Source: Bacteroidota bacterium (lineage in GTDB: Bacteria; Bacteroidota; Ignavibacteria; UBA10030; UBA8401). From it: a DNA stretch of 64,000 nucleotides. A program made the position numbers and the translations under genes. This document shows positions 1-64,000 of the stretch, one piece after another. Each line of letters starts with the position of its first letter. The stretch's first letter is position 1. The stretch covers positions 140 to 64,139 of the forward strand of contig JABWAK010000003.1 of the NCBI GenBank assembly GCA_013361065.1, in the 5' to 3' direction. Under the pieces are notes generated by a model, which saw only the letters and a list, made by a program, of their open reading frames with translations, made no database searches and was not told where the DNA came from.

Positions 1-519
1 GTGCAGTTCGTCTGCAAGCCGCTCGGCACGCCGTCCATCCCGACCGCGGACCGGAGTGGGTTGGTCGCATTCCAGAACAAAGGTGCGGAGCTGCAGCGGG
101 TGGTCTATGCTACCAATAACTATGTGAACGACCTTCGCTCCAAACTGACGGCGGTCAAGGCGGCGCTGATGCAGTCCCGCGCAGCGACCGGCACACTCGC
201 CGCGCAGGTGCGTCAGCTCGACGCGCGCCTGCTGGCAGTGAAGCGTGCGTTCAGCGGGGACGAGGTCCTGGCGCGCCGCGGCGAGAGTCCGTCGCCCGGC
301 ATCCTGGCGCGGCTCAACTCCATGACCGAGAGTTTCTATTCGTCCACCGCCGATGTGACCGAAACGCAGAAGAAAGCGTACCGCATCGCCTCCGAAGAAT
401 TCGGAGTGCAGTATGCGGAAGTGAAGACCATCGCGGAGAAGGAACTCCCGTCGCTCTACCAGCAGCTGGAACAGCTCGGTGCGCCGGTCATCCCCGGGCG
501 ATTGCCGGAATGGAAATGA
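1..519 (+). CDS. 3-prime end (172 codons) of a gene truncated by the window edge; helical C-terminal region of a large, probably secreted protein
   Basis: Frame is open from nt 1 to TGA 517-519 with backbone-like GC and codon usage. The tail ...LGAPVIPGRLPEWK resembles, from memory only, the conserved C-terminus of BNR/sortilin-VPS10-repeat proteins often annotated as glycosyl hydrolase. Confidence 0.5.
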   Translation: MQFVCKPLGTPSIPTADRSGLVAFQNKGAELQRVVYATNNYVNDLRSKLTAVKAALMQSRAATGTLAAQVRQLDARLLAVKRAFSGDEVLARRGESPSPGILARLNSMTESFYSSTADVTETQKKAYRIASEEFGVQYAEVKTIAEKELPSLYQQLEQLGAPVIPGRLPEWK

Positions 520-527
520 AAAGGCAA

Positions 528-690
528 TGAAGAATGATGAATGTAGAATGATGATTGTGACAAGGTCGATGCGCAAGGATAGCAGAAGAGCTGTCCCGCA
601 GATCTCGCAGAACTACGCAGAAAGAAAGAAGAAGAGCAATGATGAACGAGGAATGATGAATGAAGAATGGGCCAAGGTCGATGCGCAGGA
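528..690. repeat. Two copies of a ~45-bp direct repeat (gaatgatgaatg-type tract followed by caaggtcgatgcgca)
   Basis: The exact 15-mer caaggtcgatgcgca occurs at 561-575 and 673-687. Each copy is preceded by (g)aatga(t/a)ga tracts (528-560 and 648-670). Confidence 0.7.
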
Positions 691-733
691 AAGAATGCAA
701 CAACAGGCATAACCAAACATGATCCAAGAATCT

Positions 734-853
734 TGAAGCCCCGGGATTCATCCCTGGGTATCGAAATAATACCAGCACCCATCAGCCACGGGGTATCAAG
801 AGAACACCAGCCTCGCTATGCCCAGGGATTCATCTCGGGGTATCAAGAAAACA
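734..853. repeat. Tandem 81-82-bp repeat, locus A: one full unit plus an internally deleted unit
   Basis: Positions 734-835 are about 97% identical to 1066-1166. The marker gggattcatc recurs at 743 and 825 (period 82). The second unit lacks the segment between two catc motifs when compared with the unit at 1151-1231. Confidence 0.85.
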
Positions 854-906
854 ATGATCAAAAGCAATCACCGCAGAGCCTGCAAAGCACGCAGAGAAAC
901 GGTGTA

Positions 907-927
907 GGTCGAAGCGATGCTTCGACC
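907..927. repeat. Perfect 9-bp stem hairpin (ggtcgaagc-gat-gcttcgacc)
   Basis: Arms at 907-915 and 919-927 are exact reverse complements with a 3-nt loop. Confidence 0.8.
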
Positions 928-1015
928 AATATGTAAGAAGGGATGATATCCCGTCCACCCTAAAGGACCACAAAAGCACAAAAGAGAATTAAAAGAGTTT
1001 ACAAATTCGTATGTT

Positions 1016-1037
1016 GACCGAATCTCCAGATTCGGTC
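1016..1037. repeat. Perfect 9-bp stem hairpin (gaccgaatc-tcca-gattcggtc)
   Basis: Arms at 1016-1024 and 1029-1037 are exact reverse complements. A further 7-bp palindrome, taaccgt-c-acggtta, lies at 1049-1063. Confidence 0.8.
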
Positions 1038-1065
1038 CTCAAAGACAGTAACCGTCACGGTTACA

Positions 1066-1262
1066 TGAAGCCCCGGGATTCATCCCTGGGTATCGAAATA
1101 ATACCAGCACCCATCAGCCACGGGGTATCAAGAGAACACCAACCTCGCAATGCCCGGGATTCATCCCTGGGTATCGAAATAGCACCAGCACCCAGCAGCA
1201 TCGGGGTATCAAGAAAACACCAACCTCGCAACGCCCAGGGATTCATCCCGGAGTATGAAGAA
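1066..1262. repeat. Tandem 81-82-bp repeat, locus B: two full units plus a partial third
   Basis: gggattcatccc starts at 1075, 1156 and 1238 (periods 81 and 82). The units share gcccgggattcatccctgggtatcgaaata..accagcaccca..agc..cggggtatcaaga.aacaccaacctcgcaa. Confidence 0.9.
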
Positions 1263-1283
1263 TGCCTCCGGTAGACGCGGGAC

Positions 1284-1327
1284 GGTGACTGTCACCAGCA
1301 GAGAAGTTTTTATTGGTGACAGTCACC
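1284..1327. repeat. Pair of 13-bp palindromes (ggtgacTgtcacc / ggtgacAgtcacc) that are reverse complements of each other, 18 nt apart
   Basis: Read directly at 1284-1296 and 1315-1327, about 135 nt upstream of the CDS starting at 1461. Confidence 0.85.
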
Positions 1328-1460
1328 ATCTTATTTTAAATCCGCCCTCCCGGTCCGAAATGACCTCAAACGCCAATATTATTTTCTGGCAATCGGGGTT
1401 TTTCCTCTGTATGTTGGGGATGATCAGTGTTGTCATCTTCCCAACTATCCGGAGGGCATC

Positions 1461-2798
1461 ATGCAGCGTCACACGTTCCGCTCCTCACTCGTCCTTTCAC
1501 TCCTTCTCGTTTCCATCTCGCTTGCGCAGGAGGTCTCTCTCAACGATTTCCGCATCCGCGAATCCCGGTACCAGCGGTGGGATATCTCCGGGAGCGGTTC
1601 GATGTATGTGCAGACCGCCGGGAGCGGTTCTTCCACCAATTGGGGTGATGACGGGCGGCTGAATCTCAGTACGAGCTTCAGCAGGGTGTTCAATAGTGAG
1701 GATGAATTCTATCAGTTGTATGCAACATATGGATCAACTCTCTCAAAGGATTTCAACGGCTCACAATATTCATGGGATACTTCCCGGACTGTGTATCGTT
1801 CAGAATATCTCTCCGGTTTTACATCTGTCCTGTATGGGAAATACATCATCCCTGATGCATGGTACATGCATGTCGGGGGAAGTTTCCAGGGAATGAACGA
1901 GCTCACACGGTATGAAAGCCATCGTACCTCCGGGCCTCCGTCAATGTCGTTTAATAAGACAAGAATCGTGAATTCTTATCTGACCGGCGGTGTCGGGTAT
2001 GGCAAGATTCGGGATGCACGGGCGGTGATCGTTATCGTCCGCATCCTGGAGAATCTTTCGGAAGAAGGGGTCCTCGTCCGTCCGCTGAGCAATGATGAGA
2101 TCATTGCCATGGCAGAACAATATCATGCAAATCAGACAACCTCCGGTCAGTACGAACGGAAGACGAAGCACCTGATCGGTGCGATCATCAGCGACCTGTT
2201 GGATAAAGGACTCATCACCGCACAGCAGTCCATCGGATATGTGACCGGCAGGAGTATCGAAGTGTTCTCGGAGCAAATGTATTTTCGTCCGATCGGGTGG
2301 ACGGTGCAGACGGGTCCTTTGTTTGATTTCGATGAGTACCGGTCTTCATCGAGCAATTCTTCCTCTAACTATTCGAGGTTTCCCGATCACCGATGGAGAG
2401 TGTCTGCTGAATATGGCTCTGCGCTGACCCAATTCCTGCATTTCTCATCAAGGGCAACCGTCGATCTGCCGGTGCTCTCATGGCAGCGTCAACTGGAAGC
2501 AAGTATCAGTGCAGCACTGACCCATGAGATCGGGGAGCGGTCATCGGCATCGCTGTCGTTGTCGTGGAGCAAATATGAATCGGTCGGGGATATAGATGAT
2601 CCCGGGAGAAGCCATTCTAATCGTCACAATCTTTACATCGCCGCGGAGTATATATACTTCTTGGAAGATAATCTTTCGTTCAATATCGGAGTGAACTATA
2701 CGGACTATCGGTCGATCGCTCAGCAATTGATACTGACAACACGGGGTGTCCAGAATACCGGGATGGTGAATTTCAACATCGTGTATCGTCTAGATTGA
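1461..2798 (+). CDS. Hypothetical outer-membrane beta-barrel-like protein with signal peptide
   Basis: GGAGGG Shine-Dalgarno sequence 5 nt upstream of the ATG. N-terminus MQRHTFRSSLVLSLLLVSISLAQE looks like a signal peptide. Composition is rich in Tyr/Ser/Gly/Asn with alternating hydrophobic residues near the C-terminus (...GMVNFNIVYRLD). No family recognised. Confidence 0.6.
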   Translation: MQRHTFRSSLVLSLLLVSISLAQEVSLNDFRIRESRYQRWDISGSGSMYVQTAGSGSSTNWGDDGRLNLSTSFSRVFNSEDEFYQLYATYGSTLSKDFNGSQYSWDTSRTVYRSEYLSGFTSVLYGKYIIPDAWYMHVGGSFQGMNELTRYESHRTSGPPSMSFNKTRIVNSYLTGGVGYGKIRDARAVIVIVRILENLSEEGVLVRPLSNDEIIAMAEQYHANQTTSGQYERKTKHLIGAIISDLLDKGLITAQQSIGYVTGRSIEVFSEQMYFRPIGWTVQTGPLFDFDEYRSSSSNSSSNYSRFPDHRWRVSAEYGSALTQFLHFSSRATVDLPVLSWQRQLEASISAALTHEIGERSSASLSLSWSKYESVGDIDDPGRSHSNRHNLYIAAEYIYFLEDNLSFNIGVNYTDYRSIAQQLILTTRGVQNTGMVNFNIVYRLD

Positions 2799-3055
2799 CG
2801 AATATCCTTTGTCGATGATCTTCTCTCTCTGCAGCATGCCTTGTCCCGGTTCTGAAGACGATCCCTCAGTCCTAGACGAGGCATGCTGACATCCGGAGCA
2901 TCCCTTCGCGTACGAATTCCACCGGATTCTGCCATAAATCAGTGAAAATTCCAGTTTTTTCCCCGCCGAAAAAATCGTATCTTTTCGCACAAAAATGAAT
3001 CTATGAACATCCTCCGGTTGCTCTGCAGCGGAGGACATCGTGCGTAAGGAGTCCT

Positions 3056-4609
3056 ATGCCTGCCATCTTCAAGAACGAACCATTCACCGACTTCTCCAAA
3101 CCGGCCAACAAGAAAGCGATGCAGAAGGCGCTCACCAAGGTGCGCGCCGAGCTGGGACGCGAACATCCGATCGTGATCGGCGGCGAGAAGATCATGATGC
3201 CGGAGAAACTCTTCTCCTACAATCCCGCCAAACCGGGAGAGGTGATCGGTATCTTCCAGAAAGCGAATGTGGACCTGGCGAACCGCGCGGTGGAAGCCGC
3301 CGCTGCCGCCTTTGAATCCTGGAAGAATGTCCCTGCGAAGAAACGGGCCGAGTACCTGTTCAAAGCCGCCGCGCTGATGCGCAAGCGCAAATTCGATTTC
3401 TGCGCTCTGCTCACATATGAAGTGGGGAAATCGTGGGCCGAAGCGGATGCCGATACTGCCGAAGCGATCGACTTCCTGGAGTTCTACGGACGCGAGATGC
3501 TCCGCCTTGCCAAGCCGCAGCCGCTCACCAAGATCAAAGAGGAGAAGAACGAACTCCGCTACATCCCGCTCGGCGTCGGTGTCTGCGTTCCGCCGTGGAA
3601 CTTCGCGCTGGCGATCCTTGCCGGTATGGCCACCGCAGCCGTGGTCGCCGGGAACACCGTCGTGCTGAAGCCCTCCTCCGATTCCCCCGCTATCGGCTAC
3701 AAGTTCTTCGAACTGATGAACGAGGTCGGTCTGCCGAAGGGAGTCATCAATTTCATCACCGGACCGGGCGGTTCCGTCGGCGATACGATGGTCGCACACC
3801 CGAAGACCCGCTTCATTTCCTTCACCGGCTCCAAAGAGGTCGGCATCCACATCAACGAGCTTGCGGCGAAAGTGGTGCCGGGACAGATCTGGCTGAAACG
3901 CGTCGTGGCCGAGATGGGCGGGAAGGATTCCATCGTCATCGACAGTGAGACCGATCTGGATGCAGCGGCCGCAGCGACCGTGGCGTCCGCGTTCGGCTTC
4001 CAGGGACAGAAATGCTCCGCCGCATCGCGCGCCATCGTTGTCGCCTCCGTCTACGACAAGTTCGTGGAGAAGGTCGCCGAGCGGACGAAGAAACTCGTGG
4101 TCGGCGCGCCGGAGGATGCCGGAACATATATGGGTCCGGTGATCAACAAGGGCTCCATGGAGAAGATCATGGGATACATCGCCACGGCGGTGAAGGAAGG
4201 GGGCCGCATCGTGGCCGGCGGGAAACATGTGGGCGACGAGGGGTATTTCGTGGAACCGACCGTGATCGCCGATGTGGAACCGATGTCGACCATCGCACAG
4301 GAGGAGATCTTCGGTCCCGTGCTCGGCATCATCAAAGCGAAGGATTTCGATCACGCGATGGAGATCGCCAACAACACCGAGTTCGGTCTGACCGGCGGTG
4401 TCTGGACGAAGAACAAGAAGAAGCAGGAACGGGCCAAGAACGAGTTTCACGCCGGCAACTTCTACATCAACCGGAAGATCACCGGCGCGCTCGTCGGTGT
4501 GCATCCCTTCGGCGGATTCAATATGAGCGGCACCGATTCCAAAGCGGGCGGACGCGACTATCTGCTCCTCTTCACGCAGGCGAAACTGATCTCGCAGAAA
4601 ATAAAATAA
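3056..4609 (+). CDS. pruA: L-glutamate gamma-semialdehyde (1-pyrroline-5-carboxylate) dehydrogenase
   Basis: 517 aa with an AAGGAG Shine-Dalgarno sequence. Aldehyde dehydrogenase motifs present (FTGS, EMGGKD, GQKCSA catalytic Cys). N-terminus MPAIFKNEPFTDFS and the length are typical of RocA/PruA-type P5CDH. Confidence 0.9.
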   Translation: MPAIFKNEPFTDFSKPANKKAMQKALTKVRAELGREHPIVIGGEKIMMPEKLFSYNPAKPGEVIGIFQKANVDLANRAVEAAAAAFESWKNVPAKKRAEYLFKAAALMRKRKFDFCALLTYEVGKSWAEADADTAEAIDFLEFYGREMLRLAKPQPLTKIKEEKNELRYIPLGVGVCVPPWNFALAILAGMATAAVVAGNTVVLKPSSDSPAIGYKFFELMNEVGLPKGVINFITGPGGSVGDTMVAHPKTRFISFTGSKEVGIHINELAAKVVPGQIWLKRVVAEMGGKDSIVIDSETDLDAAAAATVASAFGFQGQKCSAASRAIVVASVYDKFVEKVAERTKKLVVGAPEDAGTYMGPVINKGSMEKIMGYIATAVKEGGRIVAGGKHVGDEGYFVEPTVIADVEPMSTIAQEEIFGPVLGIIKAKDFDHAMEIANNTEFGLTGGVWTKNKKKQERAKNEFHAGNFYINRKITGALVGVHPFGGFNMSGTDSKAGGRDYLLLFTQAKLISQKIK

Positions 4610-4653
4610 CGCAGTGGTACTCCATATATGATCCAAAACTTGATAGGTTGATT

Positions 4654-5763
4654 ATGCCAGAAGAGGAAGTGTTAAAAGAAGAGCTTGAAGATGTGACTCA
4701 AGTAGAAGATGAAACTGAAAAGGATGTTTCTGAAAGCAAAATAGTCTATAACATTACTTCTTACGGTTCGGACCCTGAAGTTGAAGGACTCGTTCAAAAA
4801 TTAAGAAAAGGTGATATTGTGATACCAGCTTTTCAAAGAGCTTTTGTGTGGAAAGAAGAAGATGCTTCTAGTTTTATCGAATCACTTATTTTAGGTCTTC
4901 CAGTTCCGGGTATTTTCCTTGCGACCGAACAGAAAACCAATAGAATGTTGGTAATTGATGGACAACAGAGATTGAAATCTTTACTGTTCTTTTATGAAGG
5001 GTATTTTGACCCGAAAAAAGAGGAAAAGAAACAAAAAGTATTTAAGTTGGTTAATGTACAGCCTCAACTGGAAGGTAAAACATATCAAACATTAGAGGAA
5101 AAAGATAAAAGGCGATTGGATAACTCAATTATTCATGCGACAATTATCAAACAGGAATCCCCCAAAGATGGAGATACAAGTATTTATCATATTTTTCACA
5201 GGTTAAATGCTGGCGGAATGATTTTAAAACCCCAAGAAATACGTAGAGCGGCGTTTCATGGTGCCTTTTTGGATGTGATTTCTGCACTAAATGATTATCA
5301 TAATTGGAGAAAAATATTTGGGAAAAAGAATCGTAGGTTGAAAGACGAAGAATTAATACTTCGATTCTTCGCTCTCTATTTTGATATCGATAGTTATCAG
5401 AAGCCTATGGAAGAATATCTAAATACATTTTGTTCAAAGAAATCAAAGGCTGAATCACAATTTTTTAAAGAGTGCGAATTATTATTTACATCATCTATCG
5501 ATGTATTTTTCGATGCGGTAGGTGATAGAGCGTTTAAACCAAAACGAGTGATAAATGCTGCAGTGTTTGATTCAATGATGGTTGGATTGGCTTCGCGATT
5601 AGCTAAATCTTCGCTTACAGATATAGATGGATTTAGAAATGCATATATTGGTTTAATAGATAATCCAGAGTATCAAAAATATACTACGGATGGGACATCA
5701 GATGTTGCAACAGTCGCGTCAAGAATTAATATGACAAAAGCGGCATTTAGTTCCATCAAATGA
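4654..5763 (+). CDS. DUF262 (ParB-like / GmrSD N-terminal type) domain protein, 369 aa, with no recognisable DUF1524/HNH nuclease domain
   Basis: First ATG after the pruA stop, in the frame of track ORF 4012..5763. Motifs IPAFQRAFVW, DGQQR (4957-4971) and FHRLNAGGMILKPQE are present. 13 of the first 30 residues are D/E. Confidence 0.8.
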   Translation: MPEEEVLKEELEDVTQVEDETEKDVSESKIVYNITSYGSDPEVEGLVQKLRKGDIVIPAFQRAFVWKEEDASSFIESLILGLPVPGIFLATEQKTNRMLVIDGQQRLKSLLFFYEGYFDPKKEEKKQKVFKLVNVQPQLEGKTYQTLEEKDKRRLDNSIIHATIIKQESPKDGDTSIYHIFHRLNAGGMILKPQEIRRAAFHGAFLDVISALNDYHNWRKIFGKKNRRLKDEELILRFFALYFDIDSYQKPMEEYLNTFCSKKSKAESQFFKECELLFTSSIDVFFDAVGDRAFKPKRVINAAVFDSMMVGLASRLAKSSLTDIDGFRNAYIGLIDNPEYQKYTTDGTSDVATVASRINMTKAAFSSIK

Positions 5764-6230
5764 AAAACATTGAACTAGTAAAACAGATTCAACGGATAAA
5801 AGATCTAATCGATAAAACATCGGATGCATCCGCTGATAGCTTGGAACTTCAATCACATTGGGCTAAGTATCTTTGTGTTCTATGTTCGGGTCTATTAGAA
5901 AATTCCATTCCAGAATTGTATGGTGAATACGTAAAAAAGAAATCAAACCAAGAGATAAATCATTTTGTTGTTAGCAACCTAGAAAAATATTTAAATCCTA
6001 AAACAGGAAGGTTCATTGAAGTATCGAATGCATTTAATAAAGATTGGGGTAGAGAACTAGAACTCTTTGTAGATCAAGATGGTCGTAGAGAGGCAATTGA
6101 CGCAATTATCGCAAATAGGCATAAAATTGCACACGGTGAAGATTCTGGTATTACGGTTGTAAAAATAAAGGAATATCTTAAAAGAATTATCGAAGTTCTT
6201 AATTTTATCGAGACCCAAACAAAGAGGTAG
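5760..6230 (+). CDS. Small HEPN-domain protein (Rx4H motif), resembling the MAE_28990/MAE_18760-type HEPN family
   Basis: 156 aa. The ATG overlaps the upstream stop (ATGA, 5760-5763). [13 protein letters not shown] carries R120-x4-H125 (6117-6134). The family name is recalled from memory and not verified. Confidence 0.7.
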
Positions 6231-6235
6231 TTACT

Positions 6236-7399
6236 ATGAAGATCCACGAATATCAAGGCAAAGACATCCTCCGGAAATTCAACGTTCCCGTGCCGCGCGG
6301 TGAAGTGGCGTTCTCGGTGGACGATGCGGTGAATGCCGCGAAGCGGCTCGGCGGCAGCGTCTGGGTGGTGAAGGCGCAGATCCACGCCGGCGGTCGCGGA
6401 AAAGGGGGCGGAGTGAAAGTGGCGAAGAGTCTGGACGAAGTGAAACAGTACGCGAAACAGATTCTCGGCATGACGCTCGTGACCCATCAGACCGGTCCGG
6501 AAGGCCGTCTCGTGAAACGCCTGCTGATCGAAGAAGGGGCGAACATCGACAAGGAATTCTACGTCGGTATCACTTTGGACCGCGCCCAGTCCAAGAACGT
6601 GATGATGGTCTCCACCGAAGGGGGTATGGAGATCGAGAAGGTGGCGGAGGAGCATCCGGAGAAGATCGTGAAAGAGACGATCGAACCGTCCGTCGGATTC
6701 CAGCAGTTCCAGGCGCGCAAGCTCGCCTTCGCGCTCGGCCTGACCGGCGATGCGTTCAAGAACGGCGTGAAATTCCTGCTCTCCCTCTATAAGGCGTATG
6801 AAGCGACCGATGCATCGCTGTTCGAGATCAATCCGCTCGTGGTGACCAAAGAGGGGAATGTGGTCGCGCTGGATGCTAAAGTGAACTTCGACGACAACGC
6901 ACTCTACCGCCATCCGGAATTCGCCGAACTGCGCGATCTGGACGAGGAAGAGCCGCTGGAGATCGAAGCATCCAAGAGCAACCTGAACTATATCAAGCTG
7001 GACGGCAACGTCGGCTGCATGGTGAACGGCGCCGGTCTGGCGATGGCCACCATGGACATCATCAAGCTTGCCGGCGGTGAACCGGCCAACTTCCTGGATG
7101 TGGGCGGCGGAGCGAATGCCACCACCGTGGCGAACGGCTTCAAGATCATCCTGTCCGACAAGAACGTGAAAGCGATCCTCATCAACATCTTCGGCGGTAT
7201 CGTCCGGTGCGACCGTGTGGCGAACGGCGTGGTGGAAGCGGCCAAGGCGGTCCATGTGCAGGTGCCGATCGTCATCCGTCTTGCCGGCACCAATGCCGAT
7301 ATCGCGGCGGACATCCTCCGGAACTCCGGCATGAGCTTCCTCGTCGCCGAGAACCTGAAGGATGCTGCGGACAAGGTGACCAAGGCGCTGGCTGCGTAA
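6236..7399 (+). CDS. sucC: Succinate--CoA ligase (ADP-forming) beta subunit
   Basis: 387 aa. [22 protein letters not shown]..., [15 protein letters not shown] and a C-terminal CoA-ligase domain ([11 protein letters not shown]). Confidence 0.95.
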
Positions 7400-7419
7400 A
7401 CGAACCAACGGGAGGACGG

Positions 7420-7611
7420 ATGAAAGGGATCGAATACGTCGTAGACAGTAAAGGTCGGAAGAAAGCAGTTGTCGTGGATCTGAAAGTCCACGGCGATGCT
7501 TGGGAAGATTTCTATGACTCTCTCACTGCACGGATGCGTGCCAATGAACCGCGTGAATCGTATGCATCTGTCCGCGCAAAGTTAAAATCGAAAGGGAAAG
7601 TCCGTGCGTGA
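7420..7611 (+). CDS. Putative type II antitoxin (63 aa) paired with a RelE/ParE toxin
   Basis: GGAGG Shine-Dalgarno sequence, small size, and its stop overlaps the toxin GTG start. The call rests on position and size; the antitoxin family was not recognised. Confidence 0.55.
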   Translation: MKGIEYVVDSKGRKKAVVVDLKVHGDAWEDFYDSLTARMRANEPRESYASVRAKLKSKGKVRA

Positions 7612-7864
7612 GTACGGACTTCTTTTTACTCGTTCTGCCAGGAAAGAATTGGAGCAAATTCCTGACTCTGCCTGTGAACGCATCCTTTCTGCAGTAGAAT
7701 CGTTGTCACAACATCCGTTCCCCTCCGGTTGTAAGAAGCTGAGAGGGGAACGTCATTTGTGGCGCATTCGTGTCGGTGATTACCGGATCGTTTATTCCGT
7801 TCTTTCCGACCAATTGATCATCGAGATCATCAGAATACGGCATCGGAAAGAGGTGTATCAATAG
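7604..7864 (+). CDS. RelE/ParE family type II toxin
   Basis: 86 aa with a GTG start at 7604. ...KKLRGERHLWRIRVGDYRIVYSVLSDQLIIEIIRIRHRKEVY is the typical RelE/ParE (plasmid stabilisation) core. About 45% GC in a sampled line. Confidence 0.85.
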   Translation: MREYGLLFTRSARKELEQIPDSACERILSAVESLSQHPFPSGCKKLRGERHLWRIRVGDYRIVYSVLSDQLIIEIIRIRHRKEVYQ

Positions 7865-7887
7865 TCAAGTATGCTGTTGTTCCAATA

Positions 7888-7925
7888 ATTCCCCGTCGGT
7901 TCATCCCGTACGGGGAATTTTTTTG
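7888..7925 (+). terminator. Rho-independent terminator after the RelE/ParE gene
   Basis: attccccgt (7888-7896) pairs with acggggaat (7910-7918) and is followed by a run of T to 7925. Confidence 0.7.
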
Positions 7926-7975
7926 TACATCCCTCAGTTCTTATGGACGGCCACACTCAGAAAGGAATATGTCCA

Positions 7976-9025
7976 ATGCTCTCCATCGCCGTTCGTTCCA
8001 TCATCGCACTGCTCCTGCTGCTTCCCGGCAGCACTGTCCCAACCGCCGCCGCACAGGACAGTCCAACCGCTGCACCGCTCTCCGTCCGCGGTATCGTGCT
8101 GGACGGCTCCGGCGTCCGTTGGTTCGCAACGGATGGAGAGGGACTCATCCGGTATCACAACGGTACGTTCCGTTATCTCTCTGAACAGGATGGACTCCTG
8201 AGCCGCTTTGTGCGGACGATCCAGACGGGAAAGAATGGCGATCTCCTGCTGACCACGGCGAGAGGAATCATGCGGTATGACGGTATCAGATTCACAACGC
8301 TCCCGGAACCGGGCACTGTTCTGCCGGATGCTCCGGAGTTCCTGAAACGGTCGAAGAACGATGACCGGTGGTTCGGTGCGAAGGATGGCGCCTACCGCTT
8401 CGACGGCACGACACTGCACTACGTCGCATTCCCGATCGACTCTGCGGACATTACCGAGCGCCGTGCGCGGCCCGGCAGGATACGATCCGAGTATGCGGTC
8501 TATTCCGTGCTGAAGGACAAGAGCGGGAACATTTGGTTCGGAACGGAGCAGCGGGGTGTTCTCCGGTATGACGGACGCTCATTCCGGTGGTTCCGCGAGA
8601 AAGGATTGAGTGACGGTGCGGTCAGGACGATCTTTCAGGACCGTTCCGGCGTTCTCTGGTTCGGCAACAATGCGGAAGGTCTGTTCCGGTACGACGGAAC
8701 AACGCTGCGGAACATCACCGAGGAACAGGGATTGGGGAATCCGGAGTTCAAGAAAGGACTCAAAGGGAAGGAAGGGACGCTGGCGCGGGTCTGGACGATC
8801 ACGGAGGACCGGGCTGGAACGCTCTGGGTCGGCACGATCGATGCCGGTCTCTGGTCGTACCGCAACGGAGTGTTCACCAACTATACAATGAAGGACGGAC
8901 TTCCGGCGAATGCCGTGCAGTCACTCACCCTCGATCCGGACGGGCGTCTGTGGATCGGAACAGGGAACGGTATCTGCATCTACGACGGGAAGAAGTTCTC
9001 TCCGTTCATCATCCCCCCGCGGTGA
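7976..9025 (+). CDS. Secreted two-component-regulator-propeller (Reg_prop) repeat protein
   Basis: Signal-like MLSIAVRSIIALLLLLPGSTVPTAAAQ. Repeated G.(I/L)W(F/V/I)GT..G(L/V).RYDG motifs. An alternative upstream ATG lies at 7943. Confidence 0.75.
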   Translation: MLSIAVRSIIALLLLLPGSTVPTAAAQDSPTAAPLSVRGIVLDGSGVRWFATDGEGLIRYHNGTFRYLSEQDGLLSRFVRTIQTGKNGDLLLTTARGIMRYDGIRFTTLPEPGTVLPDAPEFLKRSKNDDRWFGAKDGAYRFDGTTLHYVAFPIDSADITERRARPGRIRSEYAVYSVLKDKSGNIWFGTEQRGVLRYDGRSFRWFREKGLSDGAVRTIFQDRSGVLWFGNNAEGLFRYDGTTLRNITEEQGLGNPEFKKGLKGKEGTLARVWTITEDRAGTLWVGTIDAGLWSYRNGVFTNYTMKDGLPANAVQSLTLDPDGRLWIGTGNGICIYDGKKFSPFIIPPR

Positions 9026-9190
9026 GTCATCCGATGCGCACGTGATGAGATAAGATGAAGTTTCATAGGCATTTATCGAAGTATTTCGTAAATTGAGACG
9101 ATATCGTTGCCGATGAAGCCATCCCGTGGGGCGGGCGATGCATCATCCCCCCTCCGCGGGTCCGTGAAACCATTCTCCGTTGAAGTGAAC

Positions 9191-10657
9191 ATGTCCATCC
9201 ACGAGCAATTCGAAGCGGTCATCGGACTCGAGGTCCACGCCCAGCTCTCCACACGATCCAAGATCTTCTGCGGCTGTTCCACCGCCTTCGGCAGCGCCCC
9301 CAATTCCAATGTCTGTCCCGTCTGCCTCGGCATGCCCGGCGTGCTGCCGGTGCTGAACAAACAGGTGGTGGAGTATGCCATCCGCCTCGGTCTGGCGACC
9401 GGCTGCAGCATCAATCCCCGTTCCATCTTTGCACGCAAGAACTACTTCTATCCCGACCTGCCCAAAGGATACCAGATCTCCCAGTATGAGGAGCCGATCT
9501 GCCGTCACGGCCATGTGGACATCACCAATGACGACGGTACGGTGAAGCGCATCGGCATCACGCGCATCCATATGGAAGAGGATGCCGGGAAATCGATCCA
9601 TGATCAGGACCATGATACCCTGGTGGATGTGAACCGCTGCGGCACGCCGCTGCTGGAGATCGTCAGCGAACCGGACATGCGCTCGGCGCAGGAGGCGGTA
9701 CGCTATCTCACCTCCGTATGGCAGACGGTGAAGTATCTGGATATCTGCGACGGGAATATGGAGGAGGGAAGCTTCCGCTGCGATGCCAACGTCTCCGTCC
9801 GCAAAAAAGGGGAGACGAAACTCGGCACGAAGACGGAACTGAAGAACATGAACTCGTTCCGGAACGTGGAACGGGCCATCGAGTATGAGACCCAACGGCA
9901 GATCGAGCTGATCGCCGAAGGCGGAGCGGTCGTGCAGGAGACGCTCCTCTGGAATGCGGAAAAGAACACCGCCTCCTCCATGCGCAGCAAGGAAGAGGCG
10001 CACGATTACCGCTACTTCCCCGATCCGGACCTGGTGCCGGTGGTGGTGGATGAACACTGGATCGCCGCCGTTCGGATGGAACTGCCCGAACTCCCGGCAG
10101 TCCGCCGCGCCCGTTTCGTCGGCGAGTACAAACTGCCGCCGTACGATGCGGAGGTGCTGACGCAGGAACGTCCGCTGGCCGACTATTTTGAAGGGGCCGT
10201 GCGCGTCCTGGCGAACAGGAATGATGAGCAGGTGAAGACGGTCAGCAACTGGGTGATGACCGAGGTGATGCGGGTGATGAACGAGCGCGGGACTACGATC
10301 ACGGAGTTCCCGGTGTCGCCGGACCATCTCGGTGCACTGGTGGAGCTGATCGGCAACGGGACCATCAGCGGCAAGATCGCGAAGGAGGTCTTCGCGGAGA
10401 TGGTTGCCACCGGTGAGCATCCCAAAGCGGTCGTGGAGCGGAAAGGACTGGTGCAGATCTCCGATTCCGGCGCCATCGAGAAAGAGATCGATGTCATCCT
10501 CGCCAAATTCCCGAACGAGATCGCCCGCTTCCGTGCCGGCGAAGCGAAACTGATGGGATTCTTCGTCGGCGAGACGATGAAAGTGATGAAGGGGAGAGGA
10601 AACCCGAAACTGATCAATGAGATATTGGGAAGAAAATTATCGGAATTGAATCATTGA
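9191..10657 (+). CDS. gatB: Asp-tRNA(Asn)/Glu-tRNA(Gln) amidotransferase subunit B
   Basis: [19 protein letters not shown]..., [12 protein letters not shown] and [14 protein letters not shown]. The internal ATG at 9191 was chosen over the track start at 9107. Confidence 0.93.
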
Positions 10658-10681
10658 TCCATTGAATCATTGATTCAATTC
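10643..10681. repeat. AT-rich CATTGA-family intergenic repeat, copy 1 (overlaps the gatB stop)
   Basis: gaattgaatca (10643-10653) and tgattcaattc (10671-10681) are reverse complements. Core tcattgatccattga lies at 10651-10665. Confidence 0.8.
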
Positions 10682-10739
10682 GTTGCAGCAACACATTTTT
10701 CAACAACAGACCATTCTTTTTATCTATCTTGAGGACAAT

Positions 10740-11495
10740 ATGCGCACCAAAGTGATCGCCGGCAACTGGAAAATGAACAATGATATCACGCAGACAACAG
10801 AACTGATCAACGGACTCAAAGCCGCACTGGCGGGAAAGAGTCTGAATGCAACCGTGGTTGTCTGTCCTCCCTTCACCTCGCTCGGAACGGCGCAGCAGCT
10901 GATCGCCGGTTCTGTGATCACACTCGGGGCTCAGGATGTGTCGCTGTATGACAGCGGCGCCTATACGGGGGAGGTCTCCGTCGGTATGCTGAAAGCGGTC
11001 GGATGCACCTATGTGATCGTGGGACATTCCGAGCGGCGCCAGTATCATGGCGAGACGAATGAGATCATCAATCAGAAAGCGAAGAAGGTGCTGGCGGGAG
11101 GACTCATCCCGATCATCTGCGTCGGTGAGACGCTCCAGGAGCGGGAGCAGAACATCACGGATACGGTGCTGACCACCCAGACGACCGGAGTGCTGGCCGG
11201 ACTCACGGCGGAGCAGGTGGAGCGTTCCATCATCGCCTATGAACCGGTCTGGGCGATCGGAACAGGGAAGACCGCCACGAAAGAACAGGCGGAACAGGCC
11301 CATGTGGTCATCCGGTCCGTGATCGCCTCCCTGTATTCCCCGGCAACGGCGGACAAGGTGGTCATCCAATACGGCGGCAGCGTGAAGGCAGATAACGCCA
11401 AAGAGCTCCTTTCCCAGCCGAATATCGACGGCGCCCTGGTCGGCGGAGCCTGTCTGAAGGCAGATTCCTTCGCCTCCATCATCACGGCCGTGTGA
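10740..11495 (+). CDS. tpiA: Triose-phosphate isomerase
   Basis: MRTKVIAGNWKMN, VGHSERR and AYEPVWAIGTG. The internal ATG at 10740 was chosen. Confidence 0.95.
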   Translation: MRTKVIAGNWKMNNDITQTTELINGLKAALAGKSLNATVVVCPPFTSLGTAQQLIAGSVITLGAQDVSLYDSGAYTGEVSVGMLKAVGCTYVIVGHSERRQYHGETNEIINQKAKKVLAGGLIPIICVGETLQEREQNITDTVLTTQTTGVLAGLTAEQVERSIIAYEPVWAIGTGKTATKEQAEQAHVVIRSVIASLYSPATADKVVIQYGGSVKADNAKELLSQPNIDGALVGGACLKADSFASIITAV

Positions 11496-11507
11496 CCCCT
11501 CCGCGCA

Positions 11508-11545
11508 GCGCTGAAAAATCACTTAACCTGTTGATTTTTCAGCGC
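11508..11545 (+). terminator. 14-bp perfect inverted repeat downstream of tpiA (possible terminator hairpin)
   Basis: gcgctgaaaaatca (11508-11521) pairs with tgatttttcagcgc (11532-11545) around a 10-nt loop. The T run lies inside the stem rather than after it. Confidence 0.4.
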
Positions 11546-11667
11546 TTATGCGCTCCCAAATAGGGGAAAATATCTCTTGGTTTCAGCTGGTTCGTGTGTT
11601 ATATTTACGTTGTTTTCTTTGTAAAAATGCTTAAAACAACGAAAATTCAACAATTTCGGGCTAATCG

Positions 11668-14256
11668 TTGAACAATTCGCTCTTTCGATTTTCCGTTTAT
11701 TTGTTCGTTCCGCTCCTCCTCGCATCTACTCTATTTTCCCAGCAGTTATTCTTCGAAAATGGCACGCCGTCGCACCCGAATGTACTCGGGTACGGGTCGG
11801 CGAACCGCCCGGTGATCGATCTTGCCGGGGATTGGACCTATTCTCTTGATAACGGAGTGACATGGAATGCGGTCCGTATTCCTGCCGCTGCGGACTATAC
11901 CGGTAAGATCGTCTACCGCCGCACATTCTCCGTCACCGAAAGCTCCGTTTCGAACAATTCCTACGCGTTCATCTCGTACGGGATGAATTATGCAGCGGAT
12001 GTCTATGTGAACGAGACCTTCGTCGGCCGTCACGAAGGGGGCTACACTTCGTTCGAGTTCGCCATTCCGGAGAATGTCATCCAGGTCGGTTCCGAGAATG
12101 TCATCCGTGTGGTGGTGGACAATACGCTCACGTATCGCACCACCTTCCCGCCGCGTCCGCATATCTCCTCCTGGAAGAATTATAACGGCATCCTCCGCGA
12201 TCTCTTCATCGAAGCACGTCCGAAACTCTGGATCGGTAATGCGAATGTGGTGGTGGAAGCGATCGAACCGAAAGCTGTCAAACTGCTCGTTACCGCCACA
12301 GTGAGCGCCAAGGACCTTTCTGCACTGCCGCAGCTCACCGGAAAGACGCTGCAGCTCTCTGCGGACATCGCGGAAACGGCGAATGCGGTCGCCATCGGTA
12401 AGTCGGTGGTGCAGTCGGTCGTGCCTCAGTCGAACGGCGATGTGACTGTCCGCCTGACGCTGACACTCCCCAATGCGAAGCTCTGGTCACCGGAGACCCC
12501 TGACCTGTACACCGTCACTCTCTCGCTCATCGCTGCGGAAGGGAAGAAGGATTCGCTCATCGACCGGTCGGTGCTCTCCACCGGGATCAGGACCTTTACG
12601 CGGGAGAAAGGGACGCTGCTGCTCAACGGCGCTCCCGTTGCGCTGCGCGGGGTCGTCTGGATCGAGGACTCCGAACGCTTCGGCAGTGCGATGACCTATG
12701 AAGAGATGGAGCGGGATGTGGCGCTCATTAAAAGTCTCGGCGCCAACACTGTCCGCATCGGATTCCATCCCCCGCATCCGTTCTTCCTGCAGCTCTGCGA
12801 CCGTTACGGTCTGATGGCGATGGTGGAGGTCCCGAATGTGGAGATCCCGGCCGCGGTCGTGGAAGAGGAGAATTATCGTACACTGGTGTCCGCTGCGGTG
12901 AAAGAAATGATCGCACGCGACCGGTACCGTCCTTCGGTGATCGCCTGGGGACTCGGTGAAGGGTCGGCCTATGCACCGTCCATCGAGAACAGCATCCTCA
13001 CGCAGATCCATCAGCTGGCCAAATCGCTCGATGACCGGCTGACATATGTTGTGGTACGCGGTCCGTCGGACGATGCGGCATCGGTGACGGACATCGCTGC
13101 CATCGCCGTGGCGCCGACCGATCCGAAGAAGTTCCGCGCACGACTGCAGGCATTCAAGGAAGCGAATCCGAAACGTCCGGTGATCGTGGCGGCCTACGGC
13201 CGTCCGACGGAGCTCGGCAACCGGAACGGGTACAGCGATCCCCATTCGCAGGAAGCGCAGGCGCGGTTCATCCACCAGCGTTATGCGGCGATCAAGGATA
13301 TGGGGTTCGCCGGTTCGTTCATCTTCTCGTTCAATGATTTCCGCAGTGACCGTCCGGGACTGACGATGCGTCCGCTGCAGCCCACCGTGCATGCGTACGG
13401 CGTCGTGGAATCGGGCCGCCAGAAGAAGGTAGCCTACGACCTGATGCATTCGGTCTATCACGACCAGAAGGTCTCCGCGCTGCCGGTCGGTACGTATGTG
13501 GCATCGGTGCCGTACGTGTATGTGATCATCGGTCTGGTGCTGCTGGTGACCGCCGCCTGGATGCTGAACAGCAACCGCCGGTTCCGCGAGAGCGCCTGGC
13601 GCTCCATCTTCAAATCGTACAATTTCTTCGCCGATATCCGGGACCAGTTCACGCTCCCGCTGTTCCACACCACGCTGACGGCAGTGATCATCTCCGTCAC
13701 CGTGTCGGTGATCTTCTCCAGTCTGCTGCATCATTTCCGTCAGGACCCGCTCTTCGACCACATCCTCTCACAGCTCCTCTCCGACGATGTGAAGATGATC
13801 ATCATCCGGATGTGCTGGGACCCGCTGTTGAGCGTTGGATACCTGACCGGCGTGATGCTCGTGTGGTTCGTCCTGCTCACGGTGATGGTGCAGCTGTTCG
13901 CCATGGTCGCGCGGGTGAAGATCCGGCTGTTCCATTCCTATTCCATCGCCGTCTGGACCACCGCACCGTGGGGCTTCTTCATCCCGGTCGGCATGATCCT
14001 GTACCGTGTGCTGGAGAGCGATCCGTACGTTCCGTGGGTGCTGCTGCTGGTGGCGTTCATGTCCGCCTGGGTCTATCTGCGCACCCTGAAAGGGATCTCG
14101 GTGATCTATCACGTCTACACTCCCAAGATGTACATGATCGGTCTCACCGTGATGCTCATCGCTGCCGGCGCCGTCTATGCCTATGCGGACTATGCCTTCG
14201 CGTTCACGGCGTACACCGAGTTCTACCTCACCCGGCTCCTCCCGTACGTTCACTAA
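11668..14256 (+). CDS. GH2-like (sugar-binding / Ig / TIM-barrel) ectodomain fused to a C-terminal polytopic membrane domain
   Basis: 862 aa with a TTG start per the track. N-terminal signal/anchor, then a GH2-type N-terminal region (VYVNETFVGRHEGGYTSFEF). The last ~260 residues contain about 5-6 hydrophobic helices. Confidence 0.65.
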   Translation: MNNSLFRFSVYLFVPLLLASTLFSQQLFFENGTPSHPNVLGYGSANRPVIDLAGDWTYSLDNGVTWNAVRIPAAADYTGKIVYRRTFSVTESSVSNNSYAFISYGMNYAADVYVNETFVGRHEGGYTSFEFAIPENVIQVGSENVIRVVVDNTLTYRTTFPPRPHISSWKNYNGILRDLFIEARPKLWIGNANVVVEAIEPKAVKLLVTATVSAKDLSALPQLTGKTLQLSADIAETANAVAIGKSVVQSVVPQSNGDVTVRLTLTLPNAKLWSPETPDLYTVTLSLIAAEGKKDSLIDRSVLSTGIRTFTREKGTLLLNGAPVALRGVVWIEDSERFGSAMTYEEMERDVALIKSLGANTVRIGFHPPHPFFLQLCDRYGLMAMVEVPNVEIPAAVVEEENYRTLVSAAVKEMIARDRYRPSVIAWGLGEGSAYAPSIENSILTQIHQLAKSLDDRLTYVVVRGPSDDAASVTDIAAIAVAPTDPKKFRARLQAFKEANPKRPVIVAAYGRPTELGNRNGYSDPHSQEAQARFIHQRYAAIKDMGFAGSFIFSFNDFRSDRPGLTMRPLQPTVHAYGVVESGRQKKVAYDLMHSVYHDQKVSALPVGTYVASVPYVYVIIGLVLLVTAAWMLNSNRRFRESAWRSIFKSYNFFADIRDQFTLPLFHTTLTAVIISVTVSVIFSSLLHHFRQDPLFDHILSQLLSDDVKMIIIRMCWDPLLSVGYLTGVMLVWFVLLTVMVQLFAMVARVKIRLFHSYSIAVWTTAPWGFFIPVGMILYRVLESDPYVPWVLLLVAFMSAWVYLRTLKGISVIYHVYTPKMYMIGLTVMLIAAGAVYAYADYAFAFTAYTEFYLTRLLPYVH

Positions 14257-14273
14257 TATCGTCCCATTGACGC

Positions 14274-17200
14274 ATGTATCTTTCCAAATTAGAGATCGTC
14301 GGTTTTAAATCGTTCGCCAACAAGGTGAACCTGTCGTTCGATGTCGGCATGACCGCCATCGTGGGACCGAACGGCTGCGGCAAGACCAACGTCGTGGACG
14401 CCATCCGCTGGGCGCTGGGGGAACAGAAACCGAGCCGCCTGCGCAGCGACAAGATGGAGGATGTGATCTTCAACGGCACGAAGAACCGCAAGCCGCTCGG
14501 CATGGCGGACGTGTCGCTCACCATCGAGAACACCAAAGGGATCCTCCCGTCCGAGTACAAGGAAGTGGTCATCACCCGCCGCGTCTACCGCTCGGGCGAA
14601 TCGGAGTACTATCTCAACAAGACGCTCTGCCGACTGAAGGACATCAAGGACCTCTTCATGGATACCGGCATGGGGTCCGATGCGTACTCCGTGATCGAGC
14701 TGAAGATGATCGAGACGATCCTGAGCGACAAGGCGGACGAACGCCGCCGTCTGTTCGAGGAAGCGGCGGGCGTGACGAAGTACAAGGTGCGCCGGAAGGA
14801 GACCTTCACGAAGCTGGACCATGTGCAGGCGGACCTGGTGCGCGTGCAGGATATCGTGAAGGAAGTGCAGAAGGCGGTGAACTCCCTGGAACGGCAGGCG
14901 AACAAGGCGGAACAGTTCAACCTCATCTCCGCCGAACTGCGCACGAAGGAGATCATCCTGCTGGAACGCGAGTATGCGGAGATCGTCCTCTCCATCGATC
15001 CGCTCAAGGAGAAGCTCCTGACCGCGGTGGACGAGAAGAAGAAGATCAGTGATGAACTCTCCTCCGAAGAGGTGCTGCTGGACACCCTGCGCGAGGAACT
15101 GACCACGCTCGAGGAACGGCTGAACGAGGTGCAGATCGAACTCAACGAGCACCAGCAGCGGATCAACCTCTCGCAGCAGGCCCGCGTGAAAGCCAACGAG
15201 CGGACCATCTCGCTCAACGAATCGATCGACCGGTTCCTGAAGGAGAAGGAAGAACTCCAGCAGCAGCTGCCGGAACTGGAAACACGCGCCGCCGAACTGA
15301 AGAGCGGCATCGAGAAGACCCATGCAGATGTGATCGCCTCCACCGCGCAGTACACCGAGAAGAAGGAAGAGCTGGATACCTTCACCGCAGAGCTGGAGAA
15401 GAAGAAGTCGGATGTGAAGGCGAAGCAGGACGAGGTGATCGCGCTGCTGCACGAGATCTCCTCCAAACGGAACGAGTACGAACGGATCAAAGCGCGGCTG
15501 GAGAACATCAACGGCCGTCTGGAATACTCCGGCGAGGAGAACACCCTCTACAACGAGGAGATCACGAAGAACTCCGCCACCGTGGCTGAGCTGACCGCGC
15601 AGGACCGTGAACTGCGGAAGCAGTTCGCCGAGGCGGAGCTGGCAGCGCTGAACGAGGAAGCGAAGAAAGTGACACTGCAGGAGGAGATCGAATCCCTCCG
15701 CGACAATGAATACGACCTCCGCTCCGCCGCAGACCGGAAACGCTCCCGTCTCGAGTTCCTGAAAGGGCTCGTGGAGAGCCATGAAGGGTTCTCCGAAGGG
15801 GCGAAGTACCTGATGGCCCACGACGAGTGGAAGGATGTGCTGCAGACCACCGTGGCCGATGCCTTCTCGTCCGACGCGAAATACCGCATCGCCATCGAAG
15901 CGGCGCTGGGGGATGTGGCCGGCTACATTGTGGTGAACACCATCGACGATGCGCACCGCGGCGTGGAACTGCTCAAGGAGAACAACAAGGGACGCGCCAC
16001 GTTCGTCTGCCTCGAATCGATCCCGCAGACGCCGGACGATGCGAAGCTGGATATCATCGAGAGCGGCGTGATCGCCTGGGCGAACGATACGGTGCAGTGC
16101 GATGCACGGTATGCCGGACTGCGCGACTTCCTGCTGGCCGGTACCATCATCGTGGAGGATGTGCAGACCGCCGCGAACCTGGTGCGGAAGTACTTCTCCC
16201 TGAAATGCGTCACGCTGGACGGCGAACTCGTCACCGGCTCCGGCATCCTCCGCGGCGGCAGCAACCGCGCCGAGGACGGCGGCATGCTCGGGAAGAAGGC
16301 GCAGATCGAGGAACTGGAACGCGAGATCGCTGCGCTGGCAGAACAGCGCGATGCGGTGCGGAAACAGAGTGCGGAGAAGGAACGGATGCTCTCCGCCGTG
16401 GATGTGAAGTCCCGGACGGAAGCGGCGAAGAAGATCGAGCAGCAGATGACCTCTGTGGAGATGCGCATCGCGCAGATCGAGTACGAGAAGAAGCGGATGG
16501 CGGAGAACGTGCAGCGCAACGATGCTGAGAATAGCCGGCTGAAGGAGGAAGCAAACGCGCTGGCGAATGAACTGAAGGGCCTGCAGCCCTCCATCACCGC
16601 ACTGGAGGAACGGAAATCGGCGGCGGACCAGCAGTCCGGCGCTTCGGCCAGCGAGCTGGAGACGATGGAAGTGATGTGGAACGAATTCTCGAAGGTCGCC
16701 ACGGACGCACAGCTGGAGATGATGCGGCTGGAGAACGAGGAGAAGAACTTCGCGCGCGAGCTGGAGTACATCAACGCCACCATGCAGAACATCCGCAACA
16801 CGTTCGCGCAGCGGGATGTCGATATCGAGAACTCGAACCGGGAGATCGTCCGGCTGCAGGAGACGCTGCTCACCAACGCCGGCGAGCTGGAGGAACTGGA
16901 CACGCAGTTGAAGGAGATCGTGGAGCGGAAGCGCGTGGCGCAGACCGATTTCAATGCGAAGCGGACCCAGTCCCACGAGATCGAACTGAAACTGAAGGAT
17001 GCCCGCCGCCTGCATGACTCGTCCCTCTCGCGCAGCCACGAGCTGGAGATGCGGATCAGCGAGCTGACGATGCGGACGCAGAACCTGCTCACCCGCGCGA
17101 AGGAGGAATTCGATTATCCGCTGGAGGTGAAGGAATTCCCGGCCGAACCGCCGTTCGATATCGAAGCGGCGCGCGAGGAGATCCGGGAGATGAAGGACAA

Positions 17201-17828
17201 GATCCGGTCGCTCGGCGCGGTGAACTTCGCGGCGTTCGACGAGTACAAGACGGAGAAGGAGCGGATGGACTTCATCACGGTGCAGCGGGACGACCTGATC
17301 GAGTCCGAGAAGACGCTCCTGCAGACCATCGAGGAGATCAACAACACCGCCCAGAAGGAGTTCCTCACCACCTTCGAGAAGATCCGCGAGAACTTCATCA
17401 CCACCTTCAAAGGACTGTTCGACGAAGGGGACGAGTGCGATCTGCGGCTGGAAGAGGGTGTGGACCCGCTGGAGGCGCGCATCGAGATCACGGCGAAGCC
17501 GCGCGGCAAGCGTCCCACCTCAATCGACCTGCTCTCGGGAGGGGAGAAGACGCTCACCGCCATCGCACTGCTGTTCGCCATCTACCTGGTGAAGCCGTCG
17601 CCGTTCTGTATCCTTGACGAGGTCGATGCGCCGCTGGACGATTCGAACATCGACCGTTTCGCGCGCATCATCCGCAAGTTCAGCGACAATACGCAGTTCA
17701 TCATCGTGACGCATAACAAGCGGACGATGGAAGCGGCGAACGCCATGTACGGCGTGACGATGGAGGAGCAGGGTGTCTCCAAACTGGTCTCCGTCCGCTT
17801 CAACGAGAACAAGGTGGCAACGAACTGA
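14274..17828 (+). CDS. smc: Chromosome segregation protein SMC
   Basis: 1184 aa. Walker A GPNGCGKTN, long coiled-coil arms, a hinge, the signature LSGGEK and Walker B ILDEVDAPLD. Confidence 0.97.
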   Translation: MYLSKLEIVGFKSFANKVNLSFDVGMTAIVGPNGCGKTNVVDAIRWALGEQKPSRLRSDKMEDVIFNGTKNRKPLGMADVSLTIENTKGILPSEYKEVVITRRVYRSGESEYYLNKTLCRLKDIKDLFMDTGMGSDAYSVIELKMIETILSDKADERRRLFEEAAGVTKYKVRRKETFTKLDHVQADLVRVQDIVKEVQKAVNSLERQANKAEQFNLISAELRTKEIILLEREYAEIVLSIDPLKEKLLTAVDEKKKISDELSSEEVLLDTLREELTTLEERLNEVQIELNEHQQRINLSQQARVKANERTISLNESIDRFLKEKEELQQQLPELETRAAELKSGIEKTHADVIASTAQYTEKKEELDTFTAELEKKKSDVKAKQDEVIALLHEISSKRNEYERIKARLENINGRLEYSGEENTLYNEEITKNSATVAELTAQDRELRKQFAEAELAALNEEAKKVTLQEEIESLRDNEYDLRSAADRKRSRLEFLKGLVESHEGFSEGAKYLMAHDEWKDVLQTTVADAFSSDAKYRIAIEAALGDVAGYIVVNTIDDAHRGVELLKENNKGRATFVCLESIPQTPDDAKLDIIESGVIAWANDTVQCDARYAGLRDFLLAGTIIVEDVQTAANLVRKYFSLKCVTLDGELVTGSGILRGGSNRAEDGGMLGKKAQIEELEREIAALAEQRDAVRKQSAEKERMLSAVDVKSRTEAAKKIEQQMTSVEMRIAQIEYEKKRMAENVQRNDAENSRLKEEANALANELKGLQPSITALEERKSAADQQSGASASELETMEVMWNEFSKVATDAQLEMMRLENEEKNFARELEYINATMQNIRNTFAQRDVDIENSNREIVRLQETLLTNAGELEELDTQLKEIVERKRVAQTDFNAKRTQSHEIELKLKDARRLHDSSLSRSHELEMRISELTMRTQNLLTRAKEEFDYPLEVKEFPAEPPFDIEAAREEIREMKDKIRSLGAVNFAAFDEYKTEKERMDFITVQRDDLIESEKTLLQTIEEINNTAQKEFLTTFEKIRENFITTFKGLFDEGDECDLRLEEGVDPLEARIEITAKPRGKRPTSIDLLSGGEKTLTAIALLFAIYLVKPSPFCILDEVDAPLDDSNIDRFARIIRKFSDNTQFIIVTHNKRTMEAANAMYGVTMEEQGVSKLVSVRFNENKVATN

Positions 17829-17843
17829 CCGTTGCACGGGACC

Positions 17844-18569
17844 ATGACGCAGCCGCTGACCTATACTGTCTTCACCGACTTCGACGGCACGATCGCCGTC
17901 GACGATATCGGCGATGCGATGTTCCTCCGGTTCGGCGACGCCGATGTCTGCATGCGCAGCTTCGCGGAATACCGCAGCGGAGCGATCGATGCGCGCGAGT
18001 GCTGGCGGACAGGGTTCCGGACGATGCCGGTGCTGACGCGGGAGGAATTCACACAATTCGCGCTGACGCAGCGGGTCGATCCGCACTTCCGTCCGTTCGT
18101 CGAGTTTTGCCGGAGCCGGACCATCCCGGTGACGGTACTGAGCGACGGGTATGATGCGTACATCGCACCGGTGCTGGAACGGGAATCGCTGGGGGATCTG
18201 CCGCGCTTCTGCAACCGGCTGGAGTTCCCGCAGGGAGCGTCGCCGGAGCCGTTCTTCCCGTACACCAACAGCGAGTGCAGCCGGTGCGCTAACTGCAAGC
18301 GGAACCATCTGCTCACCCGTTCCTCCGAGCAGGAGGTGATCGTGTACATCGGGGACGGTATCTCGGACCGATGTCCCGTCCGGCATGCCGATGTGGTGTT
18401 CGCCAAGGATGCACTGGTGGCGTTCTGCGAGACCGAGAACATCACCTTCCATCGTTTCAATGATTTTTCCGACGTCCTGAAGGTGTTCCGCCCGATGGTG
18501 GAGTCGTCGAAACCGCGCAAACGGCGTACCGCCGAACTGCTGCGTCAATCTGTCGTCATGGGAGAATGA
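17844..18569 (+). CDS. HAD-IB family phosphatase (MtnX-like)
   Basis: DFDGTI motif I, GDGISD motif and a CSRCANCK cysteine cluster. The ATG at 17844 is preferred over the TTG at 17832. Confidence 0.7.
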   Translation: MTQPLTYTVFTDFDGTIAVDDIGDAMFLRFGDADVCMRSFAEYRSGAIDARECWRTGFRTMPVLTREEFTQFALTQRVDPHFRPFVEFCRSRTIPVTVLSDGYDAYIAPVLERESLGDLPRFCNRLEFPQGASPEPFFPYTNSECSRCANCKRNHLLTRSSEQEVIVYIGDGISDRCPVRHADVVFAKDALVAFCETENITFHRFNDFSDVLKVFRPMVESSKPRKRRTAELLRQSVVMGE

Positions 18570-18570
18570 T

Positions 18571-19149
18571 ATGGATATCCGTCTGAAGATCTTCGAACTC
18601 CGCAGCTACACGCCGCTGCCGTTCCTTGTGGTGATGGTGGCGTATGCGGAACCGACGGTGACGACGCTCATCGCCGGATTCCTGATCGCGCTGCTCGGCG
18701 AAGGGATCCGCTTCTGGGGCGTGTCGATCTGCGGCAGCGAGACCCGCACCACCGGAGTGGTCGGGGCGACCAATCTCATCACGGACGGTCCGTTCGGCCA
18801 TGTCCGGAACCCGCTCTATGTCGGCAACATCCTGATGTACCTCGGTATCGCGGTGATGTCCAACGCCCTGGTGCCGTATCTGGTCATCGCCGTGTTCGTC
18901 TGGTTCGTGCTGCAGTACCATCTGATCGTGTCGCGCGAGGAAGAGCACCTGCGGACGGCGTTCGGACCGGAGTATGAAACATATCTGAAGAACGTCCCGC
19001 GGTTCCTCCCGCGTCTCACACGGTACCAGGGTGACCATGCGTTCCACCGCGAGCCGGATTTCTCCCGCGGTATCCAGTCCGAGATGCGCACGCTGCAGGG
19101 ATTCGCCGCGGTCGTGCTGCTGGTGGTCATCCGCTATTTCGTCGGCTGA
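18571..19149 (+). CDS. Isoprenylcysteine carboxyl / phospholipid methyltransferase family membrane protein
   Basis: Multiple TM segments, FGHVRNPLYVGNILMYLG and EEEHLRTAFGPEY motifs. Confidence 0.75.
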   Translation: MDIRLKIFELRSYTPLPFLVVMVAYAEPTVTTLIAGFLIALLGEGIRFWGVSICGSETRTTGVVGATNLITDGPFGHVRNPLYVGNILMYLGIAVMSNALVPYLVIAVFVWFVLQYHLIVSREEEHLRTAFGPEYETYLKNVPRFLPRLTRYQGDHAFHREPDFSRGIQSEMRTLQGFAAVVLLVVIRYFVG

Positions 19150-19150
19150 G

Positions 19151-20269
19151 ATGAAACAGCGGATCATGGTGATCGCCGGCGAGGCGTCGGGTGACCTGCA
19201 CGGGGCCGAAGTGGTGCGCGAACTGAAACGCCGCGTTCCGCAGGCGGAGGTGTTCGGTATCGGCGGGGACCGGATGGAGAAGGAAGGGATGAAGCTGGTG
19301 TATCATGTGCGCGAGATGTCATTCATGGGATTCGTGGAGGTGCTGAAACATCTACCGCTCATCCGCTCCGTGGAGAAGACGCTCGAGCAGCTGCTCCAGC
19401 TGAAACGACCCGATGTGGTGCTGCTGATCGATTATCCGGGATTCAATCTCCGGTTCGCCCGGACGGTGAAAAAGTTCGGGATCAAGGTCGTCTATTATAT
19501 CAGTCCGCAGGTCTGGGCCTGGAAGAAGGGCCGTGTGAAGAGGATGAAAGGTCTCATCGACCGGATGCTGGTCGTCTTCCCGTTCGAAGTACCGATCTAT
19601 GAGAAGGAAGGGGTACCGGTGCAGTTCGTCGGTCATCCGATCGTGGAGGAGATGCAGGATGTGATGCCGAGGGCGGGGTTCCTGAAGCGGTTCGGCATCG
19701 ATGCAGCGGCGCCGTTCATCGCGGTGATCCCCGGAAGCCGCACGCAGGAGATCGAGAACCTCTTCTCTGTGATGGTGCGCGCCGCAGCGGTACTCGCCGG
19801 AAGTACGAAACGGATCGTGGTGGCGGTGGCGCCGAACCTTCCGCTCGAATTGTACCACCGGCATCTGCCGCCGGGGATCGATGCGGTCTTCGTGCAGCAT
19901 GCCACACATGAGGTGATGACGTACGCGGAGTTCGCGTTCGTCACCTCCGGCACGGCAACGCTGGAGACCGCGTGCGTCGGCACGCCGATGGTGGTGGTGT
20001 ACCGGACCTCGGCGCTCACGTACCGCATCGCGAAGTTCGTTGTGAAGATCGATCATATCTCCCTGGTGAACATCGTGGCCGGCAGGACGGTGGTGCCGGA
20101 GATGATCCAGGGCGATGCGACCGTAGAGAAACTCGTCGCTGCTGCACGGAACATCATCGACGACCCGGAACGGTATGCGTCCATGAAGAAGGAACTGGCG
20201 GACGTGAAGGAACGGCTGGGCGGTCATGGCGCAGCAGCGCATGTGGCAGAGGCGGTCCTGACAGTATGA
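19151..20269 (+). CDS. lpxB: Lipid-A-disaccharide synthase
   Basis: MKQRIMVIAGEASGDLHGA..., DYPGFNL and ISPQVWAW. The internal ATG at 19151 lies 2 nt after the upstream stop. Confidence 0.92.
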   Translation: MKQRIMVIAGEASGDLHGAEVVRELKRRVPQAEVFGIGGDRMEKEGMKLVYHVREMSFMGFVEVLKHLPLIRSVEKTLEQLLQLKRPDVVLLIDYPGFNLRFARTVKKFGIKVVYYISPQVWAWKKGRVKRMKGLIDRMLVVFPFEVPIYEKEGVPVQFVGHPIVEEMQDVMPRAGFLKRFGIDAAAPFIAVIPGSRTQEIENLFSVMVRAAAVLAGSTKRIVVAVAPNLPLELYHRHLPPGIDAVFVQHATHEVMTYAEFAFVTSGTATLETACVGTPMVVVYRTSALTYRIAKFVVKIDHISLVNIVAGRTVVPEMIQGDATVEKLVAAARNIIDDPERYASMKKELADVKERLGGHGAAAHVAEAVLTV

Positions 20270-20937
20270 AACAGATACTGCTTCCGATCGCCCTCCGTCT
20301 GTTCCTCTGGCGCATTGCGCTCCTCTGGGCAAAATCCCTCAGGATCGTTCATCTGCGCAGCGATGCACTGGATGATATCCTGGACCGGGGAGGGAATTAC
20401 GTCGGGGCGTTCTGGCACGGTTCGATGTTCGTCGGCTGGTTCGTGCATCGTCCCCTTCCCGGACAACGGGTGTCGGCATTGGTCAGTCAAAGCAAGGATG
20501 GTGAATACCTGTCCACGGTGCTGGAACGGTGGGGAATGACGATGGTGCGCGGTTCGAGTCATATCGGCGGGAAAGAAGCGATGCAGCTGATGATCGGTGC
20601 ATTGAAGTCCGGCAGTTCGCTCGCCATCACGCCGGACGGTCCCCGCGGACCGCGGCAGGAGATGAAGATGGGCGCAGTCCGTGCAGCGCAGGTCGCCGGC
20701 GTGCCGCTCATCCTGACCGGCATCGCGATGGAATCGAAGCGGCATCTGCGGAGCTGGGACCGGTTTGAAGTGCCGATGCCGTTCTCACGGGTTGTGGTCG
20801 TCTACAGCGAAGCGATCATGGTCCCGAAGGATCTGACCGGCGAACCGCTGGATGTCTTCAAACGGGAGATGCAGCGGAGGATGCAGGTGCTGACGAAGGA
20901 AGCGGAGCATGTGCTGGAGAGCAGGAGTGCTGCATGA
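20266..20937 (+). CDS. DUF374 domain protein (lysophospholipid acyltransferase-like, lipid A/Kdo associated)
   Basis: ATGA overlap with lpxB. Motifs FWHGSMF, SQSKDGEY and ITPDGPRGP. Confidence 0.75.
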   Translation: MKQILLPIALRLFLWRIALLWAKSLRIVHLRSDALDDILDRGGNYVGAFWHGSMFVGWFVHRPLPGQRVSALVSQSKDGEYLSTVLERWGMTMVRGSSHIGGKEAMQLMIGALKSGSSLAITPDGPRGPRQEMKMGAVRAAQVAGVPLILTGIAMESKRHLRSWDRFEVPMPFSRVVVVYSEAIMVPKDLTGEPLDVFKREMQRRMQVLTKEAEHVLESRSAA

Positions 20938-21971
20938 GACCGCATCGTGCGCTGTTGCCGTTGAGTTGGGTCTATGGTCTGGCTGTCCGGACCAGGAATC
21001 TGTTCTATGACATAGGGCTTCTTGCCTCGACCGATGTCGGTGTACCGGTCATCTCCGTCGGCAACATCACCGCCGGCGGTACGGGCAAGACGCCGGTCGT
21101 CGCTGAAACGGTCCGCATCCTGCGCGATGCAGGGATGCGTCCTGCCGTGATCAGCCGCGGCTACGGACGGACCACCCGCGGAACGGTAGTGGTCTGCGAC
21201 GGGAAGAAGATCCTGGCGGACGCCGCAGAGGCCGGTGATGAACCGCTGCTCCTGGCCGGTCTGACCGGTCATGCGATCGTGATCTGTGATGAACAGCGTG
21301 TGCGCGGTGCACGGACGGCGATCGACCGGTTCCGCGCCGATGTGATCGTGCTGGACGACGGATTCCAGCATCGTGCCATGTACCGGACAACGGATATCGT
21401 GCTGGTGGATGTCCACCAGCCGCCGTATACAACACCATTACTCCCGGCAGGATACCTCCGTGAGCCGGTGAGCGCACTTGAGAGAGCGTCCGCCATGGTC
21501 GCGACGAAAGCACCGGATGCCGCTGCTGCGGATGCCGTGCTTCAGCATCCGTCGCTCAGTATTGTCAGTGAACGTTTCTCGGCTGGATTCGTGCCGACCG
21601 GATTGCGGAATCTCTCCGGCGGTGCACGTCAGTCGCTGGAGATACTGAAGGGACACAGTGCTGTCGCCGTCTGCGGTATCGCAGTGCCGGAGAGTTTCCG
21701 CCGGACGTTGACCGAATGCGGAGTGACGGTCCAGGAACTGATCGAGTTCCCGGACCATCACCGGTTCACCGGAAGCGACATCGATCGTATCCTTGCCTCT
21801 TACCGTTCCTCATCGGCGGACCTGCTGCTGACAACGGAGAAGGATGCGGTTCGGCTGCAGCCGTTCCTCAGCCGCTTTTCGACCGTGCCGGCCTCCGCGG
21901 TGATGATGGAGGTGCGGTTCCACCAGCAGGACGCCTGGAGTGCGTTCATCAGGAAGAGTGCAGGACGATGA
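20934..21971 (+). CDS. lpxK: Tetraacyldisaccharide 4'-kinase
   Basis: ATGA overlap with the upstream gene. P-loop GNITAGGTGKTP, and LDDGFQH. Confidence 0.92.
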   Translation: MRPHRALLPLSWVYGLAVRTRNLFYDIGLLASTDVGVPVISVGNITAGGTGKTPVVAETVRILRDAGMRPAVISRGYGRTTRGTVVVCDGKKILADAAEAGDEPLLLAGLTGHAIVICDEQRVRGARTAIDRFRADVIVLDDGFQHRAMYRTTDIVLVDVHQPPYTTPLLPAGYLREPVSALERASAMVATKAPDAAAADAVLQHPSLSIVSERFSAGFVPTGLRNLSGGARQSLEILKGHSAVAVCGIAVPESFRRTLTECGVTVQELIEFPDHHRFTGSDIDRILASYRSSSADLLLTTEKDAVRLQPFLSRFSTVPASAVMMEVRFHQQDAWSAFIRKSAGR

Positions 21972-22666
21972 AGATCGCCGTGACCGATTGCGGGAATCCG
22001 AAGAAGCAGCCGCTCTATCTCGGCTGGCTGCAGCAGTATCAGCCGGAAGCGGAACTGGTCACGGTGGGTCATTCCGGCAGCGTCACATCGCTGGAGGGAT
22101 TCGACGGACTTGTGCTGACCGGCGGCGAGGATGTCGATCCGCTGCTCTCGAAAGCAGAGCCAGTCGAGAAAGTGGAAGCCATCGACCGGAAGCGGGATGA
22201 TCTGGAGTTCGCGCTCCTCGCATCCTCGCAGCAATTGCGGCTGCCGGTGCTCGGCATCTGCCGGGGACTGCAGGTCGCGAATGTCTTCTTCGGCGGGACG
22301 CTCATTGCGGACCTGCCGACGGCCGGTTATGAAGCACATACGGCGCTCCGCGGTGCCCCGGAACTGCGTCACCGGATCGCCGTCAATGAGGGGACGCTGC
22401 TGCAGACGTGCACCGGCGTTCCGATCGGCGACGTGAACTCGTACCATCATCAGGCGGTGCGCGAGCCGGCTCCGGTGCTTGAGGTCTCGGCATACTCGGA
22501 CGATATGGTGGCGGAGGCGATGGAGTGGAAACAGAACGACGGACGACCGTTCCTGCTGTTGGTGCAATGGCACCCGGAACGGATGACGGACCGGGAGAAC
22601 CCGTTCGCGGCACGGATCGCGGAAGCGTTCTTCACCGCGGTCCGCACGAACGATGTAACGGCATAA
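21968..22666 (+). CDS. Class I glutamine amidotransferase / peptidase C26 (gamma-glutamyl-GABA hydrolase-like)
   Basis: ATGA overlap with lpxK. LGICRGLQ nucleophile elbow, HHQAV and QWHPE. Confidence 0.8.
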
Positions 22667-22748
22667 TACCGCGACCGGCGGCCGCCATGGCGGAACGCGG
22701 CGCGACATGTACAACAAAGGGCTCCATGCCCGAAAGGAACAGTGCACC

Positions 22749-23786
22749 ATGAAACTTTCCGATTACAAATACCCGGTCCCCCGGAACCTGATCGCCAAAC
22801 ACCCGGCGAATCCGCGGGACCACGCACGGCTGATGGTGATCAACCGGAAGGAAGGGACGATCGAGGACCGGCATTTCTACGATGTGGCGGAGTATTTCGA
22901 GAAGGGCGATACGATCGTGGTGAACCAGACCAAGGTCTTCCAGGCACGCCTGATCGGCAAGAAGGAGAAGACCAACGCCAAGATCGAGGTCTTCCTGCTG
23001 CGCCAGCTGAACGTGGAGGACAATATCTGGGATGTGATCGTCGACCCGGCCCGGAAGGTCCGCATCGGCAACAAGATCTACTTCGACAACGGCAACCTCT
23101 GGTGCGAGGTGATCGACAATACCACCTCCCGCGGACGGACGGTCCGGTTCAACTACTCCGGCGATTTCTTCAAAGTGATCGACAAGATCGGTCTGACGCC
23201 GCTGCCGCAGTACATCAAACGCGAGCCGACGCCGAAGGACAAGGAAGCGTACCAGACCATCTTCGCCGAGAAGGTGGGAGCAGTGGCAGCGCCGACCGCC
23301 GGTCTGCACTTCACTAAGGCACTGCAGCGCAAGATGGAGAAACGCGGTGTCAGTTTCGCCCCGGTCACGCTCCACATCGGGCTCGGTACGTTCCGTGCGG
23401 TGGAGGTGGAGGACCTGACGAAGCACAAGATGGATTCGGAGTTCTTCCAGGTGGATGAACCGACGGTGAAGCTCGTCAACAAATCGATCGACGGACGGAA
23501 GAAGGTCTGTGTGGTCGGCACGAGCGCCATGCGGGCGGTGGAATCGAGCGTTACCACGGACGGTCATCTGAAACCGCTGCGCGGGTGGACCGATAAGTTC
23601 ATCTTTCCGCCGTACGATTTCAAGATCGCGGACCGGCTGATCACCAACTTCCATATGCCCGAATCGACGCTGCTGATGCTGGTGGCCGCGTTCGCCGGAC
23701 ATGAACTGACGATGCGCGCCTACAAGCACGCCATCAAGAAGGGTTACCGCTTCTACAGTTACGGTGACGCGATGCTCATCCTGTAA
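22749..23786 (+). CDS. queA: S-adenosylmethionine:tRNA ribosyltransferase-isomerase
   Basis: [29 protein letters not shown] and GTFRAV. The internal ATG at 22749 was chosen. Confidence 0.93.
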
Positions 23787-23794
23787 CCACGACC

Positions 23795-25657
23795 ATGGAA
23801 CAATTCCTGACCCCATCGTTCTTCTCGCTCCTGGTCGTGAACCTGGTACTGCTGGCCGGTTTCGCCTATCTGCTCACGCGTAAGGACCTGTTGTCCTACT
23901 TCTCGCAGGGGAAGTGGTGGCTCACCTGGCTCTCGGTGGCCATCATCACGCTGATGGATGAACTGACCTCCATCTTCTATGCCCCGAGCGAGGCGTTCCG
24001 GGTGATCGGCACGAATGCGATCGCCTTCATCATCATCACATCGGTCTTCATCCGTATCATCTCCTCCCGGATGGTGGAGATCGCCGAGATCCTCGAGTTT
24101 CGCGGCATCAAAGGAGGCGGGGTCTATTCCTTCTCCTACCTGGTGCTCGGCCCCTCCGTCTCCTTCGTGGCGGTCGCTTCGATCATCGTCACCTATGTAC
24201 TGACGGCGAGCATCTCTACGGTGAGTGCGGTGGAGAACGGGATGTCGTTCTATCAGATGTCCGATACCGGGAAGTTCCTGCTGCAGGCCGGTATCATCTG
24301 GTTCGTTGCCGGGATGAACATCATCGGCATCAAGGAGAATGCAAAGTTCACCTTCATCATCTTCATCGTGGCGTCCTTCATCCTTGTGAACCTGCTCTCG
24401 GCCGGATTCCTGAATCTGAAGCCGCATAACTGGCAGGTGATCGGGGAGAGCTTCACGAACGTTGCGATCGGGATGGATTACGGCAGTTTCTTCAATACGT
24501 TCTTCTTCATCGTCATCGGTATCTCGAGCTGTATCCTCGCCTATTCCGGCATCGAATCGGTGGTGCAGACCGCCAGTCTCGTGAAATCGTGGAAGGAGGT
24601 CAGCAAAGCCTACTTCTTCCTGGCGGTGACGACCGGTATCTTCACCCCGGTGCTGGCAGCGGTCGTGCTCTCGTCGGATATCAACATCCTGGAACATGAG
24701 ACCGACCTGATCATCCAATTCGCCACGATGGTGGGCGGGATCCCGTTCGGGTACATCGTCGGCATCCTTGCCAGCATCCTGCTGATGATGGCGGTCAATA
24801 CGGCCTACATCGCCTCCAGTGAACTGATGGAGCGGGTGGCGCACCGGTACGGATTCCACTGGATCATCAAGACCAATGCACGGCAATCGCTGTACCGCAT
24901 CCACATCGCCAACGGACTGTTCTACACGATCATCATCTATGTCACCGGCGGCAGCCAGAATATGCTGGCGCAGATGTATGCCTTGGGTCTCATCGCCAGT
25001 TTCTCCATCAATATCGGGTGTCTGCTCATCTATCGGTACTCCATGGGTACCCGCGACAGCCGTGCTTACAACACTTCCCGGACCGGCACCCTGATCATCT
25101 TCGTGATCCTCATCAGCTGCTTCCTCTATCTGGGATACAATAAGCCGTACGGAACCCTCATGTGGTCCAGCGTGACGGCCGTCTTCCTGCTGATCGGACT
25201 CCGCGTGGCCCGCAAGCGCGCGCCGGAGATCAAGGAGATCCAGCAGACCGACCAGCCGCTGAACATGATCTTCCATCTGGTCGAGTCCGAAGCGGAGAAC
25301 CTCCATATCTACTTCCGCCGTCCCAAGGAACACGGTCCGCAGGTGGACGATTCCTCCTCCGCGTTCATCAGTCTCTACCATCCGCGGCAGGGGATCCCCG
25401 AGAAGGTGGCGAAGAACCACTTCCGGTTCGCCAGCCAGAGCCAGTCCATCTATCAGGGGATCACGGAGATCCTGTACGCACTCGATTACGAACTGCCGCA
25501 CAAGAAGATCACCATCCATCTCGGATGGCCGACCTCGTCCTGGATCGACCGCCTCTCCATCGGCGTGATGATCCTGAGCGTCATCCGGCTGCCGAAACTC
25601 TTCCCGCGGTTCAACTTCGTCATCGAATACTTCGGCAAGCAGAAGGAGAAGGCGTAA
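23795..25657 (+). CDS. APC-superfamily permease with a ~170-aa cytoplasmic C-terminal extension
   Basis: About 12 hydrophobic helices over the first ~440 aa, followed by a soluble tail. No specific substrate family recognised. Confidence 0.65.
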   Translation: MEQFLTPSFFSLLVVNLVLLAGFAYLLTRKDLLSYFSQGKWWLTWLSVAIITLMDELTSIFYAPSEAFRVIGTNAIAFIIITSVFIRIISSRMVEIAEILEFRGIKGGGVYSFSYLVLGPSVSFVAVASIIVTYVLTASISTVSAVENGMSFYQMSDTGKFLLQAGIIWFVAGMNIIGIKENAKFTFIIFIVASFILVNLLSAGFLNLKPHNWQVIGESFTNVAIGMDYGSFFNTFFFIVIGISSCILAYSGIESVVQTASLVKSWKEVSKAYFFLAVTTGIFTPVLAAVVLSSDINILEHETDLIIQFATMVGGIPFGYIVGILASILLMMAVNTAYIASSELMERVAHRYGFHWIIKTNARQSLYRIHIANGLFYTIIIYVTGGSQNMLAQMYALGLIASFSINIGCLLIYRYSMGTRDSRAYNTSRTGTLIIFVILISCFLYLGYNKPYGTLMWSSVTAVFLLIGLRVARKRAPEIKEIQQTDQPLNMIFHLVESEAENLHIYFRRPKEHGPQVDDSSSAFISLYHPRQGIPEKVAKNHFRFASQSQSIYQGITEILYALDYELPHKKITIHLGWPTSSWIDRLSIGVMILSVIRLPKLFPRFNFVIEYFGKQKEKA

Positions 25658-25661
25658 GCCT

Positions 25662-26351
25662 GTGTTCACGAGTGTGATCATACCGGCCGCCGGGTTCGGC
25701 GAGCGGATGGGGGCGACCATCGGCAAACAGTTCCTGCTGCTGCAGGACAAGCCGATCCTGGTCCATACGCTGGAACGCTTCCAGCAGAGCGGGGACATCG
25801 ACGAGATCATCGTCGCGACGCAAGCCTCCTCGTTCGGCATCATCGACGGATTCCGGGAGCAGTACGGTCTGACCAAACTCCGCCCTCCGGTGGAAGGGGG
25901 CGCCCGCCGGCAGGATTCCATCGCGCGGGCGTTGGAGCATCTCCATGCCGATGCCGAGATCGTGCTGGTCCACGATGCGGTCCGTCCGTTCGTCCACCTC
26001 CGCGAGATCTCCCAGTCCATCGACACCGCCCGTCACTTCGGCGCTTCCATCGTTGCCGTGCGGGCGAAGGATACCATGAAACTCGCATCCACGGATGGCC
26101 GGGTGGAGCGGACGCTCAACCGTTCATCGCTCTGGAGCGTGCAGACGCCGCAGACCTTCCGCCGGCGGATCATCATGGATGCCTATGCGCATGCCGCGAC
26201 ACATGATATCGCAGCTACCGATGATTCCTTCCTGGCGGAGCAGATCGGCATCCTTCCGATCATCGTGGAGGGGAGTTACGAGAACATCAAGATCACGACA
26301 CCGGACGACCTCTTGCTGGCGGAACTGCTCTCGAAGCGGTTCATCCCGTAG
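25662..26351 (+). CDS. ispD: 2-C-methyl-D-erythritol 4-phosphate cytidylyltransferase
   Basis: GTG start. VIIPAAGFGERMG, VHDAVRPF and the ENIKITTPDDL ending motif. Confidence 0.9.
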   Translation: MFTSVIIPAAGFGERMGATIGKQFLLLQDKPILVHTLERFQQSGDIDEIIVATQASSFGIIDGFREQYGLTKLRPPVEGGARRQDSIARALEHLHADAEIVLVHDAVRPFVHLREISQSIDTARHFGASIVAVRAKDTMKLASTDGRVERTLNRSSLWSVQTPQTFRRRIIMDAYAHAATHDIAATDDSFLAEQIGILPIIVEGSYENIKITTPDDLLLAELLSKRFIP

Positions 26352-26441
26352 TCCGGTCCTGGGATGGTAATTCCTTGCTTCTGAACATGCAAAATCCTTA
26401 TTTTCCCGTAGTCACCTGAATTCGACACAACGGAAGAGACC

Positions 26442-27113
26442 ATGGAAACACTCGCGATCGTCATCATCCTCAGCTACGTCATCGGTTCCATCCCGACGAG
26501 CATCATCGCCACACGGCTGGCGGATGCCGGCGACATACGGAAGTTCGGCAGCGGCAATGCCGGAGGGACGAATGTGCTGCGGATGCTCGGCTGGAAGATC
26601 GGCCTCGCCGTCATCCTCTTCGATCTCTTCAAGGGTGTCTTCGCGACGTACTATGTGCCGCAGTTCTTCTGGGATCCGGCCACACTCCCGTTCAATAACA
26701 ACACTCCGTTCCAGGATTTCACCGTTGTGCAGATCATCTGCGGTATCGCCTCCGTGCTGGGCCATATCTGGACCCTCTTCGCCGGATTCAAAGGCGGTAA
26801 AGGGGTCGCGACCGGTGCCGGGATGGTGCTGGGACTCGCGCCGGTGGAGTTCGCGGTGGCGCTCGGCGTCTTTGCGGCGGTCTTCATGATCTCCCGGTAT
26901 GTCTCCCTCGGTTCCATCCTGGCCGCAATGGCGATCCCCGTGACCCTCTTCATCAGGGAGAACCTCTTCCAGGTCAACATCCCCGGCTATCACACACTCG
27001 TCTATTTTGCTGTTGCTGTTTCCCTGCTCATTACGTACACTCACCGGGAGAACATCAAGCGGCTCATGGCGGGGACGGAGAACAAACTGACCCATTTCAA
27101 GGGCTCCCGCTGA
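26442..27113 (+). CDS. plsY: Glycerol-3-phosphate acyltransferase (acyl-phosphate dependent)
   Basis: SIPTS, GSGNAGGTNV, FKGGKGVATG and HRENIKRL. Confidence 0.92.
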   Translation: METLAIVIILSYVIGSIPTSIIATRLADAGDIRKFGSGNAGGTNVLRMLGWKIGLAVILFDLFKGVFATYYVPQFFWDPATLPFNNNTPFQDFTVVQIICGIASVLGHIWTLFAGFKGGKGVATGAGMVLGLAPVEFAVALGVFAAVFMISRYVSLGSILAAMAIPVTLFIRENLFQVNIPGYHTLVYFAVAVSLLITYTHRENIKRLMAGTENKLTHFKGSR

Positions 27114-27147
27114 ACCGATTCCACTCACCCACGTTGTAGGTCGTCGT

Positions 27148-28146
27148 ATGCGTATTTCAGTCCTGGGGGCCGGTAGCTGGGGAACAACACTCGCCATCGT
27201 CCTGTGCGAGAACTTCCGCGATGTCACACTCTGGAGCTACCGCGCCGATCAGACCGAGGAGATGCGCGAAGCCCGCACCAACAAGGATTACCTGCCCGGC
27301 GTCACCCTGCCGAAACACCTCAAGATCACCCATGATGTGGAAGAAGCGGCGTCCAAGAAGGACATGATCATCACCGCGGTCCCGTCCCAGTTCCTCCGGA
27401 ACATCCTGAAGGACATCGCGCACATCGACTTGACCCGCACCATCATCGTGAACGTTGCGAAAGGGATCGAGAACTCCACCCTCATGACGATGTCCGAAGT
27501 AATGCTGGACATCCTCGAACACGAGAAGAAATCGAACATCGCCATCCTCTCCGGTCCCAGCCATGCGGAAGAGGTGGTGAAGAAGATCCCGACCGCCGTT
27601 GTCTCCTCCTCCTTCAGCGCACGCACCGCGAAGATCGTCGCACAATCGTTCAACACGCCGTACTTCCGGGTCTACGTCTCGGACGATATCCGAGGCGTGG
27701 AACTCGGCGGCGCGCTCAAGAACGTCATCGCCATCGGCGCCGGTGTGGTGGACGGTGCCGGCTTCGGTGACAATACGAAAGCGGCCATCATCACCCGCGG
27801 CATCGCGGAGATGACCCGGCTCGGCGACAAGATGGGCGCATTGCCCCGTACCTTTTCCGGTCTCTCCGGCGTGGGAGACCTGATCGTCACCTGCATGAGT
27901 AAGCACAGCCGTAACCGTCACGTCGGCGAGGAACTCGGCCGCGGCCGCAAGCTCGACGACATCCTCGGCGAGATGGTGATGGTGGCGGAAGGGGTCGCGA
28001 CGTGCAAGTCCGCCGTGGACCTCGCACGCAAGCATCATACCGAGATGGCGATCTTCTCCGAAGTGCACAACATCATGTTCAGCGGTAAGGACCCGCACAA
28101 GGCGACCGAGGACCTGATGACCCGCAGCATCAAAGGGGAACACTGA
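27148..28146 (+). CDS. gpsA: NAD(P)H-dependent glycerol-3-phosphate dehydrogenase
   Basis: VLGAGSWGTTLA Rossmann motif, GPSHAEEV and GALKNVIAIGAG. Confidence 0.95.
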   Translation: MRISVLGAGSWGTTLAIVLCENFRDVTLWSYRADQTEEMREARTNKDYLPGVTLPKHLKITHDVEEAASKKDMIITAVPSQFLRNILKDIAHIDLTRTIIVNVAKGIENSTLMTMSEVMLDILEHEKKSNIAILSGPSHAEEVVKKIPTAVVSSSFSARTAKIVAQSFNTPYFRVYVSDDIRGVELGGALKNVIAIGAGVVDGAGFGDNTKAAIITRGIAEMTRLGDKMGALPRTFSGLSGVGDLIVTCMSKHSRNRHVGEELGRGRKLDDILGEMVMVAEGVATCKSAVDLARKHHTEMAIFSEVHNIMFSGKDPHKATEDLMTRSIKGEH

Positions 28147-28181
28147 TCCGATCCACTCACCGGACACCTGCACGAGGCCGC

Positions 28182-29837
28182 ATGTCCCGTCTGTTCCTGC
28201 TCCTCCTTCTTCCCGCCGTACTGTTCCCGCAGCAGTATGCCGATATCATCTACACGAACGGAAAGTTCTGGACCGTCGATCCGGCGCGCCCCGAAGCGGA
28301 AGCAGTGGCGGTCATCGGCGGACGGATCGCTGCGGTCGGCTCCTCCCGGGAGATCGCTGCGTGGAAAGGGAAGAGGACGTCCGTCATCGATCTGAAGAAG
28401 CGCCGCGTGCTGCCGGGATTCATCGATAATCACACCCATTTCATGACCGGCGGATTCCAGCTGCAGAGCGTCGACCTGCGCACCGCCGGGGATGAAGCAG
28501 CGTTCGCCCGCATCATCGGCGAGCGGGCGCGGCAGCGTCCCGGACGCTGGATCACCGGCGGGGACTGGGACCATGACCTCTGGAAGAGCGGACGTCTGCC
28601 GACGAAGGAGATGATCGATTCCCTCACCGGTGCGACGCCGGTCCTGGTGAACCGGTATGACGGACACATGGCGCTGGCGAACAGTGCCGCACTGGCGCTC
28701 GCCGGCATCACCCGCACCACTCCCGACCCTGCCGGCGGTACGATCGTACGCGATCCGGTGACGGGCGAACCGACCGGACTGCTGAAGGATGAAGCGATGT
28801 CGCCGGTCTATGCGGTCATCCCGCCGCCGTCCGATGAGGAGATGCTTGGTGCAGCGCGTCTGGCACTCGCCGAAGCTCGGAAGTTCGGCATCACCTCCAT
28901 CCAGGACATGGCGTACTCCAATGGCGACAGGGATATCAAAACGTACCGGGAGCTGGAACGGCGCGGGGAACTGACGGCACGGATAAACTGTGTCGGCTTC
29001 ATCTCCAACTGGCGCTCGCTCTCCGCCGCCGGGATCCAGGTCCCGTTCGGCACGGAGAAGATCGGACTTGGCGCACTGAAAGCATTCGTCGACGGGTCCC
29101 TCGGCTCCTCCACGGCGCTCTTCTTCGAGAAGTTCCTCAATGAGGATACGTACGGATTGCCGATGGATGTGGTCACCGACGGAAGGCTGGAACGGTGGAT
29201 GACCGCGGCGGACAGTGCACGGCTGCAGCTGCGGGTGCATGCCATCGGGGACAGTGCGAACAGTCTGCTGCTCGATATGTTCGGACGGATCGTCCGCCGC
29301 AATCCGCAGTGGGACCGACGGTTCCGCATCGAGCATGCCCAGCATATCCATCCCAAGGACTTTTCCCGGTTCGCCTCGCTCGGCGTGATCGCCGCCGTGC
29401 AGCCGTACCATGCCATCGATGACGGACGCTGGGCGGTGAACCGGATCGGCGATGTGCGGTGCCGCACCACCTATCCCTTCCGCTCCTTCCTGGATGCCGG
29501 TGTGAAGCTCAGTTTCGGCTCCGATTGGACCGTTGCTCCGCTCGATCCGCTGCTCGGTATCTATGCCGCCGTCACCCGCCGCACCATCGATGGCGCCAAT
29601 CCCGGCGGCTGGTACCCGGAACAGCGGATCACCGTGAAGGAAGCGATCGAAGCCTATACCATTACCAACGCATACGCCGCATTCGAGGAAAAGGAAAAGG
29701 GGAGCATCACACCGGGGAAACTCGCCGATATGGTCGTCCTGTCCGATGATATCCTGATTATCGACCCGGTCAGGATCGCCGATACTCGTGCGGTGATGAC
29801 CATCCTCGGCGGCACGGTCATCCACCGGTCCGAATGA
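28182..29837 (+). CDS. Secreted amidohydrolase-family (Amidohydro_3 / YtcJ-like) metallohydrolase
   Basis: Signal peptide, GFIDNHTHF metal-binding motif, HAIGD and a FGSDW tail. Confidence 0.8.
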   Translation: MSRLFLLLLLPAVLFPQQYADIIYTNGKFWTVDPARPEAEAVAVIGGRIAAVGSSREIAAWKGKRTSVIDLKKRRVLPGFIDNHTHFMTGGFQLQSVDLRTAGDEAAFARIIGERARQRPGRWITGGDWDHDLWKSGRLPTKEMIDSLTGATPVLVNRYDGHMALANSAALALAGITRTTPDPAGGTIVRDPVTGEPTGLLKDEAMSPVYAVIPPPSDEEMLGAARLALAEARKFGITSIQDMAYSNGDRDIKTYRELERRGELTARINCVGFISNWRSLSAAGIQVPFGTEKIGLGALKAFVDGSLGSSTALFFEKFLNEDTYGLPMDVVTDGRLERWMTAADSARLQLRVHAIGDSANSLLLDMFGRIVRRNPQWDRRFRIEHAQHIHPKDFSRFASLGVIAAVQPYHAIDDGRWAVNRIGDVRCRTTYPFRSFLDAGVKLSFGSDWTVAPLDPLLGIYAAVTRRTIDGANPGGWYPEQRITVKEAIEAYTITNAYAAFEEKEKGSITPGKLADMVVLSDDILIIDPVRIADTRAVMTILGGTVIHRSE

Positions 29838-30016
29838 TGCCTCCCGGACCCCCTTCGCTTGCACTTCCCTCCAACGTTTTCTATTTTCTTTCAGCACGCC
29901 TCCCGGCACGATGACAAACAGTCGGTCGTCCCGGAAGGTGTGCGGAAGCCGGCACGGCAGCGCCGTACGGCGTTCGGCTCCATCAGCACCCTCATCGAAC
30001 ATATGAAGGAAGCAGC

Positions 30017-31168
30017 ATGTCCGACACCGCAGTCAATTTCTCCCCGACCGAACAGATGCTGATGGTCCAGGGCATGGCCCGGGATTTCGCCGAGAAGGAG
30101 ATCCGTCCTTCGGTGATGCATTTCGATGAATCGCAGGAATTCCCCCGATCGCTCTTCGCAAAGATGGCCGGACTCGGCTTCCTCGGTGCGTACTTCCCGG
30201 AGGAGTATGGCGGCGCCGGACTCACTGTTGCCGATTTCAGTGTGATCGTGGAGGAGATCGCACGGGTCGATCCTTCCGTTGCCCTCGGGCTCTGCGCGCA
30301 TAACGGACTCTGCATCAGCCACATCAACAGTTTCGCCTCCGAGGAACTCAAGCGGAAATATCTGCCGGATCTCTGCAGCGGACGGAGGATCGGCGGATGG
30401 GGACTGACCGAGGCATTCTCCGGAAGCGATGCGGGAGGGATGCGGACGACGGCGGTGAAAGAGGGGGACCAGTGGGTGCTGAACGGCACGAAGAATTTCA
30501 TCACGCACGGCATCACCGGAGAGACGTTCGTCATCCTTGCGGTGACCGACCGGACGAAGAACAAGTCGATCTCCGCCTTCATTGTGGAGAAGGGAACGCC
30601 CGGATTCTCCGCAGGGAAGAAGGAGAACAAGCTCGGCATGCGCTGCAGTGAGACGGCGACGCTCATCCTGGAGGATGTGCGGATACCGGCCGGGAACCTC
30701 ATCGGGAACGAGGGGGAGGGATTCAAACAGGCGTTGCAGGTGCTGGACGGCGGACGGATCGGTATCGCAGCGCTGGCGGTCGGTCTGGCGCAGGGAGCAT
30801 TGGAGGCGAGCATCGCGTATGCGAAGGTGCGGCAGCAATTCGGCCGTCCGATCGCGGAGAATCAGGGGATCCAGTTCAAACTGGCGGACATGGCGATGGA
30901 GATCGAAGCGGCACGGCTGCTGACGCGGAAAGCGGCATTCCTCCGGATGAAGGGTGCGGACGTGAACCTCGCCTCCGCGCAGGCGAAACTCTTCGCCAGC
31001 GAGGCAGCGACCCGCGCGGCGAACGAAGCGGTACAGATCCACGGCGGCTATGGGTTCACCAAGGACTATCCGGTGGAGAAGTTCTACCGGGACGTGAAAC
31101 TGCTTACCATCGGTGAAGGGACGAGCGAGATCCAAAAGCTCGTGATCGCACGAAACATTCTTTTATAA
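30017..31168 (+). CDS. Acyl-CoA dehydrogenase
   Basis: 383 aa. GWGLTEAFSGSDA, QIHGGYGF and IGEGTSEIQ. Confidence 0.92.
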   Translation: MSDTAVNFSPTEQMLMVQGMARDFAEKEIRPSVMHFDESQEFPRSLFAKMAGLGFLGAYFPEEYGGAGLTVADFSVIVEEIARVDPSVALGLCAHNGLCISHINSFASEELKRKYLPDLCSGRRIGGWGLTEAFSGSDAGGMRTTAVKEGDQWVLNGTKNFITHGITGETFVILAVTDRTKNKSISAFIVEKGTPGFSAGKKENKLGMRCSETATLILEDVRIPAGNLIGNEGEGFKQALQVLDGGRIGIAALAVGLAQGALEASIAYAKVRQQFGRPIAENQGIQFKLADMAMEIEAARLLTRKAAFLRMKGADVNLASAQAKLFASEAATRAANEAVQIHGGYGFTKDYPVEKFYRDVKLLTIGEGTSEIQKLVIARNILL

Positions 31169-31177
31169 CACCAACCG

Positions 31178-31217
31178 TCAATGATCCATTGAGTCAATGG
31201 ATCATTGAATCAATTCC
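31178..31217. repeat. AT-rich CATTGA-family intergenic repeat, copy 2
   Basis: tcaatgatccattga (31178-31192) and tcaatggatcattga (31194-31208) form a 15-bp perfect palindrome, followed by atcaattcc. Confidence 0.85.
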
Positions 31218-31232
31218 TCAGCATTCAACGAT

Positions 31233-32882
31233 ATGATCGGTTCCGAGGTCCGCAAGGACGAGACATACAAGCGCAATGAGGCGTTCCACCGCGCGGCGCT
31301 CCAGGCACTGGAGACGAAGGCCCGCAATGTGATGCTCGGCGGCGGCGCTGATGCTGCCGCGAAGCACCGCAAGAAGGGGAAGATGACCGCGCGCGAACGG
31401 ATCGAGCGGCTCATCGACCCGAAAAGCCGCTTCCTGGAGATCGGTCTCTTCACGGCGTACGGTATGTATGAGGAATATGGCGGGGCACCGTCCGCCGGGA
31501 CCGTTCTCGGTATCGGAACGATCGCCGGCAGGGATACGGTGATCGTTGCGAACGACGCCACCGTGAAGGCCGGGGCCTGGTTCCCGCTCACCGCCAAGAA
31601 GAACCTCCGCGCGCAGGAGATCGCCATCGAGAACCGGCTTCCGATCGTCTATCTGGTCGATTCCGCCGGCGTTTTCCTGCCGATGCAGTCCGAGATCTTC
31701 CCGGACAAGGAGCACTTCGGCCGCATCTTCCGGAACAATGCCGTGATGTCCGCCATGGGCATCACACAGATCGCGGCGATCATGGGTCCCTGCGTAGCGG
31801 GCGGCGCGTACCTGCCGATCATGAGCGATGAAGCGATGATCGTGGACGGGACCGGGAGCGTCTTCCTGGCCGGTTCGCATCTGGTGAAAGCGGCGATCGG
31901 CGAGGAGACGGACAACGAATCGCTCGGCGGCGCCTTCGTGCACTGCGAGATCAGCGGCGTGACCGACCACCGGATGGCGGACGATGCCGCTGCACTCAAA
32001 AAGATCCGCAGCATCATCGGGAAACTCGGGATGCCGCCTACGGCAGGATTCAACTTCGAACGCCCCGTCCCGCCTGCGTTCGATCCGAAGGAACTCTACG
32101 GCATCCTTCCGGCAGAACGGACGAAACCGTACGATACCTACCAGCTGCTGGCGCGGCTCATCGACGGGAGCGAATTGGACGAATACAAAGCTGGATACGG
32201 CAAGACCATCATCTGCGGATATGCCCGGATCGGCGGCTGGGCGGTCGGTATCGTTGCGAATCAGCGCGGGGTCACTCGAACGTCCAAGGGGGAGATGCAG
32301 GTCGGCGGGGTGATCTATTCGGACAGCGCGGACAAAGCGGCGCGGTTCATCCTGAACTGCAACCAGAAACGGATCCCGCTCGTGTTCCTGCAGGATGTGA
32401 CCGGATTCATGGTCGGCACACGGAGCGAACACGGCGGCATCATCAAGGACGGTGCGAAGATGGTCAATGCGGTCGCCAATTCCGTCGTGCCGAAGTTCAC
32501 CGTCATCACCGGCAACAGCTACGGCGCCGGAAATTATGCGATGTGCGGGAAGGCGTACGACCCGCGTCTGATCGTTGGCTGGCCGTCTGCACAGATCGCG
32601 GTGATGGGCGGGAAGCAGGCGAGTGAGACGCTGCTGGCGATCAAAGTGCAGGCGATGGAGAAGGGAGGAGCGCACATCTCCCCCGAACAACAGCAGCAAC
32701 TGCTGAATGAGATCCAGGCACGGTACGACAGCGAGCTCGATCCCACGTACGCCGCTGCCCGGCTCTGGATCGACGGCATCATCGATCCGCTCGCCACACG
32801 CACCGTGCTGGCCCGCGGTATCGCCATGGCGAACTGCAATCCCCACATCCCGGAACTCCGCACCGGCGTCCTGCAGGTGTGA
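31233..32882 (+). CDS. Acyl-CoA carboxylase carboxyltransferase (beta) subunit, methylcrotonyl-CoA carboxylase-like
   Basis: 549 aa. Motifs: TARERIERLIDP; NDATVKAGAW; FPDKEHFGRIF; MGPCVAGGAY; GNSYGAGNYAM. Confidence 0.88.
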   Translation: MIGSEVRKDETYKRNEAFHRAALQALETKARNVMLGGGADAAAKHRKKGKMTARERIERLIDPKSRFLEIGLFTAYGMYEEYGGAPSAGTVLGIGTIAGRDTVIVANDATVKAGAWFPLTAKKNLRAQEIAIENRLPIVYLVDSAGVFLPMQSEIFPDKEHFGRIFRNNAVMSAMGITQIAAIMGPCVAGGAYLPIMSDEAMIVDGTGSVFLAGSHLVKAAIGEETDNESLGGAFVHCEISGVTDHRMADDAAALKKIRSIIGKLGMPPTAGFNFERPVPPAFDPKELYGILPAERTKPYDTYQLLARLIDGSELDEYKAGYGKTIICGYARIGGWAVGIVANQRGVTRTSKGEMQVGGVIYSDSADKAARFILNCNQKRIPLVFLQDVTGFMVGTRSEHGGIIKDGAKMVNAVANSVVPKFTVITGNSYGAGNYAMCGKAYDPRLIVGWPSAQIAVMGGKQASETLLAIKVQAMEKGGAHISPEQQQQLLNEIQARYDSELDPTYAAARLWIDGIIDPLATRTVLARGIAMANCNPHIPELRTGVLQV

Positions 32883-32885
32883 CCG

Positions 32886-33569
32886 GTGTCCCGCCGTTCG
32901 CTCATCCTGTTCCTGCTGGTGTTCCCTGCCGCCGTTGAGGCGCAGTCGGATACCTTCTGGCTCTCGGAACCCTGGTATTTCGATGCCGGTCCGCCGGCGA
33001 TCACCGATGCCGCCCGGTTCCTTCCCACACCGTTCCGGAATTCCATCCTGCTGAAACGCTACATCCGCGACGAGCGGTTCTATCTGCAGCGCAAGATGAC
33101 GGACGATACGCTGGCCGTCGATGCGATCTTCGAACGGGCGATGCTGCTGTCGGACGGGGACATCGGTGCGGCGCTGCTCACGGCGACCTTCGCTGTGATG
33201 GACCACCGGAGGATCGGTGTGAAGGTGCCGCTGCTCGGAACGGTCTACTTGCCGCTGACAACGGAGGATGATTCGCTCTTCAAAGTGCGCAGGACGCATC
33301 TGCCCAAACGGGTGCTGACGGACAGAGGGAAAGCGGTGGACAAGGATAAGCTGCAGCACTTCTTCGGTTCGGCCTACCTCGCCTATGTCTCCAATTCCTC
33401 GGTGTTTGCTGAGTTCATCGGTGATCTGGTGGAGGAGTGGGAGGAACGGTTCGTGCTGGGAGGGAGGACGGACGGCCGGGACAAGGCGGCGAATGCGAAA
33501 GGGAGAGCGTTCGGCAAGACATTGCAGTCCGACCCGGGATCGCTGCCGAGCGACATCCTCTGGCCGTAG
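32886..33569 (+). CDS. Hypothetical secreted protein
   Basis: GTG start 1 nt after the upstream stop. Signal-like MSRRSLILFLLVFPAAVEAQ. Backbone codon usage. No family recognised. Confidence 0.55.
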   Translation: MSRRSLILFLLVFPAAVEAQSDTFWLSEPWYFDAGPPAITDAARFLPTPFRNSILLKRYIRDERFYLQRKMTDDTLAVDAIFERAMLLSDGDIGAALLTATFAVMDHRRIGVKVPLLGTVYLPLTTEDDSLFKVRRTHLPKRVLTDRGKAVDKDKLQHFFGSAYLAYVSNSSVFAEFIGDLVEEWEERFVLGGRTDGRDKAANAKGRAFGKTLQSDPGSLPSDILWP

Positions 33570-33590
33570 GTCAGTCAGAGGATGTCGCTC
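33548..33590. terminator. 15-bp perfect inverted repeat between convergent genes (bidirectional terminator candidate)
   Basis: gagcgacatcctctg (33548-33562) pairs with cagaggatgtcgctc (33576-33590). The loop spans the TAG stop at 33567-33569. Confidence 0.55.
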
Positions 33591-33600
33591 GGATCCGTAT

Positions 33601-34185
33601 CTAGATCACCCATCGTAAGATCATCATCGTGCCCATCAGGATCCCACCGATGATCGGATAATCCCATCCCGACCCCATCCCCATCATCCCTCGTCCTTTC
33701 GTTGCCGAGACGGTCACGTTGATCTCCGAACGGAGAGCGACGGAGTCGATCGTTGATGATGCGGTGAGAGTGAACCGGCCGGCCGCTGTCGGCGTATAGG
33801 GGAATGTCCCTGACCCATTCCGGATCGCCACATTCTGATGGACCGGCTGGAATTCCTGTGCATTGACCATCCCGTTATGGTCCTCGTGTGACGACGGATG
33901 GTCCGCGTCGGATGCTGTGATCATCACATGGACCATCGCACTGTCCGGAAGTGTGGAGACCGAGCGGAGAGCGATCAGGATCAGCGCCTCCTTCTGCACG
34001 GTCATGGCAGGAACGGTAACGGACAATGTGTGACCGTTGGTGCTGGTCTCCTTGATGATGGAGACCGCTTGTCCTTCATCGTGTCCGGAATGTCCTCCCA
34101 TCATGATGGAATGCATGCATGACGAGAAAAGGATGCTCAGTATGCTGAGCATGAAGACGGCACCATTCGATCTGGTTCTGATCAT
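33601..34185 (-). CDS. His/Met-rich putative lipoprotein with C-terminal TM anchor (possible metal-binding, YtkA/FixH-like fold)
   Basis: Lipobox-like ILFSSC. MHSIMMGGHSGHDEG and HPSSHEDHNGM clusters, and a C-terminal GRGMMGMGSGW...IIGGILMGTMMIL. Confidence 0.55.
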   Translation of the reverse strand: MIRTRSNGAVFMLSILSILFSSCMHSIMMGGHSGHDEGQAVSIIKETSTNGHTLSVTVPAMTVQKEALILIALRSVSTLPDSAMVHVMITASDADHPSSHEDHNGMVNAQEFQPVHQNVAIRNGSGTFPYTPTAAGRFTLTASSTIDSVALRSEINVTVSATKGRGMMGMGSGWDYPIIGGILMGTMMILRWVI

Positions 34186-34273
34186 TGTCGCTCCCGTTCA
34201 TGAGTGAGAATCATTCAGTCATTTCAACAGCGTTGAGAGATAGCACATTGCATCAGCGGAATGGATATACTGC

Positions 34274-35173
34274 TCAGAGCCAGTGCTTCCTCTTGAACCA
34301 CCCGTAGATCCCCAGTGTCAGTCCCGCCATGAACAACAGCACCAGCGGATACCCGTACGGATGCCGCAGCTCCGGCATCACATCGAAGTTCATCCCGTAG
34401 ATCCCCACAATGAACGTGAGCGGCATGAAGAAGACCGAGAAGAGCGTCAGCACGCGGACCACTTCGTTCGTCCGCTGTGACGAGAGCGAGATATAGAGGT
34501 TGAGCAGGTTATTGGCATTCTCGATGGTCTGGTCGTACGAGGTCTCCAGACTCAGGAAGAACTCCCGCAGGTCCTGATGGACCGCCGCGCTCGTGCTGCG
34601 GTGGAGTTCGTCGATGACCGGTTTCGTCAGACGGAGGATGCGGAGACAGACAGCAGCCTTCCGTTTCAGGTAGTACAGACGGCGCAGCACGGCATGGGTC
34701 TGATGTTTCAGGACGATCTGTGTCTCCAGCTGGTCCATCTCCGCTTCCAGCGACTGGGACGGGGCGATGTACGACTGCAGGACGTAGTACAGGATGCGGA
34801 TGAGCAGGTCGTTCGGACCGGCGCATTGTCCGTGGTCGAAGTACTTGCTGCGGATGGCATCGAGCATCGGCTGCTCGCCGCGGTGGATGGTGATGAGGAA
34901 ATCCTTCCCGACGAAGATGGCGACCTTGTTGCTGATATCCTGGATGGTGTCCGCATCGCGGGTGGATTGATGGTCGTAGACCCGGGCGATGATGAAGGCG
35001 GTCGAATCGATCCATTCGAACTTCGGCAGATGTTCCGGCTGCAGGCTGTCCTGCACGGAATTGCTGTGCAGTCCGTGCTCCTCCGCCACCGTGAGCAGTT
35101 CCTCGGCGGTGGGATTCATCACGTCGATCCAGGTGTACCGTTTCTTGCCGGTATGTCGGTGGTGGCTGATCAT
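34274..35173 (-). CDS. corA: Magnesium/cobalt transporter CorA
   Basis: 299 aa with the YGMNF signature before the last TM helix and two C-terminal TM segments. Confidence 0.9.
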   Translation of the reverse strand: MISHHRHTGKKRYTWIDVMNPTAEELLTVAEEHGLHSNSVQDSLQPEHLPKFEWIDSTAFIIARVYDHQSTRDADTIQDISNKVAIFVGKDFLITIHRGEQPMLDAIRSKYFDHGQCAGPNDLLIRILYYVLQSYIAPSQSLEAEMDQLETQIVLKHQTHAVLRRLYYLKRKAAVCLRILRLTKPVIDELHRSTSAAVHQDLREFFLSLETSYDQTIENANNLLNLYISLSSQRTNEVVRVLTLFSVFFMPLTFIVGIYGMNFDVMPELRHPYGYPLVLLFMAGLTLGIYGWFKRKHWL

Positions 35174-35274
35174 GCTGCGTGCGTGTGGGAGGAATATGCC
35201 GAAAATTGCAGCGCTGCGCTACTGGAAAATTGGGGATACGGACGGGGCGTGACCGCCCGCAAGTGCGGGACCGG

Positions 35275-36009
35275 TCAGAATTTGGAGCGTTTCCTCAGTA
35301 CTTCATACATGACGATGGCGCCGGCGACGGACGCATTGAGCGATTCGAAGCCGCCCTTCATCGGGATGTTCACCAGGAAGTCGCACTTGTCCTTCACCAG
35401 CCGCCGCATCCCTTTCCCTTCATTGCCGATCACGAGCGCGACCGGCACGGTGTAATCCACCTGGGTGAAATTCTTCGGTGCGGTCATCTCCGTCCCGACG
35501 ATCCACACTCCCTGTTCCTTCAACTCTTCGATGGTCTGGGCGATGTTCGTCACGCGCGCCATCGGGAACTGCAGACTGGCTCCGGCGGAGGTCTTCACGA
35601 CCGTATCGTTGACCGGCGCGTTGTGATGCTTGGGGATGATGCCGCCGTGGGCGCCGGAACAGACCGCCGTGCGGATGAGTGCGCCGAGGTTGTGCACATC
35701 CTCGATCTCGTCGAAGATCAGGAAGAACGGCTGTTCGTTCTTTGCCTTCGCAATGTCGAACAGATGGGAGATGTCGGAGAATTCCTTCGTGCCGACGAAC
35801 GCTACGACGCCCTGGGTGTTGGCGCTCTGCGCCGTCTTCGCCACCTGGTCGCCGGGGGAGAATTTGAACGGGATGTTCTTCTGGCGGGCCAGACGCAGGA
35901 TCTCGTCCACCGCTTCGCCGTGGGAGTTCTGCGCGATGAGCAGTTTGTCAATCGGTGTGTTCGCCTTGAGCGCTTCCAGGACCGGCTTCCGGCCGGAGAT
36001 GATGTTCAT
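35275..36009 (-). CDS. rlmB: SpoU/TrmH-family 23S rRNA (guanosine-2'-O)-methyltransferase
   Basis: 244 aa. N-terminal SpoU substrate-binding region, then NLGALIRTA, VIGNEGKGM, IPMKG and SLNASVA. Confidence 0.88.
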   Translation of the reverse strand: MNIISGRKPVLEALKANTPIDKLLIAQNSHGEAVDEILRLARQKNIPFKFSPGDQVAKTAQSANTQGVVAFVGTKEFSDISHLFDIAKAKNEQPFFLIFDEIEDVHNLGALIRTAVCSGAHGGIIPKHHNAPVNDTVVKTSAGASLQFPMARVTNIAQTIEELKEQGVWIVGTEMTAPKNFTQVDYTVPVALVIGNEGKGMRRLVKDKCDFLVNIPMKGGFESLNASVAGAIVMYEVLRKRSKF

Positions 36010-36010
36010 A

Positions 36011-36829
36011 TCAGCTCTGCTGTTGTTTGAGCCGCTGCAGCGAATTCAGTCCCACCGCGCCGATCAGGATCAGGATCAGAGCGATCACCTGCGCTTCACT
36101 CAGTCCCAGCAGCAGGCGAGGATTCAGGCGGAAGAACTCCACCGAGAACCGTTCCACTCCGGCCAAGACGAGGTAGGTGTAGAACATCTGGCCTTCCATC
36201 GTCCAGGACTCGCGTTTCCGCCAGAGGTACAGGAAGAAGATGGAGCAGATGATCGTCTCATAGACCGGCGTGGGGTGACAGAGCGTATTATCCGGCACGA
36301 CGCCGCCCGGATAGAGCGAGGTCACCTCCGGGAAATTCCTGAAGGCAGCGGAAGGAGGATATGTACCATTCGAGTAGTCGGTCCCCCACGGCAATGTGGT
36401 GGGAAAGCCGTAGTCGCCGTCCCCGGCCAGATGGCAGCCGATGCGTGCCACGCCGTACGCGATCATCAGTGCCGGGGCAGCGGCATCGGCGATGCGGATG
36501 AACGGGATCTTCTTGGAGCGGGCGTAAAGATAGACGGAGAACATCGCGAGGATGAAGCCGCCGTAGAAGGTGAGTCCGCCCGGCGAGAAGGTCATTCCGA
36601 TCGGATCACGGACGAACATGCTCCAGTTCTCGAGCAGATAGAGCAGCTTGGAACCGGAGACGCCGGCGACCAGAGCGATGAGCGTGATGTTGGACGCGAG
36701 GTCCGGATGGAGCTTCTTGCGTTTGAATTCCCGTGTGAGGAGAGCGTTGCCGAGAAGGAAGGAGAGACCCATCATCAACCCGAAACTGTAGATGGTGAGT
36801 CCGCCAAAGGTGCCGATGACTGGGAACAT
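36011..36829 (-). CDS. lgt: Prolipoprotein diacylglyceryl transferase
   Basis: 272 aa. GGLTFYGG, a GRIGCHLAGD-like motif and HPTPVYE. Confidence 0.92.
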   Translation of the reverse strand: MFPVIGTFGGLTIYSFGLMMGLSFLLGNALLTREFKRKKLHPDLASNITLIALVAGVSGSKLLYLLENWSMFVRDPIGMTFSPGGLTFYGGFILAMFSVYLYARSKKIPFIRIADAAAPALMIAYGVARIGCHLAGDGDYGFPTTLPWGTDYSNGTYPPSAAFRNFPEVTSLYPGGVVPDNTLCHPTPVYETIICSIFFLYLWRKRESWTMEGQMFYTYLVLAGVERFSVEFFRLNPRLLLGLSEAQVIALILILIGAVGLNSLQRLKQQQS

Positions 36830-37323
36830 TATGTCCTGCGCTTTGTCTGAGGTGGTTGCTTCTTCTTCGGCGGTTCGCGGTGGAGATCCGGCTTCAGTTC
36901 CGCGATCACCACATCGCCCGCCCGGTTCTCTTCGAACGACCGTTCATCCGTATAGATCTTCAGGAAGGCGCTCACGGAGCGGCCGGAGGTGTAGGCGGAG
37001 CGGGCGAACTTCAGGTCCGTGACCGCCTTGTTCTTCCCTTTCTTCACGAGCGTGAAACTGACCGATTTGGGGAGCCCGAAGTACACCTTGCGGAACTGGG
37101 CGGCGCCGGTGGAGGGCATGTTCATGGAGGGGGCACGGAGTCCGTGCAGCGTCCAGACGACATTGTTCCCTTCCACATCATCCTTCACGTCGATCGCGTA
37201 ACTGAAGTTGGTGAACTGCTTGGAGGTCTCCAGCAGGAAGAGCGTCCCTGCCTTCTTCAGCGTCTCATCATAGGTCGGCTGCACCAGCAAGCGGTACTCG
37301 ATCGGTTGTTTCGTCTGCGCCAT
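36829..37323 (-). CDS. Hypothetical protein with basic C-terminal tail
   Basis: Stop overlaps the lgt ATG by 1 nt (TAATG). The ATG at 37323 (MAQTKQPIEY...) is preferred over 37353. No family recognised. Confidence 0.55.
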   Translation of the reverse strand: MAQTKQPIEYRLLVQPTYDETLKKAGTLFLLETSKQFTNFSYAIDVKDDVEGNNVVWTLHGLRAPSMNMPSTGAAQFRKVYFGLPKSVSFTLVKKGKNKAVTDLKFARSAYTSGRSVSAFLKIYTDERSFEENRAGDVVIAELKPDLHREPPKKKQPPQTKRRT

Positions 37324-37363
37324 GGAAAATCCCTTCCGGCCGGCGCTGTGCAACGCCTGCCGA

Positions 37364-38614
37364 TCAACGAGTGAAGAATTGCGCGACCGTCCCGAGCGGA
37401 ATCTGCTGCTGGGAATGGTCCGTTAGATTCTTCAACACCGCGGTACCGGTCTCAAGTTCCATCGCACCGACCACCAGGGCGAATTGGGCCTGCTGGCGGT
37501 CCGCTTCCTTCATCTGGGACTTCAAACTGCGCGATAACAGGTCACATTCCGCAGCGATCCCGCTTGAGCGCAGTTCCATAGTGGTCTTCAAGACCCAGTC
37601 CCGGGACTGTTCGTCCGCAGCGGCGAGGAACACCGCCGGCCGCTGGGCCGGGGGCTGAAAGCCCTTCTTTTCCAGGATCATCATCAGGCGTTCCATACCG
37701 GCAGCGAATCCGACGCCGGGGGTCTGTTTCCCGCCGAGTTCCTTCACCAGCAGGTCGTACCGGCCTCCGCCGGCGAGTGCATCCTGGGAGCCGAGTTCGG
37801 TGCTAGTGATCTCGAACGCGGTCTTGGTATAGTAGTCCAGCCCGCGCACCAGGCGTCCGTTCACCGTGAACGGGATCCCGTACGCGGTCAGCAGCCCTTT
37901 TACCCGCTCGAAATGCGCCTTACACTCATCGTTCAGGTATTCGGTGATGAGCGGCATGCCGGCGGTGAGCGCCTTGTCGTTCTCATCCTTCGAATCGAGC
38001 ACCCGCATCGGGTTCTGAGAGATCCGTTTCTGGCTTTCGGCGGAGAGCTTGTCAGCGATCTTCAGCAGTTCGGTGCGGAGCACCTCCTTGTACCGCGGCC
38101 GGCATTCCTCGTCCCCGACGGAGTTGATCTGCAGTGTGTAGCTGGTGATGCCGAGACGTTTGTAGATCTCGAGCGTCATTGCGATGATCTCCACATCGGT
38201 CTCGGCCGTGGGGGAGCCGATCGCTTCGGCGCCGAACTGGTGGAACTGACGGAGGCGTCCTGCCTGCGGACGTTCCTGACGGAACATCGGTCCGATGTAA
38301 TAGACCTTGGTGAGCGGGAGTGATTCGCCGAGATTGTTCTGGATGTACGCGCGGAGGGCCGAGGCGGTCCCTTCCGGACGGAGGGTGATGCTGTCCCCGC
38401 TCCGGTCCTGGAACGTGTACATCTCCTTGCCGACGATGTCGGTCAGTTCGCCGATGCTGCGGGCGAAGAGGGAGGTGGTCTCGAAGACCGGGGTGCGGAT
38501 CTCTTTATAGTTGAACTGACGGAAGACGTCGCGGATGGTCTGTTCCGCGAACTGCCACAGGGGCGTTTCGGACGGAAGGATGTCCTTCGTGCCTTTGATC
38601 GAACGGTAAGTCAC
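37364..38614 (-). CDS. hisS: Histidine--tRNA ligase
   Basis: 416 aa. GTKDILP, MFRQERPQAGRLRQFHQ and GGGRYD. Confidence 0.96.
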   Translation of the reverse strand: MTYRSIKGTKDILPSETPLWQFAEQTIRDVFRQFNYKEIRTPVFETTSLFARSIGELTDIVGKEMYTFQDRSGDSITLRPEGTASALRAYIQNNLGESLPLTKVYYIGPMFRQERPQAGRLRQFHQFGAEAIGSPTAETDVEIIAMTLEIYKRLGITSYTLQINSVGDEECRPRYKEVLRTELLKIADKLSAESQKRISQNPMRVLDSKDENDKALTAGMPLITEYLNDECKAHFERVKGLLTAYGIPFTVNGRLVRGLDYYTKTAFEITSTELGSQDALAGGGRYDLLVKELGGKQTPGVGFAAGMERLMMILEKKGFQPPAQRPAVFLAAADEQSRDWVLKTTMELRSSGIAAECDLLSRSLKSQMKEADRQQAQFALVVGAMELETGTAVLKNLTDHSQQQIPLGTVAQFFTR

Positions 38615-38686
38615 AGGGTCTGCGTTGAATGGATGGCGGAAGTTGCCGGAGGGCGCACGGCGGAGCGGGGGACCGTGAACGCCCGG

Positions 38687-39157
38687 TTAATTGTCGAAAT
38701 ACTGAGCTTCCTCGCTCCGGAAGATGTCGATGACCTCCTTGGGGGTGTGGGCATCGAGCAGCTTCTTGCGGAAATCCTCTTTGTTCATCAGACGGGAGAT
38801 GCGGCTGAGCAGTTTGATGTGCGGACCGACCATGCTGTCCTTGCCGATGAGCAGGAAGATGAGGTGGACCGGCTGTTCATCGAGCGATTCGTAATCGATC
38901 GCCTCTTCCGTGATGGCGAAGGCGGCAACGATATCCAGCACCGCATCGCACTTGCCGTGCGGGATGGCGAACCCGTTCCCGACGCCGGTGGACATGATCT
39001 TCTCGCGTTCGAAGATCGCCTCGCGGACCTTCTCAATGTCCGTGATCTTGTTGGAATGATTGACGATGGCGATCATCTCGTTGATGATCTCGTCCTTCGA
39101 TTTCCCTTTGAGCTTGACCCGTACGACTGATTCGTCTAAAATATCGCTGATCTTCAT
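38687..39157 (-). CDS. ptsN: PTS IIA-type nitrogen regulatory protein
   Basis: MKISDIL..., GNGFAIPHGK (phospho-His loop). The internal ATG at 39157 was chosen over 39250. Confidence 0.85.
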   Translation of the reverse strand: MKISDILDESVVRVKLKGKSKDEIINEMIAIVNHSNKITDIEKVREAIFEREKIMSTGVGNGFAIPHGKCDAVLDIVAAFAITEEAIDYESLDEQPVHLIFLLIGKDSMVGPHIKLLSRISRLMNKEDFRKKLLDAHTPKEVIDIFRSEEAQYFDN

Positions 39158-39246
39158 GATCTGGAGTTCTCCCAACGTTCTGACGGACACCGAGTGGAAC
39201 AGTGACCTCAATATACGATTTTCACCTGCGAAATGGAAACATTTAA

Positions 39247-41760
39247 TCAATCCCGCGTGTCACGCCATTCCACGATCTTCTCCTCGTACTGCGACACGAG
39301 GATCTCCGCCAGTTCATGGTCCGCCGATTCGGCATGGACGTGGAAGGTGGGGTATGCCCGGTCCGGCCACATGAGCACGGAGGTGGAGGCTTTCTGATCG
39401 AGGATGAGCTTCACGCCGTCCAGCAGGATGCGGTGCGGCTGATGGTCGGTGTCCTTCATCAGGTACCGCATCACGCGGCCCTTCTTGTCCCACGGGACAT
39501 GGACCGACTTCTTCTGCATGTGCAGGCGCGGCACCTGTTTATCCAGCTGACCGAACCGTGTGCCGGCGAGCGCGAGCATCTCGAGGATCTTCGCAACGGA
39601 GTACATGCCGTCGCTGGCGAAGAGGAAGTCGGTGAAGATGAATCCCCCTTTGGTGCCGCCGACGAACTTCACATCGTCCTTCGTCGCCGCTTCCATCAGG
39701 GAGAGGTGACTGTCCCGCGTCTTCAGCACTTCCACTCCCATGTGCTGGGCGATCAGGTCGATCTCCGCCGAGGCGGTGATCGGTACGGCGATCTTCTTCA
39801 CTTCTGGGTAGACGGTCAGGAAGAGGTGCGTCACGAGCGTGAGCAGCCGGTCCGTTTCGATGAACTTCCCGTTCTCGTCCACCACCAGGCAGCGTTCCGC
39901 GCCGGCATCCAGGATGAAGCCGACATCATAACCGAGTGAGGTGACGATGTGGGAGAGCTGGGCAACGTTCTGATCGACCTCCTCCTGCGTGCGCGTGATC
40001 TTCTTCGCATCCAGATAGGCGTTCTGCGAGAGCACCTGTGCATTGAAGGAGCCGATGATGTTCGGGAAGATGGAGGAGGCGATACCGCTGGAGTAATCGA
40101 CGACCAGTTTGAACTTGGACTGGGTGATCGCTTCCACATTCAGCGTGGAGAGGAAGTTCTGGATGTAGCTCTCCTGGGCCCGTTCCGGGAAACTGACACC
40201 GCCGACATCGTCCTGTTTGGCACGCGGGAAATCCTCCCCGAAGAAGAGCCGCTCCAGCGATTTCGTCTTGCTGGTCGGGAGGTCCTTCCCTTTGTGATCG
40301 AAGAAGATGATGTCGGTCAGGTTCTTGTCGAACGGCGATTTGCGCACATGGATGCCGCCGGCATGCTTCCCGGCGCGCAGCTCCTGGCGGAGGATGGGGA
40401 TGGAGACCGCCCGCAGATCACCGGCATCCACACCGGCGGACATCAGTCCGCACATGATGGCGCGGCCCATCATCCGCGAGACGTTATCCGAATCGCGGCT
40501 CATCAGGATGGTCTTCCCTTTGCCGACGAGTCCCCCGAATGCCGCGCCGATCTTCGCGCCGAACTCCGGGTTCATTTCGATGTTGGAGAGACCGGTGATG
40601 CGCGCATCGGTGAAGAGGTCCTTCAGCCATTTGTCCTCCCACACCAGGGAACGGGTCAGCACCGCACCGTCCTCCACTTCCTTCTCCGGCCACAGTTTGA
40701 TGTTCGGGGCGAGGCGGGCCTCCTTGCCGATGAGACACTTGTCCGAGATGTACACATTGTCGCTGATCACCGCATGGTCGCCGATGGTGCACCATTTGGC
40801 CACCACGCAGCTCGTCAGTTCGGCGCCTTTGCCGATCTTCGTGTCGGACCAGATCACGGAGTTCCGGATCACCGCACCGTCCTCGATGACGCAGTCGTTG
40901 CCGATCACCGATTTGATGATCCGCACGTTCCGTCCGATGCGGCAGTTGCGTCCCACCAGCACCGTTCCCTGGATGTTCTCCGGTGCGGTATCGATGACGG
41001 AGTTCGGACCGACGTACGCGCTGCCGACGACCGTCCCTTCATGCTGCAGTTTCACACCGTCATCGAGTGCATCCAGATGTGCTTCCTGGTACTCGTTCAG
41101 ATTCCCCACATCGCGCCAGTATCCTTCGGCGATGTATCCGTAGAGTCCCATATCCTGCTCGAGCATGGCGGGGAAGAGGTTCTTGCTGAAGTCGAACTCC
41201 TTCTGGTACGGGATCAGCTTCAGCACTTCCGGTTCGATGATGTAGATACCGGTGTTGATGGTATCGCTGAACACCTCGCCCCACGACGGTTTCTCCAGGA
41301 AGCGGGTGATCTTTCCGCCGCTGTCCGTGATCACCACGCCGAACGCCAGCGGGTTGGTGGCGCGCGTCAGCACCAGTGTCGCTTTCGCTTTCTTCTCCTC
41401 ATGGAACTGGATCGCTTTGGTCAGATCGAAATCGGTCAGCACATCGCCGCTGATGATGATGAAGCGCTCATCGAGGAAGTCGGCTGCATTGCGTACGCTG
41501 CCGGCGGTCCCGTAATCCGCTTCCGCCTTCCGGTACTGCATCCGGATGCCGAACTTCTGACCGTCCCCGAAGTATCCGGTGATGATATCAGGCTGATAGA
41601 ACAGGGTGGAGACGATGTCCGTGATGCCATGGCGTTTCAGCAGGTCGACGATGTGCTGCATCATCGGCTTGTTCATCATCGGGACCATCGGTTTGGGGAT
41701 ATTGCAGGTGAGGGGACGGAGACGGGTGCCGAATCCGCCGGACATGATGACTGCTTTCAT
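39247..41760 (-). CDS. Bifunctional-type sugar-phosphate nucleotidyltransferase / phosphohexomutase-like protein
   Basis: 837 aa from the ATG at 41760. MKAVIMSGGFGTRLRPLT NTP-transferase motif, a left-handed beta-helix hexapeptide region, then PGM/PMM-like domains. Confidence 0.8.
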   Translation of the reverse strand: MKAVIMSGGFGTRLRPLTCNIPKPMVPMMNKPMMQHIVDLLKRHGITDIVSTLFYQPDIITGYFGDGQKFGIRMQYRKAEADYGTAGSVRNAADFLDERFIIISGDVLTDFDLTKAIQFHEEKKAKATLVLTRATNPLAFGVVITDSGGKITRFLEKPSWGEVFSDTINTGIYIIEPEVLKLIPYQKEFDFSKNLFPAMLEQDMGLYGYIAEGYWRDVGNLNEYQEAHLDALDDGVKLQHEGTVVGSAYVGPNSVIDTAPENIQGTVLVGRNCRIGRNVRIIKSVIGNDCVIEDGAVIRNSVIWSDTKIGKGAELTSCVVAKWCTIGDHAVISDNVYISDKCLIGKEARLAPNIKLWPEKEVEDGAVLTRSLVWEDKWLKDLFTDARITGLSNIEMNPEFGAKIGAAFGGLVGKGKTILMSRDSDNVSRMMGRAIMCGLMSAGVDAGDLRAVSIPILRQELRAGKHAGGIHVRKSPFDKNLTDIIFFDHKGKDLPTSKTKSLERLFFGEDFPRAKQDDVGGVSFPERAQESYIQNFLSTLNVEAITQSKFKLVVDYSSGIASSIFPNIIGSFNAQVLSQNAYLDAKKITRTQEEVDQNVAQLSHIVTSLGYDVGFILDAGAERCLVVDENGKFIETDRLLTLVTHLFLTVYPEVKKIAVPITASAEIDLIAQHMGVEVLKTRDSHLSLMEAATKDDVKFVGGTKGGFIFTDFLFASDGMYSVAKILEMLALAGTRFGQLDKQVPRLHMQKKSVHVPWDKKGRVMRYLMKDTDHQPHRILLDGVKLILDQKASTSVLMWPDRAYPTFHVHAESADHELAEILVSQYEEKIVEWRDTRD

Positions 41761-41895
41761 AGGGATACTCGGTTGGTCGTGGATGGGGAAAACCTCTTCA
41801 GAGTGTAGGTAAAAATTGAAATCAGTGCAACATCTATTTTGACTGCAAAAATGACACACTTCCGGGTCCGGACAGAAGAACAGCACGCTCGCGCA

Positions 41896-41924
41896 TTGAC
41901 TTTCGGATGAAATTTCGGTAAATT
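41896..41924 (+). promoter_or_regulatory. Sigma-70-like promoter candidate (TTGACT-17 nt-TAAATT)
   Basis: TTGACT at 41896-41901 and TAAATT at 41919-41924, 43 nt upstream of the ATG at 41967. This is sequence resemblance only, and FCB-group promoters may follow a different consensus. Confidence 0.25.
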
Positions 41925-41966
41925 CACCAAGTTTTTTGCGGTTTCTCAACGTTCAAGGACCCATGA

Positions 41967-43907
41967 ATGCCGGATACTGTACGGAGCCGTTCCCGATCTA
42001 ATACGCTGCATCGGTTATTAGACGAGATGGTGCTCGCCGGTGCCGGAGTCCTGTTCGTCATTCTTGGTATCTTCAGCATCGTGCCGTTGACCAGCATTGC
42101 ATCCGTTGGCATCGGCGCTTTTCTTTTCTACACTGCGTATTCGGTCTACCGCGGCAAACACCTCCGGGAGAGCGCTCCGAACTTCGATGTGGCCGATCCA
42201 CCGTCCGATGACGAACCGTACCGTCATGCGCCGGCCGTTGCAGTGGACGAAGAAGAGGAAGCATGGGTGAGGGAACGGGAGGAAGAGAAGGACCGCTGGG
42301 AGGAACCGTTCGTTCCGGTGACGGCACAGCCGCAGCCGCAGCGACGCAGTGAACCGGTCAAAGAGACCGTCACCGTCCCGGCGGCAGAGTATTTCGAGGA
42401 GATCCAACGACCCGCGATGGGACACGCCGAACCACAGAGTGAATTCAATACGCTGCTCCTGAAAGCGCTGCAGATCGTGAAAGAGGTCTGCTTTGCGCAT
42501 TCCGTCACCTTCTTCTGGGTGAAGACGGAGACGCGGCAGCTGGTGCTGGAAGCGAAAGTGAGCGACTCGGATGCGTTCACGCCGGAGCGGAAACTGCCGC
42601 TTGGTTCCGATCTCATCAGCCGGATCGGTGTGAACGGTCAGCCGCAGGTGGTGAACAACATCCTGCCCGAGACCGAGCGTGACATCCTCTGCTATTACAA
42701 GAACTTACAGGAGATCCGTTCCTTCATCGGCGTGCCGGTCTTCTATGCCGGCGACCAGTCCCGTCAGCCGATCGCGGTGCTGGCGGCGGACAGCAAAGCG
42801 CCCGATGCATATGGCGAGGAGACATTCGCCATCCTGTCGCATGTCTCCCGGCTGATCTCCTCCATGCTCATCAGCTACACGGAGAAGTACGATCTCTTCG
42901 CCGATGTGAAGCTGATCGAAGCGGGGATGAAACTGAAGAAGCGCACTGCGGACCATCCGCCGATCACAGCAGTGGTGAATGCGCTCTCCGAGGAGCTCGA
43001 GAATCTGGTCCCGTGGGAATCGATCACGGTGGTGCTCTATGACGATGCGCAGCGGGAATGGGCCGTGGCATCGGTGCGGGTGCGGGGCAATGACCGTTTC
43101 GTCTCGCCCAAGCAACTGGTCGATGTAGAGAACAGCGTCGTCGGACGCTGCATCCGGTCGAACAGTGTGCAGTCGGTCGACCTGACGAAGAACAAGGAGA
43201 TGCTCTTCAACGACCATGAGCGTTCCTCCGATGTGCTGAAGAACGGGACGATGGTCGTCGTGCCGGTCTCGTCCGGCGGCAAAGGATTCGGCGCGGTAGC
43301 GGTGACGGAACGGCGTCCGAATGCCTATTCCAAGAAGGATGTGGCGGCGATGCAGTTCCTGGCCTCCATCATCGCTCCGGAATTCGAGATCACAGAACTG
43401 AATACGATCCTGAACGAGCATATCGCGCAGGACGAACTGACCGGCACGCTCACGCGGAAGTTCTTCGCGGCGCGGCTGGAAGAGGAATTGTACCGCGCCA
43501 CGGAGCGTGAGGAGGACCTGAGTCTGGTCTTCGTCACCGTGCACAATCTGCCCGATGTGCAGCAGCGGTACGGCGATGACGGCCGCGATGCGGCGCTCGT
43601 CCATGTGGCCCGGCATCTGCGTGCCAGCGTCCGCCCGTACGATGCGGTGGGACGGTACGACGCGACCACATTCACGGTCGCCCTGGCGGACACGATCGCC
43701 AACGATGCCTATCTCTGGGCGGAGAAGCTCCGCACCGCGATCGCCGGCAGCATCGTTGCGGCGGGCCGGAAGAGTTTCTCCATCACCGTCACCATCGGCA
43801 TCAGCGGCGCATCCGCGAAGATGACCGGTGCGGAACTGGTGAAGAACGCGTCGCATGTGCTGGAGCTGGCGAAGAAGGCGGGCGGCAATATCGTACGGGT
43901 ATTCTAA
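41967..43907 (+). CDS. Membrane-anchored GAF-domain protein with a degenerate GGDEF domain
   Basis: 646 aa. N-terminal TM helices, two GAF-like regions, and a C-terminal GGDEF fold with DATTF in place of GGDEF (43659-43673). RPYD is retained at the I-site position (43632-43643). Confidence 0.8.
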   Translation: MPDTVRSRSRSNTLHRLLDEMVLAGAGVLFVILGIFSIVPLTSIASVGIGAFLFYTAYSVYRGKHLRESAPNFDVADPPSDDEPYRHAPAVAVDEEEEAWVREREEEKDRWEEPFVPVTAQPQPQRRSEPVKETVTVPAAEYFEEIQRPAMGHAEPQSEFNTLLLKALQIVKEVCFAHSVTFFWVKTETRQLVLEAKVSDSDAFTPERKLPLGSDLISRIGVNGQPQVVNNILPETERDILCYYKNLQEIRSFIGVPVFYAGDQSRQPIAVLAADSKAPDAYGEETFAILSHVSRLISSMLISYTEKYDLFADVKLIEAGMKLKKRTADHPPITAVVNALSEELENLVPWESITVVLYDDAQREWAVASVRVRGNDRFVSPKQLVDVENSVVGRCIRSNSVQSVDLTKNKEMLFNDHERSSDVLKNGTMVVVPVSSGGKGFGAVAVTERRPNAYSKKDVAAMQFLASIIAPEFEITELNTILNEHIAQDELTGTLTRKFFAARLEEELYRATEREEDLSLVFVTVHNLPDVQQRYGDDGRDAALVHVARHLRASVRPYDAVGRYDATTFTVALADTIANDAYLWAEKLRTAIAGSIVAAGRKSFSITVTIGISGASAKMTGAELVKNASHVLELAKKAGGNIVRVF

Positions 43908-45091
43908 TGGCGAAGAACGGTTCGGTCATCTGTATCGTGCTGGACGGTGTCGGTATCGGCGCCGCGCCGGATGCACACCTCTATCATGATGAGCAGGCCA
44001 ACACGCTCGGCAACACGGCGGCTACCACCGGCGGTCTCGTCATGCCGAACATGGCGGCGCTCGGTCTCGGCACCATCGCTCCGATCCAGGGGGTCCCGGC
44101 GCAGCGTCCGTCGCGCGGGAACGCCGGACGGATGCGCGAGGTTTCCAAAGGAAAGGACAGCACGACCGGACACTGGGAATTCTCCGGTATCATCATGGAG
44201 AACGATTTCCCGTACTATCCGGCCGGATTCCCGAAGGATGTGGTGGAGAAGTTCTGCCGTCTCACCGGCTGCGGAGGGATCCTCGGCAATTCGGCAGCCT
44301 CCGGCACGGTGATCATCGATCAGCTCGGCGAGGAGCATGCCCGGACCGGGTATCCGATCGTCTATACCTCGGCCGATTCCGTCTTCCAGATCGCCGCGAA
44401 CGAAGCGGTGATCCCGCTGGAGCGGCTGTACGAACTCTGCACCATCGCGCGCGAACAAGTGATGGTGGGACCGCACGCGGTCGGCCGCGTGATCGCCCGC
44501 CCGTTCATCGGCACGAAGGGGAACTACAAGCGGACGACCAACCGCCGCGATTTCTCGCTCTTCCCGCCGGCGGTGACGGTGCTGGACCTGCTGCAGGAAC
44601 GGAACATCCCGACCATCGGCATCGGCAAGATCGATGACCTGTTCGCCGGGAAAGGACTCAGCGAGAAGATCCACACGAAATCGAATGCGGAGGGGATCGA
44701 GGAGACCATCGCCTGGACGAAGCGGACGAAGAGCGGATTCATCTTCACGAATCTGGTCGACTTCGATGCACTCTTCGGCCACCGGCAGGATGCGCCCGGC
44801 ATGAAAGGGGCACTCGAATATTTCGATACGCAGCTTCCGCGGATCATCGATGCGATGAAACCGGAGGACCTGCTGATCATCACGGCGGACCACGGCAACG
44901 ATCCGACCGACAACAGCACGGACCACTCACGGGAATACGTTCCGCTGGTGGTGTTCTCCCCGTCCGGTAAGCAGAATGTGGACCTCGGCATCCGCCAGAC
45001 GTTCGCGGACCTGGGGAAGACCGTGGCGGAGTACTTCGGCGCGGTGCCGAACGTGCTCAAAGGGACGAGTTTCCTCGACCAGGTGATGTGA
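43907..45091 (+). CDS. deoB: Phosphopentomutase
   Basis: 394 aa. VLDGVGIG, TGHWE, TADHGNDPT. TAATG overlap with the upstream gene. Confidence 0.93.
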   Translation: MAKNGSVICIVLDGVGIGAAPDAHLYHDEQANTLGNTAATTGGLVMPNMAALGLGTIAPIQGVPAQRPSRGNAGRMREVSKGKDSTTGHWEFSGIIMENDFPYYPAGFPKDVVEKFCRLTGCGGILGNSAASGTVIIDQLGEEHARTGYPIVYTSADSVFQIAANEAVIPLERLYELCTIAREQVMVGPHAVGRVIARPFIGTKGNYKRTTNRRDFSLFPPAVTVLDLLQERNIPTIGIGKIDDLFAGKGLSEKIHTKSNAEGIEETIAWTKRTKSGFIFTNLVDFDALFGHRQDAPGMKGALEYFDTQLPRIIDAMKPEDLLIITADHGNDPTDNSTDHSREYVPLVVFSPSGKQNVDLGIRQTFADLGKTVAEYFGAVPNVLKGTSFLDQVM

Positions 45092-45095
45092 CCGG

Positions 45096-45395
45096 ATGGA
45101 GAAGGCGAAACACAGCGTGCGGTTCGAAGCGGAAGTGGACGGCCAGGGACGCATCACGTTCTCCACTCCGGTACCGGAGCTGGGACTGCGGCCCGGAGCG
45201 AAAGTGACGGTGAATATCGTCGGCGGAGTGCTCTCGCGCCGGCTGACCGCACTGGGTGTGACGGAAGAGGAGATCGGGCGGATCGGGGATGTTCAGCTGG
45301 AGGACCGGGACCATGTGATCTCCTTCCTCTCCTCCCAGGGAGCACTGAAGAAGAACAAACGGTTCTCGGCAGCGGTCCGGCGGGGCCGGTCATGA
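45096..45395 (+). CDS. AbrB/SpoVT-fold antitoxin (VapB-like)
   Basis: 99 aa. VDGQGRITFSTPVPELGLRPGAKVTV matches the swapped-hairpin AbrB/MazE motif. Its stop overlaps the PIN gene start (ATGA). Confidence 0.7.
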   Translation: MEKAKHSVRFEAEVDGQGRITFSTPVPELGLRPGAKVTVNIVGGVLSRRLTALGVTEEEIGRIGDVQLEDRDHVISFLSSQGALKKNKRFSAAVRRGRS

Positions 45396-45805
45396 AGGTG
45401 CAGAAGGTCGTCGTTGATTCCGATATTATAATAGAGCATCTCACGACGGACCGGACACGCTCATATTTGCGGGTGCTTTCGGCCCGGTTCTTCTGTTATA
45501 CGACGATTTTCACGGCCATTGAACTTTTTGCCGCGGCACGCGGTCTAAAGGAGACACGGGCGGTACAGCAGGCGATGGATGCACTGAAGGTGATCAGCAT
45601 CAATCCGAAGAGTGCCAAGAATATCGCCCGCGTCGTTTCGTCCTCTGATACACAGGATATGACCGCCCTGACCGTGGCGGTCTGTCTGGAGAGCGGTCTT
45701 CCGCTGGCCACACTGCGGCCGCAGCGGTACACACGATTCAAGTCTCTGCAGGTGATCGACCTGCGGAGCATAATCCACGAGGAGCGGCGGACGCTTCTTG
45801 CATAG
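45392..45805 (+). CDS. PIN-domain toxin (VapC-like)
   Basis: 137 aa. N-terminal VVDSDIIIEHL acidic motif, a conserved E in TAIELF, and size and operon context typical of VapC. Confidence 0.7.
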   Translation: MKVQKVVVDSDIIIEHLTTDRTRSYLRVLSARFFCYTTIFTAIELFAAARGLKETRAVQQAMDALKVISINPKSAKNIARVVSSSDTQDMTALTVAVCLESGLPLATLRPQRYTRFKSLQVIDLRSIIHEERRTLLA

Positions 45806-45838
45806 GTCCACACGTTCCACATCTAAGGTGAAGCAGTA

Positions 45839-46696
45839 ATGGTGAAAATTACAAAACAATACACGAACAGAGAGAGCCAGTCGCTGGACAAGTATCTGCA
45901 GGAGATCGGAAAGGTCGACCTGCTGACGCCGGACGAAGAGATCGATCTTGCCAAGCGGATCAAGAAGGGGGAGCAGCGTGCACTGGAGAAACTGACCAAG
46001 GCGAACCTCCGCTTCGTGGTGAGTGTCGCGAAACAGTACCAGAACCAGGGACTCTCCCTCGGCGACCTGATCAACGAGGGGAACCTCGGTCTGATCAAAG
46101 CGGCCAAACGGTTCGATGAGACCCGCGGATTCAAGTTCATCTCGTACGCGGTGTGGTGGATCCGTCAGTCCATCCTGCAGGCGCTCGCCGAGCAGTCCCG
46201 TATCGTACGTCTGCCGCTCAACCGCGTCGGTGCGCTGAACAAGATCGGCAAGGCCTTCAGCCAGCTGGAGCAGGAGTTCGAACGTGAACCGAGCGCCAGC
46301 GAGCTGGCGGAGGAACTCGATATGTCCGTCTTCGAAGTGGCGGACACGCTGAAGATCTCCGGCCGCCATCTCTCCGTCGATGCGCCGTTCGCGCAGGGCG
46401 AGGACAACCGTCTGCTCGATGTGATCCAGGACGAGCGTCAGCCGGCACCGGATTCCATCCTGATGGATGAGTCGCTGAAGGAGGAAGTGAAACGCGCGCT
46501 GGCCACACTGAGCGAGCGTGAATCGGAAGTGATCCGTCTCTATTTCGGTCTGCACAAGGAGCATTCACTGACGCTGGAGGAGATCGGCGAGAAGTTCAAT
46601 CTGACCCGCGAGCGCGTCCGCCAGATCAAGGAGAAGGCGATCCGCCGTCTGCGGCATGCATCACGCAGCAAGAACCTCCGTTCGTATCTTGGTTGA
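45839..46696 (+). CDS. rpoD: Primary-type RNA polymerase sigma-70 factor (short FCB-type SigA)
   Basis: 285 aa. Region 2 ([26 protein letters not shown]), region 3, and region 4 ([19 protein letters not shown]). Confidence 0.92.
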
Positions 46697-46699
46697 CCG

Positions 46700-47407
46700 A
46701 TGATGGACCTCCGTCACCGTAAGCCCCTTCCAGTACTACGAGGGGGCTTTTTATTTCTTACGGCATTCCTGGCGATCTGGCTGATCGGCTGCGGTGCATC
46801 ATCACCCCGGTTCGCCGGGGATGGCGAGACGAAGAAGGAAGGGAAGAAAGCGAAAAAGGGGAACATCCGGTTCTCCTCCAAAGAGGCGGAAGAGGAGGCG
46901 AAAGAGGATGACCGTAAGGTGGATGTGAAGAGTGTGGAGCAGCGGTTCAGCAGCGCGGCCGCCTCCACGGTCCCGCCGCAGCCGAAACGGACCGCACCAG
47001 ATGCAGCAGCGCCAGAGTCTGCACCCTCCGGAGCATTCGAGCAGCAGAAGATGATGGATGCGATCCTGGCGTGGATGGGAACACCGTACGAGTACGGTGG
47101 GGAATCACGGAGCGGCATCGACTGTTCGGCGTTCTCTCGCGAGATCTTCCGGAACAGCGCCGGCATCACCCTGCCCCGCACCACGGAGGAACAGGTGAAA
47201 CTCGGTGCACCGGTCGCCAAGGAGGAACTGAAGTTCGGCGATCTGCTCTTCTTCAACACCTCCGGCAAGAATCCGTCCCATGTCGGCATCTACATCGGGG
47301 ACGATATGTTCGCTCATGCGAGCGTGAGTTTCGGGGTGACGCTGTCATCGCTCTACTCGTCCTACTATAAAAAGCGATACACCGAAGCGAGAAGGGTCAT
47401 TCAGTAA
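46700..47407 (+). CDS. NlpC/P60 (C40) family peptidoglycan peptidase lipoprotein
   Basis: Lipobox-like IWLIGC, catalytic GIDCSAF and HVGIYIGDDMFAHAS. Confidence 0.85.
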   Translation: MMDLRHRKPLPVLRGGFLFLTAFLAIWLIGCGASSPRFAGDGETKKEGKKAKKGNIRFSSKEAEEEAKEDDRKVDVKSVEQRFSSAAASTVPPQPKRTAPDAAAPESAPSGAFEQQKMMDAILAWMGTPYEYGGESRSGIDCSAFSREIFRNSAGITLPRTTEEQVKLGAPVAKEELKFGDLLFFNTSGKNPSHVGIYIGDDMFAHASVSFGVTLSSLYSSYYKKRYTEARRVIQ

Positions 47408-47416
47408 GATAACGAG

Positions 47417-47456
47417 GAATTGATTCATTGAATCAATGATCCATTGATTCAATTTC
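47417..47456. repeat. AT-rich CATTGA-family intergenic repeat, copy 3
   Basis: Palindrome attgattca-t-tgaatcaat at 47419-47437. The 15-mer tcaatgatccattga at 47433-47447 is identical to 31178-31192. Confidence 0.85.
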
Positions 47457-47535
47457 TCGTAAGAGGAGTACATCAATAGATCAGCAATGAGAAGAGCTTT
47501 GAGAAGCATACTATAAATCCAATAGAATAAAGCGT

Positions 47536-48108
47536 ATGTCTACTTTACCCATCTATCTGTACGGCAATGAAGTGCTGAAGAAGAAAGCGAAGCACGTCAC
47601 CGAAGTGACCGACCGTGAGATCACGCTCATCCGCGACATGTTCGAGACGATGGCCGAGTCCAGCGGCATCGGCCTGGCCGCCAATCAGGTCGGCGAACTG
47701 AAACAGATCCTGGTGCTCGATATCTCGGATATGGAAGCGGGGAAGGGGACGAAGCCGCTCGCCATGATCAATCCCGAGATCATCGATGAGGAGGGGGAAT
47801 GGGAGATGGAGGAAGGCTGCCTGAGCATCCCGGATGTGCGGGAGAAAGTGAAGCGTCCGGAGAGGATCCAGGTGCGCTTCAACGATGTGAACATGAACGA
47901 AGTGGAGATGGAAGCGGACGGGATGCTGGCGCGCGTCATCCAGCATGAGATGGACCACCTGAACGGCGTCCTCTTCCTGGACCATCTCAGCTCCACCAAA
48001 CGGACGCTCCTCCGTTCGCGCCTGAAGAAGATCATGAAGGGCGACGTCGAGACCACGTATGACGTCGTTGTGGCTGCAGAACCGAAATCCAAACCGAAGA
48101 AACGCTGA
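47536..48108 (+). CDS. def: Peptide deformylase
   Basis: GIGLAANQ, EGCLS and HEMDH motifs. Confidence 0.96.
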   Translation: MSTLPIYLYGNEVLKKKAKHVTEVTDREITLIRDMFETMAESSGIGLAANQVGELKQILVLDISDMEAGKGTKPLAMINPEIIDEEGEWEMEEGCLSIPDVREKVKRPERIQVRFNDVNMNEVEMEADGMLARVIQHEMDHLNGVLFLDHLSSTKRTLLRSRLKKIMKGDVETTYDVVVAAEPKSKPKKR

Positions 48109-49031
48109 TGCGGATCATCTTCATGGGGACGCCGGAGTTCGCCGTTCCGGGGCTCGAACTGCTCCTGGCGAACGGGTACACCGTCTCCGCCGTGGTCACG
48201 GCACCGGACAAGCCGCGCGGACGCGGTCAGCAGGTGAGTCATACCGCCGTGAAGGAATGCGCACTCCGTCATGCAATTCCCGTGCTGCAGCCGGAATCGC
48301 TCCGTGACCCTGCCTTCATCGCATCGCTCTCCGCCCACCAGGCCGATCTCTTCATCGTTGTCGCGTTCCGCATCCTCCCGAAAGAGGTCTACACACTTCC
48401 CGCACTCGGTTCGTTCAACCTGCATGCATCACTCCTGCCGAAGTACCGCGGCGCTGCTCCGATCAACTGGGCGCTCATCAACGGCGAGACCGAATCCGGC
48501 GTGACCACCTTTTTCCTGCAGGAGAAGGTCGACACCGGCAATATCATCCTGCAGCGGAGCATCCCGCTCCCGCCGGAGATGGATGCCGGTCAGTTGCACG
48601 ATGCACTGTCCGAACTCGGTGCCCGCACCGTGCTGGAGACCGTCCGGCTCATCGAATCGGGGAACGCCAGACCGCTGCCGCAGTCCGACGCACTCGCGAC
48701 GCCGGCGCCGAAGATCTTCAAAGAGACCTGCCGTATCCGCTGGGACCGTCCTGCCCGTGAGCTGCACAATTTCATCCGCGGCCTTTCGCCGTATCCTGCC
48801 GCCTGGACGAACCACGGTGAGAGGATGATCAAGATCTACAGGACAGCGGTCAGCTCTCAGCTGTCAGCCGTCAGTCCCGGAAGGGTCATGGCAGAGAACG
48901 GTCGTTTGTTCGTCTCGACGGCGGATGGAGTGCTGGAAGTTCTGCAGCTGCAGCAGGAAGGGAAGAAGCAGATGAGTGCGGAGGAGTTCCTCCGGGGATA
49001 TCGGTTCGGCGCAGAGGATGTGTTGATCTGA
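48108..49031 (+). CDS. fmt: Methionyl-tRNA formyltransferase
   Basis: MRIIFMGTPEFAVP and NLHASLLPKYRGAAPI. TGATG overlap with def. Confidence 0.95.
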   Translation: MRIIFMGTPEFAVPGLELLLANGYTVSAVVTAPDKPRGRGQQVSHTAVKECALRHAIPVLQPESLRDPAFIASLSAHQADLFIVVAFRILPKEVYTLPALGSFNLHASLLPKYRGAAPINWALINGETESGVTTFFLQEKVDTGNIILQRSIPLPPEMDAGQLHDALSELGARTVLETVRLIESGNARPLPQSDALATPAPKIFKETCRIRWDRPARELHNFIRGLSPYPAAWTNHGERMIKIYRTAVSSQLSAVSPGRVMAENGRLFVSTADGVLEVLQLQQEGKKQMSAEEFLRGYRFGAEDVLI

Positions 49032-49058
49032 TGCGGTGATCGGTATTCACACGATTGT

Positions 49059-49097
49059 AAAACAAAAGTCCCGGAGAACATCCGGGACTTTTGTTTT
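49059..49097. terminator. Bidirectional rho-independent terminator between fmt (+) and crcB (-)
   Basis: aaaacaaaagtcccgga (49059-49075) pairs with tccgggacttttgtttt (49081-49097). The 17-bp stem is perfect with a 5-nt loop, flanked by an A run on one side and a T run on the other. Confidence 0.85.
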
Positions 49098-49117
49098 TAC
49101 GCTGAAGAAACAGTGCA

Positions 49118-49492
49118 TCAAAGATTCTCGCCTGCCCAGTATCCTGCCCACGTTGCCGCAAGACATCCGAACAGACTCAATCCTGCATTGAGTCCTGCGC
49201 CGAGCAGATTCCCGGAGCGCAGCATGGCGAAGGTGTCATAACTGAAGGAAGAGAAGGTCGTGAATCCGCCGAGCACACCGATCACGGCGAACAGTCGCAG
49301 GTTCGGTCCTGCCGGCACGCGCTCCTGGAAGAGGGTCATCAGCAGTCCGATCGCGAAGCAGCCGATGATGTTCACGGTGAGCGTTCCGTACGGGAAGAGG
49401 CTCTCCGTTCTGCTCTGCATGACACTGGCGAGACCGAATCGTGCAATACTCCCTAAAAAACCGCCGATTCCGACGATGAGATATGTTTCCAT
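49118..49492 (-). CDS. crcB: Fluoride ion channel CrcB/FluC
   Basis: 124 aa from the ATG at 49492. Four TM helices, GGFLGSIARF and GFTTFSSF motifs. Confidence 0.9.
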   Translation of the reverse strand: METYLIVGIGGFLGSIARFGLASVMQSRTESLFPYGTLTVNIIGCFAIGLLMTLFQERVPAGPNLRLFAVIGVLGGFTTFSSFSYDTFAMLRSGNLLGAGLNAGLSLFGCLAATWAGYWAGENL

Positions 49493-49599
49493 ACGCGCCG
49501 TTCTGCAACGCAAATCCGTTGCTTCCATTTTTGAAATGAAGTATATTGATGGACGAATTGCACTAAAATACCAATTTTCCGTTCAGGAAACAGCACTCC

Positions 49600-50418
49600 A
49601 TGGCAAAAGTGATCGCGATAGCGAACCAAAAGGGAGGCGTGGGAAAGACCACGACCGCGGTGAACCTTGCTGCTTCGCTGGCTGCATCCGAGCATGAGAC
49701 GCTGCTCATCGACATCGATCCGCAGGCGAATGCCACCAGCGGCGTCGGCATCGACAGCAAGTCGCTCGAGAAGAGTGCCTACGAGGTGATCTACGGCAGT
49801 GTGCCGGCCCAGGAAGCGATCATCCGCACGTCCATGCCGTTCCTCTCGCTGCTGCCGTCGCACATCAACATGGTGGGTCTGGAAGTGGAACTGGTGAACG
49901 AGGAGGAGCGGGAGAAGAAACTCCGCGCCGCACTGGCACCGGTCCGCAAACGGTTCGAATACATCATCATCGACTGTCCTCCCTCGCTGAGCCTCATCAC
50001 CCTGAACGCGCTGACCGCTTCCGATTCCGTGCTGATCCCTGTGCAGTGCGAGTACTATGCGCTGGAGGGACTGGGACAGCTGCTGAACACCATCAACGGG
50101 GTGAAGAAGACCTTCAATCCGTCCCTGGACATCGAAGGGGTGCTGATGACGATGTTCGATTCGCGGCTGCGGCTCTCCAACCAGATCGTGGATGAGGTGA
50201 AGAAGTATTTCGGCGACAAGGTCTTCTCCGTCATCGTCTCCCGGAATGTGCGGCTGAGCGAAGCGCCGAGCTTCGGGAAACCGATCCTGTTGTACGATGC
50301 CGTCTCGTCCGGCAGCAAGAACTATATCGACCTCGCCAAAGAAGTGATGAAGAACACCGACCTGCAGCGTGCAGCGCATCGGAACGCTTCCGTGAAATCC
50401 GTTTCTCAATCCGCCTAA
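49600..50418 (+). CDS. parA: Chromosome partitioning ATPase ParA/Soj
   Basis: Deviant Walker [12 protein letters not shown] and IIIDCPPSL. Confidence 0.93.
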
Positions 50419-50429
50419 CGGTCCAACGC

Positions 50430-51347
50430 ATGTCCGATCCCCGTTCGAAATCCGTGTTAGGAAAAGGGCTCAGCGCCCTCATTCCCCGCATCCCCGAGAA
50501 AAGCATCCCGTCCGCCCCGTCCGTGGCGCGGGACGGTGCTCCGGGCACCTCCACGATGGAGATCGAGATCGGACGCATCTCTCCGAATCCGTTCCAGCCC
50601 CGTCTCGATTTCGACCAGCGGTCGCTGGAGGAACTGAAACAGTCCATCAAGCAGAACGGCATCATCCAGCCGATCACCGTCCGGCGGATGATCGGCGGCA
50701 CCTTCGAACTGATCTCCGGCGAACGGCGCGTCCGCGCATCGCAGGAACTGGGGAAGAGGACCATCCCGGCCTACATCATCTCCGTCGATACCGATGCGGA
50801 GATGCTGGAGCTGGGACTGATCGAGAACCTGCAGCGCGAGAACCTCAATCCGATCGAGATCTCGCTCTCGTTCAAACGGCTCATCGACGAATGCAATCTC
50901 ACGCAGGACCAGGTGGCGGAGAAGGTCGGCAAGGAACGCTCCACCGTGACCAACTTCCTGCGTCTGCTGAAACTGCCGGAACGGATCCGCCAGGGGGTGC
51001 GCGACAATAAGATCTCCATGGGGCATGCGCGCGCGCTGCTCGCGGTGACGGACGAGAAGAAACAGTTGAAACTCTACTCCCGCATCATCGATGACGGCTG
51101 GTCTGTCCGCCGCATCGAGGATGAGATCAAAGGGAAGGATCCGAAGAAGACGACCAAAGGGGGCAGCGCTGCCAAACCCTCCAATCTGCGCGGGGATGCC
51201 TCGTTCCAGCAGCTGGAAACGCGGCTGCGGCATAAGTTCGGGACGAAGGTGACCATCCGAAAGAACGCGGCCGGCGGCGGGGAGATCGGCATCGAATATT
51301 ACACGGCGGACGATCTGGACCGGCTGCTCGATCTGCTGGAGTCCTGA
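50430..51347 (+). CDS. parB: Chromosome partitioning protein ParB/Spo0J
   Basis: [32 protein letters not shown], and an HTH ([24 protein letters not shown]). Confidence 0.95.
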
Positions 51348-51360
51348 TCCGGAGGCCGCC

Positions 51361-51813
51361 ATGCGCAGCATCATCCTGCTCCTTCTCCTCAGTCCATTGA
51401 TCATCGCACAAACGACAGGTACCGTACCCATGAAGACCATCATCAAAACAGAACAGGCGCCGCTTCCCATCGGACCGTACAATCAGGCGGTGGCAACGCA
51501 GGGGCAGTTGCTCTTCACGGCAGGACAGATCGCGCTCGATCCGAAGAGCGGACAGATGGTCGGCACGACCATCCAGGAACAGACCGTACAGGTCTGCGAG
51601 AACCTGAAGGCGATCCTCCACGCGTCGCACACCGATTTCAAACATGTCGTGAAGACGACGGTCTTTTTGAAGAACTTCAATGATTTTGCCGCCATGAACG
51701 AGGTCTACGCCCGTTATTTCGGCGAAGCCTCGCCGGCCCGCTCCACCGTGGAGGTGGCCCGTCTGCCGAAGGATGCACTCGTCGAGATCGAAGTGGTCGC
51801 CCTCATACCCTGA
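51361..51813 (+). CDS. ridA: RidA/YjgF-family enamine/imine deaminase with an N-terminal signal-like extension
   Basis: GGAGG Shine-Dalgarno sequence 5 nt before the ATG at 51361. [18 protein letters not shown] precedes the canonical RidA N-terminus [21 protein letters not shown] (alternative ATG at 51430). Confidence 0.85.
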
Positions 51814-52449
51814 ATGAAACGTACCGTCTCATATTCGCTGCTCGGCATCCTCTTCCTCCTTCCCGCCGCATCGGCGCAGTATGTTTCAAGATATGAACGT
51901 CCGATAAGCACCCCGCTCTTCTTCACGCCGGTGTCCGATACCGCCGGGCTTCGGATGCTCGACGAGGATTCCCTCATCGCCGCACAGATCGGCACCGTCG
52001 ACACCACCATCCTTCCCCCCAAGTCCACCACCGTCGCCATGCTCGGGTCGATGATCGTCCCCGGTGCGGGACAGATCTACAACGAGTCCTATTGGAAAGC
52101 TCCGGTCGTGTGGGGCTTCGGCTATTATTTCTATTCCGTGTACCGGAATCAGGACCGTCTCTACAATGAGAGCCGCACGGAGTACGAGGGTGCGGTGATG
52201 ATGCTCGATACTGCGACGGCGGCCGATCTCCGGACCGAACTCGCGCAGAAGATCTCCCGTTCCCGCGACCTGAGGGATTTCTACAAACGCCAGCGGAACG
52301 AGTTCGGCTGGTACCTGGCGGTCACGTACATCCTGAATGTGGTGGATGCGTACGTGGATGCGGCATTGTTCAATTTCGAGGTCAGTCCGAATCTGCAGGG
52401 GACCAACGACTGGCGGATGAACGTTCGGGTCCCGCTCAACAGACAGTAA
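51814..52449 (+). CDS. DUF5683-like membrane protein (conserved downstream of parAB in FCB-group genomes)
   Basis: Signal peptide, [30 protein letters not shown]. The position after parB supports the call. The family name is recalled from memory. Confidence 0.7.
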
Positions 52450-52522
52450 CGGCCGGCACGGATGTGCGGGCCAGCTCCGGTACCAACAGCAGTACACTCT
52501 CTATCAAGGAAGCGAGGTCCAT

Positions 52523-54781
52523 ATGAAAATACGCGAACAAGAAGCATTGGATTATCACAGTCAGGGTCGGAAGGGGAAGCTCGAGATCTCCCCGACCAAA
52601 CCGTTCTCCACCCAGCGGGACCTGTCGCTGGCCTACACTCCGGGCGTCGCCGTTCCGTGCCTGGAGATCGAGAAGAATCCGGAGGATGTGTACAAGTACA
52701 CCGCCAAAGGGAACCTGGTCGCCGTGGTCTCGAACGGCACCGCGGTGCTCGGACTCGGCAATATCGGTCCTGAAGCCGGGAAACCGGTGATGGAAGGGAA
52801 AGCGGTGCTGTTCAAGAAGTTCTCGGACATCGATGTGTTCGACATCGAGATCCGGGCGAAGACGCCGGAGGAGATCATCAAAGTGGTGCAGGCGCTCGAA
52901 CCGACGTTCGGCGGCATCAATCTGGAGGATATCAAAGCGCCGGACTGCTTCATCGTGGAAGAGGAACTCCGCAAGACGATGAAGATCCCGGTGTTCCACG
53001 ATGACCAGCACGGCACGGCCATCATCTCCGCCGCGGCGCTGATCAATGCGCTGGAGATCACCGGTAAGAAGATCGACCAGGTGAAGGTGGTGTACAACGG
53101 CGCCGGGGCAGCAGCCATCGCCTGTGCGAACCTGCAGATCTCGCTCGGCGTGAAGCGCGAGAACCTGATCATGTGCGACACGAAGGGGGTCATCTATAAA
53201 GGCCGCGCGAACGATATGAATCCGTACAAGGCGGCGTTCCAGAACGATACGCCGGCGCGGACGCTGGCAGAGGCGCTCGTCGGCGCCGATGTGTTCGTCG
53301 GTCTCTCCGTGAAAGGATGCATGACGCCGGAGATGGTGAAGAGCATGGCGCCGAACGCCATCATCATGGCGATGGCCAATCCGGACCCGGAGATCACGCC
53401 AGAAGAGGTGGCGGCGGTGCGCGATGATGTGATCATGGCGACCGGCCGGTCGGATTATGCCAACCAGGTGAATAACGTGCTCGGCTTCCCGTTCATCTTC
53501 CGCGGCGCACTGGATGTCCGCGCCACCACGATCAACGAGGAGATGAAGAAGGCTGCCGTGAAGGCGCTTGCCGATCTTGCGAAGGAGGATGTGCCGGATT
53601 CCGTCATCAAAGCGTACGGCGGCAAGCCGATCCGCTTCGGCAGGGAGTACATCATCCCCAAACCGCTCGACCCGCGCGCGCTTCGGTATGTGGCGACCGC
53701 CGTGGCGAAAGCGGCGGTGGAGAGCGGCGTGGCCCGGGTGATGATCGAGGATTGGGAGAAGTACGGCGACAAACTGGAGGAGCGGCTCGGTCGGTCCAAA
53801 CGGTTCACGAACCTGCTCTTCACCAAGGCGCGTCAGACCATGAAACGCATCATCTTCCCGGAAGGAGACGAGGAGAAGATCCTCCGGGCGGCGCAGATCC
53901 TGGTGGACCAGGGGATCGCCAAACCGATCCTGGTCGGGAACGAGGAGCGCATCCAGAAGGTGATCCAGGACCTCCATCTGGAATTCGATTCGCATGTGGA
54001 GATCGTCGATCCGAAGTCGTTCCCGCAGCGCGATCAGTTCGTGGAGGAGTTCTACAAGATGCGTCAGCGGAAAGGGGTCACGCGGTACTATGCCGAGCGG
54101 ACCATGCAGCAGCGGTTCTATTTCTCCATGATGATGGTCCGGCTGGGCTACGCGGACGGCGTCATCGGCGGTCTCACCACGAACTATCCCGATACCATCC
54201 GTCCCGCACTCAACGTGATCGGGATGCGGAAAGGGATCCGGAATGTCTCCGGCATGTATGCCGTGATCGCGAAGAAGGGAACGTACTTCTTCTCCGACAC
54301 CACGGTGAACATCGATCCGGATGCGGACACGCTCGCCGAGATCGCACTGCTGACCGCGGAGACGGTGAAGCGGTTCGACATCGAACCGAAGGTCGCCATG
54401 CTCTCCTTCAGCAACTTCGGCAGCACGAAGCATCCGCGTTCCGAGAAGATCAAACAGGCGGTGCAGATCATCAAGACGAAGAATCCTTCGCTGATGATTG
54501 ACGGCGAGATGCAGGCGGACACCGCCGTGACGCCGGAACTGCTGGAGAAGGAGTATCCGTTCAGCACGCTGAAAGGGGCGGCGAATGTGCTCATCTTCCC
54601 GAGCCTGAACTCCGCCAACATCGCGTACAAGCTGATGGGACGCATCGGCGAGGCGGAACTCATCGGGCCAATCCTGATGGGGATGGCCAAGCCGGTCCAC
54701 GTGCTCCAGCACGGTGCCGAGGTGACCGATATCGTCAACATGGTCGCTGTCTGCGCTGTGGAAGCCGGCGAGATGCAATGA
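52523..54781 (+). CDS. maeB: NADP-dependent malic enzyme (malic enzyme + phosphotransacetylase-like domain)
   Basis: 752 aa. [35 protein letters not shown], plus a C-terminal PTA-like domain. Confidence 0.95.
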
Positions 54782-54792
54782 GGCAATCACCG

Positions 54793-54822
54793 CAACGGCC
54801 CTGTGTTCCTGCAGGGCCGTTG
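54793..54822 (+). terminator. 11-bp perfect hairpin after maeB (terminator candidate)
   Basis: caacggccctg (54793-54803) pairs with cagggccgttg (54812-54822) and is followed by the T-rich tgtgtgt. Confidence 0.45.
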
Positions 54823-54923
54823 TGTGTACGTTCCAGCCGCCGAAGAATCGGTCCGGCGGGACTAAACTTGACCCCGCGCAGGGGTGTCCAAAGGGTATCT
54901 GTCACTAATCCCTCTATAATAGA

Positions 54924-56255
54924 ATGAAGAAACCGCTATTCATCACCATCATTGCCATCCTGCTCCTCGGAACCACGACAGGATATTATTTCTATGCACA
55001 GAACGATGCGGAGGAGGTCCAGTTCCGCTCGGAGAAGGTCTCACGCGGCGACATGCAGGTGGTCGTCACGGCGACCGGTACCCTGAGCGCCGTGCGGACG
55101 GTCCAGGTCGGTTCGCAGGTCTCCGGCACACTGCAGAAGGTGAATGTCGACTTCAACGATAAGGTCTCGAAAGGACAGATCGTTGCACAGATCGATCCGA
55201 CATTCCTGGAAGCGAGTGTGCGCGACGCCGAAGCGAGTCTGCAGCGGACCACCGCGCAGTACAACGAGGCGAAGCGGAGCTACGAACGGATCAGGACGCT
55301 GGTGGAGAAGAATCTGGCATCGCAGGCGGACTATGATGCGGCGATGGCGCAGTTTGAAGCGAACGATGCCGCCCGCAAACAATCGGTCGCCCAGGTGGAG
55401 CGGGCCAAGATCAATCTCCGGTACGCCACCATCAAATCCCCGATCGACGGTGTGGTGATCTCGCGCGCCGTGGATGTCGGGCAGACGGTCGCGGCGAGTC
55501 TTTCCGCACCGACACTCTTCACCATTGCCCACGACCTGACCAAGATGCAGGTGCAGGCGAATGTGGACGAGGCGGACATCGGCAAAGTGGAGGAGCAGCA
55601 GGAGGTCACCTTCACGGTGGATGCATATCCCGAACAGGCCTTCCGCGGCAAGGTGCGCCAGGTGCGTCTCTCGCCGAAGGTGGAACAGAATGTGGTCAAC
55701 TACACGGTGATCATCGATGTGCCGAATCCGGACCTGAAACTGATGCCCGGTATGACCGCCACGGTGACCATCCTCATCAACCGGAAGGAAGCGGTGCTCC
55801 GCGTGCCGACCGTCGCCCTCCGCTTCAATCCCCCCGAGGAGTACATCGAGATCCGGAAGGACTCCGCACAGCAGGGTGGCGGGAGTGACACGGCGCAGAA
55901 CGACCGCCGCCGCCAGTGGCGCGAACGGATGCAGCGGGAAGGGGGCGGTCCCGGCGGCGGACCGGGAGGCGGTATCGGAGGCGGAATGGGCGGAGGCGGA
56001 TTCGATCCGCAGCGTCGCATGCAGCAACGCATCCCGTCGCGCATCTGGGTGATGAACGAACGGAAGAAACTGGAGCCGGTGATGGTGCGGACCGGTATCT
56101 CGGACGGCACATTCACGGAGATCGTGCGGGGACGGATCGAGGAAGGACAGGAGATCGTCGTCGGCACTATCGCGCAGAAACCGGTGGCCGTGCAGAACAG
56201 TTCCCCGTTCAATCAGCAGCGGAATACCGGCGGCGGAATGCCGCGCCGGTTCTGA
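54924..56255 (+). CDS. MacA/HlyD-type periplasmic adaptor subunit with a Gly-rich insertion
   Basis: N-terminal anchor, biotinyl-lipoyl-like and coiled-coil hairpin regions, then the low-complexity run REGGGPGGGPGGGIGGGMGGGGF. Confidence 0.85.
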   Translation: MKKPLFITIIAILLLGTTTGYYFYAQNDAEEVQFRSEKVSRGDMQVVVTATGTLSAVRTVQVGSQVSGTLQKVNVDFNDKVSKGQIVAQIDPTFLEASVRDAEASLQRTTAQYNEAKRSYERIRTLVEKNLASQADYDAAMAQFEANDAARKQSVAQVERAKINLRYATIKSPIDGVVISRAVDVGQTVAASLSAPTLFTIAHDLTKMQVQANVDEADIGKVEEQQEVTFTVDAYPEQAFRGKVRQVRLSPKVEQNVVNYTVIIDVPNPDLKLMPGMTATVTILINRKEAVLRVPTVALRFNPPEEYIEIRKDSAQQGGGSDTAQNDRRRQWRERMQREGGGPGGGPGGGIGGGMGGGGFDPQRRMQQRIPSRIWVMNERKKLEPVMVRTGISDGTFTEIVRGRIEEGQEIVVGTIAQKPVAVQNSSPFNQQRNTGGGMPRRF

Positions 56256-56298
56256 ACAGCGGTCCGCAGCTGCATCATCCAATCACAGTCGGTCATCC

Positions 56299-57516
56299 AT
56301 GGGCATCCTCGACATCTTTGAGATCGCAGTCAATTCGCTCACGCGCAACAAGGTCCGTTCGTTCCTGACGATGCTCGGCATCATCATCGGCGTCGGCGCG
56401 GTGATCGCGATGATGGCGATCGGTACCGGTGCGCAGGAGAACATCAAGAAGCAGATCGCTTCGCTCGGCACCAATGTCATCCTCATCTTCCCCGGCTCTT
56501 TCAATCAGGGAGGGGTCCGTTCCGGGACCGGCACCTCCGCCTCGCTCACGCCGGAGGACCTCATTGCGATCCAGACCCAATGTCCTTCCGTCGCCCTTGC
56601 CAGTCCTGCTGTGCGGGACGGCGCGCAGATCGTCTATCAGGAACAGAACTGGCGCGCCAGCGTGATCGGCGCGACGCCGGAGTATTTCGCCATCCGCAGC
56701 TGGCCGGTGGCGAGCGGCCAGTACTTCACCGATGCGGATGTCCGCGGCGCCACCAAGGTCTGCGTGATCGGTCAGACCATCGCGGACAATCTCTTCAAAG
56801 GGGCTGACCCGGTCGGGTCGATCATCCGCATCAAGAAAATGCCGTTCAAGATCGTCGGGGTCCTGTCGGTGAAGGGGCAGTCGGCGCAGGGGACGGACCA
56901 GGATGACATCATCATCGCGCCGTACACCACGGTGCAGAAGAAGATGACCGGCCAGACCTTCCTCGGCAGCATCCTCGCTTCCGCCGTCACCGAGGATGCG
57001 ATGTCCGACGCGCAGAGTCAGATCACGGAACTGCTGCGCGTGCGGCACAAACTGCAGCCGTGGGAGGAGAACGATTTCACCGTGCGGAGCCAGACCGAGA
57101 TCGCCACGGCGGCCCAGTCCACCTCGCAGGTGCTGACGATTTTGCTTGCATCCATCGCCTCAATTTCCCTTATTGTCGGCGGCATCGGGATCATGAACAT
57201 CATGCTCGTCTCGGTGACCGAACGGACCAAGGAGATAGGTATCCGCATGGCGATCGGTGCGACCGGCAACAACATCCTGATGCAGTTCCTCATCGAAGCG
57301 GTGGTGCTCAGCCTGCTCGGCGGGCTCATCGGCGTGATCCTCGGCGTCGTCTCCTCCGAACTCATCTCTTCCCTGGCGGGATGGACCACCATGGTCTCGC
57401 CGGCGTCCATCATCCTGGCCTTCGCATTCTCTGCAGCGGTCGGTATCTTCTTCGGACTCTATCCCGCCCGGAAGGCGGCCCAATTGAATCCCATCGACGC
57501 GCTCCGGTACGAATGA
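56299..57516 (+). CDS. MacB/FtsX-type ABC transporter permease
   Basis: 405 aa. One TM helix, a large periplasmic domain, and three C-terminal TM helices. KEIGIRMAIGA and the ...PARKAAQLNPIDALRYE ending are typical. Confidence 0.9.
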   Translation: MGILDIFEIAVNSLTRNKVRSFLTMLGIIIGVGAVIAMMAIGTGAQENIKKQIASLGTNVILIFPGSFNQGGVRSGTGTSASLTPEDLIAIQTQCPSVALASPAVRDGAQIVYQEQNWRASVIGATPEYFAIRSWPVASGQYFTDADVRGATKVCVIGQTIADNLFKGADPVGSIIRIKKMPFKIVGVLSVKGQSAQGTDQDDIIIAPYTTVQKKMTGQTFLGSILASAVTEDAMSDAQSQITELLRVRHKLQPWEENDFTVRSQTEIATAAQSTSQVLTILLASIASISLIVGGIGIMNIMLVSVTERTKEIGIRMAIGATGNNILMQFLIEAVVLSLLGGLIGVILGVVSSELISSLAGWTTMVSPASIILAFAFSAAVGIFFGLYPARKAAQLNPIDALRYE

Positions 57517-58430
57517 CCCCATCCCACATCACTGTCATCCTCAATCCTGTAGCGGGCCGCGGTAAGGCACGCCACATCCATGCGGCGCTCCTCACCGCGC
57601 TAGAACATTCCGGTATCGATCACACATTCCAGGTGACCGCCGCGCGCGGTCATGCGACGGAACTGGCGAAGGCGGCGGCCGCCTCATCCTCCATCGTCGT
57701 TGCGGTCGGCGGGGACGGCACGGTGAACGAAGTGGCCTCCGGTCTCGTCGGAACGGATGCCGCGCTGGCGGTGATGAGCGAAGGGTCCGGCAACGATTTC
57801 GCCCGGATGGTCGCTGCACCGTCCGATCCGGCCAGGCTCATCGGTCTGCTGCGCGACCCGGTGATCGCCTCGTACGATGTCGGCGCGGTGAAGATGCTCC
57901 ACGGCGACGGCGAGATCAGCCGGAGGCATTTCTTCAATTCGGTAGGACTCGGGTTCGATGCGGCGGTGGCGCGGAAGGTGAGTTCCATTACCTGGATGCG
58001 CGGCATCCCGCTCTATCTGACGGCGCTGCTCCGCACCTTGTCCGGATACAAGCCGCATTACTTCACCGTGCGGTGCAACGGCGCCCATTGGCAGAAGTTC
58101 TACTTCCTGCTCTGTGTCGGCAACGGGAAATGGGAAGGGGGCGGGTTCAAACTGACGCCGAATGCCGTACCGGATGACGGACAGTTCGAGGTCTGCGGTG
58201 TGACCGGCACCTCTATCCTGAAGATCCTGCCGGTGCTCCCGTCGGTGATGACCGGAACACATCTGGGGAAGAAGAACATCGAATCGTTCGACACCGCGCA
58301 GTTGTTCGTGCACGATCCCAAGGGGTTCCCGGTACACGGGGACGGGGAGATCTTCGGCTGGCAGGTGATCCAGGCGGAGATAACGCTGCTGCCGCGCGCC
58401 TTGCGGGTGGTGATGCCTCACACAGCATGA
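57513..58430 (+). CDS. Diacylglycerol kinase-family lipid kinase (YegS/BmrU-like)
   Basis: ATGA overlap with the permease. ILNPVAGRGKA and VAVGGDGTVNEV. Confidence 0.85.
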   Translation: MTPSHITVILNPVAGRGKARHIHAALLTALEHSGIDHTFQVTAARGHATELAKAAAASSSIVVAVGGDGTVNEVASGLVGTDAALAVMSEGSGNDFARMVAAPSDPARLIGLLRDPVIASYDVGAVKMLHGDGEISRRHFFNSVGLGFDAAVARKVSSITWMRGIPLYLTALLRTLSGYKPHYFTVRCNGAHWQKFYFLLCVGNGKWEGGGFKLTPNAVPDDGQFEVCGVTGTSILKILPVLPSVMTGTHLGKKNIESFDTAQLFVHDPKGFPVHGDGEIFGWQVIQAEITLLPRALRVVMPHTA

Positions 58431-58475
58431 TTTTTATGCCGATCGTCTCTTGCCTTCCATCGGAATTACCCTATA

Positions 58476-58829
58476 TTGTCGGGAATCGAACAGGGACCTA
58501 TGCCTCCTCAATCACAACAGCGATCATCGCATAACGACGGGATTCGCCGCTACGTGCTGCTGCGCGACAAGAAGTGCTGTCAGTGGCCCGGCTGCGGCAG
58601 TTCCTCCGGCATCGATGTGCTCTTCCTGATCGAGACGGAGAACGGCGCACCGCCGTCGGGGGAGAACGTCTACAAGAACGGCGTCACGCTCTGTCCCAAG
58701 CATATGGACATCGTGAATCTGCATGACAAAGCGTTCGGTCCGCTCATCTTCGATCTGATCCAGCTGGTGGAATTCGAACGGGACCTGGACAGGACCGAGA
58801 GGACCTACAAGGATATCCTCAATAAATGA
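58476..58829 (+). CDS. Small Cys-cluster protein with a degenerate HNH-like layout
   Basis: TTG start per the track; an alternative ATG at 58500 gives MPPQSQQ. RDKKCCQWPGCG...NGVTLCPKHMD resembles the HNH zinc-finger scaffold, but the HH position reads FL. Confidence 0.4.
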   Translation: MSGIEQGPMPPQSQQRSSHNDGIRRYVLLRDKKCCQWPGCGSSSGIDVLFLIETENGAPPSGENVYKNGVTLCPKHMDIVNLHDKAFGPLIFDLIQLVEFERDLDRTERTYKDILNK

Positions 58830-58913
58830 CAGCGGGACCTCCCGCTGCATTGAACAACACCGGCATTTTTGTTATACTATATCCGTCCGCATCACCGGAC
58901 GGATTTTTCATTT

Positions 58914-59834
58914 ATGGAGCATTGCATGCATATCGCCGATATCCTGAAGCAGCCGGCACCCCATTTCAGTTTCGAGTTCTTCCCGCCGAAGACGGAGGAG
59001 GCGTCGAAGGTCCTCTTCGATTCCATCAACGATCTGACCCCGCTCAAACCGTCGTACGTCTCCGTGACCTATGGCGCCGGCGGGTCCACCCGGCAGTTCA
59101 CCCACGATCTGGTCGTGCGTCTGCAGAAGGAGACCCGGCTCAACATCGTTTCCCATCTCACCTGTGTGAATGCAACAAAGGATGAAATCCATGACATCCT
59201 GGCGAAGTACGACGAGAACGGCATCCGCAACATCATGGCGCTGCGCGGCGATCCGCCGAAGGGAGAGGTGGAATTCAGGAAGACGGAGAACGGATTCGCC
59301 TATGCAGCGGAGCTCGTTTCCTACATCAAGAAGAACTTCCCGCACATGGGTGTCGGCGTCGCGGGATTCCCGGAAGGACATCCCAGTACCCCGAACCGTC
59401 TGAAGGAGATCGATAACCTGAAAGCAAAGGTGGATGCCGGAGCCGATTATATCTGCACACAGCTCTTCTTCGACAACCGCGACTTCTACGATTTCTGTGA
59501 GCGGTGCGAGATCGCCGGCATCAAAGTGCCGATCATCGCCGGCATCATGCCGGTCACGACCCGCAAAGGATTCGCCCGTATGGCGGAATTCGCCCTCGGT
59601 GCACGCTTCCCCGCCAAGCTGCTCCGCGCCGTTTCCCGCGCGCAGGACGATGAATATGTGGAGAAGGTCGGCATCCATTGGGCGACGGAACAGGTCCGCG
59701 ATCTGATCGACCGGAATGTCGCCGGCATCCACTTCTATACACTCAACCGTTCCAAGCCGACGCTCAAGATCTACGATTCGCTCGGCATCACATCGTCCGA
59801 CAGTCTGCGCCGCGCACCGGTCCCGCTCGCCTGA
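58914..59834 (+). CDS. metF: Methylenetetrahydrofolate reductase
   Basis: FSFEFFPPKT, VTYGAGGS, ALRGDPP and TQLFFD. The ATG at 58914 was chosen; 58926 is also possible. Confidence 0.92.
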   Translation: MEHCMHIADILKQPAPHFSFEFFPPKTEEASKVLFDSINDLTPLKPSYVSVTYGAGGSTRQFTHDLVVRLQKETRLNIVSHLTCVNATKDEIHDILAKYDENGIRNIMALRGDPPKGEVEFRKTENGFAYAAELVSYIKKNFPHMGVGVAGFPEGHPSTPNRLKEIDNLKAKVDAGADYICTQLFFDNRDFYDFCERCEIAGIKVPIIAGIMPVTTRKGFARMAEFALGARFPAKLLRAVSRAQDDEYVEKVGIHWATEQVRDLIDRNVAGIHFYTLNRSKPTLKIYDSLGITSSDSLRRAPVPLA

Positions 59835-59845
59835 ACGAAGGAGGG

Positions 59846-60508
59846 ATGACCGTGACCGAAGCGCACCGCACCATCGCCGAACAGCTGATCGCCGTCGCAC
59901 ACCGCGTGGATATGCGCGGACTCGTGGCGGCAACGGACGGCAATATCAGTGCACGGCTTCCCGGCGGGACCATCCTCACCACACCGTCCGGCACGAACAA
60001 AGGGATGCTCCGCGCGGAGGATCTCGTAGAGGTGACGATGGACGGTGGGATCATCACCGGCAGCCGGCGTCCTTCCACCGAACTGAAGATGCATCTCTTC
60101 ATCTACCGGCATCGACCCGATATCAACGCCGTCGTTCACTGTCACCCTGTCCACGCCACGGCGATGGCAGCGGCCGGTGTGCCGATGCAGCGGAATGTCT
60201 TTCCGGAAGTGGTGGTGACCCTTGGGGATATCCCCCTGGCGCCGTACGGGACACCATCCACCGATGCGCTGGCGGAATCATTGCGGCCGTTCGTGAACGA
60301 CCATACGGCCATCCTGCTGGCCAATCACGGTGTGGTCACGTATGCGGCGGACCTGTGGGACGCCTGCTTCTTGATGGAAAAAGTGGAGCAGACCGCACAC
60401 ATGTTGTCGGTCGCTGCAGCGTTCGGCGGCGCCCGTCCGCTGACCGCAGCACAGGTCGAAGAACTGAAGCATCTCGCTAACACCACCTATAAAAGGCCGC
60501 AGCCATGA
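59846..60508 (+). CDS. Class II aldolase/adducin-family protein
   Basis: GGAGGG Shine-Dalgarno sequence. GNISARL, HCHPVHATA and LANHGVV. Confidence 0.85.
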   Translation: MTVTEAHRTIAEQLIAVAHRVDMRGLVAATDGNISARLPGGTILTTPSGTNKGMLRAEDLVEVTMDGGIITGSRRPSTELKMHLFIYRHRPDINAVVHCHPVHATAMAAAGVPMQRNVFPEVVVTLGDIPLAPYGTPSTDALAESLRPFVNDHTAILLANHGVVTYAADLWDACFLMEKVEQTAHMLSVAAAFGGARPLTAAQVEELKHLANTTYKRPQP

Positions 60509-61431
60509 TCCGTACGCTCCTTCCGCTTCTGTTCCTGTTCAGTCTGGCAGCCGCACAAGCGCCGTCTCCGTTCCCGGCATCGAAACCGGACAAGAAGCTG
60601 ACGGCGAAACTGCAGGAACTCGTGAAGGATTTCAAGGGGGAATACGGCATCTACGTCCGGCATCTGAAGAGCGGCAGGACCGTGGAGATCAATGCCGATA
60701 CGATGTTCCCCACCGCCAGCATGATCAAAGTGCCGATCATGGCCGGCATCTATAATAAGATCGAAAGCGGCGCGCTGAAGCCTGACTCCATCCTGATGTT
60801 CCGTGATTCGCTCATCTACGAAGGGGAGGATATCGTCGGAACGCTGAAAGACTCGGGCCGGATCGCTCTCGGGAAAGTGATCATGCTGATGATCACCACC
60901 AGCGATAACACCGGCAGCCTCTGGTGCCAGTCCATGGCCGGTACCGGGACCGCGATCAATGCACTGATGGAGCAGAATGGATTCGCGGTGACCCGCGTGA
61001 ATTCCCGCACCCCGGGACGGGAAGCGATGCGCTCCCAGTACGGCTGGGGAGTCACCACACCGCGCGAGATGGCGGAGCTGGTCGTGCGGATCCGCGAAGG
61101 GAAACTGATCTCCCCCTGGGCCAGCGAGCGGATGTACCGGAATCTTGCCCGCATCTATTGGGACGGTGAAGCGCTCTCTGAGATCCCGCCGTATGTGCAC
61201 GCTGCATCCAAGCAGGGAGCGGTCAACCGTTCCCGTTCCGAAGTGGTCCTGGTGAATGCACCGTCCGGCGATTACGTCTTCTGCGTGATCACCAAGAACC
61301 AGCAGGATGAGAGCTGGGTGAATGAGAATGAAGGATATGTGCTGCTGCGGAACGTCTCGCGGACCCTCTGGCAATACTTCGAACCGAAGAGTACATGGAA
61401 GGCGATGGAGGAAAGCCAAAAGTATCACTAA
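60505..61431 (+). CDS. Class A beta-lactamase-fold serine hydrolase (secreted)
   Basis: ATGA overlap with the upstream gene. Signal peptide, SMIK (SxxK), SDN, and KQG in the KTG position. Confidence 0.8.
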   Translation: MIRTLLPLLFLFSLAAAQAPSPFPASKPDKKLTAKLQELVKDFKGEYGIYVRHLKSGRTVEINADTMFPTASMIKVPIMAGIYNKIESGALKPDSILMFRDSLIYEGEDIVGTLKDSGRIALGKVIMLMITTSDNTGSLWCQSMAGTGTAINALMEQNGFAVTRVNSRTPGREAMRSQYGWGVTTPREMAELVVRIREGKLISPWASERMYRNLARIYWDGEALSEIPPYVHAASKQGAVNRSRSEVVLVNAPSGDYVFCVITKNQQDESWVNENEGYVLLRNVSRTLWQYFEPKSTWKAMEESQKYH

Positions 61432-61516
61432 CCGCAACGTTGCGAGGGTGTGATCGAATTTCGAAGAGAAAAAGACCTTTTACAGCAAGGGTATTATACT
61501 GCGTTGTTGTAAGGGA

Positions 61517-61552
61517 ATTGATACATTGATTCATCGGCTCATTGATCCAATA
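61517..61552. repeat. AT-rich CATTGA-family intergenic repeat, copy 4 (left arm flanking the four-helix-bundle gene)
   Basis: attgatacattgattcat at 61517-61534, then the core-like tcattgatccaata at 61539-61552. Confidence 0.8.
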
Positions 61553-61570
61553 ACACTTGAGAGGTGAATC

Positions 61571-61939
61571 TTGTATCCATCTGAAGCACTGAAACAACGT
61601 TCCAAACAATTTGCACTCGGTATAATCTTGCTGTTCCGAGCACTGCCGGCAACAGAAGATGCTCGTGTACTGGGGAAACAACTCTTGCGGTCCGGGACTT
61701 CGGTCGCGGCGAACTACAGGGCATCATGCCGGGCACGATCGAGAGCGGAATTCGTATCCAAGATAGGTGTCGTGGTCGAAGAGGCGGATGAATCGGTCCT
61801 GTGGCTGGAATTGTTGAATGAGACCGGCATCGTGCCGTCCGAACGAACTGCAGCGTTGATGAAGGAGGCGAATGAGTTGCTGGCGATCTTTGCTGCCTCC
61901 TATCACACCGCAAAATATAAAAGCACATCGTCACAATAG
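61571..61939 (+). CDS. Four-helix-bundle protein (23S rRNA intervening-sequence / Avd-like family)
   Basis: 122 aa with a TTG start per the track. FALGIILLFRALP, GKQLLRSGTSVAANYRASCRARSRAEFVSKIGVVVEEADESVLWLELL is characteristic of this family. Confidence 0.85.
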   Translation: MYPSEALKQRSKQFALGIILLFRALPATEDARVLGKQLLRSGTSVAANYRASCRARSRAEFVSKIGVVVEEADESVLWLELLNETGIVPSERTAALMKEANELLAIFAASYHTAKYKSTSSQ

Positions 61940-61957
61940 TGGTTGCCCGTCTACGTA

Positions 61958-61997
61958 ATGAATCAATGTATCAATGAACCAATGACTCAATTTCTCT
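61958..61997. repeat. AT-rich CATTGA-family intergenic repeat, copy 5 (right arm flanking the four-helix-bundle gene)
   Basis: atgaatcaatgtatcaat at 61958-61975 is the exact reverse complement of 61517-61534. It is followed by gaaccaatgactcaatttctc. Confidence 0.85.
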
Positions 61998-62011
61998 AAC
62001 TCCTTCATCTT

Positions 62012-63136
62012 ATGACTAAGCTCAAAATTGGTGTTTTGTTCGGCGGCCGCTCGGCGGAGCACGAGGTCTCGCTCGTCTCAGCGGCATCGGTCATCAATGC
62101 GCTGGACAAATCCAAATACGACGTTGTGCCGATCGGTATCTCCAAGACAGGGCGGTGGCTCAGCGCGGTGAATGCCATCCAGCTGCTCAAGGACCGTTCC
62201 CCGATCGAACAGCTGCCGGAGCATGTGCTGCTGCCCGATCCGCGCAAGCAGTCGCTGGTGAACATCAGCGGTGCGTTCCCGCAGAATGCACAGAAAGTGG
62301 ATGTCATCTTCCCGGTCATCCACGGCACGTTCGGCGAGGACGGGACGATCCAGGGGTTGTTCGAACTGGCGGATATCCCGTACGTAGGAGCAGGTGTGTT
62401 GGGGTCTGCGGTAGGCATGGACAAAGTGGTCGCGAAACAGCTGTTGGAGCATGCCGGGATCCCGGTGACGAAAGGGATCTCCTTCCTCTCATCGCAGTTC
62501 GAGTCCCGCTCGCGCCAGCTGATCGCGGAGATCGAACGGAAACTGAAGTATCCCTGCTTCGTGAAACCGCCCAATCAGGGTTCGAGCGTCGGCATCAGCA
62601 AAGCGCATGACCGCACGGAACTGATCGCGGCCATCCGACTGGCGGCAGAGTACGACCGGAAGGTGCTGGTGGAGAAGGCGGTGAAACAGCCGCGCGAGAT
62701 CGAACTGAGCGTGATGGGGAACGATGAACCGATCGTCTCGCTGCCGGGGGAGATCGTCCCCTCCAACGAGTTCTATGATTACGATGCGAAGTATGTGGAC
62801 GGCAAATCTGCCGCGCATATCCCGGCGAAACTGCCGAAGGCGCTCATCAAGAAACTGCAGGATTGTGCGCTGAAGGCGTACGGGGTGCTCGATTGTGCCG
62901 GCATGGCCAGGGTCGATTTCCTGGTGCAGAAGGACGGCACCTATTTTCTGAACGAGATCAATACGCTGCCGGGATTCACCTCCATCAGTATGTATCCCAA
63001 GATGTGGGAAGCGTCCGGCGTGCCGTACAGCGAGGTGCTGGACCGGCTGATCGGATTTGCGGTGGAACGGCACGAACAGAAGAAACGTCTCAAGACATTC
63101 TATACACCCACGACGGATTGGTACAAACAGCCATGA
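62012..63136 (+). CDS. ddl: D-alanine--D-alanine ligase
   Basis: 374 aa. [38 protein letters not shown] and EINTLPGFT. Confidence 0.95.
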
Positions 63137-64000
63137 TCTCGAAGGAATTCCTTTCCAAGATCCCCATCTTCAAGTTCCTGCCGGAGGAGGACCACGTCTC
63201 GCTGGTGAGTCTTTGGCGCGTCCGTGCCCTGAAGGCGGGGGAGACGCTTTTCCGGAAAGGGGAACCAGGCTCCTCCATGTTCGTCATCGAAGAAGGGGAG
63301 ATGGAGATCGTCCTGCCGGTCGATCCGCCGGTGAATGAAGTGCAGCTCTCCATCCTGCGTGAAGGGGAATTCTTCGGTGAGCTCTCGCTCTTCGCCGATA
63401 CACCCCGCACCGCGACGGCGCGCGCCGTGACCGATACGAAGCTGGTCGAGATGCAGCGGGGCGATTTCATCACCTTCGTGATGGAACGTCCGTCGGTCGG
63501 CATCTCCATGCTGAGCGAGATGGCCAAGCGGCTGCAGATGACCAACGAACTCATCTCCAACCTTGCCTCCAAGAATCCGAACGAGGAGATCGAGGAGAAA
63601 CTGACCTTCGGTGACCGGATCGCGGACAAGATCGCGGAGTTCGGCGGCAGCTGGAAGTTCATCATTGCGTTCGGCGTCTTCATGGCGATTTGGATCGGTC
63701 TGAACGTGCTCCAGTTCCTGTTCCAGCCGTTCGATCCTTATCCCTTCGTCTTCCTGAATCTGATGCTCTCCACCGTGGCCGCGCTCCAGGCGCCGGTCAT
63801 CATGATGAGCCAGAACCGCGCGCAGAAGAAGGACCGGCTGAAAGCCGACCTCGATTATCAGGTGAACGTGAAGTCCGAACTGATGCTGCAGCAGATGCAT
63901 CAGAAGATGGACCGGCTGATGGACGAGGAATTCGCCCATGTGCGCCGCGAGCTGGAAGCGATGCGGACCACGAAACCGAAGCGGACCTCCGCAAAGAAAT
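63133..64000 (+). CDS. Cyclic-nucleotide-binding domain + DUF1003 membrane protein (3-prime end beyond the window)
   Basis: Not in the supplied ORF track; I translated it by hand. ATGA overlap with ddl. [16 protein letters not shown]...GEPGSSMFVIEEGEMEI...FFGELSLF..PRTATARA (cNMP-binding), then FGGSWKFIIAFGVFMAIWIGLN...FDPYPFVFLNLMLSTVAALQAPVIMMSQNRAQKKDR (DUF1003-like). The frame stays open to nt 64000. Confidence 0.85.
   Translation, partial: MISKEFLSKIPIFKFLPEEDHVSLVSLWRVRALKAGETLFRKGEPGSSMFVIEEGEMEIVLPVDPPVNEVQLSILREGEFFGELSLFADTPRTATARAVTDTKLVEMQRGDFITFVMERPSVGISMLSEMAKRLQMTNELISNLASKNPNEEIEEKLTFGDRIADKIAEFGGSWKFIIAFGVFMAIWIGLNVLQFLFQPFDPYPFVFLNLMLSTVAALQAPVIMMSQNRAQKKDRLKADLDYQVNVKSELMLQQMHQKMDRLMDEEFAHVRRELEAMRTTKPKRTSAKK

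Follow-up and report, generated by a model that had tools for sequence, protein, structure and literature searches.

A DUF262–HEPN gene pair between pruA and sucC as a laterally acquired module, probably of the PD-T4-2 type

What are two low-GC genes doing between pruA and sucC in an uncultured, high-GC Bacteroidota-like bacterium, and how did they come to be there? The question is posed by a stretch of 64,000 nucleotides of DNA (the window; pruA, sucC and the two genes between them lie on its forward strand), in which the block at positions 4610–6235 has a GC content of 34% inside a genome of 59% GC. An earlier interpretation, made without database searches (the sequence-only reading), had taken this block for a foreign islet of two genes, here termed A and B, that encode a DUF262 and a HEPN protein and might serve in defence or abortive infection. 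We consider it likely that the islet is a stand-alone, laterally acquired DUF262 plus RiboL-PSP-HEPN module, of which PD-T4-2 is the validated representative, with A as the sensor and B as the effector.

Composition, borders and origin of the insert

When measured in 300-nt windows, the GC content is 0.33–0.37 from approximately position 4650 to 6150 and 0.58–0.63 within pruA and sucC. The A–B pair, which spans 1,577 nt, has a GC content of 0.342 (z = −9.4 relative to the 593 other 1,577-nt windows of the 64 kb, which have a mean of 0.591, a standard deviation of 0.026 and a minimum of 0.495), and is the sole stretch below 0.46 within the window. GC3 is 0.25 in both genes and 0.66–0.86 along pruA and sucC up to each junction. 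Both the low GC (0.342 versus 0.591) and the shift towards A/T-ending codons (GC3 of 0.25 versus ~0.8) that the sequence-only reading had reported are thus borne out.

The left core flank, pruA (3056–4609; 1-pyrroline-5-carboxylate dehydrogenase, 517 aa), is an open reading frame of backbone GC with orthologues that are 86–90% identical in the four closest genomes (L001–L004), and its GC3 stays at 0.72–0.84 up to the TAA stop codon at 4607–4609. The 44 nt that follow (4610–4653) form the left junction and the leader of gene A, and comparison with the corresponding intergenic regions places this leader where the four relatives have a terminator-like hairpin. On the right side, gene B is separated from the ATG of sucC by a spacer of five nucleotides (TTACT, 6231–6235), such that the ribosome-binding region of sucC now falls within the 3′-terminal part of gene B, and no terminator-like hairpin was found between the two genes. 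The right core flank, sucC (6236–7399; succinyl-CoA synthetase beta subunit, 387 aa), is again of backbone GC and has 94% identical orthologues directly after pruA in L001–L003. We note that codons 2–7 of sucC resemble those of islet-bearing loci, in a short stretch where N-terminal AT-richness is a confounder, and that they include CAA, which accounts for 2 of the 67 Gln codons in host genes.

In the four closest genomes (PruA 86–90% and SucC 94–97% identical), pruA and sucC are directly adjacent, with a gap of 62–78 nt that carries the terminator-like hairpin and no A–B pair, and the block is therefore an insertion. Synteny resumes on either side of the insert, which is therefore real rather than an assembly chimera. 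The pair is also missing from 80 of 80 species-representative genomes recovered with pruA, a set that includes the four nearest relatives and holds 19 genomes in total with pruA–sucC synteny. Sliding identity to L001–L003, examined together with GC3 for a recombination tract in the flanks, reveals native sequence up to both junctions. The islet is horizontally acquired, as seen from its deviant composition and from the empty syntenic site in the closest relatives, and the comparison of relatives thereby upholds the origin that had been suspected from composition.

Scans of the locus confirm two foreign genes between pruA and sucC without tRNA, repeats or mobility genes: no integrase, transposase or insertion scar was recognised at the islet, no direct or inverted repeats were found flanking its borders, and no tRNA is present in the whole 64-kb window. 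The positions given in the sequence-only reading for the pruA stop, the sucC ATG (6236) and the two protein motifs discussed below all agree with ours. Rfam returned no match for window positions 1–12000, and a sigma-70 promoter scan of the islet, performed with a tool that does not cover Bacteroidota promoters, gave sites at or below chance expectation. The neighbouring ORFs comprise pruA, sucC, a ParE toxin–antitoxin (TA) pair, a Reg_prop protein, gatB and tpiA, and the locus sits between housekeeping genes, outside any defence island. Other genomes fill the pruA–sucC gap with a zinc-ribbon gene (L008, L041, L081 and L180) or a small lipoprotein-like gene (L017, L037 and L043). The inserts in L005 and L010 were considered as alternative cargo and rejected, being pckA at native GC and not mobile.

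The two proteins and their likeness to known systems

Gene A (4654–5763) encodes a DUF262 protein, that is, a ParB/Srx-like NTPase, of 369 aa with a C-terminal helical domain. The likeliest start is the ATG at 4654, since the resulting length agrees with that of homologues of 365–369 aa. The assignment to DUF262, first made by eye, is secured by the match to Pfam GmrSD_N (PF03235; E = 5e-32). Among the PADLOC profiles, PD-T4-2_A aligns with residues 13–366 of A over model positions 9–362 of 363 (E = 1.1e-57) and NsnA scores slightly higher (E = 5.7e-67, model positions 22–381 of 385), while the matches to SspE, HEC-05 and HEC-06 are restricted to the N-terminal 20–130 residues. No DUF1524 nuclease domain was detected by Pfam at E ≤ 1. 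The AlphaFold2 (AF2) model of A (pLDDT 81) ends in a helical domain at residue 369, and its best Foldseek matches are BrxU (7p9k, E = 2.7e-4), SspE (6jiv, E = 6.5e-3) and the N-domains of ParB; at the sequence level, BrxU is the only match in the PDB. The DGQQR motif (4957–4971, Asp102–Arg106), with which DUF262 proteins bind and hydrolyse nucleotides (PMC10952713; HEC-06 mutants), is invariant in two alignments of 43 and 45 homologues, as are many other residues of A.

The stop codon of A and the start codon of B overlap in an ATGA (5760–5763), indicative of translational coupling, and the identical overlap is present in five homologous loci (L081, L084, L088, L090 and L097). Gene B (5760–6230, with the TAG stop codon at 6228–6230) encodes a stand-alone HEPN protein of 156 aa that belongs to the RiboL-PSP family and is predicted to be an RNase effector. 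It matches Pfam PF18735 (HEPN_RiboL-PSP) with E = 4.9e-18 and 66 bits, above the cut-off of 28.4, as well as PF18737 (E = 1.5e-6). The RHKIAH sequence (6117–6134) represents the Rx4H motif of HEPN proteins, with Arg120 and His125 as predicted catalytic residues. Within 52–54 aligned sequences, His125 and Glu47 are invariant and Arg120 is at least 90% conserved, which corroborates the HEPN assignment made from the motif. Taken with the invariant DGQQR of A, this conservation indicates that the catalytic residues are under selection. The AF2 model of B (pLDDT 96) is all-helical with seven helices. Foldseek returned no PDB match at E ≤ 0.001, the weak matches including the HEPN domains 3o10, 4nqf, 1ufb, 2hsb, 8xeh and 1jog (TM 0.31–0.45, E > 0.9), and a PDB sequence search with B was empty. 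No NCBIfam model matches A or B, and a metagenome scan for nearer relatives of B found none above 56% identity.

The sequence-only reading mentioned in silico DUF262–HEPN neighbourhoods and knew of no experimentally characterised system made of just this pair. Such neighbourhoods are real, as Table 1 of Anantharaman et al. 2013 lists 'Ribo L-PSP-HEPN ... operon with ParB' (PMC3710099), whereas the second statement does not hold. PD-T4-2 from E. coli ECOR65 is a validated system described as "DUF262, HEPN". It came out of a phage selection, the cloned system confers protection on E. coli against T4, and its deletion in the native strain leads to more T4 plaquing (Vassallo et al. 2022, PMC9519451). 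The top HHpred matches reported for PD-T4-2 are PF03235 for A and PF18735 (97.8%) and PF18737 (96.9%) for B (PMC9519451). PD-T4-2 therefore shares with the window pair two adjacent genes on the same strand, A followed by B, an A protein of ~363–369 aa with PF03235 and without DUF1524, and a B protein of ~150–170 aa with PF18735 and secondarily PF18737. This likeness was judged by Pfam families and PADLOC profiles, with pairs from E. coli IncX1 and IncF plasmids, a P2-like phage and an Akkermansia phage as stand-ins for the ECOR65 proteins (RCO39066.1 and an unannotated ORF for PD-T4-2B; QOYX01000002, 338334–339873).

The window pair differs from PD-T4-2 in its host, which is Bacteroidota-like rather than E. 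coli, and in its B protein, which lies outside PADLOC PD-T4-2_B. Assignment of the pair to a known system by a classifier, raised beforehand as an outcome that would speak against a new system, thus holds for A, which matches PD-T4-2_A, and fails for B. Indeed, B matches no PADLOC family even at E ≤ 1, and PADLOC would therefore not call the locus PD-T4-2. At this threshold, B from L081, L084 or the E. coli IncX1 plasmid likewise goes unmatched, and the Akkermansia phage partner alone reaches PD-T4-2_B, weakly (E = 4e-4), such that the PADLOC model appears narrow. Profile–profile comparison of the B family with other partner HEPN proteins was weak, with probabilities of 85% for the IncX1 plasmid, 5% for the Akkermansia phage and 2% for the P2-like phage.

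Several other systems share individual components with the islet. Menshen (NsnABC; Millman et al. 2022) resembles it in the architecture of NsnA, where a ParB-DUF262 domain is likewise joined to a C-terminal helical domain. Within Menshen, NsnA (DUF262 + ParBDB) is directly followed by NsnB, an ABC ATPase with DUF3696, and NsnC combines an inactive PIN with a BECR-type effector; the sensor-plus-RNase-effector logic proposed for Menshen (PMC12065111) is also the one that we suggest below. We rejected membership in Menshen because the islet lacks NsnB and NsnC, A being followed by the 156-aa HEPN gene and then by sucC. The type IV restriction and PT-sensing nucleases GmrSD, BrxU and SspE have in common with A the N-terminal DUF262 domain with its DGQQR pocket, but membership was again rejected, as A has no C-terminal DUF1524 His-Me finger (HNH-like) nuclease; rather, the window pair has a separate effector, a HEPN protein of predicted RNase type, in place of a DNase. 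PD-lambda-5, in which a methyltransferase accompanies a ParB/HEPN protein (Vassallo et al. 2022, PMC9519451), and the ParB–HEPN gene combinations, operonic or fused, of Anantharaman et al. also bring a ParB-like domain together with HEPN, and some homologues of the window pair adjoin methylases. In the window pair, the two domains are instead carried by different proteins, and the window has no methyltransferase nearby. Finally, the type II/VII HEPN-MNT TA systems involve a small HEPN RNase-type protein curbed by what its neighbouring gene encodes, as we suggest for B. These were rejected because the partner is a DUF262 NTPase rather than a minimal nucleotidyltransferase and because PF18735 is a different HEPN family.

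Distribution and genomic contexts of the pair

Relatives of both proteins are numerous, with 2,012 cluster representatives (50% identity clusters) for the HEPN protein B at E ≤ 1e-3. A word search yielded at least 6,695 DUF262 relatives, and the A–B module is spread across phyla. A lies directly upstream of B on the same strand in 67 of the 72 metagenome loci with room upstream (93%), and the same arrangement is seen in all other sampled loci for which a downstream gene was called. The pair is also found on plasmids (E. coli IncX1 and Hymenobacter) and on phages (an Akkermansia phage and a P2-like coliphage), and its GC content is below that of the flanks in 12 of 12 other loci measured. Homologous pairs are observed between an SNF2 helicase and an N6_N4 methylase with ResIII in one context, next to TraG, MazG and type III restriction–modification (R-M) genes in another, and elsewhere beside type III R-M, DUF87 ATPase and TIR genes or beside PLD-SNF2, DUF499 and a DDE transposase. 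One locus places the pair next to AbiEii and another next to HicAB. Stand-alone pairs are found in L081, L093, L094, L114 and L131 and on plasmids, and homologues of SNF2, methylase or ResIII of the kinds tested were detected at only 3 of the 45 metagenome loci with room for neighbours. Together with the precedent of PD-T4-2, these contexts leave a role in defence or abortive infection, as originally proposed, the best reading of the islet.

The five closest homologues of B (54–72% identical; the 72% identical pair is on a JGI 3300075153 contig) are all located immediately 5′ of sucC, in genomes with a GC content of 39–59% and a SucC that is 71–78% identical to that of the window, and no integrase, repeats or tRNA were found near these five pairs. 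This placement could reflect an exchange of defence cargo at this one locus, mediated by homology between the core genes on either side, or it could result from an unrecognised site-specific mode of insertion, with the islet being held by sucCD transcription running through it. By analogy with the DUF262 NTPases of GmrSD and BrxU, the A–B family may in addition constitute a type-IV-restriction-like sensor of modified phage DNA that drives an RNase instead of a DNase. Taken jointly, these two readings, namely a pair lineage bound to one sucC address and a modified-DNA sensor wired to an RNase, appear rather doubtful to us.

Proposed working and competing explanations

The literature searched contains no published mechanism for PD-T4-2 or its family. 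Domain identities, motif conservation, obligate A–B pairing, lateral acquisition and the defence or mobile-element contexts of homologues are observed here, and the scheme that we place beside them is in every step an analogy with GmrSD, BrxU and SspE for DUF262 and with other HEPN RNases; this includes the trigger, the RNA target, the control of B by A and the choice between abortive infection and direct immunity. A, an NTPase of the ParB/Srx fold that has the DGQQR nucleotide pocket and an NsnA-type C-terminal helical domain, would act as a sensor or switch that binds invading, possibly modified, phage DNA and changes state through NTP binding or hydrolysis. The ATGA overlap would ensure that B is made at a fixed ratio to A. 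B, the putative effector, would dimerise to form the Rx4H RNase site as other HEPN proteins do, and A would hold it inactive until infection. Once activated, B would cut host and/or phage RNA (tRNA, rRNA or mRNA) and thereby halt phage multiplication, probably at the price of growth arrest.

The pair could instead be primarily a TA or addiction module, with B as toxin and A as protein antitoxin, which persists since losing the locus kills the cell, and with defence at most a side effect. Such a module would have small, translationally coupled genes that always occur together, as they do here; HEPN toxins are common in TA systems according to the literature; homologues of the pair neighbour replication genes on IncX1 plasmids of E. 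coli and pemIK on an IncF plasmid; stand-alone copies are found between housekeeping genes in several genomes; and the window itself has another TA pair, ParE, only 1.2 kb from the islet. However, A is no small labile antitoxin but an enzyme-like protein of 369 aa with an invariant NTP-binding motif. In addition, although A precedes B as antitoxins usually precede toxins, conservation is far higher for A than for B (more than 120 homologues of A are at least 51% identical, and only ~30 homologues of B reach 50%), which fits a sensor with a diversifying effector. PD-T4-2, the sole member tested, moreover emerged from a selection with phage and is protective in the strain that it comes from. We therefore regard the TA explanation as unlikely, while noting that the TA and defence readings are mutually compatible.

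Less probable still is that the pair is an orphaned R-M accessory, normally dependent on an SNF2 helicase, a methylase and ResIII, and present here as non-functional or decaying cargo. Homologues that are 62–64% (A) and 53–55% (B) identical do reside inside SNF2 / N6_N4 methylase / ResIII operons, related HEPN genes occur in operons with ParB and methylase genes (Anantharaman 2013, PMC3710099), and PD-lambda-5 joins a ParB/HEPN protein to a methyltransferase. Yet both reading frames in the window are intact and full length and retain all conserved catalytic residues, PD-T4-2 functions as two genes alone, stand-alone pairs are common, and R-M partners of the kinds tested were detected at only the 3 of 45 metagenome loci mentioned above. 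A housekeeping or regulatory function linked to the expression of sucC and passed on vertically is suggested by the sucC-proximal position of all five closest B homologues and by the 5-nt spacer without a terminator, but the pair is absent from all 80 genomes recovered with pruA, and the empty sites bring this explanation close to refuted. A GC3 of 0.25 in a genome with a GC3 of ~0.8 is, moreover, incompatible with long residence, and the more distant homologues are found across many phyla in settings that are unrelated and often defensive or mobile. We give a sucC-linked function hardly any credence.

The reading of the islet as a laterally acquired defence module with A as sensor and B as effector makes it an example of the already known PD-T4-2-type design and not a new class of immunity. 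It adds an uncultured Bacteroidota-like bacterium of high GC to the hosts of this type of module. Of the two components, A alone is recognised by current classifier profiles, and calls that need both components would therefore miss such loci. The repeated placement upstream of sucC provides a small, concrete case in which to study how defence cargo may move between hotspots flanked by core genes without mobility genes. As a compact, stand-alone copy with an invariant DGQQR and a conserved Rx4H motif, the islet is also a reasonable subject for studying how a ParB-like NTPase controls a HEPN RNase.

A low-GC insertion between pruA and sucC

The islet comprises two genes on the forward strand, A, which encodes a DUF262 protein and occupies positions 4654–5763 as a 369-codon frame from the ATG at 4654, and B, which encodes a HEPN protein and runs as a 156-codon frame from the ATG at 5760 to the TAG at 6228–6230, such that the stop of A and the start of B overlap as ATGA (5760–5763). 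The islet follows the pruA stop codon (TAA, 4607–4609), and sucC, on the same strand, starts at 6236, five bases past the B stop. A sequence-only reading had placed this block and its motifs, namely DGQQR in A (4957–4971) and RHKIAH in B (6117–6134), and all of these coordinates are exact. In 300-nt windows, the GC content drops to 0.33–0.37 across ~4650–6150, from 0.58–0.63 before and returning to ~0.60 after. The pair (1,577 nt) has a GC content of 0.342, which corresponds to z = −9.4 against 593 other windows of the same size (mean 0.591, sd 0.026, minimum 0.495), and no other stretch of the 64 kb falls under 0.46. Similarly, GC3 is 0.25 in both A and B and 0.66–0.86 along pruA and sucC up to both junctions, in agreement with the low-GC block and codon-usage switch described earlier. 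We found no tRNA anywhere in the window and, as also reported then, no repeats at the islet borders; nor was a terminator-like hairpin found between B and sucC.

The islet is an insertion. A PruA scan of species-representative genomes yielded 80 loci, none of which carries A or B and 19 of which keep the pruA–sucC synteny. In the four closest relatives (PruA 86–90% and SucC 94–97% identical), pruA and sucC are adjacent, as the sequence-only reading had proposed to check, with a gap of 62–78 nt that contains a hairpin rich in GC along with the ribosome-binding site AGGAG. In the window, this native intergenic region is wholly replaced, and the purine-rich stretch ahead of the sucC ATG is formed by the final codons of B. 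An assembly chimera is excluded, because synteny picks up again on both sides. In the wider clade, the gap is empty in most genomes, but is occupied by pckA at native GC in two loci (L005, L010), by a zinc-ribbon gene of ~165 aa in three (L008, L041, L081), of which L180 has at least the C-terminal part, and by a small lipoprotein-like gene in three others (L017, L037, L043).

Other features of the surroundings were also observed. Three intergenic repeat copies (~81–110 nt, 84–89% identical), each opening with the near-palindrome CCCGGGATTCATCCCTGGG, lie at 740–1262, and a separate 52-nt repeat pair lies at 524–575 and 636–687; the region has a strong AT skew and no Rfam match and could be a REP/MITE-like element. 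Upstream of pruA, a 445-aa ORF (1461–2798) without Pfam match has paralogue-like copies, 29–34% identical, upstream of pruA in two of the nearest relatives (two copies in L001, and L002). Just downstream of sucC, a second small accessory module of ~0.49 GC (7420–7864) comprises a 63-aa ORF without Pfam match that overlaps the gene for a ParE-family toxin of 86 aa (PF05016, E = 1.1e-15); in L001 and L003 sucC is followed directly by gatB without this module, and the sucC–gatB gap of L002 holds an antitoxin homologue (73% identical). The same gap in the window also encodes a protein of 360 aa (7943–9025) that contains two-component-regulator propeller repeats (Reg_prop, E = 2e-25), with no counterpart at this position in the related loci examined. 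The GC content of the clade is very labile, with GC3 of 0.39 in L003, 0.64 in L001 and L002 and ~0.8 in the window at PruA identities of 86–90%. The L002 contig (CALRIY020000026.1) is titled Synechococcus sp. UW140, but is probably mis-binned, with Bacteroidota-like pruA-sucC-gatB-tpiA synteny and 89–94% identity to the window proteins.

The two proteins and their relation to PD-T4-2

Both family assignments of the sequence-only reading are borne out. A matches Pfam GmrSD_N (DUF262) over residues 44–201 (E = 5e-32), and D102-G-Q-Q-R106 is among 71 positions invariant across 43 homologues. In the AlphaFold model (pLDDT 81), an alpha/beta domain at the N-terminus is followed by a helical C-domain predicted with confidence; the top PDB neighbours of the model are BrxU (E = 2.7e-4), SspE and the N-domains of ParB, Noc and KorB, and BrxU is the sole PDB match by sequence. 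A has a ParB/Srx fold whose nucleotide pocket is intact, and it lacks a nuclease domain. B matches Pfam HEPN_RiboL-PSP (E = 4.9e-18) and HEPN_MAE_28990 (E = 1.5e-6), and its homologues all retain H125 and E47 and, in at least 90% of cases, R120. The model of B comprises seven helices (pLDDT 96), for which Foldseek returned no significant PDB match and HEPN domains only among weak ones, so that B is assigned to HEPN by its profile match and its conserved motif. As a HEPN protein, B is minimal, and its Rx4H site is intact.

Among PADLOC models, NsnA (E = 5.7e-67) and PD-T4-2_A (E = 1.1e-57) each align with A over nearly their full length, whereas for SspE, HEC-05/06 and related GmrSD-like models the alignment is limited to the N-terminal part of A. 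A Menshen (NsnABC) system was rejected, as the pair comes without an NsnB ATPase or NsnC, and a GmrSD-family enzyme was rejected, as A has no Pfam match to DUF1524. B matches no PADLOC or NCBIfam model, and the PADLOC assignment therefore holds for A only. PD-T4-2, which a T4 selection yielded from E. coli ECOR65, is listed as a validated ‘DUF262, HEPN’ system of two ORFs over 1,540 nt, with PF03235 as the top HHpred match of PD-T4-2A and PF18735, then PF18737, as those of PD-T4-2B; T4 plaquing increases on ECOR65 without it (Vassallo et al. 2022, PMC9519451). Later reviews and surveys place it among DUF262- and HEPN-containing systems and term it largely uncharacterised, and our literature search found no mechanistic paper on it. 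Since A and B fall into exactly the Pfam families of PD-T4-2A and PD-T4-2B, the pair has the PD-T4-2 architecture, although B diverges too far to be recognised by the narrow PD-T4-2_B profile, which also misses B of every other homologue tested, save for one weak phage match. The pair is a further example of this known module type and not a novel system: the earlier proposal of a defence module stands, but the claim that the pair is uncharacterised, with no characterised system made of just these two genes, does not. The in-silico neighbourhoods mentioned in that reading do exist, with ‘Ribo L-PSP-HEPN ... operon with ParB’ already listed by Anantharaman et al. 2013 (PMC3710099).

Distribution and the recurrent sucC address

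A word-based search puts the relatives of A at 6,695 or more, of which >120 have ≥51% identity, all of ~365–370 aa. An exhaustive profile search with the B family gave 2,012 cluster representatives (clustered at 50% identity) at E ≤ 1e-3 and 376 at E ≤ 1e-30. A and B co-occur obligately and are translationally coupled. Of 80 metagenome loci recovered with B, 72 have at least 300 nt upstream, and in 67 of these A lies directly upstream on the same strand; the A–B order, often with the ATGA overlap, recurs in every other sampled locus having a called downstream gene. Plasmids of E. coli and Salmonella (IncX1, IncF) and of Hymenobacter carry the pair, as do an Akkermansia phage and a P2-like coliphage, and Rhodococcus, Arthrobacter and Phaeobacter plasmids have adjoining tblastn matches to A and B. 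Its GC content is below that of the surroundings in 12/12 other loci measured. On the Hymenobacter plasmid NZ_CP095048.1 (L088, 3476–5041), an MTaX1 (methylase-associated X1) domain (E = 1.6e-28) is present at the N-terminus of the DUF262 protein. This sensor-domain variant resembles the ‘type II’ NsnA proteins of Menshen, and its gene has a tyrosine recombinase gene, an HNH endonuclease gene and a Z1-domain gene as neighbours.

The five closest relatives of the window B all appear to lie immediately 5′ of sucC, whereas more distant homologues occupy other addresses. The window order is pruA, A, B, a 5-nt gap and sucC. A JGI contig carries a B homologue (P0002, 72% identical) with the next gene, presumed to be sucC, 9 nt after it; L081/L083 (67%) reads pruA, zinc-ribbon gene, 188-aa gene, A, B, sucC; L180 (61%) reads zinc-ribbon gene, A, B and ATGAAG at the contig end; and L101 (54%) reads A, B, 27 nt, sucC. 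These hosts are diverse (SucC 71–78% identical to that of the window, flank GC 0.39–0.59), yet the pair stays at 0.33–0.41 GC. In L081, a relative of 1.26 Mb, the 188-aa gene (4229–4795), which directly precedes that for the DUF262 protein, has no Pfam match and a GC content of 0.31–0.33 like the pair; it may be a third cargo gene of this islet, absent from the window.

Three observations favour recent acquisition of the window islet over long residence: the 25-point GC gap, the GC3 of 0.25 and the lack of an insert at this site in the four nearest relatives. The donor is likely a lower-GC relative with the pair already at the sucC address. We found no recombination tract in the pruA and sucC flanks of the window; as the sole hint of one, sucC codons 2–7 resemble those of islet-bearing loci and include CAA, which accounts for 2/67 Gln codons in host genes, but the stretch is too short to decide. 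The gene starts ATG AAG in 4/4 islet-bearing loci and ATG AAA in seven islet-less relatives. The recurrent address may reflect flank-homology exchange, site preference or retention via sucC transcription through the islet.

Proposed working and alternatives

Homologues fall into two context classes. In the defence/mobile class, the pair lies between an SNF2 helicase gene and genes for an N6_N4 methylase and ResIII, has TraG and MazG upstream and type III restriction-modification genes downstream, follows type III restriction-modification genes and precedes those for a DUF87 ATPase and TIR, or occurs with AbiEii, HicAB, or PLD-SNF2, DUF499 and a DDE transposase. The stand-alone class comprises islets among housekeeping genes, such as downstream of the gene for a class II aminoacyl-tRNA synthetase in an actinobacterial MAG, flanked by pheS and a gene for ribonucleotide reductase, or following ribBA, and the window pair belongs here. 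We consider it probable that the pair is a functional PD-T4-2-type anti-phage module. A primarily addictive toxin–antitoxin module, which would be compatible with a role in defence, is unlikely; an orphaned restriction-modification accessory is more doubtful still, and we regard a sucC-linked housekeeping function as highly improbable.

For the anti-phage module, a working scheme can be outlined, each step of which we hold clearly less firmly than the module itself. In BrxU, SspE and HEC-06, the DUF262 domain is an NTP-binding or NTP-hydrolysing unit through which the recognition of modified or phosphorothioated DNA activates the linked nuclease, and HEPN domains are typically dimeric RNases. 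A would sense phage DNA, whereupon its NTPase cycle would release or activate B, which would next cleave RNA and thereby stop the infection. T4 DNA carries glucosyl-hydroxymethylcytosine, and as PD-T4-2 was selected on this phage, A may sense modified DNA. A is also more conserved than B, which fits a conserved sensor and a diversifying effector. The interest of the pair lies in the mechanism of its family, in the failure of classifier profiles to recognise B and in the recurrent sucC address.

Follow-up and report, generated by a model that had tools for sequence, protein, structure and literature searches.

The locus at 4654-6230 raises the question of what a DUF262 protein does when it has no nuclease of its own and is followed directly by a small HEPN gene. 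An earlier note on this DNA had taken the pair for an unusual, split form of the GmrSD layout. We analysed the two genes, referred to here as A and B, within a stretch of 64,000 nucleotides (the window) from an uncultured bacterium, and compared them with their homologues and with known defence systems. With a probability of about 0.8, we consider the locus to be a two-gene anti-phage defence cassette of the PD-T4-2 type, with A as the sensor and switch and B as a HEPN RNase. The open reading frames that the earlier note had described were confirmed, as was the start of the second gene inside the stop codon of the first. The features of the locus are as follows.

4654..5763, plus strand: gene A, an ORF of 369 aa encoding a ParB-like DUF262 protein (PD-T4-2_A / NsnA-like)
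4654..4743, plus strand: acidic N-terminal tail of A, aa 1-30, with 13 D/E and 3 K/R by residue count
4783..5256, plus strand: DUF262 / ParB-Srx-fold NTPase domain of A, aa 44-201 (Pfam, motifs, Foldseek)
4834-4851, plus strand: DUF262 motif I, QRxxxW, invariant in the homologue alignment
4957-4971, plus strand: DUF262 motif II, DGQQR, invariant in the homologue alignment
5194-5208, plus strand: DUF262 motif III, FxxxN, invariant in the homologue alignment
5230..5760, plus strand: all-helical C-terminal domain of A, aa ~193-369 (AF2, HMM colinearity), the equivalent of the ParBDB domain of NsnA
5760..5763, plus strand: ATGA start/stop overlap in the sequence, read as translational coupling
5760..6230, plus strand: gene B, an ORF of 156 aa encoding a stand-alone HEPN protein of the RiboL-PSP family
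6117-6134, plus strand: Rx4H motif of B, R120-H125, conserved in homologues
6222..6227, plus strand: Shine-Dalgarno-like AAGAGG, a candidate for sucC, inside the last codons of B

The ATG of B (5760-5762) overlaps the TGA of A (5761-5763), and both genes lie on the same strand, with an aldehyde dehydrogenase gene (3056-4609) on one side and sucC (6236-7399) on the other. The stop codon of the dehydrogenase gene is separated from the start of A by 44 nt, and that of B from the ATG of sucC (6236) by 5 nt. A scan of the sequence found no terminator-like site between B and sucC, and the AAGAGG at 6222-6227 may serve as the working ribosome-binding site of sucC. An Rfam scan of the 64-kb window returned no matches.

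Pfam assigned residues 44-201 of A to GmrSD_N/DUF262 (E 5e-32), and an alignment of 53 homologues showed that the motif residues Q61-R62..W66, D102-G-Q-Q-R106 and F181..N185 are invariant. Among 8000 candidates scored, at least 6695 homologues were found at E<=0.001, the best 120 of which are each at least 51% identical to A. The PADLOC models NsnA (5.7e-67) and PD-T4-2_A (1.1e-57) both matched A and are colinear with it over almost the whole protein, to residue 367; residues 13-366 fall on positions 9-362 of the 363 in the PD-T4-2_A model (PDLC04027). An AF2 model built on the homologue alignment (pLDDT 85.6) consists of an alpha/beta core followed by ten helices at residues 193-366, mostly with pLDDT above 90. 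Searching the whole-chain model with Foldseek gave BrxU (7p9k, probability 1.00), SspE (6jiv, 0.96) and the CTP-binding proteins ParB, KorB and Noc as top matches. The TM-scores were low despite these expected relatives being on top, probably because the domain orientations differ. BrxU was also matched when the PDB was searched with the sequence profile of A (E 4e-6).

The earlier note had read A as a DUF262 protein without a His-Me nuclease, and this was borne out. No DUF1524, HNH or other nuclease family matched A in Pfam at E<=1, and the C-terminal half was modelled by AF2 as all-helical, with no beta-beta-alpha metal finger. The 53 aligned homologues contain no invariant histidine beyond H161; the conserved polar residues of the C-terminal half include R228, K230, D231, E233, R237, N301, D306 and R357. 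While the note was right that this half holds no His-Me motif, it is not an unexplained region, as the last ~175 residues of A are colinear with the C-terminal domain of Menshen NsnA. Since the NsnA and PD-T4-2_A models both follow A over nearly its full length, this half corresponds to the domain of NsnA that has been named ParBDB, which is related to the middle domains of GmrSD, SspE and DndB and for which DNA binding has been proposed (Li et al. 2025, PMC12065111). The helical domain of A may likewise bind DNA.

These observations bear on whether A could itself be the cutting enzyme, that is, a DNA-cutting ParB-like nuclease that restricts phage DNA directly, while B has a supporting or back-up role as an RNase. 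Anantharaman et al. (PMC3710099) treat the ParB-like domains of such operons as endoDNases, many homologues are labelled 'ParB-like and HNH nuclease domain' by JGI, and PADLOC gives weak matches to a type II REase model. In the solved structures of BrxU and SspE, however, DUF262 is the NTPase and sensor and it is DUF1524 that cuts (PMC12065111). Given also that A matches neither DUF1524 nor HNH nor any other nuclease, and that its C-terminal half is all-helical, we regard a DNA-cutting role for A as very unlikely.

With GmrSD, BrxU and SspE, A shares a DUF262 NTPase domain carrying QRxxxW, DGQQR and FxxxN, and the helical middle domain that comes after it. In those proteins the chain carries a C-terminal DUF1524 His-Me DNase or nickase, whereas in A nothing follows the helical domain, and the predicted RNase effector is a protein of its own. 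No DUF1524 nuclease is fused to A or encoded next to it, the neighbours being the aldehyde dehydrogenase gene and sucC, and the locus is therefore not a member of the GmrSD family. The view of the layout as an unusual, split GmrSD had to be given up: there is no GmrD/DUF1524 half nearby, and the pair is a module of the known PD-T4-2 type.

Protein B was recognised by Pfam as HEPN_RiboL-PSP (PF18735, E 4.9e-18, 66 bits against a cut-off of 28.4) and, as a second family, as HEPN_MAE_28990 (PF18737, 1.5e-6). Among 52 homologues, the most conserved block of B is NRHKIAHG; H125 of R120-HKIA-H125 and the adjoining G126 never vary, and at least 90% of the homologues retain R120. This agrees with the description of B, in the earlier note, as a stand-alone HEPN protein with an Rx4H motif. 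AF2 modelled B as an all-helical bundle of seven helices (pLDDT 96); B conforms to the HEPN superfamily (RiboL-PSP family), whose hallmarks are a four-helix-bundle core and a conserved Rx4-6H motif. Foldseek of this model against the PDB returned several HEPN proteins, all of them weak (E>=0.5) and none significant, and a PDB sequence search with the B profile gave nothing meaningful and no solved relative.

The B family comprises 2012 clusters at 50% identity, 376 of them at E<=1e-30, in a HMMER search of 1.84 billion representatives. The best 150 of these 2012 clusters are all stand-alone proteins, nearly all of ~145-180 aa, and no A-B fusion was found among them that would lend Rosetta-stone support to physical contact between the two proteins. 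A tblastn search of B against phage genomes gave no match. Two candidates were considered and ruled out. DARNA, an ssDNA-activated HEPN tRNase reported in 2026, corresponds to another protein, PD-T7-3, and is not the identity of the cassette; the Ishtar HEPN anti-plasmid proteins are unrelated to B.

The combination of DUF262 and HEPN is itself already known, having been predicted in 2013 and validated against phage in 2022. The entry 'Ribo L-PSP-HEPN ... operon with ParB' appears in Table 1 of Anantharaman et al. 2013 (PMC3710099), and those operons have in common with the present locus the HEPN family PF18735, a conserved Rx4-6H and a ParB-family gene in the operon. They belong to a comparative-genomic listing without experiments in which ParB was taken to be the DNase, and the RiboL-PSP name derives from a rare fusion to endoribonuclease L-PSP (PMC3710099), which is absent in B. 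PD-T4-2, recorded as 'DUF262, HEPN', was isolated from E. coli ECOR65 in a T4 selection; the cloned system protected K-12, its deletion in ECOR65 restored T4 plaquing, and HHpred by the authors assigned its A component to PF03235 and its B component to PF18735/PF18737 (Vassallo et al. 2022, PMC9519451).

PD-T4-2 and the present locus are alike in size and composition. The former pairs a DUF262 protein of ~360 aa without DUF1524 with a HEPN protein of ~160 aa in 1.54 kb, as against 1.58 kb here, and both components belong to the same Pfam families. Protein A is a GmrSD_N protein without DUF1524 that is covered over its full length by PDLC04027 (E 1.1e-57), and a small HEPN gene (PF18735/PF18737) lies immediately downstream with a 4-nt overlap. 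The two are only distantly related, identity to the E. coli plasmid relatives being ~36% for A and ~22% for B, and the host of PD-T4-2 is E. coli, whereas the host here is an uncultured bacterium of 60% GC, for which no phage is consequently known.

Protein B gave no PADLOC match at E<=1, and hence none to the PD-T4-2_B model (PDLC04028). This model is likewise missed by the HEPN partners on E. coli IncX1 plasmids, and it is reached at 4.4e-4 by the partner on plasmid pLR-27_3. When the B family was aligned with the pLR-27_3 partner using hhalign, the probability was 97% (E 1e-10) and the Rx4H motifs were in register. As B lacks a match to PDLC04028, its link to PD-T4-2_B is indirect, and runs through the shared Pfam families and the hhalign bridge via the E. 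coli homologue. We take the miss, judging from these alignments, to reflect a narrow model and not a different fold. Since PDLC04028 misses most of this widespread family of 2012 clusters, rule-based defence finders would skip such loci. In a 2023 review and a 2025 paper, PD-T4-2 is grouped with Menshen and Dazbog among the DUF262 systems that lack DUF1524 and have an uncharacterised mechanism, and we found no later mechanistic or biochemical study of any PD-T4-2-type system in the literature.

A genome scan with the alignment of A homologues as the query, taking one genome per species, yielded 80 loci; the same scan with the single A protein as the query found no relatives. In 73 of the 80 loci, the ORF that comes directly after A on its strand belongs to the B family. 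Two others are cut by contig ends, and A occurs without B in five of the 78 that could be evaluated. The pairs come from Acidobacteriota, Cyanobacteria, Chloroflexota, Bacteroidota, Planctomycetota, Pseudomonadota and one archaeon. The 4-nt overlap (xTGA) recurs in 30 of the 73 pairs, with a 1-nt overlap in 11 more, and three B homologues of 36-40% identity all have a GmrSD_N gene just ahead of them, again with a 4-nt overlap. Across 78 pairs, the pairwise identities of A correlate with those of B (r = 0.73, Mantel p ~0.001), and B evolves faster, with a mean pairwise identity of 0.35 against 0.47 for A. Genes A and B are one inherited unit, paired far beyond chance, and the pair is thereby documented as tightly co-inherited across many phyla.

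This pairing is also informative about the relation to Menshen (NsnABC), which consists of NsnA, the ATPase NsnB and the effector NsnC, with an inactive PIN and a nuclease (Millman 2022; Li et al. 2025, PMC12065111). NsnA has the same build as A, a ParB-DUF262 domain followed by ParBDB, and is its best PADLOC match over the full length, slightly above PD-T4-2_A. One could suppose from this that the locus is a remnant of Menshen that has lost NsnB and NsnC and is no functional unit. However, A is followed by the HEPN gene and then by sucC, with no NsnB ATPase or NsnC gene, so that the locus is not a Menshen system; beside the A subfamily, the HEPN partner is conserved in the 73 loci described above, and both ORFs are intact with all of their motifs present. 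We consider decay from Menshen extremely unlikely.

Several individual loci deserve mention. The five in which no HEPN gene could be detected after A (L043, L054, L057, L071 and L074) have unrelated genes next to it (such as uvrA-like or an ABC transporter), and these lone A genes are either orphan sensors or have lost their partner. A Dehalococcoidia locus (L051) carries two tandem A-B cassettes, at 2360-4580 and 5001-6555, the first with a longer A (ORF of ~580 aa). The archaeal pair is in a Bathyarchaeota MAG (L045, 4911-6457) and has the 4-nt overlap; provided that the binning is correct, this points to transfer between domains.

The genomic context of other homologues raises a further possibility, namely that the pair is an addiction module of the toxin-antitoxin kind, in which B would be a HEPN RNase toxin and A its antitoxin, stabilising the DNA that carries them, with phage defence being secondary. 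HEPN toxins with protein antitoxins exist, as in HepT-MntA, and the order and overlap of the two genes resemble those of type II toxin-antitoxin pairs. DUF262 and HEPN pairs occur widely on plasmids of E. coli and Salmonella, in some cases beside PemIK or CcdAB or right after the replication initiator gene, and a 3.9-kb plasmid carries little besides the pair. On the other hand, a 369-aa enzyme whose NTPase motifs are invariant and whose domain of DNA-binding type is conserved exceeds what neutralisation would need, and the cassette in the window is chromosomal, between genes of essential type, where addiction gains little. In addition, the homologous PD-T4-2 protects against T4, and its deletion from the native strain gave a phage phenotype. 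We therefore judge addiction to be an unlikely primary function, and retain the reading of the pair as a defence cassette. Several A-B loci have defence-related or mobile surroundings, among them a type III-like methylase and a helicase on a conjugative element, HsdM, and the E. coli and Salmonella plasmids just named, which fits this reading.

Among the plasmid loci, the 3948-bp E. coli plasmid pLR-27_3 (L174) consists essentially of the DUF262 and HEPN pair and a gene for a VbhA-family antitoxin. On IncX1 plasmids (L002, 3007-4647), the replication initiator gene shares its end with the DUF262 gene in an overlap. The HEPN partners on plasmids are labelled by NCBI in some cases as 'HEPN domain-containing protein' and in others as 'hypothetical protein'.

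For the defence cassette in the window, we observe the identities of the domains, their intact motifs, the pairing and co-evolution of the genes, and a foreign base composition. An NTP-dependent DUF262 sensor coupled to an RNase effector is plausible by analogy, and is the hypothesis already put forward in the literature for the PD-T4-2-type family. In such a scheme, A would be both sensor and switch: by analogy with BrxU, GmrSD and SspE, it would recognise a feature of the invading DNA, for example modified bases, and would bind or hydrolyse NTP at the DGQQR pocket to change state. B, as a minimal HEPN protein, would act as a dimer with a composite Rx4H RNase site between its subunits and, once released or activated by A, would cleave RNA, with tRNA, rRNA or mRNA as candidate targets. 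Translation and phage growth would then stop, by abortive infection or by growth arrest. The ATGA overlap would cause A and B to be made together at a fixed ratio, and the cassette is probably co-transcribed with the flanking housekeeping genes.

The N-terminal tail of A could add to this scheme. The earlier note had described it as an unusual acidic tail that might be auto-inhibitory or mimic nucleic acid. The acidity is real, with 13 D/E in the first 30 residues, but it is no peculiarity of A. In 53 A homologues, the stretch ahead of the DUF262 core has a mean length of 32 residues, with 34% D/E and 1.6 K/R, and a recurring motif V/I-x-D-E/D-A/S/T-x-x-D, with D19 invariant. The tail of the E. 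coli plasmid homologue, 36% identical to A, is acidic too. AF2 confidence in the tail of A is low (block-mean pLDDT 43-65), and the tail is a conserved feature of the family that is probably disordered. In a Hymenobacter homologue, an MTaX1 domain precedes the DUF262 core.

An auto-inhibitory or mimicry role for the tail is speculation. In one form of it, which we think rather unlikely, the tail with its V-x-D-E-A-x-x-D core would be a nucleic-acid mimic or latch that is shed in the presence of phage DNA and NTP, releasing the RNase. At rest, the tail would either fill the DNA groove of ParBDB or cover the basic surface with which the HEPN dimer binds RNA; it would be pushed out by phage DNA once NTP is also bound at the ParB-like pocket, and the RNase would be freed. 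If true, this latch would amount to a nucleotide switch of the ParB type that controls RNA cleavage, a combination undescribed in any immune system. The conserved acidic tail offers, in any case, a concrete handle for mechanistic work on PD-T4-2-type systems.

The base composition of the locus bears on how it came to lie between two housekeeping genes. The cassette is a compositional island of ~33-35% GC within a window of ~60% GC, and GC3 is 0.25 in A and B compared with 0.79-0.80 in the neighbouring genes. This difference in GC3 indicates, on compositional grounds, that the cassette reached the 60%-GC genome recently by horizontal transfer. A distant relative (L004, a 1.26-Mb contig), whose housekeeping proteins are 63-78% identical and whose genome GC is ~42%, has a cassette at the same junction between the aldehyde dehydrogenase gene and sucC (4676-7583), with identities of 70% for A and 66% for B. 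Third-codon identity between the two cassettes is 47%, and the composition of the cassette in the window has not drifted toward that of its host. In another relative (L088, 155-224) the site is empty, with 71 nt between the housekeeping genes.

In L004 the cassette is preceded by two small AT-rich genes (4768-5901), encoding a 170-aa zinc-ribbon protein and a 188-aa protein of no family. The 188-aa gene also precedes the cassette on a second contig (L005), which has a partial ORF in the place of the 170-aa gene, and the two genes may be further cargo of the same insert. A search at the cassette in the window (4610-6235) for flanking direct or inverted repeats, an integrase, and promoter or terminator signals found nothing above chance. 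The junction may be a site where such cassettes land repeatedly, or alleles of the cassette may have been exchanged there. Insertion at the same site together with an un-ameliorated composition poses the small puzzle of how defence cassettes without an integrase move.

Other accessory sequences are present in the window. A gene for a ParE-family toxin (PF05016, E 1e-15) lies at 7604-7864, just after sucC, and a small ORF upstream of it, which overlaps it, is probably the antitoxin. This insert (7420-7864), which the syntenic region of L004 lacks, is small and accessory like the cassette and lies in the same block of housekeeping genes. Nearer the start of the window, a REP/MITE-like element of ~110 nt with internal inverted repeats is present in three intergenic copies (740-849, 1072-1181 and 1153-1262), and a separate pair of 52-nt direct repeats, also intergenic, lies at 524-575 and 636-687.
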